Source: Cyanophora paradoxa CCMP329 (Eukaryota; Plantae; Glaucophyta). From it: a DNA stretch of 64,000 nt. Positions within the stretch are counted from its first letter, which is position 1. Every line of letters begins with the position of its first letter. Below, piece by piece: positions 1-64,000 of the stretch. A program made the translations under genes and the position numbers. The stretch covers positions 1 to 64,000 of the forward strand of contig QPMI01000244.1 of NCBI GenBank assembly GCA_004431415.1, in the 5' to 3' direction. The notes under the pieces are model-generated. The model ran no database searches and was not told where the DNA came from. It saw only the letters and a list, made by a program, of their open reading frames with translations.

Positions 1-418
1 GCGCGCCCAGGTTCAATTGCAATTGCACTTCGAACTGCGGTCCAAGCTTAAGATGCCAGCGCAGGCCGCGACGCGGCGCTCACGCTGGTGGCAGACTTCG
101 CAACGGTTGAAACGGGGGTGATCTGCGCGCGCGACGCCGCCGTCAGCGACTTCGATCTGTACGGTCGTAGGAGAGGACGCGCCAAAGTTCATTGATCTCC
201 ACGTGTTGATACATTCAGCGTGAACTGTGTCAGCGCACGAGCACGCGCGCAAGAGCGGGGCATCCCGGCGCTCGCCCTCGAAGCAGATCCGGCAGAACGG
301 CCCCGCTGCGCGAGGAGACGAGTCAGGACATGATCAGGCTCAAAGAGAGGGCGGGAAACCCACTTGGGGAGGGCGAGGGGCTGGGCCTTGGCGCGCCCGC
401 CGCGCTGGTTCCGCTCAT
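1..418 (-). CDS. RING-variant (C4HC3, MARCH-type) E3 ubiquitin ligase, 5' part; gene runs off the window
   Basis: Spliced translation MSGTSAAGAPRPSPSPSP/TGPFCRICFEGERRDAPLLRACSCADTVHAECINTWRSMNF..RCEVCHQ fits the RINGv pattern CxxC..CxC..HxxC..W..CxxC. Confidence 0.8.
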
Positions 419-636
419 TGTCTTCAGTCACGTGCACGTCATACCCCCCTGAAAGGCTCGCCGCTCGCAGCTCGCTTTACCAGGTCCGCCGGCGCCGCGC
501 GCGAGCTCTTCGGCGTTCCCCGCCCTCTGCAATGCCAAAAAGTCTCTCGCGCACGAGCCGGCGAGAGTTTGCTCTCGGTCTGACGGCGCTCACGCGCCGT
601 GCCCGCTCGCGCTTTCGCTCCAGGCAAGCAGCAAGG

Positions 637-2360
637 ATGTCGCACGACGCGAGGGGACTCCGGCAGGCCGTGCACCTCCTTAAGCACCACACCTTCAATC
701 TCACCGGGAGCTCCGCATTGATCACGGTGAGCCCACGTACGCGACTGCGCTTGCGAGTGGCGCTTAAATTGAATGCGAGCGTACAGGGCGCGGCCTCCGG
801 GATCGGCGCGGCCATATCGATGTTCTTCGCGTACGAAGGCTGCCGCCTGACCCTGTGCGCTCCTTCCTTTTCCGGGCCGTGATAGCGATTCAAGCATGCT
901 CGCAGGGTGGATCGCAACGCGGCCGCGCTCGAGGAGACCAAACAGCATTGCGTCGAGGCGCGCCTCTGAATGTCGATTTTGACCTCCTGATCATCGCCTT
1001 CCGCCGTCGCCAGGGTCGATACTGACAGACGCGGCCCCCAGATTGGGAGCCAGGTGGTGACTGTGGCGGCGGACCTGACGAACGCGAACGACCTGCAGCG
1101 CTGCGTGGACACCGCCGTCCTCAACTTCGGCACCGTCGACATCCTGGCGAGTCGCTGGGCCCGAGGCGGAGCCGCCGCAGCCGGGGCCGGAAGCGGGCGC
1201 TGATGGCCGGCAGGTGAACAACGCGGGGGTGCTCGACGGCCAGAAGCCGGCCTACGAGGCGAACGTCGGCGTGCGCCGCGAGGCCGAGCTCGAGCTCCCG
1301 CGCCCGCCGTCGCATGCCCTTGACGGAGGCGCGCAGGACTGGACCTACGCGCTCGCCACGAACCTCCTCGCCCCGTACGCAGCCCCGCGCGCGCGCGCGC
1401 TCGCGCCGCGCGGCGGGCCGGGTGCGAGGGGCGGGGGCAGGATGCAGCTGACGCGGCTCGCGCTGCCGCACATGCTGCGGCCGGAGAACGCGAGCCGGCT
1501 GCGGGCGGTGCTCTTCATGGGCTCCGGCCTCTCCCGCCGGCCCCACGCCCGCGAGTCCGCCTACGTCTCCTCGTGCGGCCCCTCCCCTCCGCCTCCCGCG
1601 CCCTGCGGACCCGGGGCCGGCCGGCGGGCAGGAAGTTCGGACTTTACGGATTCGCGGAGTCGGTCTTTGAGGATGTCCGTGACGCCGGAATCAAGGTTGC
1701 CCCCGCCGCCCCGCCCCCGCCGCCCCGCCCCGCCGCCCCGCCCGGGCGCTCGCCGACGCGCCTGCCGCAGGTCGTCACCATCAGCCCGGGGTAGGCCCGC
1801 GCGCGCGCGCGACGCGCCGCCCCGGCGTGCGACGCGCCGCCGCGGCGCCTTCGCCGACGCGCGGCAGATACGTGGCGACGCCGATGACGCAGCACGCGGG
1901 CAAGGCGGGGTGCGCCCCCGCCCCACTCCTCCCTCCTACTCCGCCTCCTCCCCTGAGCCTCCCTGGCCCCCCCGGGACGCAGGCACATGGACCTGGCGCA
2001 GCTGGTGAAGCCCGAGGACGTCGCCCGCACCGCCGTCCACTGCGTCCGCCCCGCCCCGCCCCCGCCCCCGCCCCGCCCCGGCGCCCGAGCGAAGCCAAGG
2101 GCGGCGCGGGGCCGGCGTCTGATCGGAACGGGGGCGGGCGCGGGGGCAGCTGACGCAGCCGCCGAACGTGTGCATCACGGAGGTGGAGATGCGCCCGCAG
2201 CGCCACGCCCACGCCGCCGGCGTCCGCACCCCCCGCCCCGCCCCGCCCGCCCCGCCCGCCCCGCCCGGCCCCTCTCCGACGGGGGCGGGGGCGGCAGATG
2301 ATGATGACGGCGATCAACCGCGCCTCCATGGTCTCCGACTCCAACCTCGAGTACTCCTGA
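637..2360 (+). CDS. Classical short-chain dehydrogenase/reductase (SDR), about 13 exons
   Basis: Spliced exons give ALIT/GAASGIG (TGxxxGIG), DIL/VNNAG, AYVSS/KFGL (YxxxK), VTISPG/YVATPM and LVKPEDVA; stop TGA at 2358-2360. Confidence 0.9.
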
Positions 2361-2523
2361 GCGCCCCGCCGCCCTCCCCGCAGCCGGCCCCCGCAGCACC
2401 GCCAGGGACCGCACTAGGCAGGATCCGGAGGCCGTGTAAATAACGACAACGCGCCCCGCGCAAGGCTCGCGGTCGACGCTCCCTACACGGCGACGGGTAG
2501 TCCGCGTGGAGGGTCTAGGGGGC

Positions 2524-4439
2524 TCAGGACTCGCTGCTGTCCTCGCTCTCGTCGCTCTCGTCGCTGCTCTCGCTCTCGTCGCTGCTCTCGCTGCTCGCGC
2601 TGCTGCTGGCCTCGGAGCCCGAGGAGCTCGAGCCGGCCCGCTCGGCGGCCACCGAGGCGCCCGGGCGCAGGCCGGAGCGGAGGGCCGCAAGGGCGGCGGG
2701 CGGGTGCGGGGCGGCGAGGGCGAGAAAGACGAGGGCGGGGGCGATCTCGGGGAGGGCGCGGAGGAAGGGGGCGGGGAGGGGCCGGCCGGGGTCGAGGGCG
2801 GCGAGGGCGGCGGAGCGGAGGCGGGCCATGCGGGCGGGGCGGGGCGGCGAGGGCCTCGTAGACGCGGGGCCGCAGGCGGGCGCGCAGCTCGACGAGGAGG
2901 CGGAGGGGCCGGAGGGCGGCGGCGAGGGCGGCGGCGGCGGCGGGGCCGGAGGTGTCGGCGGCGAGGGCGAGGCGGGCGAGGCGCGGGGCGAGGGCGGCGA
3001 GCGGGGCCGGCTCGGCCTCGTCGGCGGCGGCGGTGGCGAGGGCGCGGAGGGCGGGGAGGGCGGCGAGGAAGGCGAGGGAGCGGCAGCGGGCGGCGAGGCG
3101 GAGGCGGCGCAGGGCGGTGAGGCCGGCGAGGGCGCCAGCTCCTCCTCGTCCGCCAGGGGCAGCGCCGCGGCGGAGGCGGGGCGGGGGCGGAGACGGTGGG
3201 CGGGGCGAGGAAGCCGAAGTCGAGGGCGCGGAGGGCCGTGAAGGGGCGAGGGCGCCGAGGGCCTCCCGGGGCCCGCCCCGCGCGGCGGCAGGAGCACCGC
3301 CGCCGTCAGCGAGCGCAGCCGCGGCCCCAGCGGCGCCAGCGCCCGCAGCGTCGACGCCGCCAGCGGCACCCTGCGGGGGCGTCGGGGGTACGGGAGGGGA
3401 GCTGCGGGCGGGCGCACCCGGGAGGTGGAGGGCGCGGAGGCGGGGGAGGGATGCGAGGCGAGCGAGGGCGGCCTGGGCGGGGGCGGCGGCGAGGGCGAGG
3501 TCCCCGCGGCGGCCCCGCGGCGCGGAGGACGAGGCGCGGAGGCCCTGGAGGGCCCCAGGGCCGCCAGCTCGGGCCCGGCACCGCCCCGGGCCGCTCCAGC
3601 CGCAGCTCGAGGCGGCGCAGCGAGGAGCGGAGGGCGGGGTCTGGAGGAGGGCGCGCAGGGCGGCCGGCGGGAGGCGCGGGTCGCGGAGGGCGAGGCGGCG
3701 GACGGGGCGGGGCCGGGCGAGGCGGGCGAGGGCGAGGGCGGCGGGGCGGCGGGCCCGGGCGAGGGCGAGCCGCTCGAGGGCGCCGGGCTCGGCGGCGAAG
3801 GCGCGGAAGCGGGAGCAGACGCGGGAGAGGGCGGCCAGGCGCGCCAGGTCCACCTCCACCCCCGCCCACTCCCCGGGCCCCACCCCGCCCCCGCCCTTTC
3901 CCTCCTCCGCCTCGTCCTCCGCCTCGTCTTCCTCCTCCTCCGCTTCGCCGCCGAGGTGGCTCCAGAGGCGGGGCGCCGGCGGCGGCTCGTCGGGGCGCGC
4001 GGCGAGGAAGAAGACACGGCGCAGGAGGTCGTCCGGCAGCTCCAGCAGGGACCAGCCCGCCCCGCCGCCGCCCTCCCCGGCCCCTGCGCCCCCACCGCCC
4101 TTCGGACGCGGCTCCGCGAACAGTGCAGCTATCGCTGCTCGTGCGCTCCAGCGAGCGAGCGCTGCGGGCGGACCTGTTTCGTCGCTAGCGGTGATCGGGG
4201 GCGCGCTCTGAGCGCTCCCGGCGTGTCGTGTTTGCGACGGAAGCGCGCCGGAAGCGCCTGCGACGGAAGAGCCTGTGCCGGAAGAGCCTGCGCCGGAAGC
4301 GCCTGCGCGCCTCGCAGTTAGCTTGTGGTGTTGGTCGCTATCCCTCTTATTCGCGAGCCGCACCGTCCGCAGCGGTAGCCGCCGCAGCTGCAGCAGGGCG
4401 CTGCCTCGCGTGCCGCCCGCGCTGCCCCGGCCCCGCCAT
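2524..4439 (-). CDS. F-box / leucine-rich-repeat protein with acidic Ser/Asp/Glu tail
   Basis: ATG at 4439 and a GT-AG intron with a CTAAC branch site. F-box-like LLELPDDLLRRVF..LAALSRVCSRFRAFA, LRR-like segments (LASLPRLRALHL, LTALRRLRL, LPALRALA), and C-terminal SSESSDESESSDESDESEDSSES*. Confidence 0.7.
4239..4307. repeat. Degenerate ~15-bp coding tandem repeat (GGAAGAGCCTGCGCC-like, ~4-5 copies)
   Basis: Visible directly; encodes the GASGAGSSGTGSSVAGASG linker of the F-box gene. Confidence 0.7.
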
Positions 4440-4599
4440 GCCACACTGCGCGTGCAGCACGCTGCGCCGGCGCTACGACACGCGTGCCGCACGCGTCGGT
4501 GCTGCTGCGCCGGCTGGGCTGCGTTCTCAGAGCAAGGCTGGCTCCGATGTGGCTCGCTCCAGGGGGATACACGGACGCGCGGACCTCGACCTGCCAGCC

Positions 4600-5777
4600 A
4601 TGCCGTTCTTTGTGGCTAGCATTCCGGCAGTGGCGTCGCAGGTCGCTCGACTGCCGATCGACGCCGCCGTCTGCGCCTCTCCCGCCCGCCGGACCGCCGA
4701 CGCGGCCAGTCGGATCCCCAGCCGGCCGCGCTTCCTTGGGAGCTGCGCAGCGCTCGTCCCGGCGAGGCCCGTCCGGACCTTCCACGTCGTCTGCCCCACG
4801 CGCGCCGAAGGTCCACGTGCCGCCCACCGAGCGCCGCCGCCGCTCGAACGCCGGCGCAGTGAGCCGGACCACCGGCGCGCCTCAGTACGAACGCGAGACG
4901 GTGAGCAGATGCCCGCTGCGCCGCCCACGCCGCGACCGCAAGGCCGGGCGCGGATCTAATAGAGCCTGCCGCGCCGCGCCGCAGACGGTCATCATGCCGA
5001 GCTACCGCGTGCCGCTGGGCGTGCGCGCCGCCCCTCTCGGACCTCTCCTCCTCTCGCTCCGCCGCGCCGCGCCCGAGCGCCGGGGCCGGCGCGCAGCTGG
5101 CGGCGATCGACCTGGCGCTGGTGGCGGCGAAGGCGCCCGTCGCCCTGGACGCCTTCGTCCTCCTCCTCGCCCTCTTCCTCCTCCGCCAGGCCCGCCCCTC
5201 GCCCCGCCCCCGCCGCCCCACCCCCCCGCGCCGCGCCGCGCGCCTCGCTCAGGCGGGCTTCGGTCTGGCCCGCAGGCGGGGGCGCTGCGGCTGGTGTTCA
5301 CGGGGGACTCGATGGAGCTGCGCACCTTCAAGGGCGACGGCTCCAGCTCCGTCGTCCGCTCCTTCCCCTACGCCGAGGCGCGCCGTACCCCGCTCCCGCT
5401 TCCCCCCCCCCTCCCCTCCCCCCCCCCCCCCCCGCCCGCCCTCGTGTCTCTCTCGTTCCCCCGCTTACCTGGGCCCCGCCGCAGTGGATCAACTGGCGCG
5501 TCTTCTGGCCCGCCTTCCCCGTCATCGTGCGTACCCCTCCCCGCGGATGCCCCTCCCCCCGCCCGAACGGGTACCCCCCTGGCGGGCAGGTGTTCTGGCG
5601 GGAGACGAAGTCGCCGCACTTCATGCCGATGCTCTTCGACGCCGCCCAGCTCAAGGAGCAGCTCAAGGCGCGCCCCGGCCGCCGCACAGTGCAGCGCACT
5701 GCGCGTCCGGCCCGGGCTGACGGCTGCGGCAGGACCTGCCCCGCCTCCCCGACGGCGTCAAGGCTGGCCAGCAGTAG
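4600..5777 (+). CDS. Plastid-targeted DUF3119 family protein (cyanobacterial origin)
   Basis: N-terminal MPFFVAS.. transit-peptide-like region. Spliced core MPSYRVPLG..LLLALFLLRQ/AGALRLVFT..VRSFPYAE/WINWRVFWPAFPVI/VFWRETKSPHFMPMLFD resembles the DUF3119 signature (FPY.EW.NW..FW..P...YFKE..S.HFLP..FD) as I recall it. Confidence 0.8.
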
Positions 5778-6139
5778 GTCCCAAGCTTCAAGCGCGCCGA
5801 GCCCGCGCCGGCCCCGTGCCGCGCCCCGCCTCGCGTTGCGATGCCGCATCCCAGTTGTACAATATAATTAATAGCGATGCACTGAACGTAGAATGCGCCG
5901 AATAATTGGTAGTGTTGCTTGAAAATGGTATCTATGGAATCAATTAAGTTATGTAAGGATAGAAAAAAACGGTATCTAAGGATAGATATAGATAATCTAG
6001 GTATCGACAATCAATAAAGTTAACGTTATCTAGGTAACTAGATGCTACTAGGACCGCTCGTACTAGTGCGTTGAAAACGGAGAGTAATTATAAGGCCCGC
6101 GCCTCTTGGAAGCAGCGGCGGGGCCTGGGGCGGGCGGGG

Positions 6140-9100
6140 CTATGCGGCCTGGAGGGGCAGGCCGATCTCGAGGCCCTCCTCGCCCACCGTCTCCACCAGC
6201 ACGTACGCCTGCGCCCCACCGCCTCGCCGGCAAGCGGGGCGCCCGGGGCGGGGCGGGGGGGGCCGCACCGGGGGCCGGCAGGCGCAGGCGGGGCACACGG
6301 CGGCCGCCTCCTCCTCCGCCCCCTGCGCCCCTCTCAGAGGCCGAGGGGCGGGGCGCGGGGGCGGGGGCCGGCGAGCCTCCTCGACGGGCTCGTGGGCGCC
6401 GCAGGCGGGGCAGGGGGCGGCCTCCAGGAGCCCCCGAGGGCCTCCTCCGCCCGGCCCGCCGCAGGGCCCGCAGCAGCGCCCCCGGCCCCTCCCCAGCACC
6501 TCCACCGCCGCTCCGGGGCCCGCCGCCGGCCCCGCGGGCCCAGCACCGCCACCGACCCCAGCGCCTCCTGCCGGGGGCTGAGGGCGGGCGGGGCGGGGCG
6601 GAGGGGGCGGGGCGCACGACGATGGCGCCGCCGCGCCAGAGGAGGGCCGAGGCGGGGCCGCCCTTCGCCACCGCCACCGCCAGCCTGCCCCAAGCTCGCA
6701 CCGAGGGGGGGGGGGGGGGTACGGGCGCGGCGTCGCACCGGAGGGCGAAGTGCGGGGTGGGGATAGCGGGCCGGAGCAGGCGGCGGAGGGGCCGGGGGCG
6801 GGCCGCTGCGGCGGGTTGAGGCCGGGGAGAGAGCGGAGAGGGGTAGGGCGCACAGCGCTCGGCGGCGAGGCGGGCGAGGAGCGGTGCCCTGGCACGAGGC
6901 GTGAGCCGAGGCGGCGGCGGCGGCGGTGGGCGGGGCGGGGCGGGCGGGCACCGGGCTGGGGGCGCGGGCAGGAGGGCGAGGAGGACGGACCAGCCGGCGG
7001 GGCCGGGCAGGGCGAGCCCGAGCGCCTGCACCCAAGCCCCGCGTGAGCGCCGCCAGCCGAGTGGCCGAGGCGCGGGGCGCACGTGGGCGAGCGGGGCGGA
7101 GAGGGGCGGAGGGAGGGCCGAGTCGCGCAGCCAGGGGTCTTGCGCGGGGGCCCCCGCGGCGGCGGCGGCGCGGACGAGGGCGGCGCGGGCGGCGAGGAGG
7201 AGGCGCCCCGGATGCACCGCCGCCACCCCGAACTGCGCGCGCCCCGCGGGGGTCACGGGGAGGGAGACGGGGGGGAGGGGCGTGGGGGGCGGGGGGCGGG
7301 CCTGGGGCAGGTGGAGGCAGGCGCCCCACGAGTGGAGGGCCTCGAGGGCGGCGGGGCTCGCCGGGCCCGCCCCCGGCCCCCGCGCCGGCGCCGGCAGCAG
7401 GCCCCGCAGCTCCCGCGCCGCCATCGGCTGCACGCGAGGCCGTCAGACAGAGGAGAGCGCTGGAAGGCTTGAAGTGCGGGGCGGGGCGGGCGGGGCACCG
7501 GGAGGGAGCAGTGGCGGAGCTCCTCGGCGCGGCGGGCGAGGGCGACGTGCGGGGCCGCCGCGGGGCCGTCCCCGCCCCGCCGCCGCCCGCAGCAGCGCCG
7601 CGCGCAGCTCCGCCACGCCCGCCCGCCGGGCGCCGCCTCCACGCGGTGCAGGCGCAGCCCCGGCCCGGGCCCGCGCCTTGGCCCCGCCCCCTCCTCGAGG
7701 GCCGCCTGGGCAGCGGGTGGGGTCGGCGGAGGGCGGGGCGCGGGGCGCGGGGAGGGCCCGGGCGGGGGCGGGGCGGACGGCGAGGGCGGGGTCGGAGTCG
7801 GGGCGGGCGGCGGGGTCCCGGCCCGCGTCCCCGCCAGCAGCAGCAGCGCCCCCTCCCCGCCCGCCCCCGCACCGCCGCCAGCCACGCGGCGAGCCCCGCC
7901 TCCCCCGCCGGCTCCCTGCCGCAGCGTCACATGGTCAGGGCCCCGCGGCCGGCGTGCCGCGGAGGGGGGCGAGGGCGGGGGTACCGCGTGAGGTCCCACA
8001 CGAGGAGCACGACGCAGCCGGCGCTGAAGAGCGGGGCCGGCGGGGCCGGCGGCGACCCGCCCTCCTCCTCCTCCTCCTCCCTGCCGGCCGGCGTCTCAGC
8101 GGGGGGCGGGGCGGGCGGGGAGGAGGAGGAGGAGGGGAGGGCAGGCGGACCCCTCGAGCTCCCAGACGGCGAGGGAGAGGCGGGGCGGGGACTGCGCCCC
8201 CGCCCCCGCCGCCTCCCAGGAGCTCACCACCAGGCCCCCGGCCGCCGCCGCCGGCCCCGCCGCCTCCGGCCCCACCACGCTCCGAAGCAGCGCGCTCTTG
8301 CCCGCTGCGGAGGGGCTCGACGGGGGGGCGCAAGGCGGGAAGGGACTGGGGTCTGTGCGCACCGCCCTTGGGCCCCAGGACGAGCAGCTTGGCGCGGGGG
8401 CGGGGGCGGGCCGGCGCGGGGCGCGCTGCGGCTGCCGCCGGGGCCGGCGGCGGCGCGGAGGTGGCGCAGGATGGCGGCGTCGTCGGAGCGGACGTCGCGG
8501 GGCAGCGCGGCGAGCACGTTCCCCTCCGCCAGCCGCACCTCCCGCAGCGCCGGAAGCTCCCCGATCTGCCCCGCCGCTTCAGCGCGGAGAGGAGCGGGCG
8601 GGCCGGGGGGGCGGGCTGGGGGCGGGGGCGCCTGCTTGGGGAGGTCGAGGAGGAGGTTGCGCCCCGCGTGCAGCCGCTCCAGCGACGCCAGCCGCCCCAC
8701 CACCTGGCCCCGCCCCGCGTGAGGCCCCGCTGAGGCCCTCGCCGGCGGCGGGGCGCGGGCGGGCGGCACCTCGCCGGGGAGGGCGGCGAGGCGGTTGCCG
8801 GAGAGGTAGAGCTCCCGCAGAGCCGTCAGCGCCGCCACCTGTGACCGAGAGGCGCCAACGCTCAGCGATGAGGCGCCCCGGGGGCTGTGGGGCGGGATCG
8901 GGGCGGGGGCGGGCCTCCGGGGCGAGGTGGCTGATGCCGTTGCCGGCGGCGTTGAGGATGCGCAGAGCCGTCAGCTTGCCGAGCTCCTACGGCGCGCGGG
9001 GGCGGCTCGGCGGGCTTCGCGGCTGCCCGGGGCGGGGCGGGGCGGGGCGGGGACCTCGGGGAGGCGGGTGAGGAGGTTGCTGGGGACGTGCAGCTCCCGC

Positions 9101-10052
9101 AGCGCCCCCAGCGCCCCGATCTGCGCGGGAGGGGCTCGGGGTGGCCGAGAGAAGGGCGGGGGGCGGGGCGGCCGGCGCGCCTCCGGCGGCAGGTTCGTGA
9201 GGCGGTTGCCGGCGGCGCGCAGGGAGCGGAGGGAGCCCAGGCGTCCGATCTCCTGCGGCGGCCCTCAGCGGGAGGGGGGCCGGGGCGGGGCAGGGGCCGG
9301 GGCGGGCCGAGCGGAGGGAGGCGAGGCCGCAGCGGGAGCAGTCGAGGGCCTCGAGGGCGGCGAGGGCGTACACGGGCGGCGGCAGGCGGCCCCCCGCCAT
9401 CGGGTTCCCCGACACGTCCAGCCGCTTCAGCCGCGGCAGCGCCCCCAGCTGCGCCCCGCACCGCCGCCTCACGGCGCGCGCCGGCGTCGGGCAGGAGGAG
9501 GGGGCGGGGACCTCGTCGGGTAGGGAGGGGAGGCGGTTGCAGGCGAGGTCGAGCTCCTCAAGGGCGACCAGGCGCCCCACCTGCCGGCCCCGCCCCCGAG
9601 GTCGGCCCGGAGCCGGCTCGAAGGGGGGTGCGAGGGGGCGGGCGAACGGAGGCGGGGAGGGCGTCGAGGCGGTTGCCGGGGGCGCGGAGGGCGCGGAGCG
9701 ATGCGAGGTCGGCGAGGTCCGGGGGCAGGGCGGCGAGGCCGCAGCGGGAGAGGTCGAGCAGCACAAGGCCCGGGGCGAGGGCGGCGAGGCCCGCGGGGGG
9801 CGCCCCGAGCCCCGCGAGGTCGTTGTCCGCCAGCAGCAGCTCCCGCAGCGCCCCCTGCGGCGCCCCCAGCGCCGCCGGCCAGGCCGCGAGGCCGGCGCGG
9901 GAGAGGTCGAGCCGCCCGCCGGCGTCGGGCGCGGCGGGGAGGGCGAGGGGCCGGCAGGAGGTGCTCGACCGCGAGGTCGAGGCCCGCGACGTCGGCGGGC
10001 GCCCCGCCCCGCACGCCAGCGCCGGCAGCTCGCGCCCCACCGAGCAGCCCAT
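6140..10052 (-). CDS. Roco-type protein: LRRs + Roc GTPase + COR-like region
   Basis: Many LRRs (LRELLLADNDL, LEELDLACNRL, LKRLDVSGN, LRELYLSGNRL). Spliced P-loop RAKLLVLGPKG/AGKSALLRSV, then LAVWELEG, VVLLVWDLTR, LLLLAGTRA, and COR-like ALEALHSWGACLHL. Start MGCSVG is tentative because an acceptor-like AG precedes it. Confidence 0.75.
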
Positions 10053-10967
10053 CTGCCGCGCGTGAGGCCCGAGCCTCCCGATCCGAAGGGAGCCACTGGG
10101 ACGCCCGGCGAGCGCGGCACGCCGGCCCGGCGACGGCGTTCCTCTGGGCGCACCGGAACGCTGCAGCTGCGAGGTAGTTGCGCACTGAGCCGGTAGCTCC
10201 CGGTGCAAACGCTGCGGAGAGTGGTTTGAGCGTCGCTCAAGCGCCGCACCGAGAGCGCTGGCACAGGCACAGGCGCCGGCGCACCCGATGAAGTGGATAT
10301 CAGCAGGAGCAGCAGCAACTAGCTACACCAGCATGCGTACGAGGTCTGGCAAATGATCGCCAACTAACGATGTCAAGTCCCTTTCTGCGCCGGCTCGAGG
10401 CGCCGCCGCTCGGCTCCAGTCAATACTGAGCGAAAATTCAGATCCTTGGGAATCGCTCTCCCGCGCGGGCTGCGTGTTGTTGATGCTCTTCCGAGCCCGT
10501 AATGGCGCACGTACGGCGGCCGGAGGCCCGGCGTCGGGTTTTCGCATCCGCACGCACAAATGCACTGCACCCCCCCAAGCTTCGTCCCCCCCTTCCCGAC
10601 CTTCCCTCGTTCCCGGAGCCGTCGCGCGGCGCAGGTCGTGCAGCCCAGATCGTCACCACAGCAAGAGGCGATACAACTACTCGCTTCCCTCGCGTGATTG
10701 GGAGCAGTATCGGCGGCAGGTCGAAGCTCCGGACGCGCGTTGCTGCCGTTTCGACCCGCGGCGCAGCATTCGTTCGGCTTAAATTATATCAGCGTGAGCC
10801 GGCGGTCACCGCGGCCGACGCGCAGCCCCGTCGAGCCGGAGCAGCAGCTCTCGAGAGCTCGAGCCCGGTTCTCTTGTCGGAGGGGCGGCCAGTGGCGAGG
10901 CGAGGCCCGGCCCAGTTTGCCATCGAATCATTTGAGCATCGCTGAACGAGTGCAGCTCGCTTGCGCG

Positions 10968-13900
10968 ATGGCCCTCCCCCGGCTGGGAAGCCTCCGGTTC
11001 CTCGCCGCCGCGACAGCCGTTATGGTCGCGTGCCTCCTCGCGGGCGGCGCGGCGGCCGAGGAGCACTCCCACCCAGCCGGCCACTGGCCCCACGGCCGCG
11101 CGCTCCACGCCGACCCCGCCCCCGCCACCCCCGCCACCGCCACGACCAGCCCCGCGGCCACGCCCCTTCCCCCGATCCGTGCGCCCGCCGCGCCCCGCAC
11201 CCCGCGCCTTGCCTCCCTGCCCCGCGCCGTAATCGCGACGGGAGCGCGCAGGGCCAACGACGCGGTGCAAGGCGAAGCTGCCGGCGGCGCTGCAGCGGAC
11301 CGCGGCCGGCAACAGCACGGCGAGGCCGCAGAACATGAGCCCGAGCAGGCGCGCCCCGGCCCGAGGCCGGCTCCCGCGGCGCGCTGACCTGCAGCAGGTG
11401 TTGGCGCTGATCGCGGCGGGCAGCCCGACGTTCGTCGACCCGCGCTTCTCCACCCACCACTGCATCGGCGCGCCCCCGCCGGCGCCCCCCGCCGGCCCCG
11501 CCCCGCGCGCGGGGGCTCCGGCGCTGACGCCCCGCGGCCTCGCGTGCAGACGGGCGGCACGAGGCCGGGGGCGTGCACACCCCCGGGGGCGACATCTCCG
11601 AGTTCCTCCTCGCCCTCGCGGGGTACCAGGAGGCCGCCCTCGCCGGCGCTGCCCTCCCCGAGGCCCACGTCCGCGTACCCCGCCCCCCCCCCCCCACACA
11701 CACACACACCTCACAGGGGTACAGGTGTACGAGGCGATGGTGGCGTTCATCGACGCGTACGCCGTTCCCGGCGAGGCGCGCAGCGTGCCCCCTGCGCCCC
11801 TTGAGCCTCTCGCCCTGAGGCCCCCGCAGCGCCCCTTCTACATGCACACGGACCACCGCGCCGACGCCGTCCGCTCTCTTTGAATCCCGCCGCCGCCGCG
11901 GCCGCCCCGCCCGGCAGCGCTCTGACCCGCGGGCGGCGGGGCGCAGCACATGCGGGCGGCGGCCGGCGTGGACGCGGCGTACAGCTTCCGGGGGGCGCCC
12001 GCCGAGGACCGGGACCGCCTCCTCGCCCTCGCCACCGACCCCGAGGCCGTCGGTGACCGCCACGCGCCCCCGCCCCGCCCCCGCTCGAGACCTGACCCCG
12101 GGGCGCCGGGCAGGCTGCGGGCACCTCAAGCGGACGCTGCAGCACCCCGACGTGTACCGCACGCCGGCGGCGCTGACGGCGAACGTGCTGCGGGCCTTCT
12201 GGCGGGCGCTGTGGCGGGACGCCGACGCCGGCACCGGCGCCGTCCTCCTCCACACCCTCCACGACGACGCCGACGAAGGGTCCGCGCGCTCCGCTCGGGG
12301 GGGCGCGCGCTCTGCTCGGGCCAGGCCTGAGCGCCGGGCGCAGGGCGATGGTGGTGGTGACGGGCGCCGCGTGCGGCGACTCGGTGATGACGTTCAACCC
12401 CAAGGTGGCCGGCATGGGCCAGGCGCGCCCTCGTCCCTCCCCCGCCCTCGCCCGCTTCTGTGAGCGCTCTGAGGGGGCGGGGGCGGGGCGCAGGTGCTGG
12501 TGTACCAGCCGGAGGCGCCGGCGCACCTGCGGCAGACGCTGGCGCGCTTCCTCTGCGACCGCCGCCCCGCCCTCGCCGCCGACGCCGCCTGCTCGTTCGC
12601 TCTGCCCCGCCGCCGGGCCTCGTGCGGGGGCGATGGCGGGGGCGGGGGGGCAGGGCGGGGGCGGTGCGGGCGGCGATGGAGAGGATCTTCGCCGCAGGGC
12701 TCGCCAGCACCGTCGCGTGCGCCCCCCCTCCCCCCCCCCCCCCCCCCCCCCTCCCCCCTCCCCACCTCAGCCGAGCCGGCTGCCTTGTGCCGGGGGCAGG
12801 GCGGCGGCGGCGGACCGGCCGCAGGACAGCGTCGTCGCTGCCGCCGAGGCGCCCTTCGCCGGCGTGCGGACCGCTGAGCCGGCCCCTCCGGAGAGCGCCG
12901 CGGCGGCCGCGGAGGCGGCGTACGCTGCGGCGGGGGGCAACACGGGATGCGCCGGCACCCTCGTCACCGCCGACGCGCGCCCCGCCCCGCCCCCCCTAGG
13001 CCTTCGCCGACGTTGACGAGCGCTGACGGCCGGCCTCGCGGGCAGACGCTGGCGGGGTCGAGGGCGAGCTCGGAGACGTGGCGCATCCTCTCGCAGCCGC
13101 AGGCCGCCGCCCTCACCGCCGCCGGCCCCGCCTTCGTCCCCGTCGACGGCCACACCTGGTCCTGCATCGGTGGCCCCGCCACGCCGCGCCCCCCCCCCTC
13201 GCCACCGCCCCTGCTGACGGCGGGGGCAGACGGGCGGTCGCAGAAGGCGGTGCTGGGGACGCCGGGCGGCTCCTTCTCCGAGTTCCTCCTCGCCCTCGCC
13301 GGCCACCTCCGCGCCGGCGTCCGCCCCCGCGCCCCGCCCGCCCTGCCGCCCTCTCTCCCGCCCCGCCCCGCAGCTGACCCGCCTGCCGGGCGGCATCGCA
13401 GCTCGTGCTGCCCGACGAGGACACGATGCAGGCGCTGCTCGACGCCTACGCCGCCCAGTACGCCACCCCCTTCTACCGCCAGGTCCCGCGCCCTTTCCAC
13501 TTCTTGTAGTCCACGCCCCCCCTCGAAGCTGAGGCTCCGAGCAGGTGTACATGCACTCGGACGCGGCGGCGGTGAAGGCGCTGGCGGCCAAGCTCGGGGT
13601 GTCCTCGCTGGACCTGGCGGCCCCGCCGGCGGCGCTGCGGGCCCGCGTGCTCGCCCACGTGGCGGACCCCGCCTACATCGGCTGCGAGCATCTCCGCCTC
13701 ACCCTCCAGGCCCGCCCGCCCCCTTCGCGGGCCGAGACCTGCAGCCGCCTCCGCCTGAGGGGCGGCGCAGAAGCCCGAGGTGTACGGGATCGATGCCAAG
13801 ACGGCCCAGTGGGCGGTCCGGGCCTTCTTCCGCGCCCTCTGGGCCGACACCGCCCGCGGCGCCGGCCGCTTCGCCTTCGAGGCCCGCCCCGCCCCGCCCT

Positions 13901-15967
13901 CGCCCCGCCCCGCGAGCTCGAGTTGGCGGCGGGTGAGGGGGCGGGGGCGGGGGCGGGCAGGTGCTGGAGGGGGCCCACGTGGAGGGCGCCGTGCTCATGG
14001 TCTCCTCTGGCGGCTGCCCGGGCCGCGTCCGCCCCCGCGCCCCGCCCCCGCCCCGCCCCTCCTCCTCTCTTCGAGCGCCCCCCGCGCAGACGGCAGCCAT
14101 TGCGCCGATGCGCCCGCCGCTGGTCTGGGCAGCGCCCCCGCCCTCGGCTCCGGCTCCGTGCGCGCCCCGCCGCCCCCGCCCCGCCCCCGCCCCCGCCCGC
14201 GGGCGGGCCGGGCGAGCTCGAGCTGGGGCGGGGCGGGCAGGCGCTGGTGTACCACTACCATGACATCACGGGCCTCCGCGACTGGAACGCCGAGGCGCGC
14301 CCTGCCGCCCCCGCCCCGCCCCCTGCGCCCCCACGCCCCCGTGCCGAGGCGGCGCGCGGGGCAGTTCTTCACGGAGTGGTTCAACCCGCGGCTGGCCAGC
14401 CCGACGGCGGGGGCCACGCGGGCCGCCCTCCGCTCCCTCATGGACACCATCTTCGCCCCGCAGGCCCGCCCCGCCCCGCCCCGCCCGCCGCGGCGCGCCC
14501 CGCCCCGCCCCGGCGACCCGATATTAATCACCCGTTCCACAGCTGGGATCGACGGCGCCGGCGATGTCCTCGGGCCTGCCCCAGTAGTGCGCCCGCGCGG
14601 GGCCGCGCGGCGGGGCCCGGGCGCGGGCGCGGGCGCGGGGCGCTGAGGGCGGGGCCGTGCAGCTGGGCGATGGTCTCCGCCTCGTCGGACGCCGCCCTCC
14701 TCTCCGCCCTCGCCGCCGACCGCGACGCCGCCTCCGGCCCGCCCGCCCGGCCCCGCCCTTGTCGCTGCCCGGCCCCGCTGAGGGGCCGGGGCGCAGGGGT
14801 GGCGGCGGGGAGCAAGGGCGGGGCGGAGCTGGTGCTGCCGGGCTACTCGTGCAGCAGCTTCACGAGGGCGAGCTTCGACGCCCTCAAGGAGGGCATCGCG
14901 GGGCGCGCCCCGACCCGCCGCCCAACGCCGCCGTCCGCCCCCGGCCCGCGCTGAAGCCCGGGCAGGACGCTGGGGATCGGCGCCTCGCGCGTGCTCCTCA
15001 GCCGCCTCCGCTGCGCCCTCTACACCAAGCCCTTCCCCGCCGCCTCCCGCCGGCCCGCCCCGCCCCGCCCCGCCCGCCTTGCCCGAGCCAAGGCGATGGC
15101 GACGGGGGGCGCAGGCTGCTGGCGGAGGCTGCGGCGGCGTCCTCGGGCTCGGGCTCGGGGGCGGGGGCGGGGGCGGGGGCGACAGGGACGCTGGTGCCGG
15201 CGGTGGGCGTGGAGCTGCTCGCCCCGGCCGCCGGCTCCGCGGAGAAGGGCCTCACCGAGGCCCTCGCCGCCATGAAGGCCGCCACCTCCCCCGCCGGCCT
15301 CCTCTCCCTCCCGTGCCCGCCCCGTCCCCCGCCCGCCCTCCGCCCCGCCCCCCCCCCCGCCCTCACGCACACGCCCCCGCAGCGGCGGCTTCGTGGCCGA
15401 CGTCGCGTACCCCTCCACCGCCTCCGGTGCGCTCGTCGGGGCACTTTGAAGCCAAAGGCTCGCCCCGCCCTCCCCCGGGGCCTCGAGCGGGGGCGGGGCG
15501 CATGCGCAGGCGGGGACGGCTCGATCAAGACGGAGGCGTGGCTCATCCCCTCGATCTTCGTCGGGCTCATCGCCGTCACCGTCGGCTCCCTCGGCTACGT
15601 CAAGCGCTCCCAGCAGCAAAGGCCTGCCCCCGCCCCCTCCACGCCCTGTCCCCTCCGAGGCTCGGCCCTGACGAGGGCGGCGGCGCGCAGGGAGAGGCGC
15701 AAGGAGAGGGCCGAGCAGGAGCAGAAGCTCGGGGGCGCCTTCCCCGCCATCCCCCTCGTCGTCCCCGGCGCCGGGGCTGCCCAGCCGCCGCCGCCGCCGC
15801 CGGCCCTGCGCCCCGCCACGCCGCGCGGGGCCGCGTACAAGGCCGTCGACGTCGACCTGGACGGGCCGGGGGGCGGCTTCGGCCAGCAGGCCGCCCGGGC
15901 GGGCGCGGCGCGGGGCCCCGGCACGCCCCGGGGAGTCCAGTTCCGCGAGCCCCACGACTTCGTCTGA
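10968..15967 (+). CDS. Type-I membrane protein with signal peptide and two tandem carbonic-anhydrase-like (Cys-His-Cys; zeta/CDCA-like) domains
   Basis: Signal peptide MALPRLGSLRFLAAATAVMVACLLAGGAAA. Domain 1: HCI/DGRHEAGGVHTPGGDISEFLLAL..FYMHTDH..VG/CGHL. Domain 2: SCI/DGRSQKAVLGTPGGSFSEFLLAL..VYMHSD..IGCEHL. TM helix WLIPSIFVGLIAVTVGSLGYV followed by a basic stretch; stop at 15965-15967. Confidence 0.75.
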
Positions 15968-16959
15968 GCCGCCCGTCGGCGTCGCCCCCGCCGCGTCGCA
16001 GGCGCGTCGCCGCCTTTATACGTATACATGCATTTGTGCGCTCAGCGGCTCGTTCCTGTGTACGTCCGTAGTACATTTAATATTTGTGTTTTTTTGTCGT
16101 CTCTTCTCGGCCTAGGCCTACCTCTTCCATTTTTGTCGTCTTTGGCTACCTCTTCCAGATCTTGCCGCAGCTATAGAGCTTTAATTTTGCTCGAGCTATA
16201 TATAGAGCCGCTGAGCTTTTGTTCTTGATAGAGGTTTTTGCTTGTTGCTTGTGCTGCACCTTTCGCTTGAGCTTGTTGCTTCTGCTGCCCCCGTCTAGAT
16301 AATGTGGCCTCTTTTAATTTGACCATATGCATGCTGCCAGACTGCTCCTGCAACTGGACCTGGGTCCAGTTGCATCAACCGTTGAACTTGCATGGCCGCG
16401 GCGAAATTGCGCAGCTGCCGCCGCGTGCCAGCCTGGCAGGCTGCCGGCGCCAGCGCACCGCGGCAGTGGCCGCGCATGCGCAGTGCGCAGTGCACGCGTG
16501 GGCGGCGACGCTGGGCGGCGATGCCCGATGCCCGCGGGCCGCGGTACGGTAATTTTCTCCCGATGCCCGGCCCGCGGGCCGCGGCCGGTGCGGCGGTGCC
16601 GCTAGCGCTGCCGCGGCGCCGGCGAAATTCGAATTCGAATACTAATTCGCTCGATTCCGAACCTGAATCCGAAGTTCGGAAATTCGCGATCGCGGAAGCG
16701 GAACTAGAAAAACAGTTCGAAAAACAAATAACGAATTCGATCCCTCATCGACGGGTACACCGTACACCGCCGACGCGTACGATTGAAGTTGCGGCAACTT
16801 GTGGGCCTTGCGGCTCGCGCCCGCGGCGAGCCTGTTGCAGGCTGCATCGATCCTGCGGCGGCACACACAGCTGCAGAACCTCGCGAGGAACCGTTACCCT
16901 TGAGGGCGCGAGGTGGTGAGCGCGAGGCAGCATCGCTGCAGCCGCGGCGACGCTGCGGC

Positions 16960-19863
16960 ATGGAGCCTTATGATGCGGAGCACCTTGAAGAGGCGCGCGG
17001 GGCCTGCGCGCTCTGAACGTCACGACCGTCCCTTTTGGCCGCTCACGCGCGCAGCCTCCTCACAGGTCTTCGAACGAGTGCTGGACCAGATCTGTGCGTA
17101 GCTAGCTAGCCGTAGCCCCGCCTCTGCCATGCTTGCAGCTGTAGCTCGAGCCAAGGCTCACGGGCACCCGCCGCGCGCGCGCCGGCCGCAGACGCGCCTG
17201 CGGAGTGGAAGGCGGTGGTGGAGTACGGCGACCTCGTCGTCGGGGCGAGGTGCGCGAGCGAGCATTCGGCGCGGTTGCGGGCGCGGGTCAGGGTCGGGCG
17301 CGGTGCGAGCGGGGCGCGGGGCGGGCGGGCAGGGAGGTGGAGCGGGGGCTGACGGTCTACCGCGGGGGCCTGGACCTGGAAGTGCCGCTCCACTTCGCCG
17401 CGCGGAGCGTCGTCGCCCAGTCCCGCCCCTGCGAGGTGCCCCCCGATCCGCGGGCCCCGGGCCGGCGGGCCGGCGCGGGGCCGGCCGGCCTCCGCGGCGC
17501 CCTGCGCGCAGCTGCTCAGAGCGGCGGCCGCAGGTGAACGCGTACACGAAGAGCCAGGAGGAGATCGCGCGCCTCAAGAACCCCGACCCCAGCGACCCCG
17601 GTCCGCGCCCGCCCCCGCCCCGCCCCCGCCCGTGGTACCCGCTGGCGGGGCGAGGGCGAACGGGGACGGGCGGCAGACGGGATGGGCGCCGTCATCGTTT
17701 TCACCACGCAGCAGCTCATCTACTGTGCGCCCGCCCGCCCTCCGAGACTCGCCCTCGCTCGCTCGCCGCGCGACCGGCCCCGCCGACCGCCGCCTCCCTC
17801 CCCCGCGCGGCGGCGCGCAGCGTGGCGTGTGAACACGATCATGTGTTTCGCGAACCGGCGGCTGCGCGACGGCTCCTGCCTTGCCATCAAAGTCGCCGTC
17901 GACCGCCGCGCCGACGGCGTCTGGTGCCCCCGCGCCCGCCCCCCCGCCAGACTTGCCGGCCTAGGCCTCCGCCCCGCGGCATGCTGAGCGGCGGCGGGGC
18001 CGGCCCGCAGGTCGACGCGGCGGTACCTGGAGAAGTCGTTCGCGCTCTCGTACTGGCACGTGCGGGCGACGCCGGCCGGCTGCCACCTCAGCTACAGCTG
18101 GCAGGAGAAGGTGCCCGGGGCGCTCGCGCTCGTCGGGCGCCTCCACGCCCCAGCCCCGGGCCCGGCCTGACCGCCCGCTCCCCCGCGCTGCCCGGCAGGC
18201 GACGCTGCCGATCGTCCGCTTCTTCGCGCCCTCCCTCGTTCGCCAGCTCTGCGCCCGCTCCGCCGCCCTCAACATCGTGCGCCCCGCCCCGCCCCGCCCT
18301 GGGCCGCGAGCCGGGCTCCCGCGCCCGGGCCCGACGCGCGTCCGCGCGCAGGTCGGCTTCCAGCGGGTCATCCTCTCGGACGTGGCGGCGGCCGGCGGGG
18401 GCGCGGGCGCGGCCCGGGGGGCCCCGGCTTCCGGCCGCGCTCGTTCGCCTCGGGGAGCGCGGCGGCGCCGGCGGGCCTCGGCTCCGGCCTGGGCGCCTCG
18501 CTCGAGCGCCCGGACGCCTCGCCCTTCGTGGTCCTCTCGTGCCGCCCGGCGGCCGCGGCCGGCGGGGACAGGACCAACCGGGCCCGCCCCAACGATCTCT
18601 TCTGGGGCCTCATGGGCGTCGAGGCGCGCCGCCGCCCCCCCGCCTCCCCGCCGCGCGCCGCCGCCTGACGCCGGGGCGCAGGGCGAGGAGGGGCACTGGG
18701 AGCACTCGCCGGCCGCCCGCCTCGCCCGCATCCCCGCTGCGCCCGCCCCGGGAGACTGGCCCCCTGCCGCCCCCCCCGGCGACCCCTCGCCGTCTCCGCC
18801 CAGGTCCCCGCCGCGCCCGCCCGCCCCTCTGCCGGCGGTTGAGGCCCGGGGGGGTAGGTGATCGAGGAGGACTGCCGCACGGCCCCGGACCCCGTCGGGG
18901 CCACCCAGGTCCGTCCGCGCTGTCGCCCCGCCCCTCCCCCCTCCCCGCCCCCCGCCACCTGACGCGCGTACCCCCCCCTAGTTCGGGGAGGCGGTGCGGG
19001 CCTCGATGGACCTCTCCGTGCACCTCGAGCGCCTCTACGTCTCCGGCGCCGCGGTACCCCCCTCCAGCCCCGCCCCCTCCTCGGCGGCCTCCACCTCCGC
19101 CTCGGCCCCGTCTCCCTCGGGCTCCTCCCTGTGGTCCCCAGCCGGCCTCGCCATCCCCAGCGGCCCCTCCACGCCCCTCTCCGACCCCGCCCCCGGCCCC
19201 GGCCCTGGCCCCAGCCCCGGCCCCGGCCCCGGCCCCGGCCCCGGCCCCGTGGCGGGGCCGGGGTCGCGGCCGCGGGGCGCGCTGCCTCGGGAGGCGCCGG
19301 GGGTCGGGGAGCCCAAGGCGCGGGCGCGGCGCTGCTCGGAGCTCGACGACCCGCCGCCCTCCTCGCAGCCGCCCCCGCGCGCCCGCCCGACCCGCCCGCC
19401 CCCCACGCCCCCGAGGCCAGGGCGGGGCCGGACGCCGGGGCCCGCCCCCGGCCGCAGGCCAAGGAGGACAGCCCCGACGAGGCGCCCCCGAGGAGCCGGC
19501 CGGCAGGGCCCCCGCCCCGCCCCCGCCGCCGCCCCGCCCCTTTCCCCTCAACTTCCCCGTCTTCGCCACCGGCGCCCCGGCCCCCGCCCATCGCCCCCGG
19601 AGCCCGCCCCCACGTGCGCCGCCCCTCCCCGCCCCCCACGTGCGCCGCCCCTCCCCGCCCCGCCCGCCTCGCGGGCGCAGGCTGACGGTGGGCGCCGCCC
19701 GCCCGATCAGATCTTCGAAGGCCCCGAGGTCTTCAAGGCGGACTGCTCGGTGCTGCCCGCCCCCGCCAGCCAGCAGCCCCCGCCCGCCCGCCGCGGCTCA
19801 GGCGCCGCCCCCGCCCCCGAGCGGGGCCCCTGGCACGGCCTGCTCGCCCCCGGGGGGACTTGA
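16960..19863 (+). CDS. Multi-exon protein, possibly START/SRPBCC-like N-terminal domain plus low-complexity C-terminus
   Basis: Consistent splicing gives MEPYDAEHLEE/VFERVLDQ..EWKAVVEYGDLVVGAR/EVERGLTVYRGGLDLEVP..YWHVRATPAGCHLSYSWQEK. The START resemblance is by pattern only. Confidence 0.5.
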
Positions 19864-20029
19864 CCATGGGCCGGCGCCCTCCTCACCTCCGCGAATGCTT
19901 CGAATGTGTGCGTTTGCGAGAATTCGCGGTCGCGCTTGGAACAGCCCCGGACCCGCCTCTAGGCCTGCCTCAGTTAGCGCAGTCGATAACTCGAGATCTG
20001 CATGTCTGCATCGCCAGCGGTACCAGTAC

Positions 20030-20708
20030 CAGTGATGGTATTATTAATTCTTGGCAAATCGCGACCGCTATTGATAATCTTTAGCGCAGTGGTATAAGGT
20101 CGTGCTACGACCTCCCGGATTCCCGGGTTCGGTTCCTGCTGTTTCCGCTACGTTGTACTTCGAATCCCTGTGATTCCCGATACCGTGACTTGTATCCTCG
20201 TTGTGTACTACGAGTGGGCACGCCCACCGTAGATCTTTAAAAAAATAATTGATAATCTTTAGCACCATTATTTTATATTATTATTATGGCACTGTATGTT
20301 ATCGATAACCACACCCACAAGCGCCATAGAAACCCCGCTCGGGCAGAGCAGAAACGTCGCCAAACTGTTCAGAACGCTCTCTTATCCACTATCCAAAGCA
20401 ATTAAACGCTGCTGACCAGCTCATAGAAGTCTACAGGCAGAAAGACGAGGGGTAGTCATCCGGCATCCGTCGCATCAGAGCCTGCTGGCTTTTCCCTGGT
20501 GTCTGACATCATTCTTAAACGTTCTGCTGTCATTCTTGATCGTTTCTGCGCGTTGTTGCGCGAGGAAAATGGGACTTTTGCACCGTACCCCCATTAATTA
20601 GCGGTACTATCGATAACCCCTGGAATTTGGCACCACTATCAATAATCAAAATACCTGGGTTAAAATAATGGTTGCTAAAATATGTTATCAATAACCCAGC
20701 CATCACTG
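20030..20708. mobile_element. Non-autonomous hAT-type DNA transposon (MITE), 679 bp
   Basis: TIRs CAGTGATGG (from 20030) and CCATCACTG (to 20708); perfect 8-bp TSD ACCAGTAC at 20022-20029 and 20709-20716; AT-rich interior with repeated (T/C)TATC(G/A)ATAA motifs. Confidence 0.85.
20086..20247 (+). mobile_element. tRNA-derived SINE-like insertion nested in the MITE
   Basis: Flanked by the 16-bp direct repeat ATTGATAATCTTTAGC (20070-20085, 20248-20263). A-box-like TAGCGCAGTGG, B-box-like GGGTTCGGTTCC, and a 3' TTTAAAAAAATA tail. Confidence 0.7.
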
Positions 20709-21206
20709 ACCAGTACTACCGAGGTAGTAACTCGGGCAGTCGACGTCGGGATGATGGGACCATCCGAACATTTTCCGATTCATTGGTGAAAGCGAACACA
20801 TGAATGGACTCGGCTCATGCTGCGAGGAGGCATCTGAGCTGCCGTCAGGCTGGCGTCAGCCTGCCGATTCGCGCTCGGTACGTATACCGGTACCGGCGCG
20901 GCGGCGCCGGGCCGCCGCCGGCCCCGACGGGCCGGCGACGGCCCGCCGCCGGGGCCGCCGGCCGAAACTTCAAGGGCAAAAAGATCTTGTGCATGGCATG
21001 CACCGTGGCACGTGAGGAATCACGTACTGACTCCTGAGGATCGCGATCGCAAATGGCGTCCCCCCGCCGGGATCCCGGCCGGTCCCTGGCCCATCCCATA
21101 TGCATCTTCGCGCACTAGTACTGCAGCAGAAACTAGCTGCGCATGCGGCCTGCAGCCTGCAGCAGAACTGCCTGCCCGCCTTCAACTTGCAATTGGCAAT
21201 TCGTCC

Positions 21207-28464
<7,258 letters not shown>

Positions 28465-30121
28465 GCCCCGCCCGGCCCCGCGCGGGCGCCGCGGCGCGTC
28501 GACGTCGTGTGCACTCAAGATCTGGTTGGCATTGATGACTTCTGATTCGTGAATCTTGGTTTCTTCGGTTCTCGATCATTTTCCTTTTAGTTCGTGAATA
28601 TTAGTTTCTTTAGTTCTCGACCACTTGCCCTCATGATCATGTGCGCGCACCCCCGCGCGAATGCATATTCACGTTTTGTTGTTCTAGATGGTTTTGCGGA
28701 CTGTGTCGGACCATATGCATTGCACTTTGTCTCATAATCAGATCTATAGTCCGAGTCACATTTCGATATATTCCAATCGTCATACGCATTGAAATGCAAC
28801 CAGGCGTACATGCAAGGCCATTCACATTATATTGTTGGCTGTGAAAGATCTAGCTATAGACCGGCGAGTGCGGATGAACTCGAAGGGCCATACTCTGGGG
28901 GCACTGCGGAATTGGACTTCCGGGAAGGGCCTACGGGGCAAATTAAATTGAAGATCCTATATATGTTTATAAATAGCTAAATATGCCGGCCGCGCGGGGA
29001 TCAGTCCGATTTGAGTCCACGCTTAGTCCTGGGATGGGGCGCCTACAGGCTCCCGAATCCACCGCCCGAACCGAATCCGCCGCCGGCCCCTCCCGGGCCG
29101 CCCCCTACGCCCCGGAACTCCGGCAGCTGCAGGTCCGCCTGCCGTGTCGGGACGGGGCGCACCCCGGCGGCCTCTCCTCGCGCCCCTTCGGGCACCGTCG
29201 GCTCCGCCGTGCCGCCGTCGAGACCCGCGCCCGCGCCGCCCGCGCCCGCGCCGCCCAGCCCGCGGCCGCCACCGATCCCCAGTTCACGCGCGGCGGATCC
29301 TGAGCGCGAAAACCATTTCGCGAGACGAAGAAATTTAAAGAATCGTGAATTATCGATTTCGCGCACCGATACCGCGGCTCAGGTCGAGCCCGGCGGGCTC
29401 GCCGCGCGCAATCTCCTGGATGGGCGGCGGGCCCCTGTCGCCTGCGAAATTAAAATGGTTAATGTTCGAGGATTCGGGGCGCGCGCGGCGGAAATGCACC
29501 GCCCTGTGCGCCCTCGTCGTGGGCGGGGATGTGGTCCAGCTCCGGTATGTCAACGTTGTGTTCTTCTTCGGGCCGCTGCGCCATTGCTTGCGTCTGATCT
29601 GTTGTTTGCGGTGCGCGACCGCCGACAGATCCAGCTAGGGAATTCGAAAGGGGGAAGATTACATAGACGATCTCGAGCTCTCATGCTATATATAGCGTCG
29701 ACGTCGACGCCTCGAGCTCGTCGACGTCGATCCTACTCGAGCGCGCGAGACCTAATCCGGATCTCAAATGAGTAATATTAATGTCATCGATATCGATATA
29801 TATCCTTGGTTCCCTCATGCAGCTAGCCCCGGCAAAATCAGGCCAATACTCAGGTTGTATTTACAGAACTTAGAGCACCCCTACAGTGCGCAAGGGGATC
29901 GGATCCGGAGCCTCAGCATCGCGCGCCGCCGGGCCTACGCGAGAAGGCGCAGATTCTGCTCCTGTTCAGCAATTGGCGATCGGGCCCGCTGGGCAGGGAC
30001 GGTTTAGCGGGGAGGGGCAGGTGCGAAATCGAAAGAGGGAAAGTCTTCATGGCAGGCGGTAGGAGGGGCGCGGCGGGCCCGCGGGGCGGGGCGGAGCCGG
30101 AGGGCCGCTCGCGCGGGCCGC

Positions 30122-32024
30122 TCAGACGCTCTCGCAGAGGAAGGCGGTGGTGGGCACCAGCCGCCCCTCGGGGCACAGCGCCTCCGCCGTCGCCGGCTGC
30201 AGACGCCAGCGGATCAGCGAAGCATTATTTATGAGATTCGAAGAAAATTGGCGCGGGGCGCACGGTCGGGGAGGGCAGTTCCAGCTCCAGCGTCGCTGCG
30301 GGCCAGGGGGGCCGCGATCAGGCGGGAGGGGCGGCACGGAGGGAGGGCGCAGGGGCGCGGGGGCGCACAGGTCGGGGTGGGGCTCGGCGTGGGGGTCGGG
30401 GATGCGGAGGGGGTGGGGGACCCTGCGGCCGCCGGCAGCTCGAGCTCGCAGAGGAAGACGGTGGCGGGGACCAGCTCGCCCCCCGGGCACACCGCCTCCG
30501 CCGTCCCCGGCTGCGCGTGAGGAAGACGGGCCGGACCTCGAGTGAGGCCGAAGCCGTTCGAGGGGGCGGGCGGGCGGGGCGGACGGTCGGGGTGGGTAGC
30601 TCGAGTGCGATGGCGAGCGGCAGCGTCGCTGCGGCGCGCCGGCGGGCGCGGTCGGCCGCGGACGAGGAGGGCGGTGGGGGGGCGGGGGACGAGGGAGAGC
30701 GCGTGCGCAGGGCGCGCACGGCTCGGGGTCGGGCTCAGCGTGGACTCGAAGCTGGCCGACGCTGCGGGCGGGGCGGCGTTGGAGGGCGCCGGGACGAAGA
30801 CGCTCAGAGCGGGCCAGGGCGCACGGGTCGGCGAGCGGGTCGGCGACGCCGTCGGCGAGGCTGCGGGCGCGGGGCGTCAGGGGCGGCCGCGACGTCAGCG
30901 GGGAGATTCAAGAGGCGGCTCGCCGGTCTCGGAGGCGGCGGGCGTGGCCGTCGGGATCGCCTCGGGCGTCACCTCGAACGTCTCCGTCGGGCCTGCCGCG
31001 CGGCGCGGCGGCTTCAGGCGCTGCAAACGTGCGCAGAGTGCGTCCTCGGGGCGCACTGGCGGTCGCAGTCGGCGACACTGACACTGCACGCGCGGGGGTG
31101 AGGGCGAGCCTCGAAACTCACGCAAGCTCGCGAGCACGGGGGCGGGCACGGGGCCGCACCGGAGGGCGAGGGGGCCGGCGTCGCGGTCGTCGGGGCCGGC
31201 GTCTCGGTCGCCGGAGCGGGTGTCTCGGTCACGGCCGGGGTGGCCGTCGCCGTCGCTGCCGTTTCGGCTCAACCGGCGCGGCGCCGGGGCCTGCGCTGGC
31301 GCGGGGCGCACCGTTCGGGGCGGAGGTCGGCTGCTCGGCGCCGGCGCCGGCGGCCACGCAGGTGGTGCCGCCCAGGCAGCGCGGCGTGGCGGAGCCGCAG
31401 CAGAACTGCGCCGTGCCCGCCCCGCAGCAGTCCTGCGCCGAGCCCGCGGCCGTGAGCGCAGGCTCGAGGCGCGCGGGCGCCGACCGCGGCCGGCCCGGCG
31501 GCCGGCTTCATATGAGGGGCGCATGCGCACCTGTCCGGTGGGGCAGCAGCTCGGGCCGCAGCAGTTCTCTTGTCCGGAGCGGCAGCTGCGGCGGGGCCCG
31601 GGCGTCAGGAGCTCGAACAGAGAGCGGGGCGGCGCTGCGATCCGCCGCACGCGAAAGAGAAGAGGCCCGTGCTGCAGCTGCGAGGCGGTTGGGACCGGGG
31701 AGCGGCGCGAGGGCGCTTGTCGCGCACCAGAAGTGAGTGGAGCGGGATCCTTCGACGCACGATTCGCCGCAGCAGAGCGTGTCTGAGCGCGCGCGCGCAG
31801 GTACCCGGTCGTTGCCAACAGAGGGCGAAAAGGAGGAGGCCCCGCGCGGTCGGCCATTTTCAAAGCAAAGCTATCAATATGCTAAAGAGCGAAATTTAAT
31901 GGGCTCAGTCGGGAAGCGCACTCGAATCGCAGACGGGGCACGTCGCCGTCTGCGCGCGGGCGCCCGGCGCGAGCGCCAGAGCCAGCAGCAGCAACAAGGA
32001 TCCAAGAATCGTCGAGCGCATCAT
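30122..32024 (-). CDS. Secreted Cys-rich protein with Thr/Pro-rich mucin-like stalk and duplicated C-terminal module
   Basis: Signal peptide MMRSTILGSLLLLLALALAPGARAQ; CC-rich ENCCGPSCCPTGQ/DCCGAGTAQFCCGS; TETPAPATETPAPTTATPAP; two similar modules QPGTAEAVCPGGELVPATVFLCEL and QPATAEALCPEGRLVPTTAFLCESV*. Internal splicing is not fully resolved. Confidence 0.55.
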
Positions 32025-32244
32025 TTCGAGGGCTCGATCACCGCCAGGTGCGCAGCTGGTGTTGTTCGGGTGGTCTGTTCGGACGAAGGGGAGAGGCGTT
32101 ATTTGGCCGTGGGCGCGATCGGGGTGCGAGCGTGCGCGGGAAGGCGCCGCGCACGTGTTCGTTCGTGCGATCGGGACGCAGGAGCGCGGTTTTCACAATC
32201 CGCCGACAATGAGGGGTACAGTGCGAAGTGACCCCTAGCAAAAA

Positions 32245-35200
32245 ATGTCGGGCGATGCGGCGGATGAGTTTCTGGACGCGCTCCTGCGCCTCCCGTCTGT
32301 CCGAGGGACCTTCCTGCGCTCGCCGGACGGGAAGAAGGTGCGGCGAGGGTTGCATGGGCCAGCGCCGCGCGCGGCGAGAGCGGGGCCGGGAGCGCGCTAG
32401 GACGGTCATTGGAGCGATTTGCAACGCGCCAGCGCGGTCGAGAGACCACCCGTCGAATCCCTCCCCGCCGGATGAAGCGCGCACGAGCGCGGAATGCCAG
32501 GCGGGCGATCCGAGCAAGCCGTATGCGGGAGCGCGCTGGCGTCGATAGCTAACAGCGCGCCTAGCGGTGCCGCCGAGACCGTGCGCGCGCACGACAAGCG
32601 TGGTCACATTTGGATAGTTATCGATATCATAGCCGGTCGTGTGGGCGGCGGCGCCGGTGCTCGCTGAGCGAGGGCGGCGCAGGTGGCGTTCACGGCGGAC
32701 GGGCTGCAGCTGCGGCGGAACGTGTACGTGATCGACGTGGCGGAGCCGGAGCGGCCGCGGGTGCAGGCCGTGACGCGGGAGCCTGAGCACACGTACCTCG
32801 TCGAATGGCTCCCCGACTCCTCCGGCGTCCGCCCCGCCCCCTCCGCGCCCCGCCCGGCCCCGCCCGAGCGGCGGGGCGGCAGGTGCTCGTCGAGCACGAC
32901 ACCGCCGGCGACGAGCGCGACGTCCTCTACCGCGTACCCCTCCCCAAGGCAGCCGCCCCGTACCCCTCGCCGCGGGGCGTGGCCCGGGGCCCTGACCGGC
33001 GTCGGGCGGGGCAGGCGGCGCAGGAGGGGTCGGAGGGCCCCAGCGCCGTCCAGCCCCCGGAGCCCCTCACGCCCATATCCTCCCCGCCGCCCCGCGCCCC
33101 GTTTCGGGCCTCCCCGCCCCGTGCCCTGCGCCCCGGCCCTTGACCCCGCGTCCCCACGAGAACCCGCAGTTCTACCTGCGCAGGCGCGCGATGCCCCTTC
33201 CCTCATCCTTCCCCCCCATTCTGATCTGAATCTGATCCGAGCGGCGGGGATGCGCAGCGCGCAGATGACGCCGGACGGGCACCAGCTCTACTACTTCGCC
33301 AACTACGAGTTCCAGAGGTGCTTGTACCCCCCCCCTGCTCGCGTGCGGCGCCGACGTACCCCCCCCGCAGCGAGAACGAGCTGGAGTGCAACATCATGTA
33401 CCAGCAGGACCTCCGCGAGGGCGCGCCCCGCGCCCGAGCCCGCCCCGCCCCCCTCCCCCCGCCGGCGCGGGGGCGCTGAGGAGGGGGGCGGGGGCAGGGA
33501 CGATCACGGCGCTGAACGTGATGGAGAAGCCGGCGATGAACGAGCTGCTCCTCAACGAGCAGGCCGACCGCATCCTCTACTCCCGCTCCGACCGTGCCCC
33601 CGGCCCCCTCCTCCCCCCGGCCCCGCCCCGCCCGACGCGGCGGCCGCGGCAGAGCACCCGGCGGGGCGGCAGTGGTACATCATGACCCCCATGGCCGAGG
33701 AGGACACGCGCGCCCCGCCCCGCCCCGCCCCGCCCCGCCCCGCCCCACCCCGCCCCACCCCGGCGACTGCTCTGATTTCGGGGGCAGGTGCGTGCTGGAC
33801 TTCGGCCCCGAGGCGCAGGTGGAGGCGGGGTGGCACCCCGACGGGCGCCGCCTCGCCTTCCTCACCGACTCCATCGACGCCACCCGCCTCCCCGTCCGCC
33901 CCGCCCCGCCCCGCCCCGCCCCGAGGTCCCCGGCTGCGCGCTAAGAACGGGCGCGGGGCAGGTGTCGCGGGCGGGGATCTGGACGCCCAGCGAGGGCTCC
34001 CCCGTCGGCGCCCCCGGCACCATCACCTGGGTCGGCGTTGAGACGTCCGCCCCGCCCCGCCCCGCCCGCCCGCCGACCCCCGCGCTGCCGGCGCGAGGGG
34101 CGCGGCACTGCGGCAGGGGCCTGGACTTCACTTCGGCGCGCTTCTCGAAGTACGACCCGCACACCCTCCTCCTCGAGTCCTGCACCAAGGTGCCCCCCAG
34201 CGCCCGCCCCGCCCCGCCCCGCCCCGCCCCGGCCTCCTCCTCAACGCGGCTGCAGGCGAGGACGGCGGCGCACATGTACGACCTGCGGACGGGGACGCTC
34301 CGCGCCGTCGTCCACGAGGGCGGGGGCAGCCTCCTCCCCACAGACCCCCTCCCCGTCCGCACCCCCCGCCCGCCCCGCCCGCCCACCCCTCCGCCCCGCT
34401 CGACGCTCGAGCGCGGGGGCGCCTTGGGGGGCCAGGACGGGACGTGGCTGGCGCGGCAGTACGGCTCCACCTCCCCCGCCACCATCGTCCGCCCTCGCCC
34501 CTGCTTGAGCCGGCGGGGCGCTGAGGCCGTCGGGGCGGCAGGCGCGCGTGAAGCTCTCCGTCGAGGGCGCCACCGTCCGCGTCACCGAGGCGCCCCCTCC
34601 GCCCCGCCTCCCCCGCCCACGCCCTTGCCGGCCCTCACGCCGGGGCAGGCGGTGCCGCTCTTCTCGCCCTTCGCGGGGGCGCGGGTGAAGCAGTCGGAGC
34701 TCGTCCCCTGCGAGCCCCTCGAGTGGACCTCCCCCGACGGTCCGCCCCGCCGCCCGCGAGCCGGCCCGGCCCCGAGGCGGGGGCGAGCGGCCGGCAGGCA
34801 CGGCGGTGCACGGGTGGCTCTACCGCAGCCCCGCACCGGACTGCAAGCGCGCCATCTTGTCCGCTCGCCCCGCCCGCCCCGCCCCGCGCCGCCGCAAAAG
34901 AGGCGAGGCGGGCTCGGGGGCAGGTACGTGCACGGGGGCCCGACGGCGCACTCGGAGGACGCCCTCAACGTCGAGATCCAGGTGCCCCGCCCGCCCTCTT
35001 CCCCCCTCCTCCTCCAGGGCCCCTCGGACCGGGGCGGGGGCGGGGGCGGGGGCCGGGTCGGGCAGTGGTACGTGCGGCGGGGCTTCCACGTGCTGGACCC
35101 CAACTACCGCGGCTCCACCGGCTACGGCGTCGGTGCGAGCCGCCCCCGCCCCCGCTCCCGCCTGCTCCCTGCCGCCGCCCCGTGCGACCCCGCTGCTGCG

Positions 35201-36185
35201 CGCCGCAGCGTTCCGGGAGGCGATCCGGGCGTGCGGCTGGGGCGCCCGCGAGCAGGAGGACATCGCCGCCGGCGCCGAGAAGCTGGCGAGCCGCCGCCCC
35301 CGTGCCCTCCTCGCGCAAGGGCCGAGCGGGGGCCGGGGGCCGGGGGCGGGCAGGTGGCGATGGGGCTGGTGGACGGGGAGGGCCCCGGCGGCGTGCCCCG
35401 CATCGGCATCACCGGTGCCCCCCGCCCCGCTCGCGCTTTCCGCCGGCGAGACGTGAGGCGGGCGCAGGGACCTCGTACGGCGGCTTCTCGAGCTGGTGCG
35501 CCATCTCCAAGCACCCGCGCACCTTCCGCGCCGCTGCCCCCGTCTGCGGCATGACCGGTCCGCTCCCCCCTCGCCATCAATCGCGAGCCCGGCCCCCACG
35601 CGCGCGCTCTGGAACAGACCTGATCGTGGACTACGAGACGACGCGGCCCGACCTCCGCCCCTACTCCGAGCAGATGATGGGCGGTGCGCCGCGGCCGGCC
35701 CCCGCCCTCCCTCCAGCGCCGGCGCCGGGGGCGAGAGGGTGGGGGGCAGGGACGCCGGCGACGGTGCCGGAGCGGTACCGCGACGGCTCGCCCATCAACT
35801 TCCTCCACCAGGCCCGCCCCGCCCGCCCCGCCCGCCCCGCCCCCGTGGCCCCCGTGCCGGGGGCCTGAGGCGGGGGGGCGGGCCCCGGGGCGTGGGGGCA
35901 GGTGATGGGGAGGGTGCTGATCGTGCAGGGGATGCGGGACCCGAACGTGCACCCGAGCAACGTCAAGGCCGTCAACGAGGACCTCAAGCGGCCCGCCCCG
36001 CCCCGCCCCGCCCCCCGAGCCTCGGAGCCAGGCGCGGGCGGGGAGCTCACGGGCGGGCGCGCAGGTACAAGGTGGACGCGGCGCAGCTGCTGTTCCCGGA
36101 CGAGGGGCACGGGATCCTGCGCAAGGAGAACCAGCGCATCAAGCTCGACAAGCTCGCCGCCTTCTTCGCCGCCGCCCTCGGCTAG
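32245..36185 (+). CDS. S9 family (prolyl oligopeptidase / acylaminoacyl-peptidase-like) serine peptidase
   Basis: MSGDAADEFLDALLRLP..SPDGKK/VAF, YVHGGP, PNYRGSTGYG, ITG/TSYGG (GxSxGG nucleophile), VQGMRDPNV (Asp) and FPDEGHG (His); stop TAG at 36183-36185. Confidence 0.92.
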
Positions 36186-36871
36186 GCCCCCGACACAGAG
36201 CCGGCACTTGGCTCGAGGGCCCGGCGATCCGTGTGTGCACGTGCGCGTCGATGTGCATCCATGATCACGTGCAGCTGCAGCTGCAGCTGCAGGGACTTGA
36301 AGCTGCCGGCGCGCTGGCGCCGGCGCCGCGGCCGGCACTGCGGCCGCGCGCGGCACCCCGCGGCCGGCGCCGGCTAGCGCTGGCGCGCGCGCGCTTGAGC
36401 TCGAGGGACCTCGCACGCAGTATGATGATATGATCATGATCAGTCTGCACACTATAGCTATAGCTAGCCGGCGCCATGGCAGATCTAGATCCCACGCGCA
36501 TGCGCATGCATATGGTCATGCATATGGTCGACGTCATCATCCCACGCGCGCAGACGCGCCGCCACCTCCGCCTGGCCGATCGGGGCAGGAACGAGCATCC
36601 ATTTGAAGTCGACGTTCTCGCTTGTGCTGCAAGTTGTGCGGCCGCTGCAAGTTTGCAATTGCAGTTGGGTACAGGAAACCGGCCGCGGAGCTCACAGCGA
36701 GCTGCCATGCAGTACTAGTGCCATCGTCCGCAAGCTCCGAACGAATCGTGAGCCATCGAAAGAGTCGAAAGATCCATCGATTCGTCTTTAGGCCAGGCGC
36801 CTCGCAGCCGCTCGTCGGCCTCGCGGTCAGCCTCCCTTCTGCGCTTGCACCAAGGCACAGCGCGAAGTGCG

Positions 36872-39341
36872 ATGAGCGCGCTTAAAGGCCTCGCGGCGGC
36901 CCTGGAGGCGGACGGCTGGCCGCCGATCAGCGTAGATCGCTTGCAGGAGCATCTCGGCGCTGTGACCGCTGCAGAGGGGCGTTCTGCCGTCCTGAATGTC
37001 GATCTGCGCAAGCTGCAACCCGCGGAGCAGCTCCCGAAGGTGCGCGGCTGCTCCGTCGCTGAGTGCAGCCTAGTCGCTGAGTGGCTGCTGACCCGTTCCG
37101 GCGCAGGACATCAACTCGGCAAAGAATACGGAGCTGAAGGCCCCCGTTGTCCTCCAGGTGCTGCAGCCTTCTTTCGGGCCTTCTTTCGGGCCTTCTTTCA
37201 GTGCTCACGCGTGCACTCGCAGGTCCTGAGCGTGAAGAACATATGCCAGCCTTCAATACGGCAAGAGGCGAACGAGAACGCGAGAATGCTGCGGCTCGAG
37301 CTCACTGAGTGCGCCCCCCCCCTCTTCCCGCTACCCCCCCCCCTCCTCCCCCTCCCCTCCACCCCCCTCTACCCCTTACCCCCTGCCCCCTTCCCACCCC
37401 GCCTCTCAGTGGAAACACGAAATGCGTGGCGATCGGTGAGCTTCATTATGATTCGAAGTCGCTCGGATTCTCACTCCTCAACAGAATTCAAACGAGTGAA
37501 CTTCCTGTCGATGAACACGGCCCCCGGAACGAAACTTCGGATCTCGAAAGCTCAGGCAAGCATCCGAAACAGTGCCTCGAGTACCAGCACACAATGACCA
37601 AGCCTCAGGTCCGAAACGGGATCATCTGCCTGGAAGAGAGCAACACGAAGCTGCTCGGCGGGCGCGTCGAAGGTCGGCCTGGCCGGCGCGCGGCCCCTGG
37701 AAGCGGGCGGGTGCTGACGGGCGCCGCAGAGCTCGCTAAGAAATACGAGGAGGAGAAGCGCATGCAGATCATCCAGCGGGCGCGCGGGACGGGGGCGGCC
37801 GCGGGCAACGCCGTCGCCGACGGGCCGCCGCCCTTCCGGCCCTTCGCGGGTCGGCAGGCGTCGGCGGCCAAGGCCGGCAAGGCGGCGCCCCCGGCGACCC
37901 CGACCCCGCGGCAGCCGGCGGAGCCCCGGGCGCAAGCGGCCTCGGGAGGGCCCGGCGCGTCCGGCAGGCCTAGGCCCTCTGAGCCGCCTCTCCAGCCTCG
38001 GCCGGCGCCGTCGGAGGCGTCGCCGGCGGCGAGCCGAGCCGGTGGCGGAGGAGCTCCCCCTGGCTTCGAGAGGCCGTCCAGCTCGCGGGGGCAGCCGCCC
38101 GGGGCGGCGCAAGCTCCGCCAACCTCGGGACGACCGGCGAGCGCGGGGGCGGCGCGTCCGGCGGCGCAGCCGCAGCCGGCGGCGACTCCCGCGAAAGCAG
38201 CGCCTCCTGCAGCCGCCGCGCAGCCTTCTGCGCCGCCCGCGGCCGGAGACGCGCGAGGCCCGCGGCCCGAGGGACTTACAGCCGAAGGTGCGGCCTCGTC
38301 GAACGGGCCCGTGCCGGCTCCCCTGAACTCCTTCCGGCAGCCCCGAGGCGCGAGAAGGGCTCCGGGCCGGGGCCTCAGACGGCGGCGCCTGCCGCGGAGC
38401 CGAGACCCGCCCAGCAGCCGGCGGCGCAGGCGCAGGCGTTCCAGCAGGCGGCGGGGCAGGACGGAGCGCGGGCCTCGAGGAAGAAGCCGGAGATGGAGCG
38501 GTACACGCCGCGCGGCAGGCCGAGCTCCGGCCTCAACCCCGCCGCCCCCGCCTTCCTGCTCCCCCAGCCCGCCCCGCCGCCAGCAGCGCCCTCGCAGGGC
38601 CAGCACCAGCAGCCGCCCGCACATACCCCGGCACCCCAGCAGCCGGCCCCGGAGCGGCAGCCGAGGCAGCGCGGGCAGCGGGGAGGCCATGCGGCGCAGA
38701 GCGGGAGGGAGCGCCCGGCGTCAGGCGCGCCCAGCCGGCTCCCGGACACTGGCGACATGCGGCAGTTCCCCTCGCAGTTCACGGCGAGCGTCGTCTGCTG
38801 CGGGGTCGGGCTGATTCACGTCCAGTCAGCCTATTGCCTTCAACTCGTCATCAGCGATGCGGAAAAGGTCCTTCCGTTGTTCCGGCACTCCAGCTCTTCA
38901 ATCTGATCTCCGCTCGCAATCGCGCAGACGCTCTCTGTGTCGACGGCGCCTGCCCTCTCTCAGTCTCTCCTGGGGATGGACGCGAGCGGCGTCGCCCGAG
39001 AGATGTCGACGGCGGACGGTCAGGCGAACCTCCAGATTCTGCTCGCCGGCCTGCACGACCGCCTCAGCGGTCCGCCCCGCACCCTCGCCCGGCCCCCATC
39101 CGCCCACCATCTCCGCTGACTCGCTGCTCGACGCTTGACAGGCGCCCGGCTGACGGCCACCCTCCTGGCGACCGCACCGATACCGCCGGCCGCTGGCGCG
39201 CCCGACGCCCCGCTCGCTTCCGGCGCTATCCGGCAGGTGCGCCGGCGCGCTCCAGCTGGGATCCTCCTTGCGGTCGCGGCTAACGAGGCGCAGGCGATTG
39301 GGGCGCTCTCGGTCCTCTCCTTGTCCCCTGCGTCTGGCTGA
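36872..39341 (+). CDS. RMI1/TDRD3-like protein (DUF1767 + OB fold) with low-complexity linker
   Basis: Spliced LNVDLRKL..LKGPVVLQ/VLSVKNICQPS..ARMLRLELTD/G..CVAIGE..LSMNTAPGTKLRI..VRNGIICLEESNTKLLGGRVE matches the RMI1_N/TDRD3 OB pattern. Confidence 0.75.
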
Positions 39342-39838
39342 AGGCTCACGAATTGCATTCTCTTTTCTCTTCCGGGCGATGCGAGGATTCCGCTCCGGAA
39401 CGCTACTTTAAGATAGGCCGGCTGTGCAGAAGAGGAGGGGAGCAAGAGGGGAGGGGAGGGGGGTCGTGGGGTGGAAGGGGTGGGGGGGAGGGGGGGGGGG
39501 GGGGGAGGCCGGGGAGATGAGGCCCACCCGATCCTGATCATGATCATGATCATGAAATCAAATATTTAATAGCACTCGAATTCGAATAGATAAACATGAT
39601 CATAAGCGCTTGCCAAAATAATGCATGCCGCTAATGCAAATATTTACAAGCCGCCGGGCTGCAGCCTCCGAACGCGGCACGACTGCGAGGCCTAGCTATA
39701 GGGGCGTCCGCGGGCTGGCCCTTGCCGCCCCCCCTCAGCGCGGCTCGCCCTTGCCGCAGTGCCTCCGAACGAGGCCGCCTCTCGCGACCGCCAGCCGGCG
39801 ACGGACGCGGCGCGGGGCGGGGCGCGCGAGAGGCCCCC

Positions 39839-40633
39839 TCACAGGAGGTGCTCTGTGGCGAAGGCGTCGGCGGCAAAGAGGCCCTCCGCCCCGAACGCCG
39901 CCTCCGCCCCGTACCCCTCCGCCCCCGCCAGCGCCCCTCCATCGAACGCCGCCTCCCCGTCCCCGTCGGCCGTCTGCAGGGGAGACGGCTTCGGACAGGG
40001 GCGCGCACAGGCGATAGCTATAGGCGAGTCAAGGCGCACCAGGGCGGGGGCGGAGTCGTCGGCGAGGTCGACGTCGTCGGCGGCGGGGTCGACGCGGTAC
40101 GGGTCTACGTCGAGCTCGCGGAAGGGGCGCGTGACCGTGCTCGCTGCTTTGGAGGCGGCCCCCTTGACGCACCTGCCCAGCCGCTCGCACGCCGAGCGGA
40201 GGCGCCCGTGCCCCCCCTGCTGGCCCTCGCCCCCGCCCCCGCCCCCGCGGCCGCCGTACATGCCGTAGGCGTTCGGGGCGGCGTTGATCCGTGCGAACTG
40301 GCGCTGGGCCGGCGGCGCCGGCACGCTCGCCTGCGGGATGATCGTCTGCACATACTGCGTCGTGTCCTCAGGGATGATCGTCTGCACTGGGTACCCCTGG
40401 GGCGGGGGACCGGCGCGGCCGGCCGCGAGCTGGCTGGGATAGTGGATAACGACACTCTGCGTCGTGTCCTCAGGAATGATCGTCCTCACATACTGAGGCT
40501 CATGATGAGGCCGGGCCTGGGGCGGGGGGCCGCGGCCGGCCCCGCCGGCCGCGGGGCTGGCATAGCGGTAAACGACTTGCTCGGTCGTGTCCTCCGGAAT
40601 GATGATCCGCGGCACGAAGCCCTGGTAGCTCAT
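39839..40633 (-). CDS. Intronless 264-aa unknown protein with three IIPEDTT repeats
   Basis: Clean ORF with GCCGTCATG start context, composition unlike the GC-artefact ORFs, and a downstream TGTAA (39644-39648 on the minus strand). Confidence 0.6.
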   Translation of the reverse strand: MSYQGFVPRIIIPEDTTEQVVYRYASPAAGGAGRGPPPQARPHHEPQYVRTIIPEDTTQSVVIHYPSQLAAGRAGPPPQGYPVQTIIPEDTTQYVQTIIPQASVPAPPAQRQFARINAAPNAYGMYGGRGGGGGGEGQQGGHGRLRSACERLGRCVKGAASKAASTVTRPFRELDVDPYRVDPAADDVDLADDSAPALVRLDSPIAIACARPCPKPSPLQTADGDGEAAFDGGALAGAEGYGAEAAFGAEGLFAADAFATEHLL

Positions 40634-41601
40634 GACGGCGTCGGCGTCGGCGTCTGCGGCCGCGGTCGACGTACATGCGCGCGGGTCCGGCGTACATGTA
40701 CATGTCAGACCGTCGGACGCAATTGCAAGGTTTAAGCCGCTGAGCCGCGGTTGTAGAGTGCGCGCGCGTCGACCGCGGGGCGCTATATATTTGGCGGGCT
40801 ATATATGCACGCCCATGGCCATGCCCAGCTGGTACGTATATATATACATGGTGACCAATGTGCAATTAAAAGGACTAGTCACTGAGTACTAGTACTTTGA
40901 ATTTATGATCATGATCAGTTTGGAAGGGCACTAGGGCGCATGCGCAGTACGAGTAACACCGCGCGCAGCGCCGGCACGCCCCGCGGCCGGCCGCGGCCGT
41001 CACGCTCTCGGATCCTATGTAGCTAAGCCAGCTGCAGCGCTAGCAGAGGACGCTCGCACCTGAACAGAGAGGACGCAGTCGTCTCTGGCCTCGCAGTCGT
41101 CGGCGACCTCCCCGAGCTCCCTGCAATCACAGGATTCACAGCGCTGATAAACGCTGCCCGGTGACGCAGCAGACGTACGCGTCCACGTCACGACCTGTAC
41201 CCGGAATCATTTCCCTCCGGCTCCGCCGGACCGCCGGCGCCGCCCAAACTCGGCGGCGGGCCAGGGTCCAGGGCCTCCGGAATTCGGATCCGCCGGCCCT
41301 CCGGATCCGGAGGCCCTCCAGCCCCCTATATAGTACTATAGTTTGTTAGTTAGTAGTTTGTTAGTACTATACTAGTGCTGGCCATGGTACGTCGTGCAAG
41401 TGCAATTCCCATGGCCGGCGACGCCCCTGCTCGCGCCAAATCTCCGCGCAGAGGCTCGCGGCTCCCTCGGCGAGGAGCCCGAGTCAGCTCCACATCTACA
41501 GCGACTTGGGTGCGCATACGTGGATCATCGGATCGAATTGCGAGGCTATCTAGCTATAGCTTGGGGGCGAGGGGGCGGGGCGGGGGCGGGGCGGGGGCGG
41601 G

Positions 41602-43609
41602 CTAGCTATCGGGCTTGGCGGCGAGGAGGAAGAGGGCGTCGTACTCGAAGCGGAGCATCGAGTCGGCCGCCGCGCAGTACCGCGCCCGCCGGTGGCCCCG
41701 CTCCACCACCTGCCCCGCCCCGCCCCGCCCCGCCCCCTCAGCCGGGGAGCACGGGGCGCGAGGGGCGCGCGGGGCGGCGGGCGCGCCGTGAGACCGGCGC
41801 AGGCGGCGGCGGCGGCGACCTCCTCCGCCGTCAGCTCCACCGTGAAGGGCCGCCCCGCCGCCGGCCCGCCGCCGGCCCCGCGCCGCCCGAGCCAGAAGCG
41901 CCGCCGCCGGCGGCGCGGACGAGGCGGGCGCTGCGGGGGCGGCTCGAGGGGGCGGGCGGGGCGCGGGGGCGGGGGGGCGGACAGGATGTCGGCCTCGGGG
42001 ACGGGGCTCGTCTCGGAGTAGTGGTTGTAGAGGAGCGCCCCTACCCCCGCGACCGCGCCCCCGCCCGCCCGCCTCAGAGCGAGCTGGCGGGGCGGGGCGG
42101 GGCGGGGCGGGGGGCGTGGCGGGGACCGAGGTTGATCCAGAGGCCGCCGGGGCGGAGGGCGCGGGCGATGGTGGCGAGGTACTTCACCAGGTTCGTCCCT
42201 GCCCGCGGGGCCCGTCAGGCGGGGCGGCGGGGGCCCCGGGGCGGGGGCGGGCGCCGGTGTCGATGAAGAAGGCGGTGACGACGACGTCCCAGGCCCCCGC
42301 CGCCCCCGCCCCGCCGTACGTCTGCCCCCGCCTCAGCGCCCAGGCGGCGGGGCGGCGGGGGGAGGCCGGGGCACCTCGACGAAGTCCCCCGCGGCGAACG
42401 TCAGGCGCGGCTCGCCCTCCCCCTGGAAGACCTGAGGGGGGAGGCGGCGGGGCTCGGAGGGGGCGGGGCAGAGGGGGCGGGGCAGGGAGAGCGGGGCCGG
42501 CGCACGCTGGAGACGTCGACGTCGGGGAAGGACAGGCGCCGGCATGGGCCCGCGAAGCTGCCCGGGCCTCAGGGGGCGGAGAGGGAGGGCAGGAGGCGGA
42601 GGGGCGGGGGCGGGGGCGCCTGCGGGTGTTGAGCGCCGCGTGGGCGTCCGGGCAGATCTCGAAGGCCCCCGCCCCGCGCCCCGCCAGCGCGTTCATCAGC
42701 GCGAACGACGCCACCAGCATGTACTGCTCTCCGTGAGGGCGGTTCCGGCAGGAGGCGGGGTGGAGGGGCACCGTGTTGTCCTCGTTCGCCTGGGCGCGGA
42801 AGCCGCGGGATGCGATCTCCCACGCGAGGCGCCCGAGGCCCGCCCCGGGTACCAGCACTCGCACCGCGTCCCGCTGCCCGGGGCTCACGGGCGGCCGGGG
42901 GGTACAGGGGCGGGGAGGGGTACAGGGGCGCGGCGGGCGCACGGGGGTGCCCTGCGTGGCGTGCCAGTGCTCGAGGGCCTCCAGCAGCGGCCCGTACCCC
43001 TCGGCGCGCTCCTCCGCCCCCGCGGCCGTCCACTCGCGCTTCAGTTGGGCGAGCACCTGCCCCCGGCGGCGCCGGCGGCGGTGAGGGGCGGCGAGGGCGG
43101 CGCGGCGCGGGGGCCGGGGCGCGCCTGGAGGACGAAGGGCTGGGCCTCAAGGAGGGCCCGCCAGAGGGCCCGCGGGGCGTCGCCGGGGGCCGGCGGCAGC
43201 GCGCGGCCGGCGACGCGCACGCCGAGGTTCCACTGGACGCGCTTGCGGGGCCCCGACGTGTCGAGCAGCGAGGCCGCCCGCGACGCGCCGGTGATCGCCC
43301 GGAACAGCGCCGCGTTCGCGTTGACGGCCTCCCGCACCTGCCCGCCCCACCCCGCGCGCTCGCTCGGCCCTGAACTCGAAGACGGCGAGCTCGGGCTCGC
43401 GGCGGGCGCGTGCGGACCTCGTGCGCGCGCTTCGCGACGAGATCGCGGAACGGGGCCCACTGGGCGGAGGCCGGATCGCCGCCGGCGTCGCGTACAGCGC
43501 TCTCGGCGGTAGCCTCGATGCGGTCCACGTAGGCGGGTCCGAAGTAGTCGCAATAGAAGCGGAACGTGTCCAGCGCGAACGCGAACGGCTCCACGTCCTG
43601 AACCGCCAT
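41602..43609 (-). CDS. CARNMT1: N2227-family SAM-dependent methyltransferase (carnosine N-methyltransferase-like)
   Basis: LAQLKREWTAAGAEER..YGPLL, VRVLVPGAGLGRLAWEIA, QANE, AAGDFVE, WDVVVTAFFIDT, LRPGGLWINLGP/..LLY and ELTAEEV are the characteristic motifs of this family. Confidence 0.88.
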
Positions 43610-44046
43610 CGCCGCAGCGCCCGCGGCCTAGACCTCGCGCTCGCCCGACCTGCAGCTGCAGGCGCGCGCACAGGCGCTAGGCCGATCTAAAAGGTTGCTC
43701 TGATCTGTAAGATCGACACACACAGAGCAAGAATTCAAGACTTGCACGGGCCGGGTACGGGCCGGGTACGCGCAAATCCGACCAATGTTCGCTACAGGCC
43801 TCCTCGTCCCAGCGGAACCCCGCAGCTCGCCGCTCGCGTCGTTCGGCGCCAGCGCCCGTTCTTTCGTCTCTGCAGGCGCGCTGGCGCGGCGACCCCGCTC
43901 ACGGAAGCGCTTCGAGGCCGTCGTACGCAGCGCCCGGGCGCAGGAGGCCGGCCCGGAAGGCGAGTGCCTGCCTTTCGAAGCTTCGAGGGTTGATTGAACT
44001 AATTCCGCACGTTTCTGTTCAGAACGAGGGAATTTTACGCCCGGCG

Positions 44047-45051
44047 ATGAAGGCAAGCTCGAATGCTAGCTTGCCGCACGTCCCACGCCTCGATTCGGGT
44101 TCAAAATTCCTTCCTCGCGAGCGCAGCTGCTCAGCGCTTCACGCATGGCGTCCGCGAGCGTGTCTGGGTGGTCGCGGCGGACCGGGCCCGGGCGCGCGTC
44201 TTCGCCGTGCACCGCCCGGACGCCGAGGAGCGCCTGACGACGGCGGAGCACCCGGAGGATCGGTTCCACGCGCGGGACCGCGGCCTCCGCTCGCACCCGA
44301 CGGAGGAGCTGCACGAGTTCGAGGACCTCGTCGCCCCGCAGAGTGCGCCCCGCCCGCGCCTCCCGCCCCGGCCTTCCTCATTGGATCCGACGCCTCATTC
44401 GGCGCCAGGCAGGCTCCCGGAGCGGGAGTCGCGCTCGGACGACAGCGGGCGCTTCGCGAGCCGCCCCGCCCCGCGCACGAGCGCCTCGCGCCGCGTCGGC
44501 TCCCCGGGGCAGGAGGACGACGTGGAGGTGTATCCCCCGCTCCCCCTCGCGCCCGAGCTCGTCCCCCTCGCCGGCCGACCATGAGCTTCCGGGGCGGGCA
44601 GACGGAGCGGTTCGCGCGGCAGCTGGCGGACACCCTCGAGGAGGCGCGCGCCGCCGGCCGTATGGACGTCCGCCCCTCACGGCCTCCCTCCCCGCCGCCC
44701 CGCGGCCCCGCGCCTCCGCGCCTCACGCCGCCCGCAGAAGTTCTACTTCGCGGCGGGCCCGCAGTTCATCGGCGCCTTCCGGTCCGCGGCCCGCCGGCCC
44801 CGCCTCGCCCCCGCCCCGGCCCACGGGCGCCGAGCCGCGCAGGAAGGAGCTGGGCGGCCGCCCCGCCCTCCGCGGCGCGCTCGTCGACGAGGCGCGAGAG
44901 CCCCGCCCCGCCCCCGCCCCCCGCCGCCACCGGGGCCCGCCGGCGGCCGACAGCGAAGGTGCCGGGGCGGGCGCAGGTGAAGAAGAGCGTGGTGGACATG
45001 TCGACGCACGCCATCCGCGAGGCCCTCGGCGACGACCTCCGCCGCCGCTGA
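44047..45051 (+). CDS. Host-attachment / bacterial archaeo-eukaryotic release factor (baeRF1)-like protein, intron-containing
   Basis: Spliced MK/RFTHGVRERVWVVAADRARARVF..EDLVAPQ/GRLPERESRSDDSGR..TERFARQLADTLEEARAAGRMD/KFYFAAGPQFIGAFR/KEL..VDE/VKKSVVDMSTHAIREAL* follows the Host_attach pattern. Confidence 0.75.
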   Translation: MKASSNASLPHVPRLDSGSKFLPRERSCSALHAWRPRACLGGRGGPGPGARLRRAPPGRRGAPDDGGAPGGSVPRAGPRPPLAPDGGAARVRGPRRPAECAPPAPPAPAFLIGSDASFGARQAPGAGVALGRQRALREPPRPAHERLAPRRLPGAGGRRGGVSPAPPRARARPPRRPTMSFRGGQTERFARQLADTLEEARAAGRMDVRPSRPPSPPPRGPAPPRLTPPAEVLLRGGPAVHRRLPVRGPPAPPRPRPGPRAPSRAGRSWAAAPPSAARSSTRRESPAPPPPPAATGARRRPTAKVPGRAQVKKSVVDMSTHAIREALGDDLRRR

Positions 45052-45227
45052 CCGCCCCGCCCCGCCCCCCCGGCCCGCCCCCGCAGGCCCTCGCTGGCCG
45101 AGCCCCGCGCCCGCCCTGTAAATACCGCGCGCACAGAGGCGCCTCACTTGCTGAAGGTGAATGCCTCCGGGGCGGGGTGCGGAGGGTGCCGGAGGCGGCG
45201 GGCTCCCGAAGTTGGCCCAGCTCGCGC

Positions 45228-46207
45228 TCACGCCGCTGGCCGCCCCGGGGCTCCGCGGCCCGGGCCCTGGCGGCGCGACCGGCCCCGCGCGCTCTCGTCC
45301 GAGTCGCTCTCGAGCTCCACCGGCGCCGGCTGCGGCCCCGTCACACCTGCGGCGCGGCCCCGCGCCGGCGGCGGCCGGCCCACGCACCCTCCGCTGGCCC
45401 CCGACTGCGCCGCTCCCGCCCCCTCCACGACCCCGAGGGCCCCCCGCCCCGCCAAAGCCCCCGGACTCCTTTGGGAGCCTGCGGCACGCTCAGGGGCCAC
45501 GGAGCAGGGCCGGAGGGGCGGCCGCGCACCGGTGCTCCGCTCCGCGGCGCCGAGGGAGGCCGCGGAGGCGCTCCGGAGGCCGGCGCCCTGCGACGGCTGC
45601 GGCGCCGCGTGGGGCGTCCGCCCCGCCAGCGCGCCCCGCTGCAGCTCCGCCAGTATCGTGTACAGCAGCGGCCTGGGCGGCCCGTGAGCGGAGCCGCCGC
45701 CGCGATTGGGGCCCGCCCGCCGCACGCGCGTCCGCCACGCACAGCTGCATTGTGCTCGAGTCCTCGGGGATGCGCAAGTCGTGCGCAAGGAGGCGCCTGT
45801 CCAGCTGCTCCTCCGGCTGCCCCGACTCTGCGCCCGGTTCAAGCGCGAAGCGGACGGCAGCGGCCTGCACGGACCCGGAAGAAAGACGCAGAGCGTGTTC
45901 TTGTACTTGTTCCACTCCAAATACTCCCTTATTAGCTCGTTGATCAGCAGGTTCTCGTTCGATAGCTGTGGGCGCGGCTCGTCCTGCTAGCTTTGTCAGC
46001 AGCCCGCAGTGGCGCAGGCGGGGGCGGAGCCGCACATGATCATCGAGCGCGCCGAATATCTCGGCCCGGATGCGAGCGCGTATCTGCCGCAGCACGCCCT
46101 TGCCTTCCAGCGTGTCCTTCAACGCTGCCTGCCGCGTCGGCGCAAGATCTGGGCGCGAGCGCTCGCGGCCACAACGCACCCGACTTCAGCTCCTCTACCG
46201 TCGCCAT
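45228..46207 (-). CDS. FOPNL: FOPNL/FOR20 (CEP20) LisH-domain centrosomal/basal body protein
   Basis: MATVEELKS/ALKDTLEGKGVLRQIRARIRAEIFGALDD..PRPQLSNENLLINELIREYLEWNKYKNTLCVFLP/ESGQP..PLLY. The 3' end is uncertain (45228 or ~45144). Confidence 0.88.
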
Positions 46208-46323
46208 CGCTGCAGCTGCGCCGCCGCTGGATTGGCTTTCGTGGTTGCAATTCGCGCCTTTTTTTCGCCTTGGGTACAGTGTCCCAGCCGCAGGCGGCGA
46301 AACTCGCAAGCCGCAATACCGGA

Positions 46324-47191
46324 ATGGAGACCAGGATAGTTCTTACATGCGCTGTGCTGGCGGCATCAGTCATGTCGGTCGCTGGTGCGTGGGTCCTGGC
46401 GCCTGGGAGCCGAACCGGGCCTCCTTGCGGGCCGCCGACCGCCGGCTGCCTGCTGCACATTTGTGTGCACCATATAAGACCGCCGGCCACGTCGCTGGAT
46501 TTCGTGGGGCTTTTGAACGGGGTCGCTAGGCGGAGCCGCGTTCTAACGTCGGTTGCGTGGCCCCCGTGCGCTTAGCTCCCCGAGCGCTATTATTCCCTGC
46601 GATACGAACAGTATGGAGCGCCCATGCTCACCATTCGCCTCGCACGCACAGCGCAAGGCAGTCAGGCTCCTGTGGTCAGCCCCGCCGCCCTGGCGTCCTG
46701 TCACCGCCACTTGACGCTTGCCCGCAGGACCCTCATCGTGCTGCAGATCTCAAAATGGTCTGACGCCCTCGTGGGTCGCGCGGGCGTTGCATTGACGCGG
46801 CCGCTCAGGGCCACACCATGCTCGTCATGTTCGCGGGCTCCTTCGGCGTGCTCATCGCCCTCGGCCTTCTTAGCTGGATCGGCTGCCTTGTCTACCGCTA
46901 CACGAACAAGAACAAGCCCAGCGCACAGATGCAGGCCCGCAGGCAGATCGTTGACAACGATGACCTGAAGGAGAATTTCCTGGGCGGGTGCGCAGGCCCC
47001 CCGCAGCGTCACTTAGATGAGCTTCCGCATATAGGTCGAAGCGAGCGCTGTGGGGCCCGCGCTACCTCCGCGCCCCGCTGACTGCGGTCGCCCGCAGCTG
47101 GATCAACAGCACTGAAGACGCGAAGCCTGGCAAGCAGGCCTTCGCGATGGCGGATAGCGCCGGCGCGTGCGGCGGCGGCGGTTGCTGCTAG
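46324..47191 (+). CDS. Small single-pass membrane protein ending in GGGGCC
   Basis: Possible signal peptide METRIVLTCAVLAASVMSVA; TM segment LVMFAGSFGVLIALGLLSWIGCLVY; last exon WINSTEDAKPGKQAFAMADSAGACGGGGCC*; TGTAA at 47233. The 5' exons are uncertain. Confidence 0.5.
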
Positions 47192-48009
47192 GCTCCGGTT
47201 CGAGCTGCTAGGTTCGAGCTGTGTGTTTTATCTGTAAACCAGATTAGTCACTAGTGTAGGTGTGTACCGCTGAACGGACTCATATAGAGGGATGATAGAG
47301 CCACCCCCACCCGGCACCCGCCCTCCAGAGCCCTGCGGCCCCTGGCCATGGCAACATGCAGCTGAGGCCCAGCCTGAGGGCACCGTGGCACATGTACAGC
47401 CAGCTGCAGCTGCAGGCGCCAGCTGCATGCCAGCTGCGCATGCCGGGGCGCCGGCGCTTGACTAAGCATGATCATGATGTGTCGCAGTGCTGATATCGAT
47501 GTACATGTCGAAGACCGGCCTGGCCGGGCGCATTCTTGAGCTGCAGCCGACGCGAGCTCAGAAACGTGAACTGCACTGCCGCAGTGCGGCACGCATTCAA
47601 TGATTCGAGTGCCCAGCACGAACCAATGTGACGCCGGCATGTATTTGATGTTCTCAAGTTCTCCGCAGCTGCAGATGTGTGGTATACGCTTTTTGTGTTT
47701 TTGCAGCGTGTTAACCGGGGGGTGCGAGCCTCCTTGCTTCAGATCAAATAGCTTTGCATTAGACTTTCAGCTGCCGACACAGCTAAATCCTGCTTTCATC
47801 ATTATGCTTAGGCAAAAGTTGAAATGCGCAAACAAAATGCGACGCGCGAGTCTGAGCACGCCGCAAGAAAGAGAAGGGGAGGGAGGGGGAGGCTACTCTG
47901 CTGTTGAGCTCATCTGGTGGTACAGACGGCGCGCGCATACGGGCGAGCTCACTACTGGGATGCGCGCCGGCAGGCGGGCGAGAGAGCCCGCGCAGCGACG
48001 GGAAGCCGC

Positions 48010-49781
48010 TTAGTGCTCCGCGGCGTGCTTCTCGTGCTCGAGCTCGTGGCCGACCTCGACGGCCTCGCCGATGTACACCGACGCGAGGGTCGCGAAGATG
48101 AGCGCCTGCGCGCCGCGTCGGCGCCGGCCCCGAGAGAAAAGGAAGGGAGATGCGGGCGACGGACCTGGATGGCCGAGGCGAAGAGGCCGAGGAGCATGGC
48201 GGGGAGGGGCACGACCACGGGGATGAGGAGGATGAGCACGGACACGACCAGCTGCGGGGACGCTCAGCCGCCGCGTAGAGCGCAGGCGGGCGGGGCGCGG
48301 ACCTCGTCGGCAAGGATGTTACCGAAGAGACGGAAGGAGAGCGAGAGCGGCTTGGTGAAGTCCTCAATGATGTTGATGGGGAGGAGGATCGGGGTCGGCT
48401 TCACGTAGCGGGTGAAGTAGCCGAGGCCCGCGCCCTGCGCCGCCCCGCCTCAGCGCGCGCGACGCGGATTTGATCTGCGCGCGCGGACCTTGAAGCCAGC
48501 GTAGAAGTACGCCAGCGAGACGAGGAGCGCCATCGACGCGGTGGTGTTGATGTCGTTGGTGGGCGCCGCGAGCTCACCCTGCGCAAGGCGGACCGAACCG
48601 GTCAGAACAACCTGCGAGCGTCGGCCCGGCGCGCGGGCTCGAGACGCACCTCCGGGATGTGGACGAGCTTCCAGGGGACCAGAGCGCCGGCCCAGTTGGA
48701 CGCGAAGATGAAGAGGAAGAGGGTGCCGACGAAGGGGACCCACTCGCGGTAGTCGTGCTCGCCGATGTTCTGGCGGGCGATGTCCTCGATGAACTCGATG
48801 GCGTACTCGCCGACGTTCTGCACGCCGGTGGGCTCGCGCTCCTTCTTGCCGGACGCCGACACGCCGAAGGCGAGCAGGGCCGCGAAGATGATCCAGGTCA
48901 CGAAGATGACCTGGCCGTGAACGTGCATGCCGTTCGGGAGGTCCCAGTACCAGTGCTTGCCGACCTCGACGGCAGCCAGGGGCATGGCCGACAGGGCGTC
49001 GATCGCCGCAGCCGGGTTGGCCAGGAGCTGGGCAGCCGAGGCCGACTCCGGGAACATCTGCGAGAACATAGCCGACGCGCCGAGGAACGCCGGGACGGTC
49101 ATCTTCTGGCCGTGCTCCGCAGCGAACTTCTGGACGGTCTTGGTGTCGCGCTGGGCGCGCTCCGCGCAGAACTCGAACGCGCGCTCAACAGGGCTCTGCT
49201 CAGCGCTGCGCATACAAAAAGAGGAGGAAGGAATGGTCAGATCGGACCGATTCGCGGGGCGAAACACTAGTCAAGCGCCCCACGGCGCCCGAGCGGTCGA
49301 GCCCGGCGGCAAACGGTGGAGAACCCATCTTTAGATGTCAAAAGAGAGGTCTAAACTGAATGCTAGGCCCCCGCGCGGCTGCCAGCGGTATAAGCGACGC
49401 TGCGCGCGCAAACCCCATCCCGCGGCGGAGGGATGATTTGGAGCCAGCGCGCTGCTCCCCGACGCTCTAGGACGGACAAGAGACATCTATTGCATCCTCC
49501 TGCGCGCTCTGATGCGCCGCGCTGCCGCAGGACAGCCGGGGTCCCACGTGCGCGCAAGTCCAAGGTTGAAAAATCTGGCCGACGAACCTGGCGCTGACGA
49601 ACTCCACAGCCTTCGACGCAGCCAGGCGGGCCGCGCGGCGGGTGGCGCCGACATTGACGCGGCCGAAAGCCTGGCTCTCGAAGAACCGGCTAATCTGGCG
49701 AGCCGCCTGCTTGGCCGCCGCCTGGGTGCTGACGGGCGCGGTGCGGCCGGAGGCCACGGGGGTGGAGACGATGAACGCCAT
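48010..49781 (-). CDS. atpI: Nucleus-encoded plastid ATP synthase CF0 subunit a (IV) precursor, 6 exons
   Basis: Presequence [16 protein letters not shown]..; mature part [104 protein letters not shown]; five GT-AG introns. Confidence 0.97.
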
Positions 49782-50446
49782 GGCGCTGCTTTGCCGACGC
49801 GAAATCGGCCCGAACGGAGTGTACCCCTCGAACAGTGTGTACCCCTTACCGAGTGAACCCCCCCAACTGCTTCGCACTAACTCGCGATCGGGGCTGTACC
49901 CTGGGCCGGCCGACAGCTCAGTGTGGCTCAGCCCTCGTACGTGGTGCGCGTTACCGCCCCTCCCTGGCGCCCTCAGCCCGCCGCTCACGCTCCCCCCGCG
50001 CCGCGGCGCACCGGCAGTTATTTCCTGTGGCAGTGTCCTGGTGAGCTCGGGCCGGCTCGCTCCCTGCGTTCAGTGCAGATGTATAGGGGAAGTACGCCTT
50101 GGTCGAGCCGCCGACCACCGATCGCATCGCCGAGTCGCGCTCGCGCACTGCGGCAGCTGCAGCGCCGGCGCCCGACCCCGAGCTCATCCTGCCGCCCTCG
50201 AGCGGCCGGCGCTCGCTCGCTGCGCTCCTCAACGCAACGCGCTCGGCTCCACGCCCGCGGCGCAGTGCAGATCGTAGGTATCGAGCGCCTAGACGCGCAC
50301 GGGCGCCGGTGCGGCCGCGGGCCCGTCAAGGACGTCCCCGGGCCCGCGACCCGGTGCGCTGCACGTGCGTCCCGGCTCTCTGTTATCACTCGTGTGCCCA
50401 GCCGCTCGGGCTAGGCGCGCACGGCCCCGGCCTCCTGCAGCTGATC

Positions 50447-51635
50447 ATGAGCGGCTGCATCCTCTCCTCGCCCCCTCTCCTCCTTCGCCCCTCCCTCTCC
50501 CCCGTCCCTCTCCTCACAAGGGCGCAGTGGCCACGGGAGGTCAAGCACCAGTCGGCGAGCGGGTTAAACAGGTTAGCTGTACTGTCCCGCTCCCAGCATC
50601 CGTTTTCCTTTCGAAGCCCACTGCAGCCTGTGCTGTACCCCGCGCCTTGACGAGCCACCCTCCGCAGGTCTATCGGGGGTGCAACTTCCCCCTGCAACCC
50701 TTTCACCCGTACCACGCACCCCCCTCACCCCGTACCCCGTACCCCCCTCACCCGTACCCCGTACCCCCGTTCCTCAGGCTCCTGTACCCCGCGCCACAAC
50801 GAGCTCCCTGCCTGTTGTCTGCTCTTCACTGGAGCTCTGGTGGAGCTCTGCACTAACTGAGTGTGTACCAGTACCCCGTCGAGCAGGCCGATTGCATCGC
50901 GCCCATCAACTACATCAAGCTCGGGCGCGCGGGGTCCCGCCAGAGGAGGGAAGCGCTCGCGCTCATCCCCCCGGGGGATCGCCTCTTGCCTGCGCCTGGC
51001 CTCCCCGCTCGCACGCCCCGAGTCCACGCGTCGGACGAGCTCATTGTTCGCCATGAGCTCTACGAGTGGGCGCATCTTTGGGCGCTCGCGCACGGCGCCG
51101 GCCATGTCCTGCAGGTCCTGCGGATCTTGCACGATAGCCCTGTGGACGGCAACCGCAAGGTCTACGGCAAGGATCGAGTGCGACCGGGTGCATGTTCCTT
51201 TTGCGTTTATCGTGAGCTTGTGTTGAATTCAGGCTCGCAGACTTCCTGATTGAGTTCGAGCACTTCGTCGTTGTGGTGGAGGTGGACGAGCGGGGCCACG
51301 GGCGCACCAACGTCTTCGCTAGAATGTCCCTGAGCACCGCGATTCGCTACAGGCGCTCCGCGGAGGACGCCCGGATGCGGGAGGCGAAGCGCGAGCGGGA
51401 GGCCGCGCGGGCGGAGCGGGAGGCGAAGGAGCGCGAGCGGGAGGCGAAGGAGCGCGAGCGGGAGGCGAAGGAGCGCGAGCGGGAGGCCGCGTGGACGCGC
51501 GAGGACCGGAAGTGCATGCTCAAGCAGCTGTGTCGTGGGAGACCTGTGGATCCTGCACTGTGGGAATTTCGCACTGCGGGGCCTCACCTCCAACCTCCGC
51601 CCCGGCCTCCACCCGGCCGTGGGCCGCCTGCTTAG
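50447..51635 (+). CDS. Putative PD-(D/E)xK (Vsr/DUF559-like, giant-virus-type) endonuclease domain protein, possibly degenerate
   Basis: Splicing intron 51188-51240 gives RVRP/DFLIEFEHFVVVVEVDERGH..EDARMRE, resembling the RPD..IVEVDE.QH..E..RM motif of NCLDV-type nucleases. The 5' end is uncertain. Confidence 0.5.
51376..51490 (+). repeat. 21-bp coding tandem repeat (GCGGGAGGCGAAGGAGCGCGA; EAKERER)
   Basis: Three perfect plus degenerate copies visible. Confidence 0.85.
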
Positions 51636-54600
51636 CCGCCGCCTGGCCATCATGTTGAAGTGATATGCACAAATTGAATGAATGGCGATGGATGCATCGA
51701 TACCCTACCTCGAGCTCGCGATCGAGCTCAGCTGCAGCTATCATAGTATAGCGCTAGCTATATATATTGGGCCCCCCCCATAATTTTTTCCCAGGTCGCC
51801 CTCCGAATTTATCCTGAGGGCACCCACCCGACAAACCTCCCCTCAACGCTGCCCCCAACGTGCCCGCACCGTGCCCTATCGGTGCCCGCTCGGTGATTGG
51901 TCGGTGTCGCCCCCTTCCCCTCTCATATATCATATGCATATATCTTCTACCCGGCTCGACCTCTAGCGCACGCTCGGTCCAGTTACCCGCTATCGGTGAC
52001 CAATCGGTGCCCTGTCCGTGTCGCGTGCGTGCCCTCAGGAAGGAATCCTCCCCCCCAGACCCGAACCCGGGTCTTCGCCCCCGGAACCGAGAATCCTAAC
52101 CGCTAGGCTAAAACCGCAACCGAAATCGGCAGTTTTCAGGCGGGTATTTGAACCGCCTCCACCCACGACTGGCAACAATGGTGGGACCCTGGAAAATTTT
52201 CCAGCCGCCCCGCGACGCAATGCGGCGCCGCAGCGAGCACTGCGAGCGACGCAGCGCATGGTAAATATCGCTAACATACCGCTGGAAAGGTCGAATTCAA
52301 GCTCGCAGTCATGCCCGGCGGCCGAAATTTTTGAAACGATCCGACTCACTCGAAAATTTGATCCACATGCATGGGCCAGCCGATTCCTGTCCGACAATTC
52401 ACGAGAGCAATGCGCATAGATGCGCATAGACTTAACAAAGCCTGCGCCGCCCCGAAATCCGCCTTCGACCACCGGCGCAGCGCGAAAAGACGAACTGCAG
52501 AAAAATGCGATTCTGCACTCTCCTATCGAACTTTCCGCGCGCCCACGCCACGGCGCGCGCGCACAGCAATACAGTATGCATATTGAATGTATTTTAAGCG
52601 ATTCACATGCTTCTGGCATGCGCCAGGCCCCGGGAACCCGGGCTGCAATCAAGTTCGTTCAGGGACACCCCCATCAACCTTTCCGCGTGTCCATGCCTCC
52701 ACACGCGCGGGCATCGCCGGGCTATGTTCGTGTGATGTTTATCTGAAGTTGAGCGTGCTATGCGCGCGCAAAAAGCCTCCGAAATCCCGGGAGTCCACTC
52801 GGAACCGAAAAATCGATCCTGCACGTGCCTCTCCAATTTTCGAAGCACATGCATCAACCTTTCTGCGTGCTCGCGCCTCCACGCGCACGGGCATCAACAT
52901 GCTATGTTCCTACCGTAGTACGCATGCTTTACGCGCGCGAGAAGCCTCGAAATCCAGTCTGAACCGGTAAATCGATCCTACACATGCCTCTCTCATTTTC
53001 GATGAGCCTGCACTGTTCCAGGTCTCAAGAATATTTATGCATGCTTTTCTGATGTTCGAAGACGCCCGGCCGCGCCTCAGCAGCTCTCACTAGCACTAGC
53101 TATAGGCTCACGAAATTTGCGAACCAGATCTAGATCTAGATCTACTTAGATCTACCTTGATCTTTTATTGAGCTCGTGTACTGATTTAAATCAATGTTCT
53201 TCCCCTTAGATCTGGATAACTCGAAGGAATCTGGATGGGTGGGAAGGGGTGGGGGGAAGGGGGGGGGGGCCTTCCCCGCGTGAGCGGGTGTCTTGTATAT
53301 ATATATTGGGCCCCCCCCATAAATTTTTCCCAGGTCGCCCTCCGAATTTATCCTGAGGGCACCTACCCGACAAACCTCCCCTCAACGCTGCCCCAACCGT
53401 CCCAGCACCGTGCCCTATCGGTGCCCGCTCGGTGATTGGTCGGTGTCGCCCCCTTCCCCTCTCATATATCATATGCATATATCTTCTACCCGGCTCGACC
53501 ACAAGCGCACGCTCGGTCCAGTTACCCGCTATCGGTGACCAATCGGTGCCCTGTCCGTGTCGCGTTCGTGCCCTCAGGAAGGAATCCTCCCCCCCAGATC
53601 CGAACCCGGGTCTTCGGTTCCGGAACCGAGAATCCTAACCGCTAGGCTAAAACCGCAACCGAAAATGAAAGTTTTCAGGCGGGTATTTGAACCGCCTCCC
53701 ACCCACGAGTCGGAAGGATGGTGGGACCCTGGAAAATATTCCAACCGCCCCACGACGCAACCCGGCGCCGCAGCGAGCACTGCGAGCGACGCAGCGCATG
53801 GTAAATATCGCTAACATACCGCTGGAAAGGTCGTCTTCAACCTCGCAGTCACGCCAAAATTTTTGAAACGATCCCAGTCAATCGAAAATTTGATCCACAT
53901 GCATGGGCCAGCCGATTCCTGTCCGACAATTCACGAGAGCAATGCGCATAGATGCGCATAGACTTAACAAAGCCTGCGTCGCCCCGAAATTCGCCTTCGA
54001 GCGCCAGCGAAGCACGAGAAGGCAAACTGCAGCAAAAATGCGATTCTGCACTCTCCCATCGAACTTTCCGCGCGCCCACGCCGCGGCGCATGCGCGGAAC
54101 AATAGTATAAGCATTTGAGATATAGAGACAGCATTCCGTTTGCTCTCTAGATGCGCCGGGCCGCGAGAACCCAGCCGTCCCCGAAAATTCGATCCCGCAT
54201 GGACCTGAACATCTGTCCTCACGCCCTCGCATCCTGACGCATGCGCGTCGCTAAAATATTTATTTGACAGCTTTACAAAGTTTTGCGCAAGCTCTGCGGC
54301 CGGGACAGAGCACGAAAACTCAGCAGACGCCAAAAATTCGATCCTGCAGAGACCTGCAGCTGCACATGTACATCGATATCTTTCCGCCCGCCCTCGCCTC
54401 CGCAGCCCTAGGCCAGCACTGCGGGAGATCAATACTTTATGCATTCGAGATTCTGTTTAAGCGATTCGCAGGCTCCGAGCTCGAGGCTCTGTACATGCGC
54501 CTGACCACGAGAACCCCACCCCGGCCCGGCCCTCTCAGTGCACGTGCACATCCGATCGCGATGATCTCTCCTCGAAACTCTCGCCTAGGCCTTAACAAGC

Positions 54601-54673
54601 TCGTGTACTGATTTAAATCAATTTGCAATGTGTTTTCCCGTCCATTTAAACTAATCGAACGAATGTTGACGGG

Positions 54674-57600
54674 TGTTGCAGTAGGCATATACCTTCCCAA
54701 GTCCCTGTAGCCCTGTACCCATATAGCTCAGTCCTCCTGTACCCCAATATACCACCTTGCCAGCTATCTAGCCTGGCAATACCCTCGCCGTGGACTCTAC
54801 GCGCACTCCGTGCTGGCCAGCTGTCCACAGCAGCTGCGCCGGCCGAGTCCGTAGGAGCTCGGCGCGTCTACGCGGTGATGCAACCGTGCGCGGCTCATCC
54901 AACCAGCTAGAGACTTCGAGGGGACCACAAGCATCAGCTCGCGACTCCGGAAGCGGCCCCGCCCGCGGCCGTTTCGGTGGACGAAGGGCAACTTGGCTTT
55001 CGGGACCATCATCAGCCCGGCAAAAATTGTTTTTCGAGGCCAGCGAGCGAGCAATCAGCTCTCTAGGGGACACTGCCCGGGCAGTGGGAGTTCGCGGATC
55101 GCGCACCGCATCGCGGCCGCGATCTTCGTAAGCTCCAGGCAGCTACGTTCGGAAGAGGCTTGCGGGGGCGTTTCGGCAACCCCGTAGGTCCGCCTTTCGT
55201 CGTAGTAAAGAGACGTCGTCAGGGGTCGTTTCGGCTGCCCCGTGCGCACGCTCTCGAGCCTTCCGGCGGCCCAGCTTCCAGCCGGCGGTCGCCAGCCCGG
55301 CTCAACACCAGGCGTGCGCGCGCGTGTGGGGACGACGCCCACGTGCACGGGTCGTACGCAGTGCTCGGAGGACTGGGGCGAGTGCGGAGCTCGACAGGCG
55401 GAGTGACGGCGGCGACTCTCGGAGGCGCGCTCACGACCTCGGCCAAGACCGCCACGACGCCCGCCTCAGCGCCGCGCATTCCACGGCCTTTCGAAGGGGG
55501 AGACTCTGCCAAAATTTTCGGCTCAGCTCGTCGCCAGCTCGCCAGCGATCAGCCAGCAGCCGCCCCGTACCAGCCCGCGGACAGCTGGAAGCGCCGCGAG
55601 CCCCGGCCTCATCCCCTCTCATCCCTTCTTTCTTTCCTTCATCTACTACCTCTCTACGATGTCGCGACACGGGCGGCCACCCCCGGTGACGACGGCGGGC
55701 ATGTCCCACATCGCGGCCATCACCCATCGACAGGCAGCCGAGCAGCAGACCTACAACCAGCGGCTCCAGTACACGGAGGCACCCGTGCAGATGTCAGTCG
55801 GCAAGGGAACTATCGTCTGGTCGTGCGGCACGCCTCTGACGACGTCAAATGTCAAGCGGACGGTCAAGGAGTTCACGCGCGCCGCCCACACCAAGCCTTT
55901 CTTCCCCGGCGCCCCCTCGACTGCGGAGGAGCGGCGCCAGGCCAACTACACCCTCATGGAGTTCTCTCGGCTGCTCGCGGAGAGAGATCGGGCGGACTTC
56001 GCGCAACACCTGTACCGGCAGGAGCAGCATGACGCGGCGACGGCGCCACTCGTGGAAGCCGTCAACGTGCAGGACCTGGTGCTGGCTGGCATCCCGCAGG
56101 CGGACATGCTACGGCGGACGCAGGAGCAGAACCGACTCGACGAACTGCGGCGGACGTTGGCGGCGGCGCAGCAGCGAGCACCCCAGCCTCCGCTACGTCA
56201 CGTCGGAGACCTCACTCGTTGGCTCCACGCTCGCATCGACCCCGTCGACAAGGTCCGCATCACCAACTACACGCGCGAGATGCACATGGGCCTGCGCCCC
56301 GATCAACACTTCGAGCTGACGGTGGAGGCCATCGAGCTCAGCGGCAAGACCCCGACCCCGGCCGTCGTCATGGCGTCGCTGGAGGAGCAGATCCTCCTCC
56401 GCCAGCAGCAGCACGCCGACGCCTGGGAGATGTTCGGCGCCGAGGCCCACCACCGGCGGAAGAACTTTGCGACGCTGGTCGACAAGGCCATGCCGCAGCT
56501 TCGGGATCTCTGCCGGCAGCTCGAAGCTGACATACCGGGCAACCTCGAGCTTCAAACCTCCTCTTTCCTCGCAAGCGCCCCGATGATCTTCCAGCAGCCC
56601 CAGATCCTCGGCAACAGCTGGGACGTCAACCTGGGGGAGGAGGACACGAAGTCACCCGCAGCTCACGCGATTCGGATGGCAGCAGCGGCGTCGGCGGAAG
56701 GGGGAGCGTTGTCCAACTCCGAGGAGATGTCGGCACTCTTCGGGGCGGGCGGCGGCCGGGGCGACTCGTCCCACGCGACACCGACCAAGCGGCCCCGCCA
56801 GGAGCTGGCAGCAGCGCTCGGCGCAGCAGATATTAACACCCAGCCTACAGCCGCCCCGACGCTCAACTTCATCGCACAGATTGTGCAGGCCACAGTCACA
56901 TGCCTCCACAACAGGCTCGTGCAGGACGCAGCAGCGTACGCCACCTCCATGCAGCCGCGGGGCGCCCCCGTCAACACCTCTGGGCCAACGAACGCCGCCG
57001 TTGACCCGTACTCCGACACTGAGAGCGACCTCTACCAGCCCAACAGTACCACCGCCCAGCAGAGCTCAAGCTCAAGTCTCCCGCTGGCCCTCTACCCTCC
57101 GCCCCCTCAGCTCCCGCAAGCGCTGCCGTCGCCCTACACCTCGATGCCGGCCGGCCTCCCCCAGCCCCTGGCGCCACCAGCTGCAGCTGCAGCATGGCCG
57201 GCCCCGCCCCTCTGCTGGCGCTGTCAGGCCCTCTTCCAGATGCAGTGGCCTTTCATGCATCGCGAGGATGACTACACTCAGTGTGCGGCGGCCTGCGCCC
57301 TGGCGGGCCTCCCGTTGCCTCTCGGCGCGCCGGCGCTCCCGCCCAACTGGCGGGCGCGGCTCGGCCTCTTCTGAGCATGTCCTTCGGCCCAGTGGCCTCC
57401 GGGGCGCCGGGCGGGAGGCGGCGCCCATGCCCCATGGGGGCTACCTTTCCCTACTCCTCCCCAATTTCTCTCCCCTCACCTGCCTCCTACCCCCTACCCT
57501 TCCTCACTCTCCCTACCCGTACTCTGGCGCGGGGCTCACCCGAGCGCCCCAATCCGGCTGCCCTGATCACGTACCCCCCTCCGCTTGACTGCCTGCTACC

Positions 57601-59860
57601 CCTTTTTCTCGCCCCTACCCCGGCTCCCACCCCCTTCCCCGCGTACCCCCTCTGGATCCCCCCCCTCCCGCTGCCAGCGGCCGCGGCCCACCCCCGTACC
57701 CCAACGACGGGCTCATCTGAGCACCCTGATCCCCTTCTCCGCGTACCCCCCTCGGGATCCTCTGCCCCCCCGGGGGCCACCCCTCGCAACTCCTCTACCC
57801 CCCCCTGCCCCCTCGGCGGCGGCGGCGGCAGCGGCAGACTGCCGCGGCCGACTGCGGAGCTGCGCATGCGGATGGGAGAGGGAGAGGACATGTCAACAAG
57901 ATCCCAATCGCTGGGAAGCATATTTACTGGCTCCCCACGTTGCCCTATTCTTGGCTGACCGGTTTTTGTCGGCGAGATGTCGACGTCGATGATCACCCCT
58001 GTCGATGCTGGCGGCACGACGCCCGGGCGGTGGCCCCCGATCGCAAGCCCGACGAGCCTCTGGGGGGCCGGCGGCAGACGCGCCCGAGGCTGGCTCCGGA
58101 TCCGCCCCCCGAGGAATGCGGCAGCACTCCGTCGAGATGATTTCGAATGAGGTGAGCCACGGCAGGCCCACCCGGCTCGTGCGCTTAAGAACGGCCACCG
58201 TGGCCATGCAAGCCATAGCGGCCCCAAAAGCCATCGCGGCACGCAAGCCATGGCGGCAAAGTCACAGCGACTTGAGAGCCATAGCGGCTGAAAGCCATCG
58301 CGGCTTAAAATTTTCCTGGCGAGGCCACCCGCCCCAGACGACCTTTCCGGCGAGGCATAGCGCCCCGGTGGATCCCAAGGTTGTTTTTCGCAACGCAACG
58401 CTCGCGGGGGCAGTTTTCGCGCGCGACGCCTTGCCGTGCCGTCCCGCCACGCTAGCGCTGCGCCGCCACGCTGCGCCGCCGCGCTGCGCCGTCCCGCTGC
58501 ACCGCCCCGCACGCTGGCCCGCTCCGCTCTGCGCTGGTTCTATCCTCATCGAGTTTCTTCCCCCCTTTTCGAGTTTCTTAAAAACGCTAATTATGATCCC
58601 CTAGGGCCCAGCCCGCCTCTCTTTCACATGCCGTCCCGTGACAGCTTTTCTCAGCTGCTGTTCCACGGTTTGCCTCGTCACGGGCGGCATGTGAGAGGGG
58701 TGCTGGCTGGCCTCGGGGCCTGGCCGGTCGCCCTCCATCTGGGCTTGCTGCCCCCCCCCACCTCACCTTCTCCACGGCCCCAGCTCCCCCGGCGGCGATG
58801 CCGGCCCTCCCGCGGACCTCCTCCCCCTCGGCAGCGGCTCAGGCGGCTCGGCGACATGCACACCGCCGACGATCGACGTTCCATTATATACATTGTCTCG
58901 CTTGCGACGGCACGGCGGGGTTTTTGCCCGGTTTTTCCCCTGACCGTTACCGACCCTCGAGGGCATTCATCTGGCCCCGGGCGGCTTCTTCTTGCTCGCC
59001 CTCGATGGCAGTCTGTACGCTTCTTCTCGGACCTTTTTTTCGGTTTCCTGCTTTACTTTCGATCTATAGCTAGCGCTAGCCTAGTAGCAGTGCGCGAGGA
59101 CGCGCTCTCGTGAAATAGTAACATGTTGCAGCTCGCAGCTAAGATATATATGGGCACGCGTCCTTTGTATTCTCCAGCTCCTATACTTATAGTCAGACCC
59201 CTTATCGCAGGCCCTCCCGATCCATAGCATCTCGGATCCGGAGGCTCTGAGGCTCGTACCCCCACATTTATATATGTACTCCCGCATCCATGTTGTACTC
59301 CCGCATATGCATACACGCTGGACCCATAGCTATGTATATATAGCTATATAGGATTGATATCTTACACGATCTTGCTTGTAGTAGTCTAGTTGGTATCATA
59401 TCTTTCGAGTTTCGTTTTCGAGGCCGCCCGGTCGGTGAGCGCGTAGGCTAAATAGGCGCTCTGGCTTGAGGTTGGGACCTCAGTTCTTCTTCATCGTACA
59501 CCGCTCTTATAAATAATCAGCTTAGCACACCACGAGCCTCTCGTCTCGTGAAATAGTAACATCCCCTCGGCCAGCCACGAGCCTCTAGTCTCGTGAAATA
59601 GTAACATCCCCTGTACGCCGTTCGACTTCTCTCAGAGTTTCTCAGTATACGTATCTTTCGAAATTCCTCAGCTTTTTGATTCCTTTATAATTAATTTCGT
59701 ATATTTATCCTAGTTCAGTGCGCGAGGACGCGCACTCGTGAAATAGTAACATGTTGCAGTAGGCATATACCTTCCCAAGTCCCTGTAGCCCTGTACCCAT
59801 ATAGCTCAGTCCTCCTGTACCCCAATATACCACCTTGCCAGCTATCTAGCCTGGCAATAC
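54674..59860 (+). mobile_element. 5.2-kb non-autonomous LTR-like retroelement with identical 108-109 bp terminal direct repeats and gag-like ORF
   Basis: TGTTGCAGTAGG...CTGGCAATAC is identical at 54674-54782 and 59752-59860. The flanks (A)CGGG are duplicated (TSD 3-5 bp). Joining the flanks restores the host repeat seen uninterrupted at ~53220-53260. Confidence 0.8.
55659..57374 (+). CDS. Intronless gag-like ORF of the element
   Basis: 571-aa uninterrupted ORF in a window where most host genes have many introns; helical-looking N-terminal half, Pro/Ser-rich linker, and C-terminal CWRC-x10-H-x7-C knuckle-like motif. Confidence 0.65.
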   Translation: MSRHGRPPPVTTAGMSHIAAITHRQAAEQQTYNQRLQYTEAPVQMSVGKGTIVWSCGTPLTTSNVKRTVKEFTRAAHTKPFFPGAPSTAEERRQANYTLMEFSRLLAERDRADFAQHLYRQEQHDAATAPLVEAVNVQDLVLAGIPQADMLRRTQEQNRLDELRRTLAAAQQRAPQPPLRHVGDLTRWLHARIDPVDKVRITNYTREMHMGLRPDQHFELTVEAIELSGKTPTPAVVMASLEEQILLRQQQHADAWEMFGAEAHHRRKNFATLVDKAMPQLRDLCRQLEADIPGNLELQTSSFLASAPMIFQQPQILGNSWDVNLGEEDTKSPAAHAIRMAAAASAEGGALSNSEEMSALFGAGGGRGDSSHATPTKRPRQELAAALGAADINTQPTAAPTLNFIAQIVQATVTCLHNRLVQDAAAYATSMQPRGAPVNTSGPTNAAVDPYSDTESDLYQPNSTTAQQSSSSSLPLALYPPPPQLPQALPSPYTSMPAGLPQPLAPPAAAAAWPAPPLCWRCQALFQMQWPFMHREDDYTQCAAACALAGLPLPLGAPALPPNWRARLGLF

Positions 59861-62800
59861 GGGTGGGAAGGGGTGGGGGGAGGGGGGGGGGCCTTCCCCG
59901 CGTGAGCGGGTGTCTTGTATATATATATATATATATTAGCCCTGCCAATTTCGGGCGAAGCCTCTTCCGTAGGTCGATGGTGAACGTTTCCATCTATTTT
60001 TTTTCCACTCGAGTCCGATTGGTCCGAGCGTCCAGATTCGCGACCTCCGCAATAAAGGCGAACGGTCTCCGACCGAGTCCGACGTGACACAGTAGAACTG
60101 ACAGTCGACCAACCTCCACTGATTTATTTTCGCACTCATAGCTCCCCTAGAGTTCGGCCCGTGGGCGTCGCGCGAGAATCGAATTTCCCTCCAGGATCAA
60201 TTCCGGTATTTATACCCCGGGGCTCGATCGCGAAACTCCAAAAAGTGGGACCCGGTCCCGCGACGAAAGCGCGCCAGGGACGCGCCAGAGCGGTCACAAT
60301 GACAGCCAAGAGCGCGCGCATCGCGGCAAGCTCGGTTTCGGCCGCCGTGGACGCTCCAGTCACTTAGTGCACAGAGTCGGCCGAAATTTTGATCCTGCCG
60401 GTTCCGGCCGGTCTCCCGTCGCGCACATTCGATGCGTACTGGCGCGCATAGACATTCCAGGGCCTGCGCACTCCAGATATCCGCTTTTCGGAGCCGGAAC
60501 AGTGCAGGAAGGTGCCCGATGTCAAAAATTCGATCCTGCACAGCCCCGGGCAACTTTCCGCGCGCCGACGCCGCGGCGCATGCGCGGATCAATAGTATAT
60601 GCATTTCAGATGTAGAAGAAGCCTTCCGCACGGTCTCTAAATGCGCCGGGCCGCGAGGACCCAACCGACCCCGAAAATTCGATCCTGGATGGACCTGTGC
60701 ATCTTTCCGCGCGCCATCGCGTCCGCATCCATGCCCATTGCTACAGTATTCATTTGAGATCTAAACGAAGCCTTTCGCAAGCTCTGTGGGCGCGAAAGAG
60801 CTCGAGAACCCAGCCGACGCCAAAATTTCGATCCTGGACAGGCCGGCACATATTTCCGCGCGCCCTCTCCTCTGCAACCATGTGCATCGATCCTGCATGC
60901 ATTCGAGACTCTGTTTAAGCGATTTATAAGCTCTGCGCGTGCGCCTGGCCACGAGAATCTCGCCCGTCCCCTCACCAGTCTCCTCTCAATTTCCTCAGGG
61001 CCTCGAACTCAACTACAGCTAGCTGATTGGCAGCACGACTCCTCCCCTCATTTTATTCTCTCTCAGCTGCACCAATTCCCCTTATCACATAATAATATTC
61101 TCTCGGCACAACTCCTCTCAAGACAACTCCCCCCATAATTATATTCCCTCTCACCAGCCCTCCCCTCCCCTCTCCCTGCCCCGCCGACCCAGCAACAACC
61201 ACGACGGGCCGCGATGATTAAGGGCGACGCGAGGAGGGCTGCTGAGGCTTCGCCCGATGTTTGGGACCCGCAGGGGCCCAGGGCTTGTCGGGCGAAGCCT
61301 CTTCCGTAGGTCGATGGTGAACGTTTCCATTTATTTTTTTTCCAATCGAGTCCGATTGGTCCGACCGTCCAGATTCGCAACCTCCGCAATGAAGGCGAAC
61401 GATCTCCGACGTAACACAGCTGGACACGGACGTCACACTTATTTTTGGACTCGAGGCTCCCCTCAAATTCGGTCTGCACTCTTGGGTACCCGCGCGAAAA
61501 TCGAATTTCCCTCCAGGATCAATTCCGGTATTTATACCCCGGGGCTTGATCGCGAAACTCCAAAAAGTGGGACCCGGTCCCGCCCGGTCCCGCGACGAAA
61601 GCCCGCCACAGACGCCCCAGAGCAATGCAGAATGACAGCCAAGAGCGCGCGCATCGCGGCAAGCTCGATTTCGGGCGCCCTCGATGCTCCAGTCCGAAGA
61701 GTCGGCCGAAAGTTTGATCCTGCCGGTTCTTCCCGGTCCCCCGACGCGCGCAATCGATGCGTACTGGCGCGCATAAACATAGCAAGGCCTGCGCGCTCCA
61801 GCGATCCGCTTTTCGGACCCGGAGCAGCGCAGGAAGGTGTCCGACAGCAAACATTCGATCCTGCACAGTCCTGGGCATCTTTCCGCGCGCCCACGCTGCG
61901 GCGCATGCGCGCATCAATAGTATAAGCATTTCAGATGTAGAAGCAGACTTCCGCACGCTCTCTAAATGCGCCGGGCCGCGAGGACCCAGCCGTCCCCGAA
62001 AATTAAATCCTGGACGGACCTGCGCATCTTTCCGCGCGCCCTCGCGTCCTCACCCATGCCCATCGCTACAGTATTCATTTGAGATCTAAGCGAAGCCTTC
62101 CGCAAGCTCCGTGGCCGCGAAAGAGCACGAGAACCCAGCCGATGCCAAACTTTCGATCCTGGACAGGCCTGTACATATTTCCGCGCGCCCTCGCCTCCGC
62201 GGCCCTGCACATCGATCCTGCATCCATTCGAGACTCTGTTTAAGCGATTAATAAGCTCTGCGCATGCGCCTGGCCACGAGAATCTCGCCCGTCCCCTCAC
62301 CGATCTCCTCTCAATTTCCTCAGCGCCTCGAGCTCAACTACAGCTAGCTGATTGGCGGCACCACTCCTCCCCTCATTATATTCTCACCAATTCCCCTAAT
62401 TCCATAATTATATTCCGTCACGACGTCACTCAGGACAACTCCTTCCATAATTATATTCGCTCTCAGCAGCCCTCCCCTCTCGAGCTCCCTGCCCCACCGA
62501 CCCATGGCCAGCTCCTCTTCATTCTCCCGTTATTATATAGCTAGCTGCCCTGCAGGAAATCAGCCCACCTAATTATATTTCCTCTCACTAAACCTCCCCT
62601 CCCCTCTCCCTGCCCCACCGACCCAAAGACAGCCACGACGGGCCGCGATGATTAAGGGGGGCGCGAGGAGGGCAGCAGAGGCTTCGCCCGATGTTTGGGA
62701 CCCGCAGGGGCCCAGGGCTTGTCGGAAATCCAGATCGGCGAACGAAATTCCTGTGACGTCCAGGTTACGTCCGTCCCGCGTGTTCGCCCCGTAGTCGTCC

Positions 62801-63788
62801 TGAATCAATTCACGCACTTACCTCGACGATGACGTCACGCAATTTTCCATCACCTCCGTCTCATGGATCTAATCTCGAACTTGTACGCTGCAATCTCGAC
62901 AGCTGTCATGAATCAATTTCGGTCCTGACTTCCCTAAGACGACCGCTCTCCCGTGGGCGTCGAGCGAAAATCGAATTTCTCTCGCGGATCGATTCCGGTA
63001 TTTATACCCCGGTTCGATCGCGAAACCCCAAAAAGTGGGACCTGGTCCCGCCCGGTCCCGCGACGAAACGCGCCAGGAATGCCCCAGAGCGGTACAGAAT
63101 GAGAGCCGAGGGCGCGCGCACTGCTGCAAGATCGATTTCGGCCGCCGTCGACACTCCAGTGCGAAGAGTCGGCCAAAACTTTGACCCAGCCGGTCCCGTC
63201 CGGTCCCGCCACGTGCACGCGCGCAATCGATGCGTTCTCGCGCGCATAGACATAGCACGGCCTGCACACTCCAGGGATCCGCTTTTCAGAGCCGGAACAG
63301 TGCAGGAAGGTGCCCGGCGGCGAAAATTCGATCCTGCACAGCCCCGGGCATCTTTCCGCGCGCCCACGCCGCGGCGCACGCGCGGAACAAAAGTATAAGC
63401 ATTTGAGATGTAGACGAAGCATTCCGCGCGCTTTGCAGATGCGCCGGGCCGCGAGGATCCAGCCGACCCCGAAAATTCGATCCTTGGCGAACCTGCCCAT
63501 CTTTCCGCGCCCCCTCGCATCCTCACTGAGTCACGCATGCCCATCCCTACAGTATTCATTTGAAAGCTTTTCGTTGCTTTGCGCAAGCACTCTGGGGGCG
63601 AAAGAGCACAAGAACCCAGCCGACGCCAAATTTTCGATCCTGCACAGGCCTGCACATATTTCCGTGCGCCCTCGCCTCCGCAGCCCTCCACATTGATAGT
63701 ATATGCATTCGAGGTACTTTGCAAGAGATTCGCAAGCTCTACGCATGCGCCTGCCCGCAGGAACCTCGCTCCTCCCCTTAATGCTGAG

Positions 63789-63990
63789 GAGCTGGAGCTC
63801 CAGGTGAGATCTAGGGGGAAATATATATTCCCCCCTAGATCTAACCTCGAGCTCGAGCTCGAGCGACCAATATATTATATATATTTCCCCCCTAGATCTC
63901 ACCTCGAGCTCGAGCTCCGGCGACCAATACATATATATTCCCCCCTAGATCTCACCTCGAGCTCGAGCTCCACTGACGAATATATGGCGG
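63789..63990. repeat. Fold-back palindrome followed by ~55-60 bp tandem repeats (ATATATTCCCCCCTAGATCTCACCTCGAGCTCGAGCTC)
   Basis: 63789-63860 is a near-perfect inverted repeat centred on AATATATATT; its right arm is repeated about 3 times. Confidence 0.8.
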
Positions 63991-64000
63991 CGATCGCAAT

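Follow-up and report, generated by a model that had tools for sequence, protein, structure and literature searches.

The gene tig00001033_g6486 of Cyanophora paradoxa most likely encodes, judging from its sequence, a secretory-pathway glycoprotein of type-I membrane topology located at the cell surface, and structural models support a relationship at the fold level between each of its two domains and CDCA1, the zeta-class Cd/Zn carbonic anhydrase (CA) of Thalassiosira weissflogii (PDB 3BOB, 3BOH, 3UK8 and 7BEZ), the sole PDB match. The best explanation, to which we give somewhat better than an even chance, is a surface type-I protein whose two CDCA1-fold domains act as a metal-hydroxide enzyme on a CO2-like heterocumulene. 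To our knowledge, diatom CDCA1 is the single structurally characterised zeta-CA, and the class is regarded as a diatom speciality. If the assignment is true, the zeta-CA class would be widened by a remote sister family that extends to glaucophytes, other protists and bacteria, and the gene would be a clonable candidate for the external CA of the poorly defined glaucophyte CO2-concentrating mechanism (CCM).

The gene lies on the forward strand of the window (the whole stretch of 64,000 nucleotides that was analysed) and is real, spliced and transcribed, its coding region being divided into about 27 exons by 26 introns that are 54-83 nt long. The public model P0033 (tig00001033_g6486.t1, 1067 aa) was mapped exactly onto 10968-15964 by protein-to-genome alignment and tblastn. 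Spliced, window-identical RNA contigs span 12800-12974|13046-13168, 14367-15042 and 15192-16100, and joints at 15425|15509 and 15619|15689 lie near the transmembrane (TM) helix. Full-length analyses were based on P0033 and on the paralogue P0003. The main features of the gene structure are listed below, with residues in family numbering.

10968..15967, + strand: whole coding region, ATG to stop (protein-to-genome map, tblastn and spliced RNA contigs)
11468-11549, + strand: intron splitting CI from DGR in domain 1 (GC..AG, phase 1)
13170-13229, + strand: intron splitting CI from DGR in domain 2 (GT..AG, same phase 1)
13961..14024, + strand: conserved exon VLEGAHVEGAVLMVSSGGCPG carrying H192 and E194 (73% identity to P0003, E 9e-10)

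In both domains the Asp codon of CIDGR is cut by an intron in the same phase, as the codon check showed. The initial annotation had expected transcripts to join CI to DGR, and for domain 1 such a joint (11466|11549, a shift by 1 being possible) is present in RNA contigs from three runs; these contigs probably come from the mRNA of P0003, and are thus direct evidence for the family and indirect evidence for the window copy. For domain 2, a window-identical RNA contig stops at 13168, followed by 21 more unplaced letters. It had also been stated that ORF-level searches miss the motif, which is correct for raw ORFs but not for the public gene model, in which CI is already joined to DGR. The same model skips the exon at 13961-14024 and reads through 13885-13960. 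Fold prediction for the RNA of the CI/DGR intron gave nothing notable (z 0.75). At 80% GC, long spurious ORFs occur in all six frames, and for long ORFs in other parts of the window Pfam gave no match except a weak LRR.

The signal peptide, His-rich N-terminus, two homologous domains, TM helix and cytosolic tail previously described were all present, arranged as follows.

10968..11057, + strand: signal peptide MALPRLGSLRFLAAATAVMVACLLAGGAAA (sequence reading; similar leader in P0001-P0003)
11058..11114, + strand: His-rich stretch EEHSHPAGHWPHGRALHAD right after the leader (same place in P0001, P0002 and P0003)
11395..12827, + strand: domain 1, predicted zeta-CA fold, D1 type, about 10 exons (~90% identity to P0003:90-400)
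13073..14586, + strand: domain 2, predicted zeta-CA fold, D2 type (homology to domain 1; ~90% identity to P0003:431-750)
14799..15428, + strand: juxtamembrane domain of alpha/beta type, either SEA-like or membrane-adjacent-domain-like, in which two Cys are invariant (AF2 model)
15536..15601, + strand: predicted TM helix AWLIPSIFVGLIAVTVGSLGYV, then KRSQQQRERRKER (sequence reading)
15836..15847, + strand: YKAV, a candidate sorting motif of the YxxPhi type within the cytosolic tail, with acidic DVDLD after it (YKSV-DVDLD in P0003)

The predicted signal peptide, the TM helix and the positive-inside rule fit the type-I topology with an ectodomain that had been proposed. The juxtamembrane domain, as modelled by AF2 (pLDDT 68), resembles the SEA/MAD domains of surface proteins: its best matches reached a middling Z of 7.5 and were membrane-adjacent domains, among them the SEA domain of MUC16, and many RRM-like folds were also matched by this pLDDT 68 model at Z 5-7.

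The six ligand codons given in the initial annotation (11461/11845/12116 and 13163/13554/13683) proved correct, reading TGC, CAC and TGC in each domain.

11461..11463, + strand: domain 1, first Cys (C33), TGC, in HHCI|DGR (codon check)
11845..11847, + strand: domain 1, His (H97), CAC, in FYMHTD (codon check), with D99 at 11851-11853
12116..12124, + strand: domain 1, Cys-Gly-His (C141, G142, H143), GCGH, with TGC at 12116
13163..13165, + strand: domain 2, first Cys, TGC, in WSCI|DGR, the Asp codon being split by the 13170-13229 intron
13554..13556, + strand: domain 2, His, CAC, in VYMHSD (codon check)
13683..13691, + strand: domain 2, Cys-Glu-His, GCEH, with TGC at 13683 and Glu at 13686-13688

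In domain 1 the split Asp codon consists of 11467 and 11550-11551, and the Arg codon is at 11555-11557. The TPGG motif is TPGGD in domain 1 and TPGGS in domain 2. After splicing, the distance from the His to the second Cys is 44 residues for domain 1 and 43 for domain 2. Exon pieces of the two domains are 52-55% identical, and the two domains of P0003 match each other at E 1e-40 in phmmer. Both window domains and all glaucophyte paralogues retain the complete Cys/His/Cys triad and Asp-Arg dyad. Domain 1 has eight of the eight members of the invariant set Y95, H97, D99, G140, C141, H143, Y154 and E194, and keeps the Gly after the second Cys, which is Glu in domain 2 (G142E); it lacks H192 and H226 (H192A, H226Q). 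E194 is also present in domain 2, encoded by the exon 13961-14024.

Fold comparison was carried out with P0003:90-400, domain 1 of the paralogue, which is ~90% identical to domain 1 of the window protein. The AF2 model had a pLDDT of 89 and a pTM of 0.88. In Foldseek, the top six matches were all CDCA1 repeats (E 3e-4 to 3e-2), the next having an E of 0.25. VIA-align superposed 179-182 of ~210 residues on CDCA1 at Z 11.4-11.8 and an rmsd of 3.3-3.6 A, with the next match at Z 3.0, and in an exhaustive search of 48,161 PDB chains (representatives) CDCA1 scored Z 11.5 and the next match 3.6. The best beta-CA chains in that search reached only Z 3.1-3.4, LCIB structures were not among its listed fold matches, and the HxxC motif of beta-CA is absent from the window domains. 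The suggested kinship with CDCA1 is therefore borne out at the level of the model, and the long His-to-Cys stretch noticed earlier is real, corresponding to two inserted helices. Going by the ranges of the structural alignment, the first Cys (C33) is no more than 2 residues from C473/C263. The order of C33, D35, H97 and C141 is that of C473, D475, H525 and C535 in CDCA1-R3 (PMC8217695), and R37 is at the position of the dyad's Arg. A fold search of the ESM Atlas gave TM values of at most 0.32, and a feature search of the same resource with one exon gave no match of 0.9 or more.

Sequence searches did not detect this relationship. No Pfam match at E<=10 was obtained with 27 family domains or with full-length P0003, P0001 and P0005, and none with ten exon pieces of the window gene. 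The family had no match in the PDB by phmmer and hmmsearch and no assignment in NCBIfam; phmmer against the PDB with two exon pieces gave noise only, and a word-based protein search with the stop-free read-through of exons A2+B2 gave no match. The literature search brought up no paper on CDCA-like proteins or a zeta-CA from Cyanophora or other glaucophytes, nor one on a link to rhodanese.

A whole-domain profile with CxDGR, FYMHTD and GCGH motifs matched proteins from glaucophytes (including the window), other protists, Planctomycetota and other bacteria, with homologue scores down to E 1e-156. In the 30 domains compared, which come from glaucophytes, other protists and bacteria, C33, D35, R37, H97 and C141 are invariant or near-invariant, so that the triad and dyad first noticed in the window hold family-wide; D99, H143, Y154 and E194 are further invariant polar residues, and H192 and H226 are near-invariant. 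For these six residues no counterpart in CDCA1 is stated. The homologue from Incisomonas, P0032, has lost C33, H97, D99 and C141 together, as expected if these residues form one site. The Cyanophora genome also contains the two-domain P0003 and the four-domain P0001 and P0002. Like the window protein, these three and P0026 of Gloeochaete have a signal peptide, a His-rich stretch, one or more D1-D2 units and a TM helix, and the Cyanophora paralogues share the SEA-like domain. The window protein and P0003 are 69% identical overall and differ by a 17-aa insertion before domain 1; domain 2 of the window protein keeps H192, where P0003 has Arg. Their ~90% identity in the catalytic core indicates strong constraint on that core.

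The comparison with known CAs supports a separate, unnamed family, distinct from CDCA1, beta-CA and LCIB. CDCA1 and the window protein both have tandem domain repeats in one polypeptide, with Cys-x-Asp-x-Arg, His and Cys-Gly in the same order (Cys-Glu in window domain 2). In beta- and zeta-CAs the Asp-Arg dyad activates metal-bound water, to which Gly536 of CDCA1 is hydrogen-bonded. The differences are considerable: domains of ~300 aa against ~210 in CDCA1, 43-44 residues (two extra helices) rather than 10 between the His and the second Cys, the extra invariant D99, Y154 and E194, a membrane anchor, SEA-like domain and tail, and no detectable sequence-profile similarity. In CDCA1 the spacing is ~10 and the hydrophobic CO2-pocket residue Phe537 follows Cys-Gly (PMC8217695), whereas the window family has an invariant His there. 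The beta-CAs, including COS hydrolase and CS2 hydrolase, share the Cys-His-Cys site and the CxDxR dyad with the window domains but have a different fold and HxxC instead of the 43-44-residue spacing; some beta-CA family members have exchanged CO2 for COS or CS2 as their substrate. LCIB/theta-CA, which belongs to the algal CCM, also has a Cys-His-Cys site, and LCIB proteins are soluble plastid proteins in contrast to the window ectodomain. The distinct subfamily that had been postulated is supported.

Gene structure, transcription, the homology of the domains, the match to the CDCA1 fold and the conservation of the catalytic residues are direct results; metal binding, catalysis, substrate and location are inferred as follows. 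Each domain would hold a metal, probably Zn, in its Cys-His-Cys site, the Asp-Arg dyad would activate the metal-bound water, and the resulting metal hydroxide would most likely attack a small linear heterocumulene. The default substrate of an algal ectoenzyme would be CO2/HCO3-, with COS or CS2 as an alternative or additional one. The His-rich N-terminus may assist extracellular metal loading, the TM helix together with the SEA-like domain may keep the enzyme at the membrane, and the YxxPhi tail may let adaptors sort or recycle the protein. A wider proposal, possible but doubtful, is that the family is a ninth class of Cys2His metallo-hydratases, related to zeta-CA but separate from it, whose bacterial members serve rhodanese-type sulfur or molybdenum-cofactor trafficking and whose two- and four-domain glaucophyte surface members are the missing external CA (or COS/CS2 hydrolase) of the CCM.

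Several observations run against the metal-hydroxide reading. The additional polar residues that never vary suggest a different chemistry; there is no sequence link to zeta-CA, the spacing is 43-44 against 10 and His replaces Phe537; H192 and H226 are missing in domain 1 and Glu stands for G142 in domain 2. The rhodanese fusions and gene neighbourhoods of the bacterial members, described next, count against it as well.

The genomic context of the bacterial relatives bears on the substrate. Bacterial members, including those of heterotrophic bacteria, are fused to rhodanese. P0016 keeps the rhodanese catalytic loop CRSGRRS and has PDO-rhodanese, YeeE/YedE and TauE genes as neighbours (a persulfide-dioxygenase operon), and in Singulisphaera the genes for CBS and cystathionine gamma-lyase lie two to three genes upstream. 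A related-locus search with a four-sequence bacterial alignment found two Isosphaeraceae loci; the Isosphaeraceae fusions have Ser instead of the rhodanese catalytic Cys and a conserved MobA-like neighbour. Bacterial members also adjoin MobA/MoeA genes for the molybdenum cofactor, and a gene for aldehyde:ferredoxin oxidoreductase (AFOR) occurs in the context as well. From these fusions and neighbours it follows that the substrate could be CO2, COS/CS2 or another compound, and the fusions raise the alternative that the ancestral job of the fold is the hydrolysis of the sulfur analogues of CO2. Of the CA-like surface protein first suggested, fold and topology stand, while the role in inorganic-carbon uptake is weakened by the rhodanese-fused heterotrophic relatives.

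Accordingly, the domains might not be physiological CAs but hydrolases of COS, CS2 or a related thio-compound, the algal ectoenzyme releasing H2S and CO2. CDCA1 itself hydrolyses CS2 via COS (PMC8217695), and the invariant His in place of the pocket Phe points the same way as the rhodanese fusions, the P0016 operon and the Singulisphaera genes. The Ser and the MobA-like neighbour (rather than a sulfur-oxidation one) of the Isosphaeraceae fusions, the algal proteins having no sulfur-related partner, and the obvious use of an external CA to a freshwater alga speak for CO2 instead, and we regard the sulfur substrate as unlikely.

A different reaction, using D99, H143, Y154, H192, E194 and H226 in a larger active site of which the Cys2His metal is only one component, CA likeness being confined to fold and metal site, is less probable still. 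It would account for at least eight invariant polar residues beyond the CA constellation, for the mixed genomic contexts, none of them CO2-related (the molybdenum-cofactor and AFOR genes), and for the family having no Pfam or NCBIfam assignment; yet the full beta/zeta-CA constellation, including the Asp-Arg dyad, is kept, a fact difficult to account for unless the metal activates water, and no alternative substrate is indicated.

The product could also be a surface receptor or scavenger that binds or senses metal, or a pseudoenzyme, in keeping with its His-rich N-terminus, Cys2His sites and endocytic YxxPhi tail, its receptor-like layout of SEA-like domain and sorting motif, the changes at near-invariant positions (H192A and H226Q in domain 1, G142E in domain 2) and the dead homologue in Incisomonas. 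Against this, neither domain and none of the glaucophyte paralogues has lost a triad or dyad residue, and the catalytic core is strongly constrained, as judged from the paralogue identity, which makes a non-enzymatic role rather improbable. Finally, a chance motif pattern in GC-rich sequence or a pseudogene, as the GC content, the spurious ORFs and the mis-spliced stretch of the public model might suggest, is rejected as exceedingly improbable on the strength of the window-identical spliced transcripts, the exact protein map with a frame-consistent model through 27 exons, and the homologues.

The protein encoded at window 10968-15967 (+) is, as judged from the model of a close paralogue, a membrane-anchored protein with two domains of zeta-class carbonic anhydrase (zeta-CA) fold, which carries the full catalytic constellation and belongs to a separate family.

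Features of the gene and its protein
N-terminus: signal peptide
After the signal peptide: His-rich stretch, shared in position by all four long paralogues
After the His-rich stretch: domain 1, then an Ala/Pro-rich linker, then domain 2
Between domain 2 and the TM helix: ~140-aa region with two invariant Cys
C-terminal to the ~140-aa region: TM helix, then a basic cluster
C-terminal end: tail of ~98 aa with conserved YKAV-DVDLD
11468-11549 (+): domain 1 CI/DGR intron, GC..AG
13170-13229 (+): domain 2 CI/DGR intron, GT..AG

Since GC content is ~80% across the gene region and long open stretches occur in all frames, raw ORFs carry little meaning. Translation of the frames resolved the coding sequence into short pieces switching among the three forward frames, and the motif-bearing pieces fell exactly at the positions reported in the initial annotation. 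The proposed ligand codons were verified in domain 1 (Cys 11461, His 11845, Cys 12116) and domain 2 (Cys 13163, His 13554, Cys 13683), and in both domains the key motif C-I-D-G-R is indeed split by an intron that cuts the Asp codon after its first base. Such a shared intron position and phase would be expected after a tandem duplication. The public protein P0033 (tig00001033_g6486.t1, 1067 aa) maps residue for residue to 10968-15964 in 27 blocks and was thus recognized as the model of this gene. Its 26 introns measure 54-83 nt each, with GC donors in ~10 of them (contexts G|GCGCGCC or CAG|GCCCGCC); a CTGAC branch-like box was seen in many introns, and a short (CA)n run lies at 11693-11709 in the intron after the TPGG exon. 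The model is clearly flawed at one place, within 13771-14240: it reads through 13885-13960 and omits a conserved exon at 13961-14024 (VLEGAHVEGAV...), which has 73% identity to the two-domain Cyanophora paralogue P0003. In the next exon, 14090-14157, the match to P0003 changes frame between the first and second halves, so this loop would differ through compensating indels or an assembly error; the RNA-depth data pass over this part as repeats. Just before domain 1, a 17-aa insertion relative to P0003 (SRRAPARGRLPRRADLQ, 11343-11394) is probably coding in the window copy, because no frame-keeping GT/GC..AG intron fits; RNA depth is low there. Upstream, on the other strand (8987-10318, -), is an LRR-like ORF with only a weak LRR_1 match, and the other long ORFs in the window had no Pfam match.

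The gene is expressed and spliced, because intron-skipping contigs from three runs, treated as RNA, are identical to the window over 12800-12974|13046-13168, 14367-14453...14796-14901|14965-15042 and 15192-15312|15383-15425|15509-15619|15689-16100. Joints 11342|11425 and 13318|13414, together with 11466|11549, show P0003 letters (for example, inserted letters encoding LVVA). The proposed CI-to-DGR transcript join in domain 1 was therefore observed directly only in what is probably the mRNA of the paralogue, and for the window copy it is supported by the public model and homology.

Leader, two domains, TM helix and tail are all present, in agreement with the type-I, membrane-anchored design suggested earlier, and the predicted topology places both domains on the extracellular or lumenal side; we infer a surface location. 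The same design (leader, D1-D2 unit and TM) was found in the Gloeochaete homologue P0026. The ~140-aa region (model pLDDT 68) best resembles SEA or other membrane-adjacent domains at a middling Z of 7.5. In the cytosolic tail, YKAV followed by DVDLD (15836-15856) is kept in P0003 and resembles a sorting signal made of a YxxPhi motif and an acidic cluster.

Neither the exon pieces nor full-length relatives matched any Pfam or NCBIfam family or any PDB sequence. An alignment of 27 domain instances was used for an AlphaFold model of P0003:90-400, a segment ~90% identical to window domain 1 (pLDDT 89, pTM 0.88). When this model was submitted to Foldseek, as had been proposed, the best six PDB matches were all repeats of CDCA1, the diatom cadmium/zinc enzyme (E 3e-4 to 3e-2; next E 0.25). 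VIA-align to CDCA1 gave Z 11.4-11.8 over 179-182 residues with rmsd 3.3-3.6 A (next match Z 3.0), and among 48,161 representative chains, all compared exhaustively, CDCA1 was alone at Z 11.5 (next 3.6; beta-CAs 3.1-3.4). Because CDCA1 stands alone in all three comparisons, the modelled fold assignment is specific.

In CDCA1-R3 the metal ligands are Cys473, His525 and Cys535, the metal-bound water is held by Asp475 and Gly536, and an Asp/Arg dyad is conserved as in beta-CAs (PMC8217695). The CxDGR family presents C33, D35, R37, H97, C141 and G142 (family numbering) in the same order as the CDCA1 counterparts, invariant or nearly so among 30 domains of glaucophyte, other protist and bacterial origin, and the positions at which the structural alignments begin bring C33 within two residues of C473/C263. 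In Incisomonas marina P0032, C33, H97, D99 and C141 are lost together, as would be predicted for residues of a single site, and D35, R37, H143 and E194 are kept; this protein is likely a pseudoenzyme. Triad and dyad are kept in both window domains despite their departures from the family consensus (Ala at 192 and Gln at 226 in domain 1, Glu in place of Gly142 in domain 2). The domain is ~90 residues longer than that of CDCA1, and the unusually long His-to-Cys spacing noted previously is real, with 43-44 residues compared with 10 in CDCA1; this segment forms two helices in the model. Pocket Phe537 of CDCA1 is replaced by an invariant His, and invariant D99, Y95, Y154 and E194 and near-invariant H192 and H226 have no stated CDCA1 counterpart.

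A profile of the exon pieces, searched against 1.84 billion representatives, found only eight proteins, six of which were true relatives, all of them Cyanophora paradoxa or Gloeochaete models in EukProt; P0033 was returned by a follow-up search. A later profile search gave 20 proteins, including metagenomic eukaryote-like proteins, single-domain proteins from MMETSP (for one of which an MGC start suggests lipid anchoring) and a bacterial clade whose members carry a MoeB/MoeZ-type rhodanese at the N-terminus, in fusion with the domain. No description of the CxDGR/FYMHTD/GCGH family was found in the literature. In the tree, bacterial and eukaryotic clades are separate (100/99), glaucophyte domains are monophyletic (100/97) and the two domains from Gloeochaete fall with the D1 type of Cyanophora.

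Bacterial rhodanese-fusion loci
L001: 5241-9464
L003: 5497-6924
L004: 4491-6910
L005: 5192-7344

The carbonic anhydrase-like interpretation is supported in part: fold, catalytic constellation, membrane anchor and family status stand, and a carbonic anhydrase activity, with its metal and substrate, and a role in the CO2-concentrating mechanism are what we infer. A sulfur analogue of CO2 as substrate is a serious rival, because the bacterial contexts point to sulfur or molybdenum-cofactor trafficking and none of those read is CO2-related. The bacterial homologue P0016 keeps the rhodanese catalytic loop and lies in an operon, downstream of genes for a persulfide dioxygenase-rhodanese fusion, YeeE/YedE-type transporters and TauE. 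In Isosphaeraceae versions, including that of Singulisphaera sp. PoT, the catalytic Cys of the rhodanese is replaced by Ser. Of four contexts read, three have the fusion directly downstream of a MobA-like gene, with two MoeA genes once and aldehyde:ferredoxin oxidoreductase once; in Singulisphaera the upstream ORF has no Pfam match, and CBS and cystathionine gamma-lyase lie farther upstream. The rival is also favoured by the COS and CS2 hydrolases among beta-CA relatives. CDCA1 itself hydrolyses CS2 via COS (PMC8217695).
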